A stretch of DNA of 64,000 bases from Rhodosorus marinus CCMP1338. Its lineage: Eukaryota > Plantae > Rhodophyta. The DNA is taken from the NCBI GenBank assembly GCA_029953675.1, contig JAMWBK010000005.1:2294001-2358000 (forward strand), read 5' to 3'. The notes below the pieces were generated by a model that did not search any database, was not told where the DNA came from, and saw only the letters and a program-made list of their open reading frames with translations. Position 1 is the first letter of the stretch. The number at the start of each line of letters is the position of its first letter. The position numbers were made by a program, and so were the translations under genes. Below, piece after piece: positions 1 through 64,000 of the stretch.

Positions 1-486
1 GGACGATAAGCCCGGCTAAGGTATCAATCTTGTACACAGTCTTCTCACTGTCCAAAACCTCACGCGCAAAACGAGCCAGGCATCTGATACCATTGCCACA
101 CATCTCGGGCTCTGAACCATCCGAGTTGTAGATTCTCATGGAAAAGTCCGAATCATCATTGACCGGTGGCATCATAAAGATTACACCTTCTCAGCCAAGA
201 TCAGACACAGAACCGTAAGAATCTTGCACCCAAATCACTAAAGCATAGTCGCAAGCCAATACTTACCATCTGCCCCAACCCCGAAATGACGATCACAGAC
301 CTTCACCGACTCGTCGGCGGTCAGCAGAGTATCTGAGGACTTCATATTATCCACCAAAATAAAATCATTCCCTATCCCATGGTACTTCTGGAACTCAACA
401 CCCATCCTAACCCTTTCAGAAACAGCCCTTCTCCTCTGCACCCGCCTCCCTGCTCCTCCACTCAAGGCGACAAACCCCACATCCAT
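1..486 (-). CDS. dapF: Diaminopimelate epimerase, plastid-targeted (5' part; runs off the window edge)
   Basis: Exon 1 has [15 protein letters not shown]...[10 protein letters not shown], followed by a GTAAGT intron (~266-190). Exon 2 reads GVIFMMPP...[20 protein letters not shown], the DapF catalytic Cys motif. The N-terminus MDVGF.. looks like a transit peptide. Confidence 0.95.
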
Positions 487-1545
487 CACGTCCTCTCAAT
501 CCAACAAACAGAATGATCACCGAAAAATAGAAAGCCAAATTTTTAACTCAGACTCCAATCCTTAAAATTTTTCCCTCTCAACTCATTTGTAAACGTCCAC
601 CAAATATATCATCTCCTAGCTCTCCGGTACCGCTTCTGAACGCAGCCTGCTCGGCCTTCAGCGCCTCCACATCTTATCAGCATGGAAGCTGACCTCGAAA
701 CCTCCCTCGCCCTCCACTGGGTTAAAGAAAAACCTCGACTATTTCTAGACGATCAAAATCATCTTTATTTTTCTAAAACAGAAACTTCGATGAAATATGA
801 ATATTCTTTTTTTGCGGAGTGAACGCAAATTCTCATGAATAGTCTTGATTAAAGACAATAGTATCTATTTCTAGATAGACACCAATTATTTAGGTTGGTT
901 CGATGAAAAGTTGGCGCTGCTGCAAAATAATCAAAAAAGTTTGCCAATATCTGGGGAATTGTCTTATAGGTGTGTCTATTTCTAGGGAGTCACTCCGGCT
1001 GACTTCGGCCGTGGCAGTTTGATGAAGTACGGCGAGAAGGTCGTCGTACGAAGAGGCAAGCTTCTGCGCGAAGTTCTGGAGTATTGCTCATACATCTCAA
1101 ACCGTTTGTTCGTGTCATGGAAAGCCAAAATGGCAGATGCCCCAGCCTGAGAAGGTCCTGCCGTCCACCAGCCCCGCGGAGCAGGAGATTTCAAACGATG
1201 ATCCCTCATGTTTCAGAGTGTTTCTTGGCCTCTAGTGCCTCGATTACACAAGTCAACCTCTTCAACAGCTACTTGATTCGTACAACCGGCACCCGCCCCG
1301 TGATCCTGAACTGAATGAGTCCGCGGATGTGGAACCCTTCTCAATTCTGGCAAGACTCCCGATGACTTTAGTATCAGCAACTTCACGCATCATGCATTTT
1401 TACAGGACTAACTGTCCCCATATGCTCATCAGTTCATCAGTTCATCCTTTCCGAGCAATGTGGTCGACGATAACGACCTCGAAGCAAGAGCACCCGTGCT
1501 GATCGGGAGGCTAGGAGTAGTCGTCTATCGAATGATGTGGACTGG

Positions 1546-2762
1546 ATGGCCTTTACAAGCTCAGGCGTGTGGGTCCGTCCAATTCTTCACCGCAAGAGGC
1601 AGATTGCGGTAAGAAACTATCTGGCAGAGTCCAAACCGGAGGAGTTGGACGCAGACGTTGCCTTGCAGGTTAATGATTTGAGCCTGGCGTGGTCGAGCGG
1701 GAGGCCTGTCCTAAAGGGTATACAATACTCACTTAGTTTACGTTTTGTTTATTTGGATTCAAGTCTGACCCTCTTTACTTGTACTTTCCCAAAAGGTATC
1801 TCGTTCAGCGTCCCAAAGGGTCAGGTGTGCATGGTTGTAGGCCCGAATGGATGCGGCAAGTCGACTCTGTTGAGACTGCTACATGGACTGACGTACGCAG
1901 ATAGCGGTAAAATCAACATTCGATCCCCCGTTGGATTTGTTTTCCAGGATCCGTCTGTTCAGGTTAGTGAACGAGACAGTATCTGCGACCGGAGACGCTA
2001 TTGCGTACTGACTACTATTTTGCAAATAATACATCGTCGTCAAGCAGATGCTATTTCCGACGGTGTTCATGGAGGTTATGTCTGGTACAGATGAAGATGC
2101 ACCAATGGAAGAGAGGGTGGAGCTCGCGACCAATGCTTTGAAGAGAACTGGAATGATGCACCTCGCAAACAAACCCACCCTCAACCTGAGCGGAGGTCAG
2201 AAGCAACGAATCGCCACTGCGACGATGCTCGTGCGAAGGCCACAGTTCATGCTCTTCGACGAAGTGACAGCTTCGCTTGATCCAGAGTACGTAGAAAGAC
2301 CTGAGCTTGACTGCTCATGCAACACGGGGGGCCCGTTCTCAAACCAACTCGCTCCCTCTTTTCAGAGCCAGAGTCCAAATGTTGGAATTTGCTATCGGCA
2401 TCGTGAAGGAGCTCAACATCGGAAGCCTTTGGTAAGCTTGGATAGAGTGCCAAGAACGAGATGCACACATATATATGACATATCGAAATCGTCTCTTGAA
2501 CTCTCACCATGGCTCAATCGCAGGGTAACACATGTTTATGACGAGCTCGAATGTGCGGATCGAGTGATTGTGTGAGTGTTTGGAACTATCCATTGCCTTT
2601 CGAAGGAGTGAAGGCTTGTCAAGGAGAGCCAATGTACATCTGAATGTTTTTGTTTTTGTTTCTCTCAGCCTGGATTCTGGAGCAATCATTGCGGACGGAT
2701 CTCTTGAAGAAGTGAAACCGACTCTCTCCGATCTATGGGCAAGGAACGAGGGGGATTGGTAG
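1546..2762 (+). CDS. ABC ATPase of the ECF-A/CbiO (plant ABCI10-like) type, plastid-targeted, multi-exon
   Basis: Motifs across spliced exons: Walker A GPNGCGKS, Q-loop GFVFQDP, signature LSGGQKQR, Walker B MLFDEVTASLDP, H-loop VTH. Starts MAF (transit-peptide-like). No transmembrane domain. Confidence 0.85.
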
Positions 2763-2949
2763 AGCTATGTTCTGGGACACCAAGTTTCTGTAGTTTGATT
2801 GAACCGTGTGATTTAAAACTGAAAATATAATTTTGATTTTATCGCAGAGTGAGCTCTTTCGTCCGAGTGACGCGAGCTCTGTCCTCCAAAGAGAACAATA
2901 AGCTTTTCGAGGGTTTCGAACGGAGACCATAGCTGCTCTGTTTGGGCTC

Positions 2950-3693
2950 TTATCTGATGTCCAGGTCAAGATCAGCGTAGCTGAAGTGGTTCGCCAGACC
3001 AACATACCCGGTTCCTCGAGTCAAGTACACATTATCATCATAGCTCCATCCTTTGACGTCGTGCATTAGTTCTCGCTCCTTCTCTATTCTTCTGTCCCGC
3101 TGAGAAATTCAATGACATTAACAAAAGAAATGATAAGCACTGGTTGAAGCATCCAAAAATTACCCCCATTTCGCATCAAGAAGAAATGCGGGTCAGAAAA
3201 CCATGCGTAGCGGGTCGATTGAACTTACAAGAACCCGCAGAATTCTGTCCTCCTCTGCTTGAAGATAAGGCCGAACATAGTGCCGCATTTCTTGATGCTC
3301 ATCTCTCGCTTGCCTACATAAAGAACAACGAAGCACCGAGAGCACGTCCCCAAACACAAAGAACAACACGGTAAATAGCGGGATTCACGTTCAAGGTCAG
3401 CACTTCTTGTTGCAGACAATTCAAAAAAGCAAAATCACAAACGCGAGACAGAAACGTGGAAATCAAGCTCACAAGTACTCTTTTTGAATTTCCAATCTCT
3501 TCGTCCATGCGAAATACTGCATTATAACAAATCCACCGACCCACCACAACGCCCGCTTTGGCTGACCAGTTCCAACCCGTCTGGTGTAGTCCAAGGGCTT
3601 GTATCCACCAGGCCTCGCACCATCCTGCTTCGCTTGGGCTACAGGTGGCTTGGGTGGTCCTCCAACTCCAGATTTACTCAAATCCCCCTCCAT
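2950..3693 (-). CDS. NDUFA13: Mitochondrial complex I subunit B16.6/GRIM-19 (NDUFA13-like), 3 exons
   Basis: Exon 1 has KQDGARPGGYKPLDYTRR (compare QDMPPxGGYxxxxYxR) plus a hydrophobic helix. Spliced exons give YVRPYLQAEEDR and ERELMHDVKGW, matching the family LQAExDR and MKDVxxW motifs. Confidence 0.7.
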
Positions 3694-5109
3694 TTGATTC
3701 CTCCCTTCTCTCGCGTATCCATTTCCAACCCTCCCTACCAAAAGCAGTCGCTCCTCAAGAACGACCATCCCAAGCTTTATTCGCAAACACATCACGACAC
3801 ATCAAAACCCATCCTTTTCATTCATTAATTCAATACCCCCATAATATTTCAAAAAACATTAATCCAAAATAGACAGCTGTCGATAATGCAATCCTATTTC
3901 AAACATTATTTCTTGAAAATTCGTTTTGACTGCATTCAGTCATTTTAGTACGTTGAGTGAGTCTCCGGAGGGGCTAGGCGCGTTGACCAAAGAATACAAA
4001 ACTGTCCAAGAAGGACCCCTAGGGGATATTATGCCAGGCATAAGAAAGGCCAAAGGGGTGGGGGGAGGTACGCGCTATTGCGGAAGCGGAGGTTAGGATT
4101 ACAGAGTGCTTGTTTTTATAGGTCAAATTGGGTTCTGCGGTTGGCGACTGATTTCAAGAGGAAAAACGGTATTTTATAGTATATACTGTGTTTTATGGGT
4201 AAAGGATGTGCGCAAGTATTTCAGGGTGGGTTGCTCTGGCTGGTTTTCGGCAGCTACCTTGGACGCCGGGCTGTGAACTAATCTTGGACGAGAGTGGACA
4301 AGTACAGCCCTTAAGGAACTTTCAGATCGAGTTGTTCGGTTGTGTGAGGCCGTGCTCCTCGGAAATCCCCCCCACCCGTTTGACCTTCCAAGGAGAAACT
4401 AGAAAATCCTGTTCAACTAGATGAAGCATGGCCCTGCACGTGCATTGCTATACATCTGAGCAAACGACATCAATAGCTGCTTTCCGACACGAGTCCTCGT
4501 ATGCTTGTGAGCTTATAATACAGTCTGAGTCGGCCACGTCCCGTTCCTCAGCACCTTCGGCCAACATTCTTTGACGCAGCAAGAAAACGTAGCGTGTTCC
4601 AGTTGCATCTACCTGAACTCCTTACAGGAAACGACGATCGATGCTGAATTCCTAGAAACACAGTGGCTGACTCCATGTTCTGAAATCACTTTCAACCAGG
4701 GAGCAAGAAACAATGCATGCAGAAGGAAAGAGGCCCCTGCTCCCTTCTCTCTCTCCTCTGGAGCGAGAACAACTAGTCCACTAGTCAACTATCCACTGCT
4801 AATCAAGATATAGTCATACCGTCTCGTGTCTCAAGCAAGAGTGCGAGAAAGACAGAGAGGCAGTTCCCCTTGATCCATTCTAGTCACTAAAACACACACA
4901 GAACAATCAAAAAGAAGCACCTTCCATAGAGATGCCGCACCCTATCTGCACAGGCTGATCTAGTCGAGCGTCCTCTCTAGATTCGATCGTTACCCAACAA
5001 CGGATGACGACGATGATGATGTCCAAGGGAAGACTGGGAACGGATTGTCGAGGATTCGAATCAGAATTTTGATGAGGTTTGGATTTCGTTTAATACGCTT
5101 AAGTAAAGT

Positions 5110-6083
5110 ATGATTCGCTCTAGTCTGCAGGTCCTCAAGAGGGTTTCATCACCGGTGGGAAGGTTGGGTAGTAGGAAGTTGAGTGGCAACGGGAGCGCCG
5201 AAGATTTCGCGAGTGCCAAATATGATGACCTGCTGGTGGAGACTCGGGATAAGGTAGGGTTAATTACACTTAACCGACCGAGTGTAATGAATGCATTGAA
5301 TTCCAATTTGTGTAATGAGATTGTCGACGCGGTGGCTTCGTGTGAGAGTGATCCGTCGATCGGGGCTATGGTCGTGACGGGATCCGACCGAGCGTTTGCG
5401 GCTGGAGCGGATATTAAGGAAATGTCCTCGAGATCATACGCTTCTGCGAGGTTCAAGCACGATCTTGGATCCTGGATTGATGTCATTTCAGGAGCAAAGA
5501 AACCCATTATCGCGGCTGTCAATGGCTTTGCCCTGGGCGGAGGATGTGAATTGGCTATGGCATGCGATATCGTTCTCGCATCGGACAACGCACAGTTTGG
5601 TCAACCAGAGGTATGCCCAGAACTGCATTTGCATGTTGCTGATCATGTTCGTCCACTTCAAAAGTGTCTTATGTGACCGTCAACAACTCTCCGTGCCCAC
5701 AGGTTCAGATTGGGACAATCCCTGGCTGGGGTGGAACGCAGAGGTTGATTCGCGCAGTTGGCAAGGCCAAAGCCATGGAGATGATCCTTACGGGTAGGAG
5801 AATGAGCGCGAGCGAGGCTGAAAGCGCGGGATTGGTTGCGAGAGTGATTCCCTCCGCTCAGCTAGTAGATGAAGCTGTGAGCGTCGGGTCAACCATTTCT
5901 TCATATTCGAGAACCATCGTCTCAGCGGCGAAGGAGTGTGTCCAGGTAGCCAGCGACATGTCCCTCCGGGACGGGGTCCTTTTCGAACGACGCCAGTTCC
6001 AGGCCACCTTCGCTCTTGAGGATCAAAAGGAAGGAATGAAGGCATTCTTGGACAAGCGCACCCCAGAGTGGAGAGACAAATAG
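5110..6083 (+). CDS. ECHS1: Mitochondrial short-chain enoyl-CoA hydratase (crotonase family), 2 exons
   Basis: Motifs LNRP..NAL, AFAAGADIKEM, GFALGGGCELAMACD, FGQPEV|QIGTIPGWGGTQRLIRAVGKAKAMEMILTG, EDQKEGMKAFLDKR. One GT-AG intron at ~5611-5703. Confidence 0.95.
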
Positions 6084-6917
6084 TCTCAGAGCGAGCTCGG
6101 CATCTTCCAACTAACTATCATCTTCACGGTTACGGTGATCGCGTAACCCAAAGCAGACAAGCAACAAAGCCTACTACTCATCTGGTTCTCTATACCAAAA
6201 CAAGCTCTCAAAAAAGTACTAAAACGAACGAACAGCAAAAGCTGCGATACCGTTCAATCGCATCCACTCCAACCACCGCTAAGCTAACAGGACCAGGCCT
6301 CAATAGGTCAGCTGTAGATTTATCAAAAGAGGTTCCCGTCTTCTCTCCTCTCCAAACAGAACCGTTCCGCGTCTGACAGCGGCAGCGATACAACAGATCG
6401 GGCTGAGCTTTCCACTGACCGATGGCTGACAGTGCTCCACATCAGATATCACCTGCGCCGGTTAATTGAACGTTAACCGTTCCTCGGCCTGAGCGGACCG
6501 GAATCAGGTGATCCGGACAGGATCCGATCTAGTGGATCTTTCTGAGGAGTCTTGGATGCAGTGGATACTTCACGTGAGTGGTACCTATTGTCACAGGCCT
6601 TGGCAGCTGACATCCTAAATTCCACGCAGACCCATTCCACATCAGCACAACCTTGAGCAGCGAAGAACAGGTACGGACAAGCGTATTGCCGGAAACGACC
6701 AACGGATCTCTACAAAAAAAGATCTGTCCCATCCTCTCAGAACTGAACGACTTCTCTGCTGAGTCTAGGCGACAACCGCACGGATCAGATCTACCTCACT
6801 TTCCATATAAATCTTGGAAGGAGTGGGATATCTTAAGGGAGTTGTGAGGAGGTTTGCTTTGGGTGGGATTGGGAAACTGCGCTATGGCCTGTATTGAAGG
6901 AGCTTTATTGATGGGCA

Positions 6918-8894
6918 ATGATGAGGCGATCAATAGTAGATATTAGGGAAGGTAGTGACTTTCCTCTTGAAAATCTTCCTTATGGAGTAGTATCTGAAGG
7001 AGGGTCACGGCATGTTGTGGCTCGAATTGGGGACTACTTCGTGAAGATGGGGGTATTGGTGGAGAGACTGCCGGAAGTGTTCGACTCGTATGGTTTTGAT
7101 CACGTGGACGCAGGCAATGTCTTTTCGGCGGACTCCCTGAACCGGTTTATGGACGCCGGAGTAGAGCCGAGGAAGGCTACACGAAGGATCCTGACGGAGC
7201 TGCTTGCGGAAGACGGAGAGTTAAATCAGCTCCGGAATAATCCGGAGCTCAAGGATGAGGTTGTTAAGCCGCTTGATGATCCGTCCATCTCAGTTCAGAT
7301 GCCTGCAGTCATAGGTGATTACACGGACTTTTATGCGTCAAAGTACCATGCTGAGAACGTCGGTACGAAGATTATTCCTCCAGCTGGAAGCTGGCTGAAG
7401 ATCCCCCACCAAGAAAAATGAAGAAGCTAAATGAAAGTGTGGTTGACAGGTATCATGATGCGGGGAAAGGACAACGCACTGATGCCGAACTGGAAGCACC
7501 TTCCTGTTGGATATCACGGAAGATCGTCTTCTGTTGTGCCTTCGGGGACAGCTGTACATCGTCCCAACGGACAGTCCGTTCCTGCCAACGTCGATCCACC
7601 AGTTCCAAGCTTTGGACCATGCCAGATGCTCGATTTTGAGTTGGAAGTCGCCTGCTTCGTCGGCAAGTCCAGTCACCTGGGGAATCCAATTACCATTGAA
7701 AACGCTGATAAGGTAAGAGACTCTCAATCGCCCTCAAATCGATGGAAGTGTGCTCGAAACCGAGGACCGTGGACTTCCACAGACTGTTCAGGAGACTGGA
7801 GCGATTGCTAGAGACTGATTCGAGCAAAATCCTTTTGTCTCCATGTGGCTATCAGCATATTTTCGGTATTGTGTTGATGAACGACTGGTCGGCCCGGGAC
7901 ATTCAGAAGTGGGAGTATGTCCCATTGGGCCCATTTACTGCTAAAAATTTCGCCACCACGATCTCACCTTGGGTGATGACTTGGGAGGCGCTCGAGCCGT
8001 TTCGAGTTCCCGCAGAAGTTCAGGATCCAAAGCCGCTGCCGTACCTTGACGGTGGATCTGTTCGAAAGACATTTGATGTAACCCTGGACGTCAGTATCCG
8101 CGCTCCTTGTGGCGAGTCACCTGTTCGTGTCTGTCGAACGTAAGCCTTTTTCACCACGCTATCTTTTTCTGTCCCTCCAAATCGCCATCAGCGTTTGCAC
8201 TAGAGGAGAACCAGTTAGTGGAGGACTGGTTGTCACCCCTCCCGTGCACTCGCTGGAAGGAGTGGGGAAACGATCATCACCATCCTGTCCAGTCGTCCGG
8301 AGGTTTGGAATCATGAACGAGTCTATCGCCCTCCAGGTTTGATATATTTTAAAACTGCATGTTCGGTGATGAGTAACAGTTCTCGACTTCTTTTCAATAC
8401 TGGACGACAGGAACTACAAGCACCTCTACTGGACAGTGGAGCAGATGATAACGCATCACAGTGTAACTGGATGTCCTATGCGTGCGGGTGATCTTATCGC
8501 AAGTGGAACGGTCAGCGGACCAGAACCGGAGAGTTTTGCATCTATGTTGGAGCTTGCATGGAAGGGGACAAAGCCCATTCAGTTAGGAGGAGTAAGTTAG
8601 TTCCAAGAAGGCGGAGGGACCGCGGGTTGAAACCTATCGGATCCTAGGGAAAGAGAGCCGGAAAGACATCGACGTCCGTGCTTGCCCTCCTCCGAAGCGG
8701 AGAGTGTGTGGCCGAGCTTCTAGTGATCCGCCCGACGCTAAAGTTTTTCCAAAACATTTGTACTTCAGGAAAACGGCGAACGAAAATTCCTTCACGACTT
8801 GGATGAGGTGATTATAACCGGATTCGCCGAGAAAGGAGACCTCAGAATCGGATTCGGTGAATGCAGGGGAATAGTGCTACCCGCTGCTACCTAG
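6918..8894 (+). CDS. FAH: Fumarylacetoacetase (tyrosine catabolism), multi-exon
   Basis: Motifs [95 protein letters not shown] joined across GT-AG introns. Confidence 0.95.
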
Positions 8895-9436
8895 ACTCGG
8901 GCATGCATTTTTTGTGATGAGAATGTCGGTCGAGAGGCCATCAGGGCTTTGCTGAGGACGTGTGAACCAGGTGAGTTCAATGTAGAGATAAAATCATTCC
9001 CGGCAACTGCAATCAAGGAGCTGGATAGGTGACTCTATCGGACTTTTTTTACAACAGACTCATGCGTCATGGTTTTGATAGAGCTGGCCTAGACGAAGCG
9101 TGCGTATACCTTGTTTATTACGAACCTGTGTTTCTAGTTTCAATTCACGACAAAGATCTTCACGCAAACCAAAACGTAGTATCTAAATTTACTACTCCGT
9201 TGAGTGCCGCCGACGGCGGTTTGGGCGAGGGAGGAGAGCGTCTGTCCACCTGCCCGCATCCTTCATCCGCCTAGCAGAGAAGCTCGACACATGTCAGGGA
9301 CGTAGGACAAAGCACTCTACGTTATCTCGACCGGGCTAATGCTACAGCTTAGAACGCGTCCCAAACACGTTTTTGAAGGAAGAAGCGTGATGTATGGGAT
9401 TACTAGGACCACTACCTTTCCAGTCCCATGGAGCCC

Positions 9437-11544
9437 TCATGTTTCTTCTGCTGCCTCTTCATCGCTTTCCACCTCTGGCAAAGTCTTCTCTGACCGTCGA
9501 CGAATCACCGTAAACGCGGAGACGGATTCGTGCGTATATGTGGGGCTCGGCTTGCCTCCAAGTGGCGCTATTTCTGCCTGTGCGAAACAGCCCAGTAGGG
9601 AGGTTGGCGCATACCTAGCATGAAGTAGAAAGAGGGAAAGTGAGCTGGAGACTCCCACCGCCCTTCGGGAGAGCAACCTGATTCGTCGAAACGTAACCTT
9701 CAACCTACCGAATAAAGGTCTCTGTATCCACATTGCGTTCTTTGAAAAACTTGACTCCTCTGGTGACATCCGCAATCGCGAGAGTACCAACGATGGGTTT
9801 CATCACTGATCCTTCCAGGCTGTTCTGTAGCTCGTTTCTCTTCGCCCTTCCCGAATAGAGCATTGAGCAAACCCGCCCGGAACAAAAAACATATTATAAC
9901 ATCAGCTTTTCTAATCTCATCATGGCACCAGCTCATCCCGAACACACCCTACCTATCCAGTATAGTCTCAAACTCCGCCACAGCTGTCTTTGCATCTCGT
10001 ACATGAAAGCGCACCCTCTGTCCAACTCTCAAGTCATCCAATAGTTCAATACCTCCTGATCGAGGATCAATCCCTTCGATCTTCCTCACCAAATAGTCAC
10101 CATCACGAAGCCTTTCCTGAAGACATTTGAGCGCATAGGATTTCCACATTCAGACTCTGATCAAAGTGTCCGTCTACAATGAGAGCAAGAACTCCGGGGC
10201 TCGAGAAAGAACGATTAAGGATGAGCTCTCTCTCTCTCAGAGGGAGGAAATCCAAATCCACCAAACGTCTCGAAAATCTCAGGTTACCTTTGATTCATCG
10301 AGAGCAACACCCAACAGCGGATTCTTGAACAGTAAAGCCTGATCCGACTTCGTAGCCTCAGAAATCACCATCTTGAGCACTCGATCAGCGCTCATCGTCT
10401 GGAGAGCGGAACCGGAGCCGGACTTGGATGGAACAAAATCCAGCTCCAGTACACTCTTGTTCTTAACCTTTCGTACTGTGAAAACAGGTCCTTCACAGAA
10501 GAAAACAAAACAAAACGTGTTGGTCAAGCCAAGAAGCTCCGATTTGATCGCTTTGCTAATTCAAGAAGAGAGAGGGTTTGCGCAGGCGAACGGGAACAGG
10601 ATGATTCATCCGTTTCATAGATCTCTTTCGGAGCAGAATCAAAAGACGTGGTTGGTGAACAGAGCCATACCGATACCTCGCACTCCTTGAGTAACGAGCG
10701 TTTCCACTTCTATACCGCCACTGATGCTAAGACCTACTAGACCATCTTTATAGGAGCATTTGGACGTTGTTGACATGAGATCCTTGAGGAGGGTTGCGTA
10801 GATATGTCCCGGATTTGGTCCTGAACCACCGACGACTCCTCCGACTTTCATGCTGCCCGGGTAGGCGAAGTCTAGTCCGCGGATGAACTTCTCTAGAGCT
10901 CCAGAAGACTGGAATGTCGGGTTGCAGAAGAGGAAAAATGTAGGAAGTGATCTGGGCTCTGGCCCGCCTACGACTTCCTTCCAGCCTTCTTGTGGTCCGT
11001 CCAGATTCGGCAAGTCGCTCTCATTGACATGAAAAAGATTGATCTCCGCGTCGGGGATTCTTGCCAGAGTGACACCTACAGCCGGTATTGACTCCACCTC
11101 CGTACATCTTCCCATGCTATCAGCTCCTAGGACTCCAGCTACCGTGCCTCCGATGACGTTCTGGATTCCAGGAATCAATTCTCTGATCTGTTGCGCAGCA
11201 AACTCCACGCTTTCTTTCCTCAAACCGACTTTTCTCTCTTCATAAATCGTGCTGACGTACAGAATCGCGACATCCGGAACGCACCCAACCGGCAGACTAA
11301 ACAGAGCCTCATCCACAGCATCCCTCAATGCCTCAGAGAGTCGTTTCTTCGTCGATACCGCACTTGAGAAACAAAGATCATCCTCAACCACAGACCCACG
11401 AACTCCTCCCCCGCTTCTTCCAAAGCTCATTCCACTCTGCATAACCACACCACCAACCCTCCATCTCCTCTGACTCACTAGCCCTTCCCTCTGAACCCTC
11501 CTCAAATTCCGAAATCCGCACCCAAACACAAACCCAGTATCCAT
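9437..11544 (-). CDS. FIST N/FIST C domain protein, plastid-targeted, multi-exon
   Basis: FIST-N-like segment (SAVST..L..AL..AV, VIGGTVAGVLG, DFAYPGSMKVGG) and FIST-C-like segment (YLVRKIEGIDPRSG, LRVGQRVRFHVRDA, GCFAQAEIAP). Starts MDTGF, transit-peptide-like. Confidence 0.8.
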
Positions 11545-12316
11545 CCTTATTGCAGCTTTCCTACCCACCCACTTGCTCCTCTTCCTCTGTTATCGCCTCA
11601 CTAACCACCCGTCACAACATCCTCACCAATACTCTCAGTGCTACGTTTTAGCCCCATCACCCCAATTCCTCCTCCGAGATACGGTCCATCGATCTTCTTC
11701 AATCTGAAGCAAGCATCTCATTGGATTGCTTTCCTCATTAGCAAGACTCTTGTAAGGTGACCCGCCGACTTTTGCGTGTGAGCTTTTCTCTGTCTCCTAA
11801 GGATCAGCCTGAGTCATGAAGAGGATGCAAAGGTCTATATCGCATCCAGATGCACATGGACGTTTCGCCTCTATCGATCCTCGTGAAGATGGATATTTTC
11901 GTGAAAGCTGCTGTACGACAGTTTTTTTAGTGCACCGGCCTCAGCGGTTGGTGGTTGACCCACAAGAAACAACTGCGTATTGGCTGACGAACACAGAAGT
12001 ATCCAGTAACAGCCAGATTGACTGACAGGGACTAGTCCTCGTCGATATGTAAGGGTTTCACTGAGATAGCTATCCTCAATAAATCCCGTCTCACGATTTA
12101 AGCACTGTGCAAGATGGTCAGTGGGGCCAGCAGCCTCAAGAGAATACATAACATACGAATGGATGCCCCATCTTGTATCGCTAAAGAAATGACCTTGCTT
12201 CATCCTAATCATCAACTCAACTGGGTCTTCGAGCGTGCATCGATTGAACTACTTTGCGAGCGACATCCAAGGCAGCATGTCCTGACAAGAACTGGACAAA
12301 AATAAAAAGTTCGTCA

Positions 12317-12388
12317 GGGGAAATCCGGGAATTGAACCCGGGACCTCTCGCACCCTAAGCGAGCATCATACCACTAGACTAATTTCCC
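12317..12388 (-). tRNA. trnP: tRNA-Pro(AGG)
   Basis: GGGAAATTAGTCTAGTGGTATGATGCTCGCTTAGGGTGCGAGAGGTCCCGGGTTCAATTCCCGGATTTCCCC. 7-bp acceptor stem, CTCGC/GCGAG anticodon stem around AGG, GTTCAA T-loop. Confidence 0.95.
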
Positions 12389-12775
12389 GTCTCCTCCACA
12401 TAAGATTTTAATACAAATTTAAATACTCGTTTGTTTCTGTCTTCACGTTTTTTCTTTGTTTTCTTTTCTGCCAACGAGAGGGGCTGAGTTCTCTCGGGAC
12501 TGTGGACATGGGTTCGCCGTTAAACACTACTTCTCTGATTTTTTTCTGCTGTAGATTGGCTGTTCTCCATATACTGACGGAGAGTATTTGATCGAGTTGG
12601 CCTAGTGGTTTCCTTTAAATTGATTTCGTTGAACATCTAAGCCCCAGAAGAGCAGAGGCATCTCCCTCCTACACCCGGTTGTGGGATGAAGTCCGTGAGA
12701 TGTCTTTGAGTGAATAGAATCTTTGTCCTGAACCAGCAGATACCAAACTTCCGTGACAAAGGAGTGAGCTCATGA

Positions 12776-13630
12776 TTAGTCTGGGGTTGTGAGAGTCTGG
12801 GGTCGTGGTTCAGAGTTGATCAGGCTCTTGACCAGTGGGCACATACAGGAGCAGAAGCGGAACCGGGTTGGCAGATGTAACAACCTGCTGGTGCCGATTG
12901 CGGGAGACCAAGCCCACATTTTATGAGAGCCCTGCATGCTGAACCAAGTGAACTGGGCAAAAATCGTAGTCTCCGTTTCACCTGCGTTTGTGTTGACGGA
13001 ATTTGGTTGAACTGAGCTTGGTTTCTTGATCCTCCAACGTGGGCTCTCCCATCGCCTGGTTGGATGGAAACTCATGGTCTGAGGGGCAACAAACGAACAT
13101 TCGAAGAATCCAATTAGCACGTAAACGCTATTCAACCTGATGTCCGTGGATACGTCGAATGCGATAGTAGTCAGGATCAGCTTCCCCTGATTGTTCCCAG
13201 CTTGTGAAGTGCGACGATCTGATAGCAGCAGGGATCTACTCTCTCGACGAGCCAAACTCCTGCTCCGGAATTTCAGCTGTTCACTTTCTAGAAACGCGTT
13301 GTCTTTGGACAGCCGACTAGCCAGAACTTCAGGGAAAGCTGCTCACCTTTTCGCTTGCCGATGTTAGGAGAATCTTGGGATCCTTTTCTTCTCAGCTCGC
13401 TTCATTTCTGTGATCTACCTCGCCTCATGTGCGTACAGCTTAAAGAGTTTGTCAACTCGTTTACTCGGCGTCCGCTCCATGTCATCGTAAATACGAAATT
13501 ACAACCTAAATGGTGCAGCCATTATTGCGTTCACTGTGGCTGTGTGTGACGACAACTCTGCCTCACGAATTACACGCGCTGAATAAAGGCTAGCGAGGAG
13601 CAGAAGCCCAAGCAAAGTTTCAGCCACCAT
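12776..13630 (-). CDS. Possible secreted hypothetical protein; exon structure unresolved
   Basis: A signal-peptide-like start MVAETLLGLLLLASLYSA at 13630 and a downstream ~190-codon open frame (~13345-12776). No recognised motif. Confidence 0.25.
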
Positions 13631-14253
13631 CGGAGGGGCGTCCGCGAAGAACGGAGACGCTTGATCTTGATCTTGGCGCATCTGCGCTTGCCGAGAGATA
13701 AGGTAGATATAGGCAGAGGAGAACGCGAATGAAAGAGTTCTCGCTGCCCATGACGACTTGACATATGAGCATGATCCTGTTCTGGGGAGAACCTTAGGTA
13801 GCCCTCAGGACTTACGAGATGGTCTAGTGTGGGGATGAGAATTATGAGAAGTGAACATTCCCAGCGCGTGTATTTTCTTTGTTGGACAAGTATTTGGGAA
13901 AGCCACGCTCCGTGCAGTGATCCGAAATGCCGACGACAATCACACATGTGAAGTCGTTCTGGGTAGCGACAAACACAGCGCCTGGTCTATGGAAGGGGCT
14001 GGTCATCAATGATAATGCCAGCTGCAGCGTGAGCCATAGTCGCTCTAGGACGAGCTACGACTGTTGGGTAGCCGAAACATCATTAGAAGAAGACAAACCA
14101 GATCCATATCGATGAGCAAACACACGACAAATCCGCTTATCCTGGAAAAAAATCAAAACTTTTTCTTGGAAAAACAACGTTTTTTGCGCGGCAAACATAA
14201 TTAAACGTTTTACAGTACATAAATAAACGTTTTGCCTCCAAAGAGCACGGATA

Positions 14254-14326
14254 GCCGGGATAGCTCAGTTGGGAGAGCGTAAGACTGAAGATCTTAAGGT
14301 CGCCGGTTCGATCCCGGCTCACGGCA
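14254..14326 (+). tRNA. trnF: tRNA-Phe(GAA), copy 1
   Basis: GCCGGGATAGCTCAGTTGGGAGAGCGTAAGACTGAAGATCTTAAGGTCGCCGGTTCGATCCCGGCTCACGGCA, a 73-nt cloverleaf with anticodon GAA. Confidence 0.95.
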
Positions 14327-14425
14327 AAGAAATTTCTTAACTTTGATTTTTGAACTTATGAGTGACCTTGACAAACTAGTTGTAAGAGCGGTTAATTAAT
14401 ACAATGAAATTAAGTAATCTTGATA

Positions 14426-14498
14426 GCCGGGATAGCTCAGTTGGGAGAGCGTAAGACTGAAGATCTTAAGGTCGCCGGTTCGATCCCGGCTCACGGCA
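14426..14498 (+). tRNA. trnF: tRNA-Phe(GAA), copy 2
   Basis: Identical 73-nt sequence to copy 1, 172 bp downstream. Confidence 0.95.
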
Positions 14499-14700
14499 TT
14501 CTATGTATCCCTTTCTACCCAGGCACGGCTGCCGATATTCTAATTTTTTACCGTACACCCGAAGAACTGTAATTATAAAGTCGATAAAAAAGCCCTTTCC
14601 TAGGAAGGAACGAAGCTACAATAAAAAGATATCGTATTACTGTGTAGGCATGGTCAAACAAGCTGTGGATTATGGTCAATTGGGTTTGTCATTTCCGTCC

Positions 14701-14830
14701 TCTATCCGACCTGAATGAAAAAGAAACAAAGGCGCAGTCCGATAAAATCTATCCGACCTGAATGAAAAGGAAACAAAGGCGCAGTCCGATAAAAGTTTAT
14801 CCGACCTGAATAGAAAAGAAAATAAGTGAT
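14701..14830. repeat. ~47-bp tandem repeat (about 2.5 copies) rich in TCCGA(C/T) motifs
   Basis: TCTATCCGACCTGAATGAAAA(A/G)GAAACAAAGGCGCAGTCCGATAAAA starts at 14701 and 14748. A degenerate third copy starts at 14796. Confidence 0.9.
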
Positions 14831-15073
14831 CCATCCGACAAAATCGTCCGATAACGCGACCGATTTACTGTCCAATATTTTTCAATCGAAAAAGTGATTG
14901 GATATCAATCTTCTTTTTCGGGACACTGGGTCCCTGCGGGTCGCAGGAGAAGTATCTGAGGCGTAGTGAGGCGAAGAATGGATATGCAGCTACGCCAAGG
15001 TCTTCGTGTCGAGCGACTGGATCTTCTTATACCTTCACTCTCGTCCGGCATTGATGATCCGTTTATTCAGAGC

Positions 15074-15511
15074 CTAACCACCCTGAGAAGCGAGAAACAA
15101 GACGCTGATGTCGCGCGTCCAACAATAAAGAGGCGTTGAGCGCCACAGGGTCAAGGACAGTTCCGTGAGGAGGCTATCAAGACGACCTGGGTTGTTTCGA
15201 AAGAGCCCACGAAGCCAACGAGAACCTACACTATCAATTAAACCAAAGCACTCGATGATGAGTGGAACAAGCCGATAGGACAATGCCCTAGCGCGAAGCG
15301 TAGAGTCTACCACAGCCGCAGCGTACTGATGAAGCTTTTGTGCGTCATGCTGTGCAACGTCGAGTTCTTCGGATTCTTGGACATTTGCGCTCTCGTCCGA
15401 TAGTGATGCGTCAAACTGTACACCTTCGAGTTCTTCGGATTGCTGGACATTTCCGCTCCCGTCCGGCAGCAAAACCACCACAATGATGTTGACCGAGACT
15501 TTTACAGTCAA
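15074..15511 (-). mobile_element. Remnant A of a non-LTR retrotransposon: C-terminal end of a restriction-like endonuclease (RLE) ORF
   Basis: RARALSYRLVPLIIECFGLIDSVGSRWLRGLF...LSLTLWR is protein-similar to copies B and C on the opposite strand, but the DNA is diverged at many third codon positions. Confidence 0.6.
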
Positions 15512-15555
15512 TCACTTGAGATGTTCACTGCCTTGGTTTTCAACACCTCAGTTTT

Positions 15556-15804
15556 CGGCACTAGCACATCGCTTGGTACCCCTGATCATTCAGCGCTTTG
15601 GGTTCATGGACTCCGTTGGCTCTCGCTGGCTTCGGGGTTGTTCCGCGAACGCCCTGACCGTCTTTAATCGTTGTTTACCCGCTTAAGTTTCCTGCTGTGG
15701 CGAATGGGTGCCGCTTCGATGTTGGAGGCGCGCGATCTTCGCCTTTAGTCTTTTTTTCCCTCAGGCTTTTTTTCTCTCAGCCTCCGATTGAACCATTCAT
15801 TCCG
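15556..15804 (+). mobile_element. Remnant B of an RLE-type non-LTR retrotransposon (3' ~250 bp, frameshifted, with an in-frame stop)
   Basis: High nucleotide identity by eye to 17617-17868 (ALAHRLVPLII..GFMDSVGSRWLR). Shares the 3' UTR ending AACCATTCATT. Confidence 0.7.
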
Positions 15805-17182
15805 TGTTAGCGAATCACAACTGACCTGCACCTATCGAATGCTCCCCTGAAGTCTGGTACAAGTCCAGATCTGAGCCTCCCAGTGGTCAATCGAAAAGTT
15901 CGGGAACCAATCATGATACTTATATTGACTAAACTTAGATAGGGGTTTCCGAGATTTTCGGACTCGGAGCCGGACAGGGTTACTGGTTCTTACAAACATA
16001 GCCTGCAGCGATACGTGAAGCTTGAAACGAACAACTAGGAACTAGGGAGAGAAACGTGCACGGCCAGGCGGCGATGGCGCCCCTCGGCAAGCATGCTGCT
16101 AGACTATCGCCAAAGAGCGACACTGAAACGCCGTAGGAGTTCCAAGTATTCCCCCCTAGAGGATGGTCAGTAGAGCATTTCCGCAGCCACTCCAATGCCG
16201 ACTCCTCCAGATGGCCAAAGGTTTCTAGTACCAAAGGCTGGAACCTGTGAGAACGACGCTCAGAGTTGCTAGCAGAGCCCTTGTAGTTGCTACCAGTGAT
16301 CTGTAGTTTGTCCAGTACCTGAGATTATTGGATCAGGCCTGGGTAGGATTAGGGTTTTTGCACGTTTGTATCTGCAAGAACGTTTCCCCTAAGTCCAGGA
16401 ATCCCTGAGGCTGGAGTATATATATATATATATATAGTGATGCTAGAGGCAGTCAACGAGCGATTGTCCTTGGGCGAGATAGAGGCACAGTAAAAATTGG
16501 ATGGGTAACGATCATTCACTATACTTGCACTGCGCTTTAGTCGTCCACTACAGTAGACGTCAACGTCCGATAGCTACATCGTCGTCTGAAGCCGAATATG
16601 TAGCAGTTGTGGAAGGCGTAAAGTCGTTGCGTTGGATCCAGCAACTCCTGGAGGAAGTAAATGTTGCCATCCCGAAAGCTACGATTTTTAAAGATACTAC
16701 TGTGTGCCTGCGTCGGATCAAAGAAGATGGTAAGCGTACTCCGAAGCACAGTGACATCAGTTTTCACCATGCGCAGGAACTGGGACGCTGGGACAGGTTC
16801 AAGTTCGAGTACGTACCGACTGAAAATCAAACGTGCAGACGTCCTTACCAAGCCACTGACTAGCGACCTCTATAAGAGGTGCTGGGAGTACGGGGTGTGG
16901 TTTAAGACGATGTATGGAAGGAGATCATTTGATGGGTGGTGTTAGCAAATCACAACTGATCTGCACCTATCGAATGTGCTCCCCTGAAGTCTGGTATAAG
17001 TCCAGATCTGAGACACCCAGTGGTCAATCGAAAACGGCGGGAACCAATCATGATACACATATTGACTAGACTTAGGGGTTTCCGAGATGTTCGGACCTAG
17101 AGCCGGACAGGGTTTCGTTCAGGGTTACAAACACAGAGCCCTTGTAGTTGCTAGAGGTGATCTTTTAGTTTGCCAGCTTACA
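15805..17182 (+). mobile_element. Reduced Ty1/copia LTR element: LTR - RNase H remnant - LTR
   Basis: Direct repeats starting TGTTAGC(G/A)AATCACAACTGA at 15805 and 16940, the second ending CTTACA at 17182. Degenerate PBS TGG-ATCAG-GC at ~16329 and purine run GGGTGG before the 3' LTR. The internal ORF has the copia RNase H motifs RQRPIATSSSEAEYVA, KHSDISFH and ADVLTKPL, the last after a frameshift. Confidence 0.85.
16417..16436. repeat. (TA)10 microsatellite inside the copia element
   Basis: Read directly from the sequence. Confidence 0.9.
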
Positions 17183-17190
17183 TCAGCCCC

Positions 17191-17878
17191 CCTGGCCGTA
17201 CGAGATGGGTTCGTCGTGCCCTCTCTGCTCTCAGACTGAAGAGAACGCAGATTTTGGAGGTCATCTGCTCGCTAGTTGCACGGCGGTGAAAGGTGCTCGA
17301 ACCGGCCGCCACACACGGATCTTGAACCTGTTATACGGGAACTTCCGCCTGTGGTCTGGCACGCCGGTCTGGAAATCGAACGTGAGAAGCCTTTACCCGT
17401 CGCGGACTTCCAAAATGATGAACGCCGTGTAGCCGACCTGGTGATCACCTGTGACGACAGCCACCGTACCACATACGTTGATCTTGCTGTTCCTAATCCT
17501 CAAGCTAGTCGTTATCCCGCGGCTGCAGGCGAGCGCCGTGGATCTGCCGCCGCCAGTATGAGACGACGCAAAGAGATCAAATACGCGGGGCTTTGTCTTC
17601 CCCTGATGTTCGTGCTTCGGCACTAGCACATCGCTTGGTACCCCTGATCATTGAGTGCTCTGGGTTCATGGACTCTGTTGGCTCTCGCTGGCTTCGGGAG
17701 TTGTTCCGCGAATGCCCTGACCGTCTTCAATCGTTGTTTACCCTCTTAAGTTTCCTGCTGTGGCGCATGAATGCCACGTTGATGTTGGAGGCGCGCGACC
17801 TTCGCCGCACTTAGTCTCTTTTCCCTCAGGCTTTTTTCTTTCAGCCTCCGATTAAACCATTCATTCATCCCGGAATCC
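17191..17878 (+). mobile_element. Remnant C: 5'-truncated RLE-type (CRE/NeSL/R2-like) non-LTR retrotransposon with zinc knuckle and endonuclease; two frameshifts
   Basis: CPLC-X11-H-X4-C...RH knuckle, followed by EREKP, RRVADLVI, YVDLAVPNP, KEIKY and LVPLIIECSG (PD-(D/E)xK RLE layout). The 3' end is (CATT)n. CAGCCCC occurs on both sides (17184-17190 and 17879-17885). Confidence 0.8.
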
Positions 17879-20184
17879 CAGCCCCAACAGCTGTCGTATG
17901 TTGACCACATTTCTGACCCGTTCAATTTTCTCGGTTCAAGCGTCGGAAAATCAGGCAGCCAGACTCCGTATCCGGCTTCAGCGGTTGACCGAATTCTCGC
18001 CCACACTAGGGTAGCACGGGAAGTCTTCGTTCGGGAGCTGTAGTTGAAATTGCTAGTAGTGAAAGATGGGGAAGAGGAAGAGTGTGTTCTGGGAGGACTT
18101 GAGGGATTTCATAGATGAGAGCGGGCAGCAAAATGCCAAGCGTCTGCGATGCGGGCAGAACTCATGGTTACCAAACTACTGAAGCTCCTGGTCCTGTGAC
18201 TCGAATAACCAGTCCAGTCCGCTTGCTCCGAGAATAAGTCCCCCGGTGGCTAAGGAATACGAACGGCACAAAGAACTCGCCTCGAGAATAAAGGCGGTTG
18301 AACTCCACCACTGGGTTAACCCAAAAGACACTGAAACGCGACCAACCATATGGTCGATCCCCAAAGTACTCACGCTACCAGAGGACACGAGAAGACTCCC
18401 TTCGGAATGGGCTTCGTCTACTCCCAAGTCTTTGCCACCCGCATCTTCAAACCAATGTTGCCAGCGTGTGAAGTCCAGAAATAATAATGATTCATTACAT
18501 GATACCACTATCAGCTAGTAAGTCGGAGAAGTAATGATGATTCATAATATGCCAGCCACACCAAGAAGTAATCATGATTCAATACCTGGACCGAAGATGA
18601 TTGATTATCAGACTAGCGTTGATTGAATATAGCACGATTTATCGGTCCTGTTTATCGGATGATCAATTGGATCTGTTTTTTCGAAGAATTTCAATCGGAC
18701 ACCATTCTTTTTATACTATTTTTCAATAGTCTATCCACTTCAAGAAATATCGGCACCGTCCGATAAACGTTATCAGAAGGCACTTGACGTAAAGCTACAT
18801 AGAGCCATTTTTAGTGCTATTTTATAGCCCTATGAGGTAGATATATTTTTAATTCATGTCCTATGTTTGTGTTGTTTTTCTTTATAAAATAGTCTATTTT
18901 GAAGTACATTCGTATTATGAAGAAAAATCATCGCCCTATCGTTATAATGAATTATTAAATTACAATTCACAAATACCATACATAGTCTAAGAGACTTCTA
19001 GTGGAGGAAAAGTTTGCGCCGAAGTTCACGGAACACTCGCTTTTCCTCGGCTACTTAGGCTCTGAACAAGCGGATGATGGTGAACATTCGACTGCATACA
19101 CGATTGCAACTTCGAGGTAGAGTCAATGCGAACCTTGCAAACAATGGTTTCACCAGCTCCGAGAACGTAAGCAGGAAAAGGAAGACTTGAAAACAAATTC
19201 TGTACCAGAAGATGTTTATGAGTTGGATACTTTCAGCACATCTTGATCTTGATATCTCTGATATGATCTTAGAGGAGAAAGTCAAGCTGGGACAAGCGAA
19301 GAGATACTCAGCACTCCTTCCGCATCCGCTTCTCAAAGTTTTGCACAGGCCAAAGGGAGCAATGTGGAGATCGGGAAGGTCCTGGAATAATTCGAGGAAT
19401 CAAACGACTTGCGTAAAAAGTCAATGTTCAAAAAAAAGAGCATACTTCTAGTAATACAACCTGATCACTGTATATCAGAAAGAAAGCCTGAGAGCATGAA
19501 AACTAAGACGAAGATTGGGAGTAGAACAGATGCTCCGCAACTGAAAGCATTGAAAAACAAGGCCTCAACGAGTGGTAAACGGGTGTGGTAAGCCACAAAC
19601 CAAACATAAACACGCCAAGAAACAGATGCCGCGGCCAGCCTCTCCGGGGAAGCTCTTGACCTCAACTCTCCTGGTTACAACCGACTGCAACAAGCAACGC
19701 GTTCAACATGTATAGTACATCTCAGTTCTCTAAACACGAAGAGGTCTTCTTCGCTTGATCAAGGGGTGCATGATAAAACAATCGCTGAAACGTCAGATAT
19801 CGAACCGCAGACGGATGCACTTCAACCACACCTCCGCCATAGAACCCTTGTTCGACAGATTCTGTGTTCTTACTCCCTTAGCCATCCAACAGAAGCGATC
19901 TTACAAGCTCGAACCCTATCCCATCGATTTCACAACTTCGAATCTTCTCCTGGAGTTCGCACCGAAGAACACCTCGGCATAGGGCCATAGTGCATCAAAG
20001 TTTTAGCTGGCCGGTTGGAATCGACGATTTGGGTTTAGTATAGGGCATAATTTAGGCAAACCCGGTGAAATTAGTACCGCTATCTGCATAGGGCAGATAG
20101 GGCCGGCCCTATGCTCCCATAGGGCGCGCCCTAATAAGAGATTCAGGGGTTCTCAAAAGCGCGGGAACTTTTCACCTGGTTTGC

Positions 20185-20262
20185 AGGGTTGAGAGCTGGG
20201 GTGTCCTAACATCTGGGGTGGCCTCACATCTGGGGTGGCCTCACACCCCAGCTCTCAACCCT
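20185..20262. repeat. Perfect 20-bp inverted repeat enclosing 17-bp direct repeats
   Basis: AGGGTTGAGAGCTGGGGTGT (20185-20204) pairs with ACACCCCAGCTCTCAACCCT (20243-20262). The interior carries ACATCTGGGGTGGCCTC twice. Confidence 0.9.
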
Positions 20263-20399
20263 CAATATACAGTGGTTTTTGAGCTTTTCTTAAAGCACTT
20301 TGCTGAGTATATAGCGTTTTCCGCCTTTCACACTTCTTGACACTTTTTTGCACTCGTATTGTTTTCCGTGGTACCCCTCCAGGTTGAACAGGCGTTCTC

Positions 20400-21770
20400 A
20401 CGAAAAGCCCACCAGACAACTTTCATCAGCCTCACGACGCATCACGCACTTTCCAACCACGCAGCTTTCGTCTGGTTCGAGACGGATCACACACTTGAGC
20501 TAGAGGCTGAACCCTCGACTAACCCGAGGCTAGCCTTGCGAGGAGCTGGAGACGTGTTAAGGGAGCAGGTGAATGAGAGTGCGGGTTTTCGTTGCTTACG
20601 AGGGTTCTGCCAGGACTTGTAGTCGCCGCCGAGATCCTGCCGATCCGGGAATTTCCCGTCCTTACCTGCCATGGTCCAGAAAGGCATTGCCATGAGAGCA
20701 GACGACCGCGCTGAGCGCAGGCAGGCGTGTTTCACTGATCTGCGACGCCTGTTTGAGCTACGAACGGGACCAAGACATCTCGAAGTAGCCCTTGCAACAG
20801 GCGTAATCTAAAACTAAACGTTTTGTTTTACTCATATATGTCGTCATCGCCTGGGGACAGAAGCTGCAAGCCCCCAAGCAGCAAACGGCACGTGCTCCAG
20901 TACCATCCGCAGAACAGTGGAACCCTAAAAGTGCTGGTTATATCCAGATGACCTCGGGATCCAAAGAATTTCAAGTCCACTTTTTTCTGGGGCAGGGTTT
21001 TCCCTCCCGCGGAAAAGTGCGGAGGAGCAGGAATGCAACCTCCGACGCGAAAATTCTTCCACGTAGCTGCTCAACCTGTTCGGTTCACTCCACTCCCACC
21101 GAGTAAGCCTTGAGCTCTGTTGTCAGGAGCTGCTACTACGCCCGTTCACGCCTTCAAACCTGCTGCGCTCCCAGCCCCGCAGATTGCAGGGGCTGCTCTA
21201 ACCATGTCTGAGAAAAATTCGCTTTTCGTACCAAACGAAGTTGGTTGATCCTAACGGTTTCCTGCACCAGCAGTCGCCGAGGGGTGACTGCGACCAGTGC
21301 CTCTTTGGCCCAGGAACTCAACCCGTCCTCTGCGTAAGGAGAAGCCGATCAACGAATCGGTGCAAACAAATCAGGATCTTGTCCGGTCAAAGCTGAGTCG
21401 TTGTTAATCTTCGGATGTGTGCTGATTCTCGAAGGTATATTATGACTTTCCCTAGTGGCTCTTGTGGCATCTACCGTCCTCCGCCACATTCTGCCAATGC
21501 ACACAAGCTTCAATGATCACTACGAACACGGGCAAGGCGCGTGCGTTGTAGGGACGATTCTCAGTTCGATTACTCGAATCCTTCAATGAAAGAGCTTTCC
21601 CGGGACTCTACCAATGCAGCGCCGGTGTCCCTCACTGTGACCCCATGGGCAGGGCCAAGCCACTTTTCTTATGAGTGCGGTCAGGCCCAGACCGCAGTCC
21701 GGTTCCTATCAGGCTGCAGTTCTGATAGACTCTTCTGCGCAATCTTCAAGCTGAACCGACGGCCGTGACA
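20400..21770 (-). mobile_element. Possible heavily degraded non-LTR retrotransposon RT/thumb region
   Basis: Stop-riddled frames include WLEQPLQSAGLG (compare LPxxxGGLG, found after non-LTR RT domains) and RLPALS...GNAFL. Weak. Confidence 0.25.
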
Positions 21771-21929
21771 ACTAGACGGAGTCTTGGTTGGTCGTAGAGC
21801 TTGTCCTCAGCCGCCCCTGCCTGACGAGACGACCAGCAATCAAATCGATTAGCAGTTAGTTCGAGTATGGGACATCGCGTCTGGATTCTTTGATGTCCGC
21901 GGATCTTACCCGCACGGACTAGGCGGTTC

Positions 21930-23030
21930 TTACTTGTGGGACATGCAATGCTTATTTACATGGCTCCGTTCCTTAAAGGACTTTCCACAAGTCTCGCAGG
22001 AGTACAGACGCCGATTTTCATGAACTGCCATTACGTGTCGGGCCAGCTTGGACCTTGCTCCAAAGCATTTCCCGCACACATCGCAACGACAACTAGAAGT
22101 CATTAGATGGAACACGCGAACGTGCTCATTCAAATGTCCTGTTTGAGAGAAGGTCCGTCGGCAGTACTGGCACTGGTGACGCTTAAAGCCACAATGCACG
22201 CTTTCATAATGCCTACGAAGATCATACGGCTTTACAAACCCTGCGCTACATATTGGGCACACTTTCTCGCTCTTCAGGGCATGGGAAGCCAGCATAGTCG
22301 CATTTCTGCTCAGTTTCTGTTTCTTCTCTACGTAGGTTAGCTGCACATATTTTTGACAAGCTTCCACGCTCTCCTGCTCCTCCCAATGGTGGGACGTAAG
22401 CCGAACAGTTTTCTTCCCCGCTGTCAACTTCCAGATTGATTTCACAGACTTCTCCTTGAGCTGCACTGCCTTGGTCAATCTTGTGTGTAGTGGAAGTCCA
22501 TCATATGCCATATCTGCAGCCTGCTGGGTGCATGAACAAGCCCAACCGTCCAGCAGGCAAGCAGGGCATTGTCTCAAAATCATTGATTTCTCAGGATTGC
22601 CCTTCACCTCACCGTTCTCTCCAACCAGCTGATGGTTACAGGAAACCGCACCATTCTCAGCTTCCACGAGGTGTCCCAACACAATTAGGCCATCTAACCT
22701 CTTGCTGAACATGGTTTCCGAGCGGATGCCGTCTCCGACCACGGCATATCGGACAAGGTTGGCTACCGTAGAATTATCAAGGTGTCGTGGAGGTCCAGAC
22801 TTGCCCAACTGCCATCCGAAACCTAGCATTGAGTGGTTCTGCGAAAACAAAAACCATAGCTCAGGTCTATGGAAGTGATGGGCCAACATGTTATCGCACT
22901 TTCCCTCACAGACGTTGTCCACCACAACTGCAAGGCCATCCTTAGTATTCGATGGGAGCGAGGTCGGTCCTGTCTTGAACAGCAGCCAATCTTTGATCTC
23001 CGAAAAGCCCGCTTGGAGAGCACTCGCCAT
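21930..23030 (-). CDS. C2H2 zinc-finger protein with four C-terminal fingers; upstream exons possible
   Basis: 376-codon ORF ending CPICSAGF..LRRHYESVH, CQYCRRTFSQTGHLNEHVRVFH, CDVCGKCFGARSKLARHVMAVH, CETCGKSFKERSHVNKHCMSH. An additional CPAC...CSC cluster lies in the middle of the protein. Confidence 0.9.
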   Translation of the reverse strand: MASALQAGFSEIKDWLLFKTGPTSLPSNTKDGLAVVVDNVCEGKCDNMLAHHFHRPELWFLFSQNHSMLGFGWQLGKSGPPRHLDNSTVANLVRYAVVGDGIRSETMFSKRLDGLIVLGHLVEAENGAVSCNHQLVGENGEVKGNPEKSMILRQCPACLLDGWACSCTQQAADMAYDGLPLHTRLTKAVQLKEKSVKSIWKLTAGKKTVRLTSHHWEEQESVEACQKYVQLTYVEKKQKLSRNATMLASHALKSEKVCPICSAGFVKPYDLRRHYESVHCGFKRHQCQYCRRTFSQTGHLNEHVRVFHLMTSSCRCDVCGKCFGARSKLARHVMAVHENRRLYSCETCGKSFKERSHVNKHCMSHK

Positions 23031-23657
23031 TGTCTTCAAACCCTTCCAAACGAGCTCCAATCGTGTCTTAAGGATACCCGCTCAGAGGAAAGATTGATCC
23101 CCTACCGAGCGGAAGCAAACCCGCTAATGAGCAACCTCTACCACAAGTTCAAACCCAGGACAAGCCTCGCCTCGAAACAAAGTTGACACAGCTGGCAGTT
23201 CCCAAGCCGCACGAAACCAAACGGCGGGAACAACTCCCGAGACCAAGCAGTATTTGACGAACTTTGCTCATCTCCCCCCCAACCCAACATCCCAACAACA
23301 ACGAAGTTCTTGCTGAACGAAGAATCCTTTGTCAATTCCGATTTTCTTTCATCCCGTTGCCAATTCGCAACTGAGCTTTCGGACCTAATCTCCACCGAAA
23401 CTTGAAGACAAAGAGAGCAGCCTGTCCGGAGCTTTTCAGTTATATCTCCCGGTTTCACGGGAAAACAGTCCAAGCCAGTTCCCAATGGCAAAAGCCTTTC
23501 ACTAGGGGTCCATGAGAGATCGTATTTCCCCAAATCCTTCAAAAATACTTCATCAAAAAATCGATGAGTTCCTGCTCCACACAAGAGAGGGGTTGTTGTC
23601 TTCTGACTTGGAAACTCGTTTTCCAGAGGTTTCCACGATCCTTACATGTCTTAACAA

Positions 23658-24025
23658 GGACATAGCGCCCAATGAGGGGTTAGCGGGGGAATGCACTGCC
23701 TTGAACTGGCTATTGGCTAACTATCCGGAAACGTATTGATTCTCCTGCACTAGGAAGACGACCTTGCAACCGCATGCGAAGTCCATTGCTAAACTGGAAC
23801 TGTTCGAAAGGATGTCAACCTTGTAATGGACAAATCCGCTAGGATATAGCGCCCAATGAGGGGTTAGCGGGGGAATGCACTGCCTTGAACTGGCTATTGG
23901 CTAGGTATCCGGAAACGTATTGATTCTCCTGCACTAGGAAGACGACCTTGCAACCGCATGCGAAGTCCATTGCTAAACTGGAACTGTTCGAAAGGATGTC
24001 AACCTTGTAATGGACAAATCCGCTA
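23658..24025. repeat. 184-bp direct tandem duplication (2 copies, about 3 mismatches)
   Basis: GGA(C/T)ATAGCGCCCAATGAGGGG...GGACAAATCCGCTA at 23658-23841 and 23842-24025. Confidence 0.95.
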
Positions 24026-25132
24026 CGGTAGAAGCGTCTTTCCGCACACTTAGGTCAGACCTTTGGGTTTTGTAAGCTGGGTTACTACAACCGGCAACTC
24101 GATCTTCTGCGCTTGGTTTGCCTTCGCGTGAACGGCCATTTAAATTACGGAACGCGCAAGGAAATTTACAGCACATAGGATAGATGATGTCGATGGGGAC
24201 TTACTCAGAAAACCCAGTAACCTTCCAGTTCGCTTAAGATGATCAAGTCACTGAGAGGAATCAAAAGTACGTGCAGCTGTGGAAGTGAGAGGCTGGACGA
24301 AAGATTGCCCCTTTTGGAATGCCTGTGCTACCAACCTTCCGGTTAAACCGTCCTAAGCCGAACATCTGAAAAACGAGTGAAGGCAGGTGATTACAGTCAT
24401 TCTCGCAGCGAAAACGCCGGTTCAACTTCGGGTCACTAGCTACGTAAAAGAGAAGAAGATGGAATCCGCGGATTCCTCTGCCGATCCACGCGCGGAACCG
24501 CTAATGCGATCTCCGCGTTTCTTTCCGAATGCGTCCTGTTCAACTTAGCTCTCGCGTCGCTCAGCTCGTTGATGTTATCGTTAATGTTATCCAGCAACCA
24601 ACCCGTGCCAGGTGGCAAGCTTTACAGCGTTGTACGCTCATGGGCTTCCCCCCCAAGGGGAACGAGGCGATAGCCTTGCAGTTCGACTGAAAAGGATTGA
24701 CCCGCTGATATGAATGGTTTCGAGTAGCCGGAAACAAGACCATTGTATTCAGAGTTCAGTTTTCATATGATGCGAGCCCAGCGAGACAAGTGAGTGTTAA
24801 TGAAATCTTCGGTCGGAAAGCGAGCTTTCAAGAGATCTCTGGTGAGCTTGAGTCTATCAGTGGTGCAGTGAACCGTTGCTGATTCATGTCCTCGCCGTAG
24901 TACGCGACGTTAGGGTACTCACTTGTAGATTGTAATCCACAGAGATACCATGGACGGTTGGCAATCGAAAATGCAATACCATTTTTCACGATCATCAATC
25001 TTTCCAGTTCTTTTATTTGTCAAACAGGTTCACTGAGACAGCCAGAAACAAAAGGTTACAGCGTACGCAAACCCGGAAGAAATTTTGCAAAGAGGACGTA
25101 ACACGAGGATATCAGATGCTTGGCGTCCCAGC

Positions 25133-25420
25133 TCAACATGAGCTTGCATTGTCATACATACCTTGATCAACGCGGTAACCACGTCGCCCAGAACGGGCTC
25201 GATATATCATCAGCAAAGCCCACAAACCCGGAATGATGCAAATACTACCAACGATGAGGATGTACAGCGCCTCCCTAGGGTGATGTACGCCAACACCAAT
25301 CGCACTGATCAAAAGGACGATGCCTATGCCTGTGAGAATAAAGGCCACCGTAATGGAGCGAACCGGCATGCGGTTCTCCTCTTCCTCGAAGGTAATCGGA
25401 TCATCTTTTGGCAATGACAT
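25133..25420 (-). CDS. TMEM230: TMEM230/UPF0414-like small two-TM membrane protein
   Basis: 95 aa with two hydrophobic helices. The pattern P.RSI..AFIL...G ... G.ICIIPG.W...IY.A..G.RGY matches the family. Confidence 0.7.
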   Translation of the reverse strand: MSLPKDDPITFEEEENRMPVRSITVAFILTGIGIVLLISAIGVGVHHPREALYILIVGSICIIPGLWALLMIYRARSGRRGYRVDQGMYDNASSC

Positions 25421-26795
25421 GGCAAAAAAATTCTTGTACTTTGCAGAAAGAACTAGTCTCCGAAAAGAAAAACCTTATTGCATGCCCGGGGGTGGAGGTC
25501 CAAGCATGGGCAACACGAACCTCACTAGATCGTAATCAACAGATCTCAGACCGAGCCACAGCAGCAGGGGCACGTACCCGTAATGAAAGACTACCTGCAA
25601 TGTCACGAGAACGAGAGACACCAGGAGGATCAGCCACCCTCTAGAAAAAAAAAAGGATCAAGCCAATCAAATATTCGAAATCATTCAGCAGTCAAGTTTT
25701 GAAGTCTAGAGTACCTTCACACTTCTAACCGCTTGACCACCTACGCGGATGGTTTCCGACTTCGCTACTTCAAACCTTCCCATTCTGCGACGTCCGCCAG
25801 TCCCTCCGTTCACTCTTCCCGCACCTCGCCTCTGAAGTGCATTCGCCGTCCCCAGAAATCAATGAATCTAAAATTATTGTTCTTGTACCTCAAATTACGA
25901 GCCAAAATCATTGAATTGAGATTAGTCGCTACCTTGATGTGGACATTAAAGCCAACATGCGGCCAGCAGAGGTTGCTCATCAAACGAACTTGGAATAGTC
26001 AACCTCCTAGAGGCTGAAGCTTATTTTGTTTTAGCTCAGACTAAGACCGCTGAGGCTTTCACAAGGGGCTTCGCCATAGAGCTGAAGCCGCAGGAATCAC
26101 AGAAAGCCCTTCGGGCGTTAACCACAATGCCTTCCAGTGAGATCCTGAAGGATCAAGAGCTACACTCTTAACGGTGGTTTTACTAGTCGTTAAGGAAAAA
26201 GCTTCTTGCCCGCTTCTGTTCCGTTACTGAGTATCTTCCAGCAGTGCGTTCAGCACCTAAAGCAAATGATCCATCCCGCACCTGCAGCAATACGGGTACG
26301 AGAGGGACTGGTGCCACTGGCTTGACAAGGAGCATCAGCTGGGTGGGGCAGATAATCGGCAAACGGGCTCACGTGACGATCAAAGAGTGTCTATGGCCAC
26401 TACCGAAACGAGGATGCATGTCAGCTCGCTTGAGAACTTCACATCCTGTCTAAGCGCGTTCGTTAGGATACCCAAGCGCATGGCATGGAAATCACTGGAG
26501 ACATTCGTCGAATTGTGCTTTGCGGCTTGTGATTATAGAGTAGCGGTAGGCGTGGGACCTTTTGAGCTTGTTCACTATGGAGAGCGATACATAGTCGATC
26601 ACGGAACAGAACGAAAGGTATATGATCTTCTAGAATTCTTGAACATCATTGACTCTCGAAAACTCGCAGGGAACCGCATTAACGTCAGGATAATGCCATA
26701 TGCACGCTTGACAGCGTCCATCGATCACATTGGACCGCATGGGTCTCATGTACTGACTTTCCTGGGAGGTGGGGAGAACCTTCATGTGTTTACTT

Positions 26796-27267
26796 CTAGT
26801 GGGAAATACCACCTGTTTGGTAAACTCGAACGTAGAACAAGCCCAGTAGGAAGACACCCCCGATTGCCAGTAGGAAGGCGGAATCGTTTGACCACCTGTT
26901 TGTGAGGGACTCCACACGATTGTCCATTCTCTGTCGGCCTAAATTTCTCCCGTCATTCGGTTCATCAGGAAGCTTCATGCTCGGGAGATCAGACTGGGGT
27001 TGAGGGCCTGGCTGCTATAGTCAGTTACGAACAAGACCATCCCTGTCATAAACCTGCTTAATGCTCAAGAAATTCATGCTGGCGCGAAAATACCTCCTTG
27101 TTCTCTCGAAACTTTTGCCATTCCGTATCCCAGTCACGGCTCTTACCATCCTTCGACTCATCACCTTCAGATGCTTGCATTACCGTTGGCCTCGTACTCG
27201 AGCAAGAGCAACCAACCGCATTTCCTCCGAACCGTATGCCGCCGGGAACTAGAAATCCCAGGCCCAT
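26796..27267 (-). CDS. Plastid-targeted small membrane protein of unknown function, 2 exons
   Basis: MGLGF transit-like start, DWDTEWQKF motif, a GT-AG intron, and a C-terminal TM helix (AFLLAIGGVFLLGLFYVRV). Confidence 0.6.
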
Positions 27268-28047
27268 TGCTGTATCTGAATTCTAAGGCTAAGCCTGTGC
27301 TGCGTTTTCAACCCTCGCTTCGCATTTCAACTCCCCAATTTGAGCTCTTGATATTGCCACAGCCAAGAGCAGTTCGCAAGCTTGCTGTCTGCTTGCCAGG
27401 CTGACTGGCTCATTCGAAGATTTCGCCATTGAATTCGCGTTTCTGGCAGAGGAGACTTGCAGGGGGAAGGCATAGCGCTAATAGCGGTCGGGATAGCGCA
27501 TCAATACAGGGGAGGGAGCTTTTTGGAACCCTCTCGATCTCGATTTAAGTTTAATTCAGACGGCATTTGACGTCTTACCACCTCCACTGACACTGTTAGC
27601 AATCTAAAACCTGCGTCAGGTCTCTCCATGATTGGTAAAGGACGCGAGCAATTCGCGACTGTCGAAACCCCTATCAGGCAAGGATCAGATATTTGAACTC
27701 AGTGGGGACTTCAGGTGACCAGTGTAAAACATTTCCGATGCATGCTACGAGAGCTTGCATCGGAAACGATGTGTCCAATGACTCTGCCCCAAATACCTCC
27801 AGACCGTGCTTGTTGCAACGCCATGGTTTCAAAAAGGAACGCGCTTTCTCATCTTCAGAATTAAAGAATACAAATAGGACTCTGGGCGAATCGAATTCCC
27901 CTCTGCCTTCTCCCACCAAACCCAAGTGTGGCTAGACGAGCTTCACAATGGATCAGCGGCAGCAAAAAGCGCCGGAGGGGGATGGCGTGTTGCAGTGGGG
28001 TGGTCAAGGAAAATGTATTATTAGCTTGTGCGCTTTTGGAGCAAGTG

Positions 28048-28740
28048 ATGACTGAAAGACTCTACTTCAACGATAGCTATTGCTTTGAAGCTTCATCCTT
28101 GGTTACCAAGGCAGAATTCGATACGGAAAAGTCCGAATGGAGCTTGGTGCTGGACAGAACGATCTTTCACCCGTCCGGGGGGGGACAGCCTTCGGACGAA
28201 GGACAAATTAGTTCGCATCGAGTGTTGTCCCTCGCCACGGACAAGGACCTGGCTATTATCAGGCACAATGTCGCTTGCAAAGAAGGAGCGTCATTTAGCC
28301 CGGGGGACTTGGTTTTCCTCAAAGTGGATGAAGTAGTTCGACGACGGCATGCAAGACTACATTCTGCGGGACATCTGATGGACGTTGCAGTGCGAAAGAT
28401 GGGGCTGATGTTCGAACCATCCAAAGCCTACCATTACCCAGAGGGATCGTACGTTGAGTATCATGGAAGTGTCCCAGTGGAAGAGCGTGAATTGATAGCA
28501 AAGAAAATTATGAGCGTGGCGAATGAGACCATTCAGAAAACGAAAGACACCGACCTTGTCAAGAGTAGGGTAGGAGAGGACGGGACTCGTCTTGTATTTC
28601 TCTCCTCTGAAGATATCGGCTGTCCTTGCGGAGGCACTCATGTTAAACATGTCAAAGAGATTGAACACGTTACAGTTACAAGGCTCGTCAAAAAAAAAAA
28701 GTTCATCCGCGTTTGCTACTCCGTTACTAACTTACAGTAA
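28048..28740 (+). CDS. alaX: Free-standing alanyl-tRNA editing protein (AlaX/AlaXp); start may be upstream at 27982
   Basis: TERLYFND, VLDRTIFHPSGGGQPSDEG, zinc motifs HSAGH (HxxxH) and CGGTH (CxxxH). Confidence 0.9.
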   Translation: MTERLYFNDSYCFEASSLVTKAEFDTEKSEWSLVLDRTIFHPSGGGQPSDEGQISSHRVLSLATDKDLAIIRHNVACKEGASFSPGDLVFLKVDEVVRRRHARLHSAGHLMDVAVRKMGLMFEPSKAYHYPEGSYVEYHGSVPVEERELIAKKIMSVANETIQKTKDTDLVKSRVGEDGTRLVFLSSEDIGCPCGGTHVKHVKEIEHVTVTRLVKKKKFIRVCYSVTNLQ

Positions 28741-28781
28741 CTTTACGCGAACGGCCGATTTCATGTTAAGAAAGTCATGCC

Positions 28782-29075
28782 GTGCCCGAATATCGCGATC
28801 CGATCGGCGACTACACTGATGGCATCTTCATGCCATTCTGCGTCGAGACCTTCGGCCGACCCAGCAAACAAGCGGATGAGTTTCTGAAAGAGGTCGCTCT
28901 CCACTTCCAACCTTACAACGCAAGTAGGCGAAGCACGGTCGACGATAGGGGGCTCCGGAACGCGAATGCGCACCTGGCCATACAGGCTCGGGGAAAAAAC
29001 GAACAGAAGTTTACGATCGTACCAATGGTAGAACATAGCCACATAGTCCATTATGGAACCGCAACGCATCAATAG
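28782..29075 (+). mobile_element. 3' remnant of a second RLE/CRE-like non-LTR retrotransposon family
   Basis: FMPFCVETFGRPSKQADEFLKEVA matches the F-x-P-x-x-x-E-T-x-G...fL C-terminal motif of RLE-clade ORFs. It differs in sequence from the 15-17 kb family. Confidence 0.5.
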
Positions 29076-29092
29076 CATGCTTGTTCACTCGT

Positions 29093-29270
29093 CATGGCTC
29101 CACAACTAAATAGTAAAGCGTTCATAGTCAAGTCTCATGAACTGAAGTACTTGTTAGTTGTTCCATGGGCTCTACAACTAAATAGTAAAGCGTTCATAGT
29201 TTGCACGGCCGAGATTGACAGCATGGGACTCCCTAGCAGGCTGAGCAGAAGTCTCATGAACTGACGCTCA
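29093..29270. repeat. Diverged ~72-bp tandem duplication with a 27-bp perfect core
   Basis: ACAACTAAATAGTAAAGCGTTCATAGT at 29102 and 29174. AAGTCTCATGAACTGA also occurs twice. Confidence 0.8.
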
Positions 29271-29572
29271 AAACTTCGTCCCACTCAACAAAAACCGTTT
29301 TGCAAAACAAATATGTTCCAGACGCACATACAGAACGTTCTGGCTCTTGGTTTATACGTCTCAAAGCGTAAAACTCTATATATCCAGTTGAAACAGCTGT
29401 ACAAAATCTGAAATCTCAATACGAGAAAACAACCTCAGGTCGATCCATCCCATCTCCCAAGTTCAAAGCTCGTCTCACAGAACGAACAAAACTATAAACA
29501 ATGCTATAAACAATGCTATCGCCTACGGCTCACCGCCAAACTCCACAAGTCATTGCTCTCATGTTCTGAGAA

Positions 29573-31452
29573 CTAGAACCGCATCACATTCGCCACAATC
29601 GGTGTTTTGACTGCTAAATCTGAGATAGCTCCAATACACACTTGCACTTGTCCCTTACGAATCCGAATCCAAGTTCCGAAGCTATCAGCAACAGTCTTGC
29701 TAATGAGCCCAACCATTATCCCGCTGGTTGAGCTTGGCACACTCTGATCAGAAACGCTCTGGCAGGAGATACGATCTGGCTTCACTACCATTCGAACGCG
29801 CTCACTTGAGAAAGGCCCCCCGGGATTGACAACAAGCGTCGACACCCGTCTCCTACGTGTATCTTCCTCCTTCGGAGTTGCGCTGACAACGCAAACAGAA
29901 GCAATCCTCTTAAGGCTCTTGGGTTTAACAGAGAGAAAGCTAGAGGCTGGTTGCGAAGCCACGTTGGCAGTCGTGAACACAGCAACTTCATCAAAGCTTG
30001 GTCTCTTCCAATTCCTCGACATCGGTGGACTAAAATGCCTCGAGCAGACCCTCCCAGCTCCAAAAGCAAGACTTTTGCTCTTGACTCTCCTTGCACACTC
30101 GTCCTTCGACATGCTCCTCCGACAAATTCTAAACAAGCCTTGAGTACGAGTATACCAAACACGAACAACTCCATCCCATTCCTCAGTACCGACTAACGCA
30201 ACGCAGATCTCCACTTCTCCGTCGGCGCCAACCGCACCCAGCCACGCTACTGTACGCACATCTTTCTCCTCGGAGAGGATATGCTGCTGCGTAAGTTGAA
30301 GGTCCCGGAAGGCAGCCCCATTCCTCAGCTTCGTTGTCTTGCATAGACTACCTTTCTTGCCAAACGCGAAGTCGACGTACCCTGAAGCCTTGTCGCCAGA
30401 AGAGATTGGCTCCGGGTTCGAAGTCTCCACAGGCTTTTTGGGGTCGTCCGTTGCTTTCGGGTCTGGCCCCGGAGACTCTCCAGAGCCACCCTGAACAACT
30501 GACAGTGAGCACCCAAGCTCCTGCGATGCATCAGTCAAAAACTGCTTATGGCTCGGATCAGAGAGTTTGGTGAAACCTGCCTCCATGTCTGTTCGACAAT
30601 AACCTGTACAAACCACAGAGATAGATGTTCGGCTACCCCGTTAGATTCATGATGGCAGAGAAACACTTCACCACCGGGTTGAACGGCTTCAACGACTGAC
30701 TTACCCCCAACAGTTATGCCGAAACTAAGAATACCGACCAACACATCATCCTCCGCTTTCCCTCCCCGGATTACCAAAGGGCCTCCGCTATCTCCGTAGC
30801 ACGCAGATCCCTCGCTGCCGTCATAGTTTCCGTCCGCGCAGATAAACTTCGATGTATCCACGGATATCTTTTTCGTCACCTTGCATTTTGAGGAAGTAAC
30901 AATCTTTGTGTCCACCACCCTCATCTTCCAATCATATTCAACGTATGGAGTATAATCACCGAAACCAATCGCATCGGCAACGGTTCCAGACGGAATCGTA
31001 TCGAAGCTAACGGAAATGGGCTTCACAATTGTGGACGACATTGGGGACTTCAGCTTTATCAAAGCCAAGTCATATCCGTCTCCGTGAGTGAAAAGGCTCC
31101 AACCATGTGGCATTCTAATATCTGCGGCTTCTCGACATCCGGGGCTCTTCGGGTCGGCAAGTACTGTACCAGCACAAACCTTTACCTTTGCAGACGCGTC
31201 CAGATTCGACACGCAATGCGCCGCCGTAGCGACAACATCGGTGTCAACGAAAGCGCCTGAACAAAGAAGAGAATCGCTTCCATACTCCTCCACGAACAGT
31301 GATGCCATGTAAGGTGCTTGCCTCCAGCTTTTAACCAAATCTCCGTTTATAAGCCGAGCAGAACTGCCCAGTCTTTTTAGAACCTTTGCACTAGAGAACT
31401 GCATCCCACACGCGACCAGCGCCACAAACCAAAGCTGCAAGAGCCTCCTCAT
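29573..31452 (-). CDS. Secreted S1A (trypsin/chymotrypsin-fold) serine protease with a ~330-aa C-terminal extension, 2 exons
   Basis: Signal peptide, activation-like site SAR|LING, and catalytic triad motifs TAAHC, YDLAL and GDSGGP. A GTAAGT...TACAG intron joins it in frame to the 29573-30616 ORF (..FGITVG|YCRTDMEAGFTKLS). Confidence 0.85.
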
Positions 31453-34400
31453 ATCTGCCTTTTGATAGAACATACAATATATCAATGTCAGCTTCCCAAT
31501 CTAGACATCACTTCTTAGCGTTCCGACTACCTGAGATTCCTCTGAACCACCGCGTATTGCACACACTCACAAGTGACACGCTTTCTCGAAACTAATGCCT
31601 ATATACACCCTCAACCTCTCCCTCGTACATATGTGTGAGCTTCGATGTGCCAGGGATTTGGATCAAGAGTTACAACATGCGAGCATCGGGACGGGGGTGC
31701 GATTCTCCAGCGAGGGGGGCTCCACGAAAAAAAAGCAGAGAACTCCAGCGATCTTGGATTAGCTGAAGAATATTTCAAACGTTTTCCAACTGCTGACAGG
31801 GATTGTATCAGGGTGAAACTGGGTATTCGATCCGTATCCATCTCGAAGGGGTAAGCCAACAGCATACTTTGCCATTCTTTCATTATTCATACATTTTTAC
31901 CGCCCGTATGTTTGCGGAAAGCTTATGATTTTATCAATTTTTTATCCTTCTTCGAAACCAGCGCTTTGGCTAAAATAATCTGTATTCAGCAAATAATGAG
32001 ATACCTTTCCGGCACCGAATTCGGCCGTAACGCCTAGAGAACAGGACCTCCTAGCAGACACGAACAGGACTTGATGAAAATATCAGCATTCTCTTGCACA
32101 CACCTCCACGGCGTGGTCTCCAGTACGTTACACGGCCGAGGAAGTCAAAAAAAACGCATTAAAATATACATAGCCACTTTGCGTCTACACCAGTTCTTGC
32201 ACTAGTAGAATCATCTTGCTAGCTAGGAGTAAAGTCAGTCAGTAGAAACTATGACACCCAGCCCCCGGGGTCACGAAAAGAGTGTAGAGGCGTTGAGAGA
32301 AACACAATACCGTCTAGCAAATTCCGACATACCCGTGTACCGAAAAAAAAAGCCTCGTTTCGCGACGGGTTTGCCATACTGTATGTTACGCGCTTTCGAA
32401 CGTTCGAAAAGTGCGAAATGTGCTTCTATTGGTAATACAATTTTTGTATCATTTATGTTGAACAAATAAATTCTAATCGCTTTAATTCCAATCGAAAGAA
32501 TTTGTTAATTCTAATCAGTGTCGCCACTTGCGATTAGCCAATCACAGCTGTAGGTATTGACCCCATCACGTCTAAGCATAATAACGAGGTCACCCCTGGT
32601 TTTCTGATGCGAAGATCCTATTGTCAGTCATTCGGGCGCCTACCTGAGCCCGGCTGATCGTGATATTTTTTCCCCGATATCATTGACTTGGAACCCTGAA
32701 ACCCTAGGAATACGCGGTAAACAACACGCATCCCTAGGGGGGGGTAAGCTACTCGAAGAAATAGGGCGAAAGTTTTGTGCAAGCCCTACCAGCGGATTCG
32801 AACGGAATTACAAAAAAGAAATTATTAACTGTTTATTGTGGCTTGTTTCTTACTGTCCAATCATATGTGAAGTGCCCAAACTAGCGCTTCAGAAAGTTTA
32901 TATGACATAATTACCGGTTGAAACCGCGTTTTATCACCGACAGGTATTTATTCGCGGAAATCTTTGTCATAGGACGAGATTTCAGACAACTGATCAAATA
33001 TTTATGCAAAAACAATCTTGGGGTCACCAGAAAATCCCCCCCCCCCCTTTCGGAAGCATTATCTTGGACCATTTCCTAGAAGATACTTCCCAATGGACGA
33101 AAAACAACAAAAATCGGTATAAATCTTGACGTATATTCATAATTATCGTGAATCATCCTTTTCAATAATATGGTAACAATGTCACGAAAGAACTAGTTTG
33201 TGTAGAAACAAACCTCTATTCACAACTTCAGGTGTAAAAAGTCAAGCTGTGATTTCTTGACATTGGTCAGGGTGTGGAGGACGTTCCTAGCGTCCGGGAA
33301 AAGTTTCATCTTTTTTATGTTCCTTAGATATCTCCTGTCCAATCACTTTACCCTCAGGAATAAGTCTAAACAAGAAACACCACCGGGGGGTTACTTGCCC
33401 CCTGATGCTATCTAAGAAAGAAGTTCTGTGAGAGACAGTGCGGGGAAGGGGGGGGGAGTTCACCCGGAAAATTAACTGGAACTTGGGAGCGAACGGTTGC
33501 AATTTGCTTCCACGCCGCCTGTTCTCCCGTTTCAATTGAATATTGATTACTTCTGAAGAAGACTATTTTCGGCTATGCCTGTTGGCCGTCAACTCTGGCT
33601 ATTCGAGGTAATAGAGTTGTGGAAAGGCACAAATTCCGCGTTATCTTTGCTTACAAACAAAGTACGGTTGCGTATTTTTCTTGGCCGCTTGAGTGTATAT
33701 AACCGGGGATAAAGCAAAAAAATCATTTCTATCTGAATACAGTTTTTTCGTCGCGTTGTAAGCCATTTGTCCAACAACCTACAGTTGGGGCGATCTTGCC
33801 AGGTAAAATTAGAAACGCAACGGGTGGGGTGGGCGGTGGGGATCCCCATACACGTTCATGTTATAACAAGAGACCGACTTCATTTCCACATTTTCGCTCC
33901 TCGCAGTCTTCGTGAAGGGGTAGGAGCGACAGCAGATGGGCTACGCGTGGGCACAAAAAAATTCTCAAAAAGAGGTTCTACCGACCTAACGCCTTGTTGC
34001 TCGTCCCTATGAACAGGCTTTTGCTACAAGAGCAGGTGACTGCTTGGAAGATCTTTTATTGTAAAGAGCCTCAGCCAGTAGCGCGGAACTTCCTATAGTT
34101 TTGCACTTATGGAGAAGTTCGTTGAAAGCTCGGTTGGGGCGCAGCTGGGTGGAATATGCTCATCATGAGGCATACGCAATAGCGCGCGGGTGCCTGCCGA
34201 AGCATCAGGATGTTGAAAAGGTGGCTTAGCTACTCTCAATCTTCAGCCTACCTTCTGTGCTTTATTCCCCACCCCTGTTTGCCCTGGCGCTAGTCCGTCT
34301 CATATCATAAGTTCTCGCAAATACAATACTACTCATCGACTACCCAATGAATGCAAAGGACTCGCAATCTACTCACTGAAAAATTTCCATGCGCGCTAAA

Positions 34401-37400
34401 CATATTTTAAGGATTCCTCAATCCATTTTCCCACGGAGACTGCTCCCGAACGGGGGGAACGACCCACATCAAAATCTTGCTAATATTGACGGAGCATCCA
34501 CGTCGAGCTGGGCTCCTATTTGTTGGGTAGAACGGGTTCCCAATAAAAAAGCAGACACCTGATTTACGCGCTTCATTGAAATCCGAGGTTCGTGAAATCT
34601 TCTACTTTCATTGTATTCGATCTAGAAAAAACAAGTGTACGAGCCACTTTCCGTGGACTACGTGATTTGCATTTGGAACCCGGCACACAGCTGCACTTAA
34701 AAAAAGAGCTTCTACAATTGAGAAACTGTGATCTTTCCGCAGTATGGACGGTATCAGATCGATGCGAGATACCATTCAGAGGGGACATCCAAGCTTCCTT
34801 AGAGATTCCTCAAAGGAAGTGTTGGCAATTCCATGTTTAGCACCTGAACATTGGACAATCTCAGATTTTTTGCACGATCCTCACCTTGCCACATTCATTT
34901 TTGCTGGGCTGGTTTTCGCATTTTTTTTCTCCGGAGATTTTTTTGTTTTATGTCTTGCCGAGAAGTACACACATCGAACATATTCGCACGGCTTCGCAAC
35001 TTTCTCCAGTACGCCGACTTGGCTTCAAACTCTGTCCACTACGCTCCCTTAGTACTAAACCGTGCACTAGAGGGCTTACTATTGAGGTATGGGCGGTATC
35101 AATGCCATCGCTTTCGTACAGTTCAATATGATACCCCATAAAAGATATGCAACAAGCAGGTCTGATTTTATTATGGGGTACCCAAAACATGTTCTCTATT
35201 TTTTTGGAAATTGGAGTGTGCATCCACACCGCTTAAGCAAGCACGATAGTGGAACCTGCCAGCTGAACATAATGGATCCGAAGCATTTGAACAAGGGGCG
35301 ATGACCTTCCTCAACACACCTGGCTTCGTCTTCAAGATTGCTGGTATCTGCCTCGAGGAGAAGCCCTCGATTATCCGCGCACAACCAGAGTGCGGATTTT
35401 TAAATTGCTGGACCCCGGCGTACCATCTCAGGCTGAACCTGCCAATTTGGCAGGGCTACAATCAATTGGTGACATAGCATAACTGCCGAATAAACGCTAC
35501 AGGGTTGCCTGTTTCCCCTTAGAATCTAATCTACTACCCCGTTCAGGGTGCTTCTTATCTCCTCTACTTATTTTTAGCGTTCTTTCGCGCCGCCGTCCGT
35601 AGTTGCCTATAGAGGAAGGGCACTCTACCCCCTCTAGCACCATACCTTATTCAAATCGTACAGACCAAACATTGTGCCTTGCGTCTTGTCATCTTGGAAA
35701 TGATGGGCAGCACAATGTACACAGTGATACATGGTAGCCAGTTTCTCGCTTCGATCAGACAATCTTCTTGAGGAGAACATGCTTCGTGGAGATAGTAGCC
35801 AGACCGAAGCGTGCAACTGGCCCAGGGTGGAGGGGGGTTGTGATGAGCTAGTTCTCTATCAATTAGAGTGGTGGTTAACTAAACAATTAGCTATCCTTCC
35901 TGCATTGGGTCCGCTTTTGGTCGCAAACCGGTGCGAATCCCGCATCCACCGTTTTTGCCGCTGAGACCCATCACGCACCTTGCCAAGTTGGGCTGCATTG
36001 GTTGCACTGTAGGATCGTTTGCTTTTGCGCAAATGTTTCTATACTGACGCTGTAGTTATGGGAACTTTTCTCAGAAGTGTACGATACGCCCAGTTCTTTG
36101 TTATCGCGCGTCGGGCGACAACAATTCAGAGTGTTTCGTATCCATGTTTAGAGCCTAGAATTTCCTGCAGCCCTCAATCGACAGATCGAACTTGTCCGCC
36201 CTAGCTACTTCTACCGATTCCCGCACCATTCATGCATTTGAGCCCGAGCAACTGGCTTTTCGAAAGAGCGCACGATGACGTAGTTGGGTAGCTCAGTGCG
36301 CGGCATGTCGCAAATGTTGCGCAACGAGAAAAAGTTTTCTGTCTTGTGTACGATCGAAGCCTTTGGATTGAGTCTAACAAGGAGCACTAGATTGTCAGCA
36401 GATTGTACTTACAACCTTGATCCGATGCAATGAAAAAACCAAGACTGTCCGGTTCCAAAAAAAGTAGAACCTGCACTCGGAAGCCTTTTTTTTTACAACC
36501 GTCAAAGAAAAGAGTTTCCGCATCAACCAGCGAATGCCTCGGTTACTTAACCGTTGAAAAGCTTGATATGCGTGTGGCTATTGGGTTGCATACTGCTGAC
36601 CTTTCTTGGCTCATCACGGGAAAATTGAAAACCCAGGAAAACACGTTGAGTAGGTACAAACCCACTCACCACGCATCCCATTCAGAAATTGTTAGAAAGT
36701 CTGGTCTCGCCCTTGTAGCTAACACCGTCTTGAATTAGTCACACACGCCCGCGATAAAATATTAATTATTGCTGACAGCAGCGAAGGCTTTTTGGGTTAT
36801 TTGTTCGATTCTTTTGAAAAATATCAGCTCTCGGCTAATCAGAAATTACAGCTGAATTATATTAATTTTGAAAGGGAAAGCCAGAATATTCCTCGCCGGT
36901 AAGCCAAAAATCCATGATCGCAACCGCAAATATATTCCAAAAAGTGTCTGCTCCTGCACACACAGTTTTTGGCTTCTTAAAAAGCAATTCTACTCGTATA
37001 TCTCCAAAAAAAAACGATGTCTGCTCTGCTGATTAGCAGACACTGCATGACTTCCTGATATGCTTTCTCATCCCTACCCTCAAGTTTTTTTTGTTTTCAA
37101 TATCGAATAGACGCGACTGTCTGCTGCAAGTTGTGGGCTATGTCAATAATATACTTCTAAAGGTCAAGTGCTACCCCGCGTTTGAACTCAAAATTTGTGA
37201 AATGAAGCGCCTGCGCTGTCTGCCAAGACGCTCTAACTCATACTATCAGCGAAACCAGTGGGCTTCAAATTTTTTGAACTAAATAAACAATCGACCAGGG
37301 CGCCATCGACCGTTGAGCGAAGGGGAGTCGGTCCGGCTAGACGGTTCGAAATCCTAAGCCATCCAATCAGGACGTCAACGACATCAACGGTTTGAAGAGA

Positions 37401-38817
37401 ATTTTTCTTTAAGCTTCAACGGTTTGACCGGAATGTTTTTGTTCCCGACTCGTGTGATGCCGTCCTTAGCATCCAAGCATATTACTGCGCAAACCTGAAA
37501 TCCTTCTGGGTAAGTAGATTTTTGGTTTTTTGGTTTGGAAAAACTAACGACCACGGGAGGCTTCCTGGGGAGGGAAAGAGAGTCAGAAGTTTGTGACTAC
37601 CAACTGGGGTCGTAGATTCGCTGACGGTTCACCGGGCGGTTGCACCACAATTGCCACTTAGCAATTGTGTTGCGGCAGAATTTAAGTAGTTGATATGGTC
37701 CAGAGCGTTGAGAGTTCTCCACGCGGGAATCGGAATTGAGTCTTAGTTCAGTCTCTTGCTAGAGTGCAGCCGAATCTGAACATCAATGCGAGGATCCAAA
37801 CGGTCTTAGCGTAAACTGAAGGACCCAAGCGTGGTCAATTGCCTTCGACGTTCGCTTTCTGGCCACGCAAGGGGATTAGCGAGAACGAATGTGGTCCTTC
37901 CTTACATTAGTGCCTAGCACGGCGCGAATTTTCGTTAGAAGTTTGAGAGTTGATTAAGACTAACACATAGGTAGCTAGTCTCTTTGCTCTCCGTCTTCCT
38001 TTTAGTTTACAGAGGAATCATTTACTAATAGTGAACAGGGTTTGGCAGGTACGGCAGAGCACAATTTCTTGATTTGACGTTGGTGGATATGGCAATTTGG
38101 CCACTGCTTTGCTGTGCGCGAACAGGGATTATCTCAAAAGCTTGTTTTCGGTTTCGGTTCAATTAATTTGCTTGTTGTAGCGGACCAACATTGGATAGGA
38201 CTGACAGTTGGCATTCCTCCTTTTGGCGCTTTAACTGGGGTTCAAAAGTAGCCATTGCCCCTATGTAGTTGGAAATCGCTGTCGGAGGGCGGCGGCCCAG
38301 GCTTGTTCGGACAAGCCATCTGCATTCCAAAAACGGCAAACACACATGAGGAGGTGACGTGTCTGCTTTGATTGATGTACTGTGCAGGCGGAGAAAAACT
38401 CATTAGAACTCCGGACGTGCTCGGGATTGTTCATCTTGTATTTGCTTTTACCCTTTTGCGTAGTAGAAACTCAAGCGGGAGGACAAATTGTCTGAGAACA
38501 TTGTTGCATGGAGAATCCTAGTTAGTATTGAATCTACTGTTCATGATCAGGGCCGACATGCAATAGTCGTTTGGACATGGAAGATACGTTCACAAGTGTT
38601 CAAAAGCGACTAGAAGCTGTTCTGCGGAAAGCTCTTGAACGAAAACAGAAGCCGGCGTGGGGGAGGTTCTCATCGCTGTAGTAAAGCGAAAACAGGATCA
38701 CACTCGATTCTCGGTTTTTGGGCGCTGCAAGTGAACATACCTTTGGTTGATTGCGGTTTCGTTAGTCCTGGGGGTACAATGCCCTCGTGATATTTGTTCA
38801 TGTTCGCTCAGCTGAAT

Positions 38818-39105
38818 CCGAAGTGTTCGAACTGAACAACCTGATGAAAGAGGGGAACGCCAAGAGGGCGGAAGATCCTATAAAACGGACTTAAGGTACC
38901 TGACCGGTGTTAGAACCGCGGCTCGGGCGCATCGTTGTCAAGTATGCGGAAAACACTTTCCTGAAGTCGTTTACGATAAGGGACCACCTGAGAATCCACA
39001 CAAATGAGCATGGGTACATATGCATCGAGGAGGGTTACGGGCGTGCCTTCAAATGGAGGTCGACTCTTTCACAACATCGGCTTAAGCATCTGTGGGGAGA
39101 ATTGC
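38818..39105 (+). pseudogene. C2H2 zinc-finger pseudogene fragment
   Basis: HRCQVCGK is in one frame and FLKSFTIRDHLRIHTNEHGYICIEEGYGRAFKWRSTLSQHRLKH in the next, giving a +1 frameshift at ~38954. The second finger has Tyr where the second Cys is expected. Confidence 0.7.
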
Positions 39106-41619
39106 AAACGCTGATTTGGGTGGGCGGGGACGAGAAATCCGCTGAGAACGTTTGACGTACGCGTCGTCTAGGCTGGATATTGATCTCGGTGACGGACGCG
39201 GTAAAATAGATGGTTGGCACAGACGTGCGATGCCATCCAGTCGCAATACTCATTTCTGGAGTTAGTTGAGATAACAAGACAACTTCTCAACTGCTTAAAA
39301 CAATTGAAAACATCTGCTCGGTATTGAAACGAACTCCGGAATGAAACTCATTCCTTCGACAACTGGGCGTTGATTAGTCAAAAAATATAAATGGAAGAGG
39401 TACCAAAGCCTTTGGCTAGCCGCCCGCTGTTCACAAGGCCTGATCGTTAATGGCAGTCAGATTGGTCATCTACTCATTCCCCATGGTTTGCCTTTGAGCT
39501 CGCAAAGCAGGCCAGGTGACGGGGCAAATATAAAACCGTTGGCAACTCCGGTTCGAAGATGTTTGGGCACGCGGGCCGCTCCAGCAGTCAACCGACCTAA
39601 CGAAGAAGCGAGGCTGCCCTAGGAAAGCTAAGCGTTTACGATGTACCAGAAACCAGTTAAATTCTACTCTCCAATGTAGCAGAGAAGCTTGACACTTGAC
39701 ATACACTGTTTTCGGAAGTTGAGACAAAGTACACACTGATCCAATCCGAATGCCCGGCTTAACTGACAATTTCATCACCAGCTGGAAGTTAAACTACAAA
39801 AAAGCCCTGTGACGAGCGCTTGTTTGCAACTTAGGTACTACCAGGAAGGTACTACTGAACGAGAAGCTTCTCCTCTGGAAAGCGATAACTAACCGTTCGT
39901 ATGCGAGCACTGTAATTGCAGAGCCGCTGGTACAAGGGATTAGAACTGAACTACCCCTCTCAACCAACGCTTCCAATTCAAGATGTCCTTCCTGCATCCA
40001 ATTTGTTCACCTCTCTGCCAACTGCTGAAGAAAGAATTCCAAATTCGGATATAGGTGAATTTTTCTCTCATGCTCCCTTGCAGGGTTTTCAGGGAAGCTC
40101 CTTTTCGCAGTGTAGTCCTCAGGGCCTACTATTGCTTAGAGTTCCCTAAAGAGCAAATCACCCGTGTCTAATTCGGTACAGAAGTTTTCGCTTTTGACTT
40201 AACAAGGTTTGTACTTGGATAAGCAAAACGCATTTGGAGCAGATTTTGATTTACCCGGCAATCCAAGCGTGGCTAATTTCTTAGAGTTGCTACAGCAGGG
40301 CTGCAGCAGACCTGAATATCCCATTCCAGCCAAAAACTGCTCGTGTTGGAATCCCTCAAAAAGTATCGCAAACGGTTTAGGCGGTAGGAACAGGTGCGGA
40401 CCCAAATTTCTTTCCGAATTCAAATCTGTTTGTGCCTTTTGGCACGACACTGACTAACATAACCTACTTAGCACCCGCTCTTCGGTCTCGCCAAGAGTCG
40501 GTGCGGTGTGATTGGGGACATGGTTACACTGTTTACCAAGCCGCGCATTGGACTGGGAACAGTTTGCGCTCCTCAGGGTAGATAGGCTCTGAACAACGTG
40601 ATCGTGGAACAAGGGTACTTCACTAGCTTCTTTGCGCAAAAAATAAAAAACTCCCACATCTATCTCAGCGTAGCGACACGGACCACAAATTATCTAAAAA
40701 GGGTGCATTACCGACGATTTTGATGAGCAACATCTGAAAAACTTCAAAAATGCAATTTGTCAGTACCTGCTCGTTTTTAGCTTGAATTGCGAGTTCCAAT
40801 TTTGAGCTGGAATTGATGAAATTTGCTTCGTATACTGTCTATCTTACACATTTTACGGATAAGAGAGTTAAATGTATTTGAAAAAAAGAAGTCGTTTCTC
40901 CTGTGCATTGTATTATACGAATATGGTTCTCTATCAGGATCCGGAGAGATGGGGGGGGAAATACTCTTGGGGGGGATGCTGATTTCCTTCGGTGAGTCTT
41001 TTCGTAAAGCTTTTTTCGTATGCCTTTTATTAAATACGCGTCGGGTGGAATTGAAATGGGCAAAACTACCCGCACGTTTCCCCAAATTTGGTAAAACCTC
41101 TTAATAGTATATTGTTCTTTATTGCAAAAGTTTAGCCCAGGTCGGGAGCTGACAGCTGACACAAAATCAACCAGCTTTTTTCTTTGGCTTTCAAAATAAA
41201 CAACCCTTATTTTCATGGAAATGATGTAACCAATGCGGGACATACAGAGAGCCCTTCGGCTCCCGCACCGACTCTGTGTTGTGGACTTGTTCAGGCGAGT
41301 TTCGAGGTTGCTTGGGGCGCAATTTGTTTTCACGATTTCGACTCGGAATTCGCTTAGGCACGAGGTTGATGACAGTAATCGGTGGTACAAACTGTGACAA
41401 GCTGATCGATTTGCATACTAGGGAAAACCAAGATTCATGCTGTGAGGAATTTTTTCATCTGTATGAGACCTCTGCTTGCGTGGCATACTCTTTATCAAAC
41501 CGCCTCTACAGACCTCAGGTCATGTATTCAAAGCATGTGGGGTCTTCAAGAAACACCTGAGGTTCGAAGAAATGCCCGAGCAACAAGCAAGGCATAGCGC
41601 TCTCTAGTTTTTCGTCAAA

Positions 41620-44600
41620 ATGATGCGTGGTGAGGTCTTTACCCGGAGACATGGGGGATCGGCTTTCCTTATTTTGCTCTCAATATGTACACTGATTTCG
41701 GGGCAAGGGATAGGACAACTTTCGATTAATTTTCAGAGTTCTAGCACAGGCAGCTGCTCTGCGGAGGTGCTCGGGGACTACGGACTACCTTATGCCGAGA
41801 AGACTAACGGATTTACTTACGGATGGCTGCAAGCATCTACACTAGAGCCCGTGGATGCTACTGCCAACGGGAGAGATAGAGGTGAGGCATCAGATGACAG
41901 CTGCTTGTTTAGAACCTTTATGCACATGCAGTACGGCGACTGCTGCTCGGATGAACCGAACGAAGGGCTACTCGAGGATATTGTATGGCGGATAGCGCTG
42001 CCGAATGGACAGTATAACGTGGATGTGCTGTGCGGTGAACCGACTAGTTTGAATTCGGTTCACGCAGTCACTGCCAACGGTATAACGATCATTGAACCGA
42101 CTGAACCCACGGCTTTGGTCCCTCAAGTTGAAGGCTCAGGACTGGTGTCGGTGTCGAATGAAGTTCTTACCCTGTCGGCGACAGGAGGCTCCAATACACT
42201 TCTCAGTCACATTTTGATTTCGACGAGTTCCGGAATGCAAGTAGGCTGCGTTCCGTTCCCGTCTGCGTTTGACGGCCAGAGCATCTCCGAGCTGGACTGC
42301 GACCAAGTGAGGGTCTCTGTTCCGTATGAGATTTCTTACGGGAGCGCGGATCAGGGCATGCTGAAGGACAGATCCGGGATGGGCACCGGTTTTACGATGG
42401 TGTTTCCGAGTTCAAAACAGTCACCGGCATATACAAGCGAGAACTTGATGGTGAAGGATAACGCTCTAGTTATTAAGAGCACTCCCGGGCGAATGAACTC
42501 CCCGCACTTCGACCACACGAATGCCCTCGGTGTGGGTCTTCCTCTACCTGACAATGACCTGAACATTACGGCACAGTTCAGATACCCAGATATCGAGAGC
42601 TCAAAGTGGGAAAGGGCATGCGTCTACTTCGGTATTAACGATCAAACTCATATAAGGCTGTGCTACATTTCAACAGGGGATGGCGGAAGGGTCTTCCTGC
42701 ACTACGTGAAAGATGATGTAAGGATTCTCAGGAGCTACAGGTGTGCTACCCTCACCGACCCGGAGAGGATCATTACCTTCAGAATAGAACTTTACTCGCT
42801 TGCAGACCAGGCCAGGTTCTTCTATCAAGTTGGCGGAGATGCTGAGGAGGTCAGCTTTAGAAACATCACCCTCGGGGCGGAGATGTTCAGCAAAGACGCC
42901 GCTGGGATAGACTTTACAGTCGGGACTAGGAGCTATGCAGGCGTTTTCGTCTCCCAGGCAATGCGAAAATACGGACAGCTTGCGTTCGAGCTGTTAAGCT
43001 TCAGAGTCACCCAGATTCCGCGGGAAAACGAGGGTGAAGGAGATGATGAACTCGAATTTGACACGTGGTATTTGGAAGGGCTGAGGAACCCCACCTCCGT
43101 TAGGTATGGGCCCGACGGGAAGCTCTACGTTGCGATGGTGGATGGGAGGATCGCCGTTGTCGAGCTAGATCATGACGCCAAAGAAGAATTGAGTCGGAGA
43201 ATCCTCCAGCCGCTCGGTAGTTGCTTGCTTCTCGGCTTGGAGTTCGATCCGGATTCCACTGCAGACAACGTTGTGTTGTGGTTAAGCCATTCCGACGCTT
43301 CACAAATCGGGGGTGCGGCGAATTCTGGAACGATAAGCAAGGTGTCTGGCCCAGACATGAGCATCATTGAGGACGTCATTATCGGCTTGCCTAGGGCATC
43401 TGCAAATCACGCCCCGAATCAGATCAGGTTTGGGCCGGACGGAAGACTGTTCATTGCTGTAGGCGGAAACACAGGGGGTGGAACCCCAAACGATCAAAAT
43501 TCAGATTTCGGATTTCGGCCGGAGCAGTGTCTGGCTGCTGCTCTGCTTGTCGCAGACGTGAAAGCTGAAGGCTTCGATGGGGACTGCACGCCAAAGCAGG
43601 ATCCAGCGCAGATGGATCTGACAGGCGTTGCGTGGGAGTGCGAGGAAGATATAGACTGCGATGTTAAAGTATACGTTACGGGCACCCGAAACCCTTACGA
43701 TTTTGAATTCTACAATGGACATATTTACATGACGGATAACGGATTGGGAGGAAAAGGAACAGCTCCGAAGTTACCAGACGACTATACTTTCGGGGACTCA
43801 TGCCATGGTCCCATTCTAGGAGACGAAATATTGGCCTTGGATCCTGGAAAGAGAGATGACCTACTCTTTGACGTGGTGGAAGGTGCTTACTACGGGCATC
43901 CAAACCCTGCGAGACGTGAATGCGTGTTTTTCGGTGGCAACCCAACGTCGGACCTCGACTATCCAATCCCAAAGTCTCCGGTTCAAGGCGGGGATCAGTA
44001 CTACATGCAGTTTGGAAAGTATCGAAGGGGTACGCAACCGGACCCAATGTTCACTTTGCCCATGATGAGCCTCGGGCGGAGTCGCTCTGCGAACGGAATC
44101 ATAGTCTACAGGTCAGATGTCTTCTGTGGCAAGCTGAAGGGTGACATATTGACAACGTTCTACTCCCAAGAGGACCAAGTTCGTCGAGTGGTACTCAACG
44201 ACGACGGGACGGAAGCTGTGCGAGATGAGACCTTGCCGTACACCACTGAAGCCACTGGCGCCGATCGGGAATTGCGAAATCCTCTTTGCATTGAGCAGGA
44301 CGGTTACGGAAACCTGTACATAGGAGAGTTCTTCGGAGCACGAGTGCGAGTTCTCGACCCTGTTGCAACGCAATGCTCGCAATCCCTCTCAAGCAGTAAT
44401 CGAAAAGCCCAAACACCACGCGGCCTAGAACACTCAGCTGCAATCGGAATAAACGCGCGTGTCCTTGCACTCGGGGGTGCTCGTGGTGGCGTCGCGACAG
44501 ATGAGGCTCATGCTTTCGACAGCTACAGAAATGAGTGGACGAGCCTCAGACTTCCGATAAAGAGATTTGCAGCTGGAGCAGTCCGCATGGGAAAACATGA

Positions 44601-45246
44601 CGTAGCGATCTTGGGCGGCATCGACGAATCAGGTTCAATTGTAGATTCATTTCACGTCCTTGGGATGGAAGATATGAAACTACGAAACTCTGACTATCGA
44701 CTACCTGCGGCTCGGGCGCATTCCTGTGTTGTTGACCTCAGCGATGAGTTCCTTCTCGTTGGTGGAATCGACCGAGACGGGGCGGCGACCTCTACCGTCT
44801 TCCAGTTCAACAAGAGAACTGGGAATTGGCGCCAAGCCTCACCCTTGGCTATTGGACGGTATGGCGCATCGGCAATTGCGATTGGCAAGGAGATCCTTGT
44901 GTGTGGGGGTATTTCTGCTCGGGGAGAAGAAACGAGGACCTGCGAGATTTTTGACGGCGCAAGCTGGAGGATGGCAGGGGAAATGAACCACGCGAGAGCC
45001 TTCGCAGGGGCTGTTTCAGTGAGCGGAAGAGCAGTCATCAAAGGCGGTCAGAGTGGAGAGTCTTGTATCTACAATACAGTCGAGGAGTATGATCTCAAGA
45101 AAAACACTTGGAAGGAGTTGAAACCACTCAACGCCGCCAGGAGTGCAGCAGCTGTTGTTCGAGCTGGTTCCAGCACCATCCTTATGGGTGGAAGAACTAA
45201 CGGAGTAGGAGCTCAAGAATTCGGCGAAATTTTGCACTACATGTAA
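41620..45246 (+). CDS. Intronless 1208-aa secreted multidomain protein: galactose-binding/malectin-like module, lectin-like module, glucose/sorbosone (PQQ-type) dehydrogenase propeller, and Kelch propeller
   Basis: Signal peptide. INFQ..GDYG..TYGW..WRIALPNGQYNV (carbohydrate-binding-like). GLRNPTSVRYGPDGKLYVA, ANHAPNQIRFGPDGRLFIAVG, TGTRNPYDF and GAYYGHPNP (GSDH-like). About six GG...W Kelch repeats from ~44420. Confidence 0.85.
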   Translation: MMRGEVFTRRHGGSAFLILLSICTLISGQGIGQLSINFQSSSTGSCSAEVLGDYGLPYAEKTNGFTYGWLQASTLEPVDATANGRDRGEASDDSCLFRTFMHMQYGDCCSDEPNEGLLEDIVWRIALPNGQYNVDVLCGEPTSLNSVHAVTANGITIIEPTEPTALVPQVEGSGLVSVSNEVLTLSATGGSNTLLSHILISTSSGMQVGCVPFPSAFDGQSISELDCDQVRVSVPYEISYGSADQGMLKDRSGMGTGFTMVFPSSKQSPAYTSENLMVKDNALVIKSTPGRMNSPHFDHTNALGVGLPLPDNDLNITAQFRYPDIESSKWERACVYFGINDQTHIRLCYISTGDGGRVFLHYVKDDVRILRSYRCATLTDPERIITFRIELYSLADQARFFYQVGGDAEEVSFRNITLGAEMFSKDAAGIDFTVGTRSYAGVFVSQAMRKYGQLAFELLSFRVTQIPRENEGEGDDELEFDTWYLEGLRNPTSVRYGPDGKLYVAMVDGRIAVVELDHDAKEELSRRILQPLGSCLLLGLEFDPDSTADNVVLWLSHSDASQIGGAANSGTISKVSGPDMSIIEDVIIGLPRASANHAPNQIRFGPDGRLFIAVGGNTGGGTPNDQNSDFGFRPEQCLAAALLVADVKAEGFDGDCTPKQDPAQMDLTGVAWECEEDIDCDVKVYVTGTRNPYDFEFYNGHIYMTDNGLGGKGTAPKLPDDYTFGDSCHGPILGDEILALDPGKRDDLLFDVVEGAYYGHPNPARRECVFFGGNPTSDLDYPIPKSPVQGGDQYYMQFGKYRRGTQPDPMFTLPMMSLGRSRSANGIIVYRSDVFCGKLKGDILTTFYSQEDQVRRVVLNDDGTEAVRDETLPYTTEATGADRELRNPLCIEQDGYGNLYIGEFFGARVRVLDPVATQCSQSLSSSNRKAQTPRGLEHSAAIGINARVLALGGARGGVATDEAHAFDSYRNEWTSLRLPIKRFAAGAVRMGKHDVAILGGIDESGSIVDSFHVLGMEDMKLRNSDYRLPAARAHSCVVDLSDEFLLVGGIDRDGAATSTVFQFNKRTGNWRQASPLAIGRYGASAIAIGKEILVCGGISARGEETRTCEIFDGASWRMAGEMNHARAFAGAVSVSGRAVIKGGQSGESCIYNTVEEYDLKKNTWKELKPLNAARSAAAVVRAGSSTILMGGRTNGVGAQEFGEILHYM

Positions 45247-45667
45247 ATGTCATTGTCCTCATGCGTTTGTTCTGGGGAGGCATTCGCGCAAGCTTTGCAG
45301 GAGTATCTGGTTGACTGTAAATAGCATGATAGCAACTGAAGAGGAATTCGGATGGAGAAGACCAATAATAAAGTTCGTGTCTTCCCTGTAAGCCATTGGA
45401 ATGCGCACATAGAATCCGTGATCCTCATGATCCAACATTGAAGCCATTTGAATATGAATGCTCGACAACATAGAATGTCAAGGATCCAAGTTTTCGAATA
45501 CGACGGTTAAGGTTCCTCTCATTGCATTAAAACCCTCATAGCTCTAGGCCGAGCTTGGTTTCTTAACAAGCAAATGTTGCTATTAACACGGCAAAAATAC
45601 CAAGGAGAGGTTGTACGCCCTTCTGATAGACTATAAATGTTGCTATTGATTGGCACGTTGGGTGGGG

Positions 45668-45747
45668 GGACAGATGGCCGAGTGGTCTAAGGCGCTGGTT
45701 TTAGGCACCAGTCCGCAAGGGCGTGGGTTCGAATCCCACTCTGTTCA
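45668..45747 (+). tRNA. trnL: tRNA-Leu(TAG)
   Basis: GGACAGATGGCCGAGTGGTCTAAGGCGCTGGTTTTAGGCACCAGTCCGCAAGGGCGTGGGTTCGAATCCCACTCTGTTCA. CTGGT/ACCAG stem around TAG and a long variable arm. Confidence 0.93.
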
Positions 45748-46784
45748 GCATTTTGCTGGTGGACGATGGTGTCATCGCAGATTGGGATTTGGTCCTTGAG
45801 CTCGTGACCTGGAGCTTTTGCTCCTTTGCAGGTGACCTCTTCATGTTTACAGGAATTGGAACTCATATATATCATGCGTGACCAAAAACATCGCCTTCAG
45901 ATATAAAGGCTTTGGTTTGGTTGAGGCACTTCCTAGTCAGCGCATGACCATGGCCCATTTCAACTTTTCAGACTCCGATTATCTGTGGATCATTGCCCTT
46001 TTCTTTGGCAGCGAACGACTAACCGCTGAAGCGTCAATTAGACTGTGCCGCTCGAGCTCCACGAACCGAGTCGGACCTGGTTTCGTACACACAATGAATC
46101 CAAGGGAACGTCTTCGATATCGCTTCATGGTGCCTCCCATAAAGGCACTTTCATGCTGTTCCGTGACATAATATTGTTACTAATAGGGTCCCCCATCATA
46201 TACGGCGATGCTTAGAGAGGGGGGTTAGCCAGTTCAGTCAAGCATCTCTAATGATTGCTGGTACGATTGTTGGCAGGTTTCACGCAGTTCCCATGGCTCA
46301 CCAGCTCACATTGTTTTACATAAACTACCAAATACGACGGTGTTGCCGGTGGGGATATGAATGCCAATTCATTTCTATTGTGGGCGCCAAAAACGATGCG
46401 ATTTTAGGTGTGTTCCCCGTTCAAAGTCCGATCCTGAATTTGACTAGAAAAAACGAAATGATGGTTGCAGCGGCACTGTATATGGCTTTGTTCGCTTTTC
46501 CCGCGGATCAGCAGAGGGATGCTACATTTTGCACGGATCCGAATCTGACTCCGCTCAATCGCAGGGGCCGGATAATTGATTGCATTACAGAGAAGGTAAG
46601 TCTATGATATTAGGACATCAAATTGCTGCTGTGCATGTTACGTTGATTGCAATCAACGGGGCAAATCGTATTGAGCACCAGTTCTTGCAGCCCATGCAGG
46701 GGTTGAGAGACGCATCGTGCTGCGCATATTTTTCGCTTTCAACCTGGTCGAGGAGTGAAGGATGGCGATGAGCTTGCAACTTAA

Positions 46785-49700
46785 ATGAATAACAAGCCCC
46801 CACTAGCGGGGAGAAAGGCTCTCGGGTAAGCTTGATGGGAACTATGTCCGGCCGGATCCTCATGAGCGGATATGCTTATTCTATTCCGCTGAAACTTGTG
46901 TTTGGCGACGGGGTTGACTGGTGCAGGAGTCATTATGGCGCAGTTCAACGCAACCCGGATACCAGGCGAGACGGGCACAGCTTCCATACGGCGACAAACC
47001 AGGATTCTCGCCGAAGCCATGACAGCTATTTCAGATTGCGAAAACGAGCAGCATCTCAGGATCTGGGTGCGGATTTAGGTCAACTGGGAAATAGCGTTCG
47101 ACAGTAGGGAGGATCCAGCCCCACTGATGGGATTTTTTGTCGATTTTGCCAGGAGCGGTGCGGGCCGGAGACTTCAAAGTGATCGATTTCATTAACGCGC
47201 CCAAGAGGGCCTCTGTTGTGGAAATCGAGCAAAAGCAACCCCATGGTAGAAACTTTTGGGTCTACTACCTAATTCTTCTACTCGTCGGAATCGGTTGGGT
47301 CTACCATTCCTGCTGCAGAGAAATGCCCTGCGGGCGGGACTCGTATCTCAGACTTGACGGTGTTTCTTTTCGCATCAGGAACTGGGACCATAGCTATGGT
47401 TATGGATCTCTCAGTAACTTACCTGGAGTCTCTCAGATATGGCATTTGCATACGATCACCTCTCCTCAGTAAGGAGATATGCTGCGACGGTTAGTGCGAT
47501 ATGAAACCTCAATTCTTTCGGAGGCAAAGTTGCAAACTCTCGCTTCCTTGTATGCGCGTAGGAAGCCGCTCACTTGGCAACTGTGCCGGGTTTGTGGAGT
47601 GGAGGACGCTCGTGTCGGGCGCTTTCAATCTTGATACCAAGATGAATTTGCCGTTTCTCGGCTTCCTCATCCCATTGCTGGTAGCGATTGGGTATGTTTG
47701 CTGCTCTGCGTACCTAGTCCAAAGATTTGCTCCCTACGCTGCCGGCAGTGGACTCTCAGAGGTTAGCGGAGCCGTTTGTCGCAAAATGTGCCCGCCCAGG
47801 GGACGTCCCTAGCGAGGTTCCGTTATCTAATCAAGAGTCTATCCAAACGTTTCCGGGTCTTGGGAACGACTAAAACACATAGGTGAAAGCCGTGCTTAAC
47901 GGAACGGTGATGAGCGGATTCTTGAGCGGATGGACGCTGATTATAAAAGTTGTGGGCCTCGGTCTCTCCGTTGCGAGCGGACTGAATGCTGGCAAGGAAG
48001 GTCCCTTTGTTCACTTGTCCAGCTGCCTCGCGTTCACGATTGCGAGGCTATTTAAGAGGTTTAGGTAGGAATCGACCTGCTTGAAGATGATGAACCCAAT
48101 CCAGGGCTCCCTGGCCAGAGGATTTCTAAGGAATCATCTTTCAATGCTGACAGAGAGGATGAGGCTTTGTTGAGAGAAGTGCTTACATGCGCATGCGCAG
48201 CTGGAGTTGCGGTTGCTTTCGCCGCACCGATTGGAGGAGTTTTGTTCGCTTTGGAGGAGGTTAGCTTGGACATGAGCGAGTCCTATTTCACTATTCCAGA
48301 CCATCCTTTTGAACTATTGGCTCCTTTCCTATGTTCAGAGCTCTTCCTACTATGCGAGTAGAGTTTTGTGGCGCTCTTTTTTTTGTGCTGCAGTAGCAAC
48401 GCTCGTTCTAATGCGGACCAACCCCTTCTTCGATGGGAAACTGGTTCTCTTTGAGGTTCAGTATGACTTGCATTGGTTTTGGTTTGAAATCATCGGTTTC
48501 GCGTTGATCGGAGCTATCGGCGGACTTGTGGTGAGCCAGGGCGACATTCACATGTTGCAATCCCGCGGTGTGCAACCATTGCTGAGCCGCTCTTGCTCGA
48601 CTCTGTGTATGGTTCATCAGGGTCACCTGTTTACGGTCTTGAATATCCACTACCAGAAACTTAAAGCTAAGTGGACGTTTCTGGACAGCCATGCGATCCT
48701 CGAAGTGTTTGTGGTTATTGTGATTACGCATATTGCCAACCACCCGATCTGGTTTCTGAAGATGAGCAACAATCAGATTCTAAAAAGGTAAACCCTCCCT
48801 GTCTCAGATGACTGTCCGAGAGTCGGAGAGACGGAATCTACGTTGGTATTGAATCGTATTTTTGGCTTGCTTGCACCTTCGTGTTCAGTTTGTTCACCAG
48901 CTGCCAGAATATTGCCCTGGACGGTGACTCAGACTCCTTTAGGGTAACGAAACTGCTGTGTGACCCAAGAAGCAACGGAGAATTGATCAAGGTTTTGTCC
49001 GTATCAGTTTTGAACAAGTTCCTCCTGACCCTCATTACATTTGGCGTGAAGGTCCCAGCTGGTGAGAGAAAAACTGAGCGAGCGCTCGTCTTGTGAAAAG
49101 CCTGAAGCCTCATGCATAGACAACAAGGACTTAGGGAACCAGTGCCATTGCGCAGGTCTATTCATTCCTTCTTTGACTCTTGGAGCGTCTGTGGGAAGGC
49201 TCGGAGGGACTTTCATTCAACACCTCACGGACGCTTATCCGAATTGGCGTCTGTTCCGAGAGTGCGACTCGACTTCGGCGTGCGTGGATGGTGCCATCTA
49301 CGCTATTGTTGGCGCTGCAGCTGTAGGATAGGACCTTTTGGAAATCCGATCTTGCGCCTCTCTTGAGGATTATTAACCGGTCGTCCGCTCTACCCCACAG
49401 GTTCTTGCTGGGGTAACGCAAGTCTCTCTTTCGCTTTGCGTGGTCATGATCGAGTTAACGGGAGGGCTTTCGCATCTTCTGCCCGTGGTTGTCGCTGTGC
49501 TTTCAGCCAAGATGGTGACAAATCTGTTCGGGTCGCCGAGCATATATGACAGCATCGTTCATGTCAATCGGTATCCATACCTAGATGTCAACATTGACCT
49601 GGACATACGGAAGGCCTCAGAATTTGAGCTCAGGGCCAAGGATATCATGCGGACAAACCTTCACGTGAGCAACGAGAGCAAAATCACCGTTTAGTAGCCT

Positions 49701-50459
49701 TAAACCCGTCAATCCTAACGATGGCGCTCCACGTGAAACAGGTGATAAAAGCGTCAGGGACGCGACTGGTCGAACTCGAGGAAATGCTTGCTTGCCTAAC
49801 GTTCAACGGGTTTCCGGTGGTAGATAATTTAGTGGACAAGAGGCTCGTGGGGTACCTTTCTCGAACGGAACTGATTGTGAGTTTCACTTTGCCCACAACA
49901 AGAATTGATTGACAAGGCCTACGCTGTTAGCTGAACGCAGGCTTTCTGGACATAGAGAGCGGTTTCAATAGCTCAAGAGCAGTCGTCAAGCCCTGCGAGC
50001 ATAGTCTCGCTTGTTCCAGACGAGACCACGCTTGATAGTCAACTGATCGAGATAGCGGAACAAGGAAGTCCGAAAGTCCTCAACTTCAGCAAGTATTTAG
50101 ATTCTTACGTTCCTCTCGTGTTTGAGGACACATCTGTGTTCCAGGTCAGTACACTTTCCAACTCGAACAAAGCAAAGAAGCTACTGCATATCCTGAAACC
50201 CGGCTCGGTCATTGTGCTCAGGTCTATGGTCTATTCTGCAAGCTTGGAATTCGCTATTGCTGTGTGCAAACAGGCGGCAAGCTGCGCGGAGTCATTTCAA
50301 AGAAGGACATGATTGCATATCTCGATGTGAGCGAAGGTACGCGAGAACTGCTCACTCAGAAAAAGACCAATTGAAATGTTCATGCCGGTGCTGAGATATG
50401 ACGATGTCGGGTCACTCGCTCTGCTTCAAACAGAAATTGTACAGAACTACTTCGTCTGA
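46785..50459 (+). CDS. CLC: CLC family Cl-/H+ exchanger (CLC-3/4/5/GEF1-like) with CBS domains; many exons, ends approximate
   Basis: Motifs [50 protein letters not shown] and LTFNGFPVV (CBS) across GT-AG introns. Confidence 0.92.
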
Positions 50460-50897
50460 GCGTGATCGGTAATATTGATGTGGCTGGAGTCAAAATTGGT
50501 TTTCTTTTTTGTAAGATATTCTTTTTTTATTGAAATCTGAAACTATCTTTCGAGGAGCAGTTGGTTCCTTCATGCTCGTCGGCCAGTGGTGGAGGGGTCT
50601 CCACTTTTTCCGCCTCGGAAGAACCATTGGCGGCTTTTCTATTTAATCACGATAGAATCTTCGAACGGTAACTTATATACATACTAAGTTGTAAACGACC
50701 CGTCAAGCGAAACACAGCGGCTGGACTTTCCGCCGTCCGATGCTGGCCTTCAGACGGGCATAGCATATGTTCCCATTAGCCCACATCAAACGATGAGCAC
50801 GCGCTTCCGCGAATCGAGGTCGGTGCCCCCAAAAAACCAAAAAAAGCCTGCTGACTTCCGTCTCCGACCCGGTCGATTCCTGTTTTAGTGACGCAGA

Positions 50898-52195
50898 TCA
50901 CCAGAATCCCCAACCAGAGCCAGTGAAACCCTGCCCGGAGCCAGTCGTTCGTGAGCCACTCGTCGAGAAGTCCAGAGAAGTTCATGTCACTCAACTTACC
51001 CTTCCAATTCGACCCAACATACGCTCAGAACGGGCCCTTTCCCTTTCTGCTTGTCGACGTTCCTGTTCCAGCCTCTCCGCAAGTGAAGAGTAACCTTGGT
51101 GGGATACTGCCGTTCTTTTTGCTTTCTCAAGATTCTTTCTATATCTCGCTCGTTCCTCGTCGACATAGCCCTCCTGTTGTTCAACGATGTTCGGATCTGC
51201 ACTGTTTTCTTCATCTTCGTTCTCCTTCTCTTCCAGAAGAACCTCAACCTCTTTCCTGTTTAGCACACGTAGGGAGGGGGTTTCGGAAACGTGAATCGAC
51301 GCAAAACAAGTCAAGCAGAGCCCAAGAACGCGCGCTGCTTGCACCGAGGTTCTCCTTGAAGGTTGTACTCACCCAGAAATCTGCCTAACGATTTCAGCAA
51401 TATCGTCGGCAGAAACTTTTGCGAAAATGATAACCACTTCTGCTCCCATCTCATACGAAGCGGATACGATGCCTTTCGTACGAATTAAGCGGTGCTCAAA
51501 TTCATTGAGAAACCCAGCATCAGAGAGGCCCGGCACGTGAATTCGAACGTTTACAGGTTCCTTCAAAACCGCGTAGTCCTTATCAGAGACTCCTTTGCCC
51601 AAATCTTCGCGCAGTCCAGCTCGTCTAAATGATGATAGCGGATAACCACATCAAAACGAAATCACAAGCTCTCAGGACTCCTTCTGACTGCTCCAGGGAG
51701 AAAGTTCATACCAAGGGTTCCAGAAGAACTTACAATTCAAGATCTGCTAGTTCCTCCATCTCGTCACGCTCATGGTCACCGAGTACCCTCCTCATGATTC
51801 CCAAGGCGTCGCGACGGACAGAATCATCTTTGTCCGTGTCGGCCACGAGGTCGTGCAAGTTATCCCAAATAGTGAAATCGTTCCGGAGAATTTCTCGGTT
51901 GTCTGCGTGAGAGGCGAGAAGAATAACCGCGCCCACCGCAATCTGGCAGACGCTGACATCTTCCGAGGCTATGAACGTCGATAACGCGGACATGCACCTT
52001 GCGGATGGACGAAACAATACAGAATATATAAAAACCCAAAATAATTAGAGTTCTGAGCGGTTCCAGCGCAAAGAGTGAACTCGTGTACGATGCATACCCT
52101 TCATCTCTAGCAATAATCGGCTGGTTATCCTTGTCTGCTGCTAGCGACCTGAGCTGCACGGCAACTGTCTTCAAACTAGCTGCATCTACCGACAT
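50898..52195 (-). CDS. ARMC1: ARMC1-like protein (armadillo repeat, HMA-like domain, C-terminal ...FW), multi-exon
   Basis: QLRSLAADKDNQPIIARDEGCM resembles the ARMC1 N-terminus. HMA-like HVPGL...FEHRLIRTKGIVS. An acidic/charged segment with GYVDE, and a spliced end GFTGSGWGFW*. Confidence 0.7.
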
Positions 52196-52439
52196 TCTCC
52201 TGTCAACAAAGGCAAAACTGACCTTGGTTTACTCCACACACAGACCACCTCAAGTCTGAGTAATGTACTTTACTGCCTTCCGAAGGTCAGTACTTGCCAA
52301 GCTCCTTCCCGTCAGACCAAACCCCGTTCTTGCAAGGCTCTAATATCAAATCTGCTGACTACGATAACTAGCTGTACCCCTCAACGCCCAGTCATGTTCT
52401 ATGTTTCCCATGCAGCGGGAAACCCAGCGCCAAGTACAC

Positions 52440-52602
52440 CTCCCTACCTCAATCCCTCCCTACCTCCTTACCTCCCTATCTCCCTATCTCCCTATCTCCC
52501 TATCTCCCTATCTCCCTTCCTCCCTTCCTCCCTTCCTCCCTACCTCCCTACCTCCCTACCTCCCTACCTCCCTACCTCCCTAACTCCCTAACTCCCACTC
52601 CC
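52440..52602. repeat. 8-bp minisatellite (CTCCCTNN)n arranged in homogeneous variant blocks
   Basis: After a few degenerate units: CTCCCTAT x5, CTCCCTTC x3, CTCCCTAC x5, CTCCCTAA x2. Confidence 0.95.
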
Positions 52603-54123
52603 TGCAGCTCCCTCGTGTGTGTTGTATCTCAGACACAGACATCCCAGAAAAAAACAAGTTTGGTAACGGTTCAAGAAACAAAATCCTAAAGTTTATAACA
52701 AATTCCATGGCCAAGGTTTACCTGGCCGATGTTGTTCTGTCTTTGCTATTTAATTTAACTAATTTTTGGTGAGGTCATACGGTACGGGACAGATTTGGCG
52801 GATATGATGGTTGCACTTACGAAAATGTTGAAAAAACAATAATTGATAATACGCGATCACTGGCTGTTTTGGTTGTCGGGCTCATTGGAATACGAACAGG
52901 GTAGGAGAGATTGTTGAAGTAATGGCATCCATGCATAATTTGGAATTTTCTTCTCTATTTATCAAATTAATTTGAATTTTTGATGAGAACGATCTTATTT
53001 TGGCAGGCAACTGTTCATAGTCTAGAAGTTTGCCTCAGCTTTGAAGTTTTTAAAAAAAAGTAAGAGTGAAAATGCCCTCAGGTTTTCGCAACGGCACAAT
53101 GAATGTTGAACAAGCCAATTGCGAGTTGAAACTTGGAAAACCTGGCCCACACCCGCAGACGTTATTCCCTCTGTTGGTTCCTTGGCTTCGTACGCGCTAC
53201 CAAATCAAGGACATTCTGTTTTAAGGATGTGTTGCGCTAATCCTGCCGTCCCCACCCGGTGAAGTCATTCTTCGGCAAGATGCGGGCGGGAGGGCAGACG
53301 TTGATTCCGTGCAACGGGTAGCAGCAAGGTTTCAACAGTCAACCACTGATTCTTCTTTGTTCAATGCAAATGTAGTCATCGTACTGCTTGCTTCATATTG
53401 CCTGACACTGATCTGTCTGCGGAACGATTCGGGGCAGTGGTTTCCGACCATAGACCAGGGACATCGTCAGCGTGGCAGAGGAGAACACAGAATCTCATGG
53501 GGCACGATGTGATTTAAACTTGGTAGACAAGTTTATCAATCAATTCGCTGCCACGCCACAAGCGCGCACGACAAGAGCAACATGGGTATGCAAATAATTT
53601 TGGACTAAAGGCATCGACTAAGCTGATCCTTAAACAATGCTGTGACCAGGAACATACCATCCATGTTTGTTTTTTATTCGGAGTGTGATCGAAATTGGGA
53701 TACGCGCTCTGAAATTCACGTGCCTAATCTCGAATAAGTCGAATCTTCTCTTAGAGTTGGTATCGCTCGTGTTTGTAGCTCTCCGCGTCGAGCTGCCGTC
53801 ATTGGCCACCTAATAAAACCACATCACACCGTCTGCATGGGGTTGGTTCGTTAGATTAACACCTTCAGATGTCTTTGCAAGGGAACCACCGTGCTTTCTC
53901 CGCAGTTCTGTTTGACCTAGGTCTGCGGTTGCTGGAACAGAAACAGAATCATCAGCGCAAGAGTTGCAGAACAAGGGCACAGGCCCAGAATCAAATCGAA
54001 GCTCCCACCGTCAAATATACTTTATCATCCACTACAATCACTACGCCCCTTCCCCGTCGTACATCTGTGATGGAGAGGGGTGGAACTCAATAATCTTTTC
54101 TGAAACCTTCGACCGCTAGCTTC

Positions 54124-55526
54124 CTACGCCATTCCATACACGTGGAAGCTTTCCGCAGCGAGCCAGAACCGTTCGCGATTCTTCGTCCAGAGAGTTTCAG
54201 GACTCAGCATAGTGAACGTGAAAAGAGAGTTATCTCCCTGACGCCCAGCCACTACAGAGAGATTGTGGTTCTCGAATTCCTGACCTTTCCGGTCACGACC
54301 TTTGACGATATATTCAAACTGCGAAAGCGATAAGTCATGTACAGGAAAGCAGGTCAGCAAAACAAGTACTAGGCAGGGGGCCTGACAGCGCTGGAAGACA
54401 TATGGCCGAGGAAGTACTGGCGACGTACTACGTAATATCGTCCTGCATCACGATCGGACGCGCCGATCAACGTCGCGGTGCGTCCACTCCCTTCGGGTGC
54501 AATCGCTGTCCTGAGAAGCTGTTCCCCGGCATCTCGAGGGCTTCCAAGGCTACCTTGGAGACTAAACCCAGCGGGAGTGTGAATATCACTTTTGATCACG
54601 GAAACGTTCTCCCGACTGTCGCGGCCTGGTCTTCCGAAAGCGACCTGTGGGCCTATGCTCTGTTTCTGGTCGCAAGAGACGATGCAGCACAGCATTAGTA
54701 ATTCCCTAACCCCCAAACTAAAGGGATTCATGCATCATTAGCAATACCACTGGTTTCTTCATCGAATAATCGAGTCGTCCAGCGCGTCCGGCGCCATCAG
54801 CGAGCGCGACAGCATAATCTTCGACCCAATTCCCAGGATAGATAAACTCATAATCTCCATTGCTTATGTATCTCTTGAAACCTCCAACAGGGTAGACCAC
54901 GTCCAGTTTTAGAGCCCTCGAAGTAGTTGCGTTCATTGACAATACTGCCGACGTTGATCCCAGCAGATTGCCTCCTAGAACGAGAGCGGTGCTGAGCCCC
55001 AGCCCAGTAAAAAACCTGCTGGCATTGTGGAATAGCACGGATCAGCATATTATTCTCGTCGTAGAAAACTCATTTCTAATAGTTCCATGTTGTAGAATGA
55101 CCTTCTACGATCGGATCCAAGGACTCCCAGGTCTCGGTCGAATTCCCCCTCCTTGCCGAAGATGTACGTTCGCCAATCCGTTTTCTCTTCATCTGCAGCG
55201 GGCTTCTTAGCTTCGTTCTCAGGCAGGAACCTAGACACGAAGCTGAAGTCTGGCTTCCAATCCTTTCCAAATTTCTCTGGACTTCCGTCACCGAAGCCCA
55301 AGCCCGCTTTCCAATCCTTCCTAGCTTCAGTGCTAGGTCGGTCTTCCTTGTCTTCGCTGTTAGGAAGTAACTTAGCCACGAAGCCAAGCTTTGTTTTCCA
55401 TTCCTCTGCAACTCCCCTTAGGGCATCTTCCCTCTCGGCAGCAGAGTTTCGCTTGGATGACTGCAAGCAAACTCCTACCGATCTCGAAGTCTTACAGGGC
55501 GACGCTACAATAATAAAACCCTCCAT
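54124..55526 (-). CDS. PsbP-domain thylakoid lumen protein (PPD7-like), multi-exon
   Basis: MEGF transit start. A spliced RRRFF twin-arginine motif precedes a hydrophobic stretch (GLSTALVLGGNLLG). Also YPVGGFKRY..YEFIYPGNWVED, VAFGRPG..RENVSVI, and FTFTMLSPE.LW...RERF...ESFHV. Confidence 0.8.
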
Positions 55527-57234
55527 TGCTTTTCCTCTAGACCACAGCTCCCATCGACCCAACGCCTCCCCCCATCCCCAAGCAAATCTGGCAACCCCCT
55601 CAGATATAGGAAATGTGATCGATGGGATATTCGCTATTTCCCGAAAACTAGATATTCGCGCGGGACGTCTACGCGCGGCTTCCTACGCGGGGCATCAGAA
55701 AGTTGGTTCCGATCCTTGACAATAATGAGGCTTATTGGATCGGGCTGCCGCTAGTGTTTAAAACAATGAAAGACAAGCTCATAGCTTTCGTTTCTTCAAA
55801 TGAAGTGAACTCAGAGCAAACAAACAGCAGGATCATTGCTCACGTCCAGAAGGAGAACGGGTTTGGCCCCGCAAGCGAAGAAATCGAGTGAGGCAGAATT
55901 GAATGTTTCACGGGTGGAGCCCCGGATCGATGTACTACCAGGAAACTAAGCAACTTTACAGCTAAGTGAAAGAATCTCGAAGATTTATTCAAACATATCC
56001 GGATTTTCGATTCGAATGTAGTCTTATGGTAAAATATGATATAAGGTATCATATATCATATATGTTCAGGGTTCGGGCAAAACGTTGGAAAAGCCCCGAA
56101 CTAAATTTGATTGAAATGGTGCTCATCTCTAAATTCTCCCCGCCGATATATTTTACGCATCTGCTTGGCGCGCTTCGCATCCATTCGGGAAATGTCCCGC
56201 GTTCTTGGTAAACTTTGTTTTTGTTGGGGTTTCCCTGAAGAATTCTAGATTCGGAGTCCGACATCGTCGACCTCGGTTGCGGCTATCCAGCCGGCTGTAT
56301 GAGGGAAACGTCCTCCGGTGGTAGCAGCGCACGCCGGGTGTTGCTTTGAATAATTAATCAAGCTACTCCGTCCTTTAGGTGGTGTCAATGGTTTGCATAG
56401 AAAGCCTTGTGAGCAGAATTCATTATCATCACGCGTTTATTCGAAACCTATCTACCTTGAGAAGCGTAAAAAGAAAATGACATCGAAACTGTCAAAGACA
56501 AGTCCTTCAGGGGGATAGCAGAACTGGCTCTTAGTCAGTTCACTAAGTTGATCCTCGAGCGCGGTCCCTGTTTTGGGTGATCCCCCTTCGACCTTCGCTC
56601 TTCTGCTCTGTGCCAAGACCGAGTGATTGCAATTTGTACAACTCTACGAAAGCACGGCTGGTTTACACCCCAGCACTCCCGGGACGCGCTTCGATATGAA
56701 TTCTAGCTTTCGCTACTGCGGCTTTCACAGGCTAAAGCACTGTATTGCCACGCCAGAACGGTTTGTAGAAGAAATGCAATGGAATTGGAGGCGGGGGGGG
56801 GGGGTACGATTGAGCTGGTTATCTGTCCATTCAAGGTACGATGGCTAAGCGGGACTCTTCCCGCTTAGCACTGTTACTTTGAACGAGAATGTCACAAGCC
56901 GTTTCGCCAAGATCAGCTCTCTGGCACTCGGAGAATATCTCGTCAACGCCATAGCGCCCAAGAGCGGTTAGTACGCGACAGTATTGTACGGATGCAATCC
57001 ACGTACTTGGATTTTTTGAAAATAATAAATAGATATTATCCAATTAGAGGTCCGTTTCAAAGGGTATTCCAATGATCAACATGGAGAGCCACTTTTAACC
57101 AATTATCAGATAGCGCGTGTCGTAAGAAATCAGTTAACCTATTGTGTGCGGCTGAGAGTTGTTTTTGACACTCGTTACAAGGTAATCGACGTTTAACAGG
57201 AAACTCATGTTGACCGAGACGAAGGGAACGGGGT

Positions 57235-57928
57235 TTACTCGAGAGGAATAATACCAGTATATACGCCCCAAGCGAGGAATGCAGGGGGTGTAAGCAGGAA
57301 GATCAACCCTATCCAAAACCAGACATCTAGACGACCCTTGTTCGCAGCCGACCAAGCGTCGGCGAATCCCTGACTATCCTGTATGACTGCTGCTTTCGAA
57401 ACCTAGAGAGAACAAAACAAGAGAAGAGCAGAGTCAGCAAACTACTTAGCGAACTACTCTAAACAACAGGGACGGCAGCTCATCATGCAAAAAATACAAG
57501 CTAGCAATATATTATTTGCCGAACCAAGCAAACAGGATGATTCCTGCAGGCTGGGCTCTAGACAAATTTCACCTCACCTTCTTTTTCATTCGCCTAATCT
57601 TAAGTCTTTGCTCCTCAGTGAGTTCTGTATTCTCACCAAGCTGAGAAATTTCCAATTTGGCCGATGTCATAGCGTCGATATCCCCTTCCATCTTGTCGAC
57701 TGGCTTTTTGTACTTGGCTTGATCAGCTTGCGCTCCGGACTGCACTGGTACACTTCCCTGTTGAAGAGGCATTCCCCGGGCTACTGGGGTCTCCTCAGCA
57801 GTAGGATCGGCTTCCTTCTCAGCAGCCATAGATATCCTTGCACTTCTCGCTCTCGACACCTTTCGTTCACAGGCGAGCCTGATCTCCGACCCACCCGGCC
57901 TTACTCCGCCCACCACGAACGCGGCCAT
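57235..57928 (-). CDS. Plastid-targeted membrane protein of unknown function, 2 exons
   Basis: MAAFV transit-like start. The intron after ..RRMKKK leads to VSKAAVIQDSQGFADAWSAANKGRLDVWFWIGLIFLLTPPAFLAWGVYTGIIPLE*, which includes a TM segment. Confidence 0.6.
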
Positions 57929-58827
57929 TGTTTGCGAAACCCAGCACTGACCACCAAACGCCAAGACACAGCAGTATCAAAATCAACACGCTCGAATTTA
58001 AAATCGAAAAGAAACGCAAAAGCGGTACGTCCGAAATAATCCTACGTTCGCCTTTTTCCGCTCCAGCATTGATCTGCACAGCCTCGAAAGGAATTGATCG
58101 TGTCAAATAAGTATCTATGGACGAGCTCGAACCAGAGCCAGCGAAAGTACCTTATAGAATAGTAAAATGTACTAATGTACTCATGCCCCTTCTCTTTTTA
58201 CAAAGTCTCATCATACGAGCTGGGATGGGCCAATCCGGTGAGAAGAGCTTGGGTGTAGTTCACATGAATTCAGTAATAGTACTGGCCAAACTTCTTGATT
58301 CCGGGCCACTCATGTTTCAGGCTGACACTCGATTGCTGTTTTGAGCCAAGGCGAGGACGTCTGGTGCTGGGGAAAGGCTTTTCCGGTCGCACCTGGTAGC
58401 ATCTCCACTCCGCTTGCGAATTTGTCGACGCACAGTTCTTTTCACGGGATCTGCGTTCTATAATAAGACCGGACAGCCCCCACGCTGGACAAGTCGAAGA
58501 CTGTCCATTCATGAACACCAAAGCAATCGATTTTCGCAGCTGTTTTATTCTGAACTCCCACAGACACGAGTCTCAATCCGTGCTGCCTTGTTCAGTAGGT
58601 GAAGGCTAACGCAATTAAACAGCACGTACGGCCGCAGGGTAACCCGACCAAGAGAACGCCTCTACATTGCATTTCAGTTCTGCTTTATTATAGATAAAGT
58701 TGACGTGATCAGATACGTGGACTGCGTTAGCGATGCGAGACAACTCCGCTCCAAGGAATTGTTAGAGGAGTTAGAAACAATGAATCCCCTCGGCAAGGGA
58801 CACGATCGACAGTCCGATGTATTGGCG

Positions 58828-61124
58828 CTATGAGATTTCCTCCAGGTCGTCTTCATCCGAGGCGTCCCACTCCAGGTCCGCAGCGTCACTATTGGGGTTC
58901 AAGGTCTGTTGAGATTCGGATTTCGATACTTGGCTCACGGCGAGTGAAGGATCGGACGCGTTGTCAAACTGCTTGCTGGATCGCAGTTTGGATAGATCCT
59001 GATCTACGGTAGCTTCTACTGTGTCTTGCTCCTCATTTTCAGTCTCCCGCGGGTCAGGAGGGGTGACAAACCAAGGGAGTCGTCCTCGGATGAAGTCGTG
59101 AAGCACTTTTCGCGCAGTGGCATCGTGATTGGGCTCCCCTTTCGGAAGCAGTTTCCCAGTTTTCTTTGCCAGCTTCGTCAGAAAGTCGTCGGGGTCGCTC
59201 CAGTCTCTGATTCCGTACGTCGCCGTAATGTACTTGTCTTCGACCCTTTTCAGAACCGCAGGTACAAAAACTGGGCTGGTGTCCTTCAAACTCTCTACCC
59301 TAACAACGCCCTGTTGGAAGCATCAATCGTGCGCAAGCAAGGAAAAGGAGCAAAGGCCTTTCGCTTGAGAAAACCAACCTTCGTATGCAGGTCAGCTTGA
59401 AGGACAGGGCACACACCTTCAGGACTGAATCGCTCTCGGAATTGGAGTGGCTTTCATGCACTATTCCAGGACAGTCAACAAGAAACACGTTCTTGAAGAG
59501 AGTGATATACTGCCAAACCTTTGTCTCTCCTGGGACAGGCGCAACATTCACAACCTGGAAAGGTTTAAGAGTTTTCAGCACCCGTAAGCACCACAACCGC
59601 AGACCCAACCAAGCAATCAGCTCGAACCAAACACGTATCACAGACTCTGCGTACCTTTTCGCCTTTCAGCATGTTAATAACAGAGCTTTTCCCGACATTT
59701 GGGTATCCAATGAGGCCGCAACTGATCGACTTCTTGTCATCGTGAAGTCGCTTGTACTGTCGCAGCAAGGTTATGAGTGCCCCTTTCCCAAATGAGTTCT
59801 TGACAGACGCATGCAATGCAACCGTAGGGTAGTCCTTCGAAAGAACCTTCAACCACCGCGCGGTCACCCACGTTGGGACGAGGTCACACTTGTTGAGAAT
59901 GAACACTAAATGCTTGTGGGCGGCTTCCTTCTTGAGATGAGATTCCAACCATTCGCATCTCGTCCCTATATATTACATAGAGGTGACAGTTGTTCTCAGT
60001 ATCGCAAAGGCTTAGCGAACTCCTCTGCTGACACCCAACACAAAGAGAAGAATTCGTACCCGCCGGGTCTCGCGCATCTAGAACTTGTAGCAGCACGTCG
60101 CTCGAGTCCACAACTTTGTGGAGCTCACCCCAAATTCTTCGGCTCTGGCCCTTGTCAAAGCATCTGTCCCTATCCTCATCTCGTTCGACATGATCTTTCA
60201 GTCGGGTGTCTTAAGATTGCACATACGAGAAAAGTTGTCGAGCGTCAGCAATAGAAAAGCTGACTCAACATCACAGGAGAAAGAGGAGGTGATTATACCT
60301 GCCGTAGAGGTCTCGAAGTGTTGGCCTCTCTCATCTGCAGTCCTAGCTAGCTCGCCCAGGTCCCCATTTCCCAGTTTCGGCCGTTTCCTCCACCTGTCGC
60401 AGGAAGAACGTTCGAGCCGGTTCAGAATTCATGGTAGGATTTGGGGCCGGACGTGCTTCCAAAAAGAAAACACGGCGTGAAAGACGGTGACCTCTTCGCT
60501 ACAGTAAACCCACTTTTTCTTCGAAAAGGTGTCCTCAAATGTCTCCGTCTCCAGCAGCTGCAGGCGTGCTCCGTCCCGATTTTTATCTGTCTCGGCAACG
60601 AGGCCCATAGGTAGCTTTCTTCTCTTAAGCAGTACGGAGTACGGGTCGTGGCTAACTTTCGCGACTGCGTCGCGGAACTCGGATAGCTCTTGTTGTTTGA
60701 CCACCCTAGTATTCCCAAACCAGCGCCTATTCGGGGCGATTCTTCCAGCTCCAACCTACAGGGTGATTCTTAGCGTGCTCAGCGAGTGGTGCTCTTAACC
60801 CGCTGAAAGATGCTACATACCTCTGGTGTTCTACTCGTTAAATCCCCGGCGCCTTCAATAATTTTTCCTTTCCTGTCCCTCCTTCAGATGCAAAAGACGG
60901 CAAGGCAAACATGAAATAGTCAGTGCTTGGAGCAAAACTGTCATCTGGCCAATGGAGACGTGCAGCACTTACTTGTGCGCCTTCGTTTTGTACATTTGAA
61001 TCCTGTTCACAGTGGAACGAGTTCGTCCAGTTCCTTGGATCTTGTTTCCCCTGTTTGCATCCGTAGAGCTACTGGGAATTTTTCCCCCGACTCCGGGCGC
61101 AACCTTCACGTGCAACTTCGGCAT
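58828..61124 (-). CDS. NOG2: Nucleolar circularly permuted GTPase NOG2 (60S biogenesis), multi-exon
   Basis: RIQMYK N-terminal motif, [63 protein letters not shown]. Confidence 0.95.
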
Positions 61125-62001
61125 TTTGGCTTTACAGTGACGCTCTCTTCACTAGAAAAAAGAAAAAGCAGAAGAAGCGCTATAGAACTCTCTCCCGCGT
61201 CAAACCTTTTGTGAGCTTCTACACCACAACTTCACCGAAACACCAAGAATATGCCAACTCAAACCCCGAACAAGGCCCAACTACTGTCCTTGCAAGCCAA
61301 ATTCTTGACGCCTGCCTGGCTTTTCCCCGTCCAGGACCTAGCTCACCTCCAATCTTTTCCAGCACCAACCAAAAACCTGGGTTGAACAGGCCATTCCCAA
61401 AGCAAGCGCGTATCGCCCCTGACTGACTCCGATTCCAATAACTCGCGAATGTCAACCCAGTCGCGACTTCCAATAAAGCCAACTGACTGCGCTTTTTATG
61501 GCTCCGACGGATGGCTGAGACCCGTGGCAGTCATTAAATGGATGAAAGAATCCAACGAGCATAATAATTGGACAAATTAATCGTCCGGGGACACGTGCTT
61601 TCAAATAATTGCATACAACAGAATATACAGTGGGCGAGCAGAACACACATATCGATAACATATCTGTGAAACTATTTATCTTCGACTTCGCAAATGTGTC
61701 CAATTAATGCAGAATATTTGTTATATTGCAACACGTGCTTTGAGACAATTGGATACTACGGGAACATAAGGACTTCAAAGATACTTAGAATGGAAGCTAT
61801 CGCACTTATTGTAGATATCTTTCGTTTCTATGTCGAGATATCTTTGCATGGAGAAAAGTAGCTCTTGGGGATTGCATTGTCTCATCGAAGCCGGGCTCCT
61901 AAATGCGGCGTTGGTAGGTGGATGAACGACAACCAGAAGAAGCACCTTCACTAGAAGTTTGATGATCGGACGATTTTAGTAGTATCTGCTTAGTATCTAC
62001 G

Positions 62002-62987
62002 ATGTCAGACCGTGAGATGGTGAGACGTTGACTTCTATTTAGGAAAACAAAAGAGTGCGCGCTGAAGCGGATCATCTTCTTTCGTGGTTTTGTGTGGACC
62101 CATAGGAAGACGATGATGAGCATGACAGAGCCAATCGGAGGGGTAGAGGGCAAAAGGATGCCGCTATGGATACGGAGAGGTACCAGGGTCAAGGTATTAC
62201 ACTACTCCAACCCCGCCGTTCAGCTGAACGGTTTGCTCTTATTTGGATCTGAAGCATACTGCGATTCGCGTCGGAATATGGAATAGGAGGTGTATTCGAT
62301 CGACTTGGAGACAAAGAATCCGGAACTGGACCGGCGAAATGTAAGTTTGCGCGCTTCATAATCCGAAGCTTTCTGGTAAGCTCCTGACATCCCTTGTTTC
62401 CCCATAATTTTGTTTCGACCGCTCCAGCTGTCGAAGGATATGTGATCTTCATCACAAATGTCCACGAGGAAGCAGCTGAGGAGGACATTTACGACGTCTT
62501 CGCGGTACGTTGTCAAGAAAAGGGGAGAATTCTAGCTGCGGAGCGTCTCTAAACTACTCCTCCTACTAACTTTGCAGGAGTACGGGGACATCAAAAACGT
62601 GCATCTTAACTTGGACCGGAGAACTGGTCTTGTAAAAGGCTACTGCCTAATTGAGTACGAAGGGTACAAAGAAGCACAACAGGCAATCGAGAAAATGAAC
62701 GGTAAGCTTTCGCAAACATTGAGCCGATGTGCATGCTCGCAAAGATCTTAAGCCAACCGAGTCTCCCAACGTTCGGGTTTGCCTGGTGCTTCAGGTGCTG
62801 ACTTTCATGGGAAGAACTTGGCTGTGTCATGGGCCTTTAGCAAAGGTCCTGTTTTGGGTATGCGCATTTGCACCGCTCTCATCAGAATGACTACGAGTGC
62901 CTAGCCCGTTTTGATGTTGATGTCTTTTGATCCTACAACTCTGCAGGGAGAGCTGCGACACGAAGAAGAACTGCTGCGAGTCGATAA
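62002..62987 (+). CDS. RBM8A: Exon-junction complex RRM protein Y14/RBM8A, multi-exon
   Basis: Spliced reading [57 protein letters not shown]...AVSWAF. Confidence 0.92.
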
Positions 62988-63507
62988 TCAGAAGATCGGT
63001 GTATTTGATAGTCTTTTCCCTTTTCACCGGGACTTCATCCCAGAATTCCAATACGCCAAGCAGGTCTCGAGCGCTTGGAGGTTCTTCTCGGCCCGTATCC
63101 ATTTCGATTCTATTAACAGATGCACTGTGTAGGTTTCAACAACACGATCGCACTCCCTTCCGAATGCATGCGATCATTGAGTTCGTAAAATATGAACTGC
63201 TACGGTCGAGGACGAATGAACCAACTACTCCGTTTTCAGTAAATAGGTTTTGGTCTTCGCTCCCATTCGGTTGCGATGATAATCGTCTGGAATCCTCAAT
63301 AGACACAACTGATGACTAGATCGTCTCTCTTCACTGCTTCGGGGGCCTTCCAATTGAGGTGAGGACGAGAAAGGGGCGGTCAGGTTCCCATTCTACTTGC
63401 TCAGTACATCGGATGCGCAGCCTCAACAGGTCGGAAGTAGGCCTGAGGAAGGCTCGCCTATAAGCAGCTCCTCTTGACATCCACCTCTGCGGATTTTTAG
63501 TCAGCTG

Positions 63508-64000
63508 CTACGCTTCCATTTCATCGTCCGAATGCTCGTTCTCATCGACCCAGATTTTAACAGTCTTGTCCCTCTCCAGAGCGCCCGAGGCAAGTATCTA
63601 GTCAGAAGAGAATCCAATACATCGTCGTGAGCCAAACGAAACATTATCAATCAACATGTGAGACACCCAAGCAATTATTGCTAGAGGACGAAATTTACAC
63701 GTACATTGTTAAACGGGTGTGCCGCAACCGTCAGCACGACGTCAGTGTGTCCTCGCAATTTCTGTACAACCTGTCTGGATTGAATATCCCAAATGTAGAG
63801 GTTGTTGTCCTCTGAACCACTAGCAATATACTTGTCCTTTCCAGTGACGATGAACGTCGAGAACATGCAAAACCTGAAAGGAACAATCCAGGAACGCAAA
63901 ATAAATAAACCATTCCAAAGAGAGCCGGGCTGCACCAACATACAGGGTGGAAACCGCCCCGTGACCAAATGCATCGACGACGCAAAAATCAACTACGTAA
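63508..64000 (-). CDS. WDR5: WDR5/SWD3-like WD40 protein (3' part; begins beyond the window)
   Basis: KYIASGSEDNNLYIWDIQSRQVVQKLRGHTDVVLTVAAHP, then after an intron ILASGALERDKTVKIW...*, which matches the WDR5 C-terminus. Confidence 0.85.

Follow-up and report, generated by a model that had tools for sequence, protein, structure and literature searches.

A single-exon red-algal gene related to a large bacterial family encodes a putatively secreted four-module protein with a GSDH-type propeller

Results

A four-module protein encoded without introns

The window analyzed is a stretch of 64,000 nucleotides from contig JAMWBK010000005.1 of the red alga Rhodosorus marinus CCMP1338. Its longest open reading frame by far is uninterrupted and specifies a protein of 1208 amino acids (Table 1), to which a protein from the Rhodosorus marinus transcriptome aligns end to end, with 100% coverage and 92% identity. 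The adjoining open reading frames contain pieces of eukaryotic genes (C2H2 zinc fingers; partial AlaRS, ECH and ABC domains), the pattern expected where introns split genes, and indicate a nuclear context. GC3 of the gene is 0.55, that of its neighbors 0.49–0.55. We conclude that the locus is a real nuclear gene without introns, from a red alga of the Rhodosorus type. A signal-peptide-like N-terminus is followed by a beta-sandwich (D1), a ConA-like beta-sandwich (D2), a GSDH-type propeller (D3) and a Kelch propeller (D4). The reading frame is intact, and the architecture agrees with the initial annotation, which had proposed a signal peptide, two lectin-like modules, a sugar-dehydrogenase propeller and about six Kelch repeats in one chain.

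Table 1. Coordinates of the gene, its modules and the putative active-site positions, numbered from the first letter of the window.
Feature	Position	Strand	Basis
Coding sequence, single exon, 1208 codons + stop	41620..45246	+	ORF list; 92%-identical full-length transcript protein
Signal-peptide-like N-terminus, residues 1-27	41620..41700	+	Basic N-region, hydrophobic core 13-26; predicted
D1, residues 28-205, beta-sandwich, optional in family	41701..42234	+	All-beta model
D2, residues 206-474, ConA-like beta-sandwich	42235..43041	+	Foldseek matches; conserved residues
D3, residues 475-925, six-blade GSDH-type beta-propeller, probable catalytic module	43042..44394	+	Model, Foldseek, hhalign
His597 = sGDH His144 = YliI His147, putative general base	43408..43410	+	Alignments; invariant in 37 sequences
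Arg690-Asn691 = sGDH Arg228-Asn229 = YliI Arg214-Asn215	43687..43692	+	Alignments; invariant
Asp706-Asn707-Gly708 vs YliI Glu232-His233-Gly234	43735..43743	+	hhalign; N707 invariant, G708 >=90% conserved
Asp747...Tyr757-Tyr758-Gly759-His760-Pro761 vs YliI Asp239...Asn249-Tyr250-Gly251-Trp252-Pro253	43858..43902	+	hhalign
Asn887-Pro888-Leu889 at position of YliI Arg341-Ile342-Arg343, both arginines absent	44278..44286	+	hhalign; P888, L889 invariant
D4, residues 935-1208, six-blade Kelch propeller	44422..45243	+	Pfam Kelch_1 (PF01344) E 1.2e-21; PDB Kelch E 1.6e-23

The N-terminal and Kelch modules

The basic N-region and the hydrophobic core at residues 13–26 agree with the signal peptide annotated initially, and each of the five 19-residue windows with the highest hydrophobicity in the protein begins within residues 13–18; we infer that the protein is secreted. 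The predicted structure of D1 and D2 is all-beta (pLDDT 87.7). Relatives of D1 yield sub-threshold matches to the galactose-binding-like domain PF21254 (E ~1e-3), and its motif is recognizable by eye in relatives P0004-6, P0008, P0010-12, P0014, P0039-43 and P0109; D1 is possibly a galactose-binding-like carbohydrate module. D2, which is invariably located ahead of the propeller in family members, adopts a ConA-like lectin/glucanase fold in its model: Foldseek matches it to the C-terminal domain of GH43 xylosidases (E 1e-9), to 3MEP (TM 0.72–0.73) and to legume lectins. It contains 11 invariant and 14 near-invariant residues, N301, E331, E363, D426 and D431 among them; a Pfam search assigned it to no family. 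Of the two carbohydrate-binding or lectin-like modules claimed initially, what holds is that both are beta-sandwiches of that type by fold; 'lectin-like' is here a statement about predicted fold, sugar binding is a prediction only, and D1 of the algal protein has no Pfam match.

D4 is a Kelch-repeat beta-propeller by PF01344 (E 1e-21). Six repeats are counted in its sequence, where about six had been noted, and the Gly-Gly and Trp positions of each are invariant in the family. Its invariant residues are exclusively structural (Gly, Trp, Pro and Leu of the repeat); no polar residue is invariant in D4 across the family alignment. Because of this, a second catalytic module, as once suggested for the Kelch propeller, is unlikely, and D4 probably serves as a scaffold or binding platform.

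Could D4 nevertheless be a NanM-type sugar mutarotase that supplies the right anomer to a dehydrogenase in the same chain? Several relatives bear the name 'N-acetylneuraminic acid mutarotase' at JGI and NCBI, and bacterial relatives pass the Pfam NANM cut-off, e.g. P0004 with 81 bits. The algal protein, however, reaches 33.3 where the cut-off for this model (PF24996) is 45, 28.7 against 416 for NF010730 and 28.6 against 256 for TIGR03547, and we reject membership of D4 in NanM/YjhT. The NANM matches extend over only a portion of the model and stem from Kelch repeats in general, and the lack of an invariant polar residue likewise speaks against a fusion of two enzymes, to which we give a very small chance. 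The Kelch propeller of galactose oxidase and other AA5 copper-radical oxidases has seven blades and binds copper through conserved Tyr, His and Cys; D4, with six blades and no invariant or near-invariant Tyr, His or Cys, was rejected as a member of this group.

D3 is related to soluble PQQ sugar dehydrogenases

The predicted structure of D3 (pLDDT 93.4) has as its top 29 Foldseek matches in the PDB sGDH, aldose sugar dehydrogenases, AA12 enzymes and HHIP, with E-values down to 8e-15. Pfam PF07995 scores D3 at 31.9 bits (cut-off 25), a match confined to profile positions 1–148; positions 203–323 are matched by a relative of the algal protein. Comparison of the D3 family with the YliI family by hhalign spans the whole propeller (probability 97.9%, E 4.8e-13, 315 columns), and the family profile matches the sGDH sequence with E 7e-8. 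With a six-blade fold closest to GSDH structures and profile homology above thresholds, D3 belongs to the GSDH superfamily and, judged by these alignments, is a true homolog of soluble PQQ sugar dehydrogenases, in keeping with the glucose/sorbosone-dehydrogenase-like propeller first recognized here. Among its 39 invariant residues are R592, H597, N600, N617, T618, E635, Q636, R690, N691, N707, D747, S823 and E903.

The sGDH of Acinetobacter calcoaceticus (PDB 1C9U/1CQ1), likewise a six-blade propeller, is the best fold match to D3, but identity is ~15% and the sequence alignment spans the first half of the propeller only. The family differs from sGDH by large insertions that contain conserved cysteines, a last blade that resembles NHL repeats, and the fused ConA-like and Kelch domains. 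YliI/Asd of E. coli and its relatives (PDB 2G8S, 7CDY, 2ISM, 3A9G) share with the algal family the His, Arg-Asn, acid-x-Gly loop and Tyr-Gly-x-Pro motifs; unlike the algal protein, YliI is single-domain, periplasmic and acts on free sugars.

Does D3 use PQQ?

The codons at 43408 and 43687, singled out initially as encoding the catalytic His and the PQQ-binding Arg, are exactly those of His597 and Arg690. Both residues occupy the predicted positions: His597 and Arg690/Asn691 align with sGDH His144 and Arg228/Asn229, and are invariant. We take YliI Glu240 and Tyr250, and the Gly247/Pro248 loop of sGDH, to form the catalytic Ca site, with Glu240 as Ca ligand, and YliI Arg341/Arg343 to be the equivalent of the C-terminal arginine pair Arg406/Arg408 of sGDH. 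Glu240, Arg341 and Arg343 are invariant in a seven-sequence alignment of the YliI family. In the algal protein hhalign places Leu748, adjacent to the invariant Asp747, at the position of Glu240, and Tyr758, mostly Tyr across the family, at that of Tyr250. The arginine pair for the PQQ carboxylates was not found in D3 in this alignment; Asn887 and the invariant Leu889 are there instead. In sGDH-type enzymes, the catalytic Ca sits on the loop equivalent to Asp706-Asn707-Gly708 (PMC6881810). Since three PQQ/Ca anchors are replaced, the PQQ dependence proposed initially is not established; from the residues retained and lost, we would put PQQ use by the algal protein at slightly below an even chance.

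The conserved catalytic His and Arg-Asn and the homology to sGDH and YliI would suit a classical, wall-tethered PQQ/Ca dehydrogenase that oxidizes C1 of free or reducing-end sugars with PQQ from associated bacteria. E. coli YliI and fungal AA12 enzymes also work with PQQ from other organisms (PMC6881810, PMC13088180). Against such an enzyme stand the three missing anchors, the lack of a fused electron-acceptor domain such as a cytochrome in a Pfam search, and the placement of bacterial relatives in exopolysaccharide operons (see below), which suggests a polymer rather than a free sugar as substrate. We consider it improbable.

The fungal AA12 enzymes (CcPDH 6JT5, TrAA12 6H7T) resemble the algal protein in being eukaryotic, multi-modular and of GSDH-type fold, and in being secreted, as predicted for the latter. 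PQQ synthesis is absent in fungi, and AA12 is the sole known eukaryotic PQQ family (PMC6881810), in accord with the background given in the initial annotation. AA12 enzymes carry carbohydrate-binding modules and depend on other organisms for their PQQ (PMC6881789, PMC6881810). The partner domains of CcPDH are an AA8 cytochrome and CBM1, those of the algal propeller ConA-like and Kelch; the origins are separate, fungal for AA12 and a bacterial family for the algal protein. Searches of the PDB by sequence and profile returned no AA12 chain, and the algal protein, similar to 6JT5 and 6H7T in fold only, was rejected as an AA12 member.

A bacterial family near exopolysaccharide genes

In a collection with one genome per species, relatives are encoded in at least 583 matched stretches. 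Cluster representatives at E<=1e-30 number 485. The D2-D3-D4 core is a single open reading frame in 70 of the 80 bacterial loci examined. Kelch-bearing relatives align with 79–99% of the algal query at 30–49% identity; full-length alignment and identical domain order in one chain place the algal protein in this ConA-like/GSDH-like/Kelch family, whose architecture, going by these alignments, is not an algal invention. Overall identity across phyla is ~31% despite invariant His, Arg-Asn, Asn-Thr, Glu-Gln, Asp and Ser in 37 sequences. We found neither a report on this architecture nor a characterized member in the literature.

Genes for Wzx, Wzy, a priming transferase, Wzz, a Wza-type protein or a pyruvyl-transferase lie within 10 kb of 31 of the 80 loci (~40%), and no such marker lies near the other ~60%. 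Four of six contexts inspected are exopolysaccharide clusters, and two are not polysaccharide clusters. In Oceanitalea, the start of the family gene overlaps an upstream GT2 glycosyltransferase gene by 4 bases. Glycosyltransferase-type genes occur near family loci at 1.6 per 10 kb, flat over 0–8 kb, against an expected ~0.1 per 10 kb; this background is an estimate, not empirical, and the association was measured with few seed sequences. The family is thus large, uncharacterized and bacterial, with members frequently inside Wzx/Wzy exopolysaccharide operons. Of the extracellular, polysaccharide-tethered oxidoreductase suggested initially, the link to extracellular polysaccharide is backed independently by these neighborhoods. 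Bacterial operon context does not transfer to a eukaryote.

Might the propeller process polysaccharide without a cofactor, as a lyase, hydrolase or epimerase that sets the chain length or structure of an exopolysaccharide? The conserved His, Arg, Asn, Tyr and acidic residues and a metal would then act without PQQ. The gene is integral to exopolysaccharide operons, in which chain-trimming enzymes are common, and the loss of the arginine pair for the PQQ carboxylates and of YliI Glu240 fits this reading. The family is common, among the matches listed, in Cyanobacteria, Chloroflexota and Actinomycetota, where PQQ synthesis is, to our knowledge, rare. A ConA-like domain next to a propeller is also reminiscent of GH43 beta-xylosidases (PDB 2EXH, 6MS3), and no fold matches D2 better than their C-terminal domain. 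The GH43 propeller differs in having five blades and no relationship to GSDH, the two domains come in the opposite order, and a Pfam search of the algal protein gave no GH43 signal. Two observations weigh against a cofactor-free enzyme: the retained invariants are exactly the sGDH residues that face quinone and substrate, and no lyase or hydrolase propeller is among the top PDB fold matches. Basic residues of D3 that are invariant or nearly so, R592, R633, R765 and H760, could, moreover, replace the lost arginines, just as in AA12 one bacterial arginine is replaced by Arg273 from elsewhere in the chain (PMC6881789). We regard cofactor-independent processing as rather unlikely, though less so than a classical dehydrogenase.

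A third possibility is that the propeller binds polysaccharide or protein and that the chain is an adhesin, lectin or matrix organizer. HHIP (PDB 3HO3, 7PGM), an extracellular eukaryotic protein with a GSDH-type propeller, is among the fold matches, in one structure with heparin bound, and two propellers with two beta-sandwiches are a typical binding architecture. D1, D2 and the propeller occur twice in a surface protein of 6260 aa that also has PKD and malectin-like domains. Yet the His, Arg-Asn and GHPNP motifs persist in both propeller copies, and residues as invariant as the His, Arg-Asn, Asn-Thr, Glu-Gln, Asp and Ser of this family more typically mark a catalytic or cofactor site. HHIP itself functions in binding and presumably lacks the catalytic residues, which the algal family keeps invariant. 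A non-catalytic role seems quite improbable, more so than the classical dehydrogenase.

Origin of the algal gene

In a neighbor-joining tree of one region, a single clade (bootstrap 100/100) unites the six eukaryote-like sequences and groups with a Myxococcota-like set (99/100); one eukaryote-like member ends in poly(A). This topology fits horizontal transfer, and the algal gene probably derives from bacteria, most likely by a putative transfer from a Myxococcota-like donor to the alga. In place of the 'algal quinoprotein system' proposed initially, the gene appears to be an offshoot of a large bacterial family, with horizontal transfer as the simplest explanation.

Discussion

What could such a protein do outside a red-algal cell? 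With modest confidence, we favor the view that it is the secreted, four-module eukaryotic branch of the bacterial family, a sugar-modifying extracellular enzyme whose gene arrived by horizontal transfer. Stylonematophyceae, the class to which Rhodosorus belongs, produce cell-bound carboxylated or sulphated polysaccharide (PMC9031348). The likeliest role is that of an extracellular enzyme on cell-bound acidic polysaccharide, substrate and chemistry both being putative. The beta-sandwich modules and the Kelch platform would hold the acidic or sulphated polysaccharide, and the GSDH-type propeller would modify a sugar unit through an sGDH-like center, in which His597 would be the base, Arg690/Asn691 would polarize a carbonyl, and Asp706-Asn707-Gly708 together with Asp747 would hold a metal. 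As the single most likely chemistry we tentatively suggest Ca-assisted, quinone (PQQ)-dependent sugar oxidation, which we would still rate a little under an even bet. Since D3 lacks the customary anchors for the carboxylates and for Ca, PQQ may be held in another mode, or the reaction may be cofactor-free.

A more far-reaching proposal, and a rather unlikely one, is that the family represents a new class of extracellular polysaccharide-modifying enzymes in the Wzx/Wzy exopolysaccharide pathways of many bacterial phyla, either oxidases with a novel mode of PQQ binding or GSDH-fold enzymes turned to cofactor-free chemistry, and that a red-algal lineage captured a member to remodel its sulphated capsule. 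If true, this would found a new family of carbohydrate-active enzymes and would mean that eukaryotes have put the GSDH fold to catalytic use a second time, independently.

Results

A secreted-type protein of four modules

The ORF at 41620-45246 (+) runs uninterrupted for 1208 codons and is by far the longest in the 64-kb window. Its product is 92% identical, over the full length, to a Rhodosorus marinus transcriptome protein (MMETSP/EukProt). At the N-terminus a basic stretch precedes a hydrophobic core at residues 13-26, and the top five hydrophobic 19-residue windows of the chain all start within residues 13-18, a pattern that fits a secreted soluble protein and agrees with the putative signal peptide of the initial annotation. 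Antisense ORFs within the gene (43676-44047 and 44694-45041) were taken as chance ORFs. About 70 nt past the stop codon is a TGTAAA, a possible polyadenylation signal; a related transcript contig has this motif too, some 20 nt ahead of its poly(A) run (L089, 3737-3742).

Modules of the focal protein and other features of the window
Feature	Position	Strand	Description
D1	residues 28-205		all-beta in the predicted model; without Pfam match
D2	residues 206-474		ConA-like beta-sandwich (Foldseek)
D3	residues 475-925		six-blade propeller in the predicted model, mean pLDDT 93.4
Cysteine-bearing insertions in D3	residues 637-680, 728-768 (window 43516-43710, 43801-43923)		insertions relative to YliI
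D4	residues 935-1208		six Kelch repeats; Kelch_1 E 1e-21; PDB Kelch domains E 1e-23
TGTAAA	45316-45321		past the focal stop codon
ABC transporter ORF	1537-2094	+	part of the domain
Enoyl-CoA hydratase ORF	5110-5676	+	part, profile 2-126 of 251
FIST N ORF	10639-11568	-	309 aa; FIST N domain, E 3e-9
C2H2 zinc-finger ORF	21930-23060	-	376 aa; several fingers, Pfam E 8e-13; typical eukaryotic transcription-factor fragment
Alanyl-tRNA synthetase ORF	27928-28740	+	part, profile 470-550 plus SAD domain
347-aa ORF	29573-30616	-	no Pfam match
Serine protease ORF	30535-31485	-	trypsin-like, E 1e-28; overlaps start of the 347-aa ORF

Residues 1-474 found no match in Pfam or NCBIfam. In Foldseek, D2 matched the C-terminal domain of GH43 beta-xylosidases (E 1e-9), legume lectins and 3MEP, a small protein (TM 0.72-0.73). 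Of the two carbohydrate-binding or lectin-like modules proposed initially, D2 is supported at the level of predicted fold; D1 is predicted to be all-beta, and it is copies of its motif in other proteins that gave matches, all sub-threshold, to the galactose-binding-like PF21254 (E about 1e-3). The Kelch repeats number six, as had been estimated. Relatives go under the database names 'Kelch repeat-containing protein', 'BACON domain-containing protein', 'N-acetylneuraminic acid mutarotase' and 'hypothetical'. For the focal protein the mutarotase label fails the curated cut-offs, and we regard a mutarotase-dehydrogenase fusion as highly improbable.

D3 is related to PQQ-dependent dehydrogenases

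Is the propeller truly a relative of the glucose/sorbosone dehydrogenases? Its best structural matches are the Acinetobacter soluble PQQ glucose dehydrogenase (sGDH), the aldose sugar dehydrogenases 3A9G, 2ISM and 2G8S, the fungal AA12 pyranose dehydrogenases and then HHIP. PF07995 scores 31.9 bits on D3 (cut-off 25) over its first 148 profile positions only, and one bacterial relative matches positions 203-323. When a profile of the full propeller was run against PDB, its last blade, which resembles an NHL repeat, drew so many designed 'Pizza' and NHL-repeat proteins that they swamped the result; a profile of the first four blades, with the last left out, retrieved sGDH (E 7e-8). A family profile of 14 members matched that of the E. 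coli aldose sugar dehydrogenase YliI over the whole domain (probability 97.9%, E 4.8e-13, 315 columns). The YliI profile was built from YliI, three solved homologues and three orthologues: a large homologue search had returned close enterobacterial orthologues only (at least 77% identity), which added little depth, and the alignment was supplemented with sequences of solved structures. At the level of sequence, homology of D3 to propellers of the PQQ-dehydrogenase type is solid, and the GSDH-like propeller of the initial annotation stands. By sequence the focal protein is not a member of AA12.

In the alignment of the four-blade profile with sGDH, the family His falls on His144 and the family Arg-Asn on Arg228-Asn229, which in sGDH are the base and the quinone-polarising pair, respectively (PMC6881810, PMC6881789). 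These residues are invariant in all 37 aligned family sequences. The alignment and this invariance confirm what had been claimed for His597 and Arg690, that they occupy the positions of the catalytic His and the PQQ-binding Arg; the codons assigned to them, 43408 and 43687, were exact. Profile-profile alignment further places Glu232-His233-Gly234 of YliI, equivalent to the catalytic-Ca loop of sGDH-type enzymes (PMC6881810), on Asp706-Asn707-Gly708. Asp239 of YliI corresponds to the invariant Asp747, and Tyr250-Gly251-Trp252-Pro253 to Tyr758-Gly759-His760-Pro761.

Elsewhere in the site, Glu240 of YliI is Leu748 in the focal protein, and Arg341-x-Arg343 is replaced by Asn887-Pro888-Leu889, with Pro and Leu invariant across the family. 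Both arginines are invariant in the seven-sequence YliI-family alignment, and we take them to match sGDH Arg406 and Arg408, binders of the PQQ carboxylates. The focal protein is homologous to sGDH and YliI and would work like them, but it lacks one defining feature of the PQQ site and matches another, the Ca site, ambiguously. The family has further invariant or near-invariant basic residues (R592, R633, R765 and H760). In AA12, a residue from another part of the chain stands in for one arginine of the YliI-type pair (PMC6881789). For both reasons, loss of the pair is not decisive against PQQ use, and we consider PQQ dependence of the focal protein a serious possibility, if somewhat short of probable. 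With the arginine pair gone and the His and Arg-Asn residues kept, the same scaffold working as a lyase, hydrolase or epimerase free of cofactor is the less likely reading, though one that retains appreciable weight.

Cys656/Cys680 and Cys728/Cys768, also invariant across the family, lie in the two insertions relative to YliI; disulfide bonds between them are probable and would suit an extracellular protein.

How is conservation distributed over the four modules? Counted over the family, invariant and near-invariant positions number 39 and 53 in D3, where many are polar, and 11 and 14 in D2, where the Asn, Asp and Glu among them could form a sugar or metal site. In D4 only Gly, Trp, Pro and Leu residues of the Kelch repeats are invariant, the repeat arginines being near-invariant, and in D1 a single glycine is near-invariant and nothing is invariant. 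This pattern suggests that D3 catalyses or binds a cofactor, that D2 is its obligatory partner and that the Kelch propeller is a scaffold or binding platform. The proposal that D4 is a second binding or catalytic module would accordingly hold in its binding or scaffolding half; invariants restricted to structural repeat residues argue against the catalytic half. Given the many conserved polar positions of D3, a pure binder of the HHIP type, the last of the structural neighbours, appears improbable.

A widespread bacterial family

The architecture is not peculiar to algae. Full-length proteins with the same arrangement occur in the Actinomycetota Georgenia, Oceanitalea, Motilibacter and Frankiales (30-33% identity over 79-89% of the query), and metagenomic relatives reach 35-49%. 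Scanning one genome for each bacterial species gave at least 583 matched stretches that encode a relative; the matches listed include Myxococcota, Chloroflexota, Actinomycetota, Cyanobacteria, Planctomycetota and Gammaproteobacteria (Marinobacter, Ferrimonas, Cellvibrionaceae). This breadth runs counter to the earlier notion of an 'algal quinoprotein system'. In an exhaustive search of 1.8 billion cluster representatives, D2 plus D3 matched 485 at E<=1e-30 and 2757 at E<=1e-3. Domains at the loci were counted with models cut from the family alignment, using the D2, D3 and D4 labels only; the D1 model is unreliable, as actinobacterial rows align unrelated Ig-like repeats under D1. The D2-D3-D4 core lies within a single ORF at 70 of 80 loci, and most of the other ten are without a detected Kelch domain. 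Full-text literature searches found no paper on the ConA-like/GSDH-like/Kelch architecture.

A metagenomic surface protein of 6260 aa (P0109) carries the propeller with D1 and D2 twice, both copies retaining the His, Arg-Asn and GHPNP motifs; by sequence, D1, D2 and the propeller move jointly as a cassette outside the Kelch-containing architecture. The same protein has several ConA-like and several D1-type modules, two GSDH-like propellers, and PKD-like and malectin-like regions. In Halospina denitrificans (L074, 396-8058) two full-length paralogues lie in tandem on one strand, their frames overlapping by a few bases.

Origin of the algal gene

Could the gene be a bacterial contaminant? The flanking ORFs are eukaryotic gene fragments. 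Several hold partial domains, as is expected of intron-split genes, and those of the ABC transporter, enoyl-CoA hydratase and alanyl-tRNA synthetase look like exons of such genes. The serine protease ORF and its overlapping 347-aa neighbour may belong to a single gene interrupted by a short intron or a frame change. Unlike its intron-split-looking neighbours, the focal gene is intronless over 3.6 kb; its GC3 of 0.55 lies within their range of 0.49-0.55. We reject contamination on the grounds of eukaryotic flanks, an independent transcript and a composition like that of the neighbours; it also counts against contamination that a cluster member which we take to be the window's own protein lies on a 3.19-Mb NCBI contig. 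Flanks and GC3 likewise speak against a gene that arrived very recently.

A neighbour-joining tree of D2 plus D3 (65 sequences, 648 columns) unites six eukaryote-like sequences in one clade with bootstrap support of 100/100: the proteins of the window and of R. marinus, a pair of Logan-assembly proteins (48-49% identity) and a more distant pair, of which one comes from a contig ending in poly(A). This clade groups, with support of 99/100, with bacterial sequences among which are a Myxococcota genome and the relative P0008; by eye, it is also in this bacterial set that D1 occurs within the family. P0008 carries DUF4215 cysteine-rich repeats, which we take to be typical of myxobacteria. The simplest reading of the tree is transfer from a Myxococcota-like bacterium into an algal lineage, the direction being suggested by the breadth of the bacterial distribution.

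Many bacterial homologues lie near exopolysaccharide genes

Of six bacterial contexts inspected, two were uninformative and four proved to be Wzx/Wzy exopolysaccharide clusters of the classic kind. P0008 neighbours GT4, priming transferase, Wzz/GNVR, Poly_export and GT2 genes and a flippase. The Oceanitalea homologue starts 4 bases inside an upstream GT2 gene, with Wzy and priming transferase upstream and pyruvyl transferase, more GT2 and a flippase downstream. In Motilibacter the homologue is flanked by GT4 and flippase, and P0031 adjoins exosortase EpsH/EpsI, GT4, GT2 and Wzy. In P0031 (L006, 10001-15718) an N-terminal metallophosphatase of the purple-acid-phosphatase type is fused to the core, and a sulfatase gene lies nearby.

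With the annotated neighbours of these contexts as seeds we searched 80 loci. At least one glycosyltransferase- or polysaccharide-type match was present at 47, and 31 had a specific marker (flippase, polymerase, priming transferase, chain-length protein, outer-membrane exporter or pyruvyl transferase) within 10 kb. The density of such genes around homologues is about 1.6 per 10 kb; roughly 0.1 per 10 kb would be expected, an estimate from bacterial genomes generally and not a computed control. Exopolysaccharide gene density is flat over 0-8 kb from the homologue, which speaks neither for nor against the association because the clusters are longer than the flanks covered. As the association spans several phyla, inherited synteny alone is unlikely to account for it. 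A polysaccharide pyruvyl transferase is paired with an FrhB/FdhB-like gene near the Oceanitalea (L003, 15144-17695) and Motilibacter (L004, 23089-25148) homologues, and also at three further loci (L027, L032, L035).

Discussion

Our comparisons establish, as far as sequence can, a secreted-type, multi-modular protein with an sGDH-like centre, whose family is tied to exopolysaccharide operons. In the alga it would act outside the cell on cell-bound, carboxylated and sulphated polysaccharide, such as members of the Stylonematophyceae make (PMC9031348). Our best single guess at its chemistry is a Ca-assisted, quinone-dependent oxidation of sugar units. L-fucose and D-arabinose are among the sugars on which AA12 enzymes act (PMC6881810). 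With sGDH homology on one side and an exopolysaccharide setting on the other, we think it rather unlikely that the focal protein is a classical free-sugar dehydrogenase.

The red- and brown-algal papers found in literature searches hold counts of GSDH-domain genes only (PMC12115072; bioRxiv 10.1101/2024.02.19.579948), and in view of these the presence of such a domain in algae is not new. The architecture, the size of the bacterial family, its exopolysaccharide context and the transfer into red algae appear to be undescribed so far.

Were the protein a binder or an ordinary trimming enzyme, it would be a routine horizontally transferred gene; demonstration of a new polysaccharide-modifying activity would raise its significance. 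If real, such an activity would give a function to a family of hundreds of cluster representatives, with hosts among Marinobacter, Ferrimonas, many cyanobacteria, Chloroflexota, Actinomycetota and Myxococcota, and would add an unrecognised step to exopolysaccharide biosynthesis. It would also exemplify how a red-algal capsule can recruit a bacterial gene for matrix remodelling and, if PQQ is used, add a second eukaryotic lineage, after fungal AA12, reliant on an extracellular, vitamin-like bacterial cofactor.
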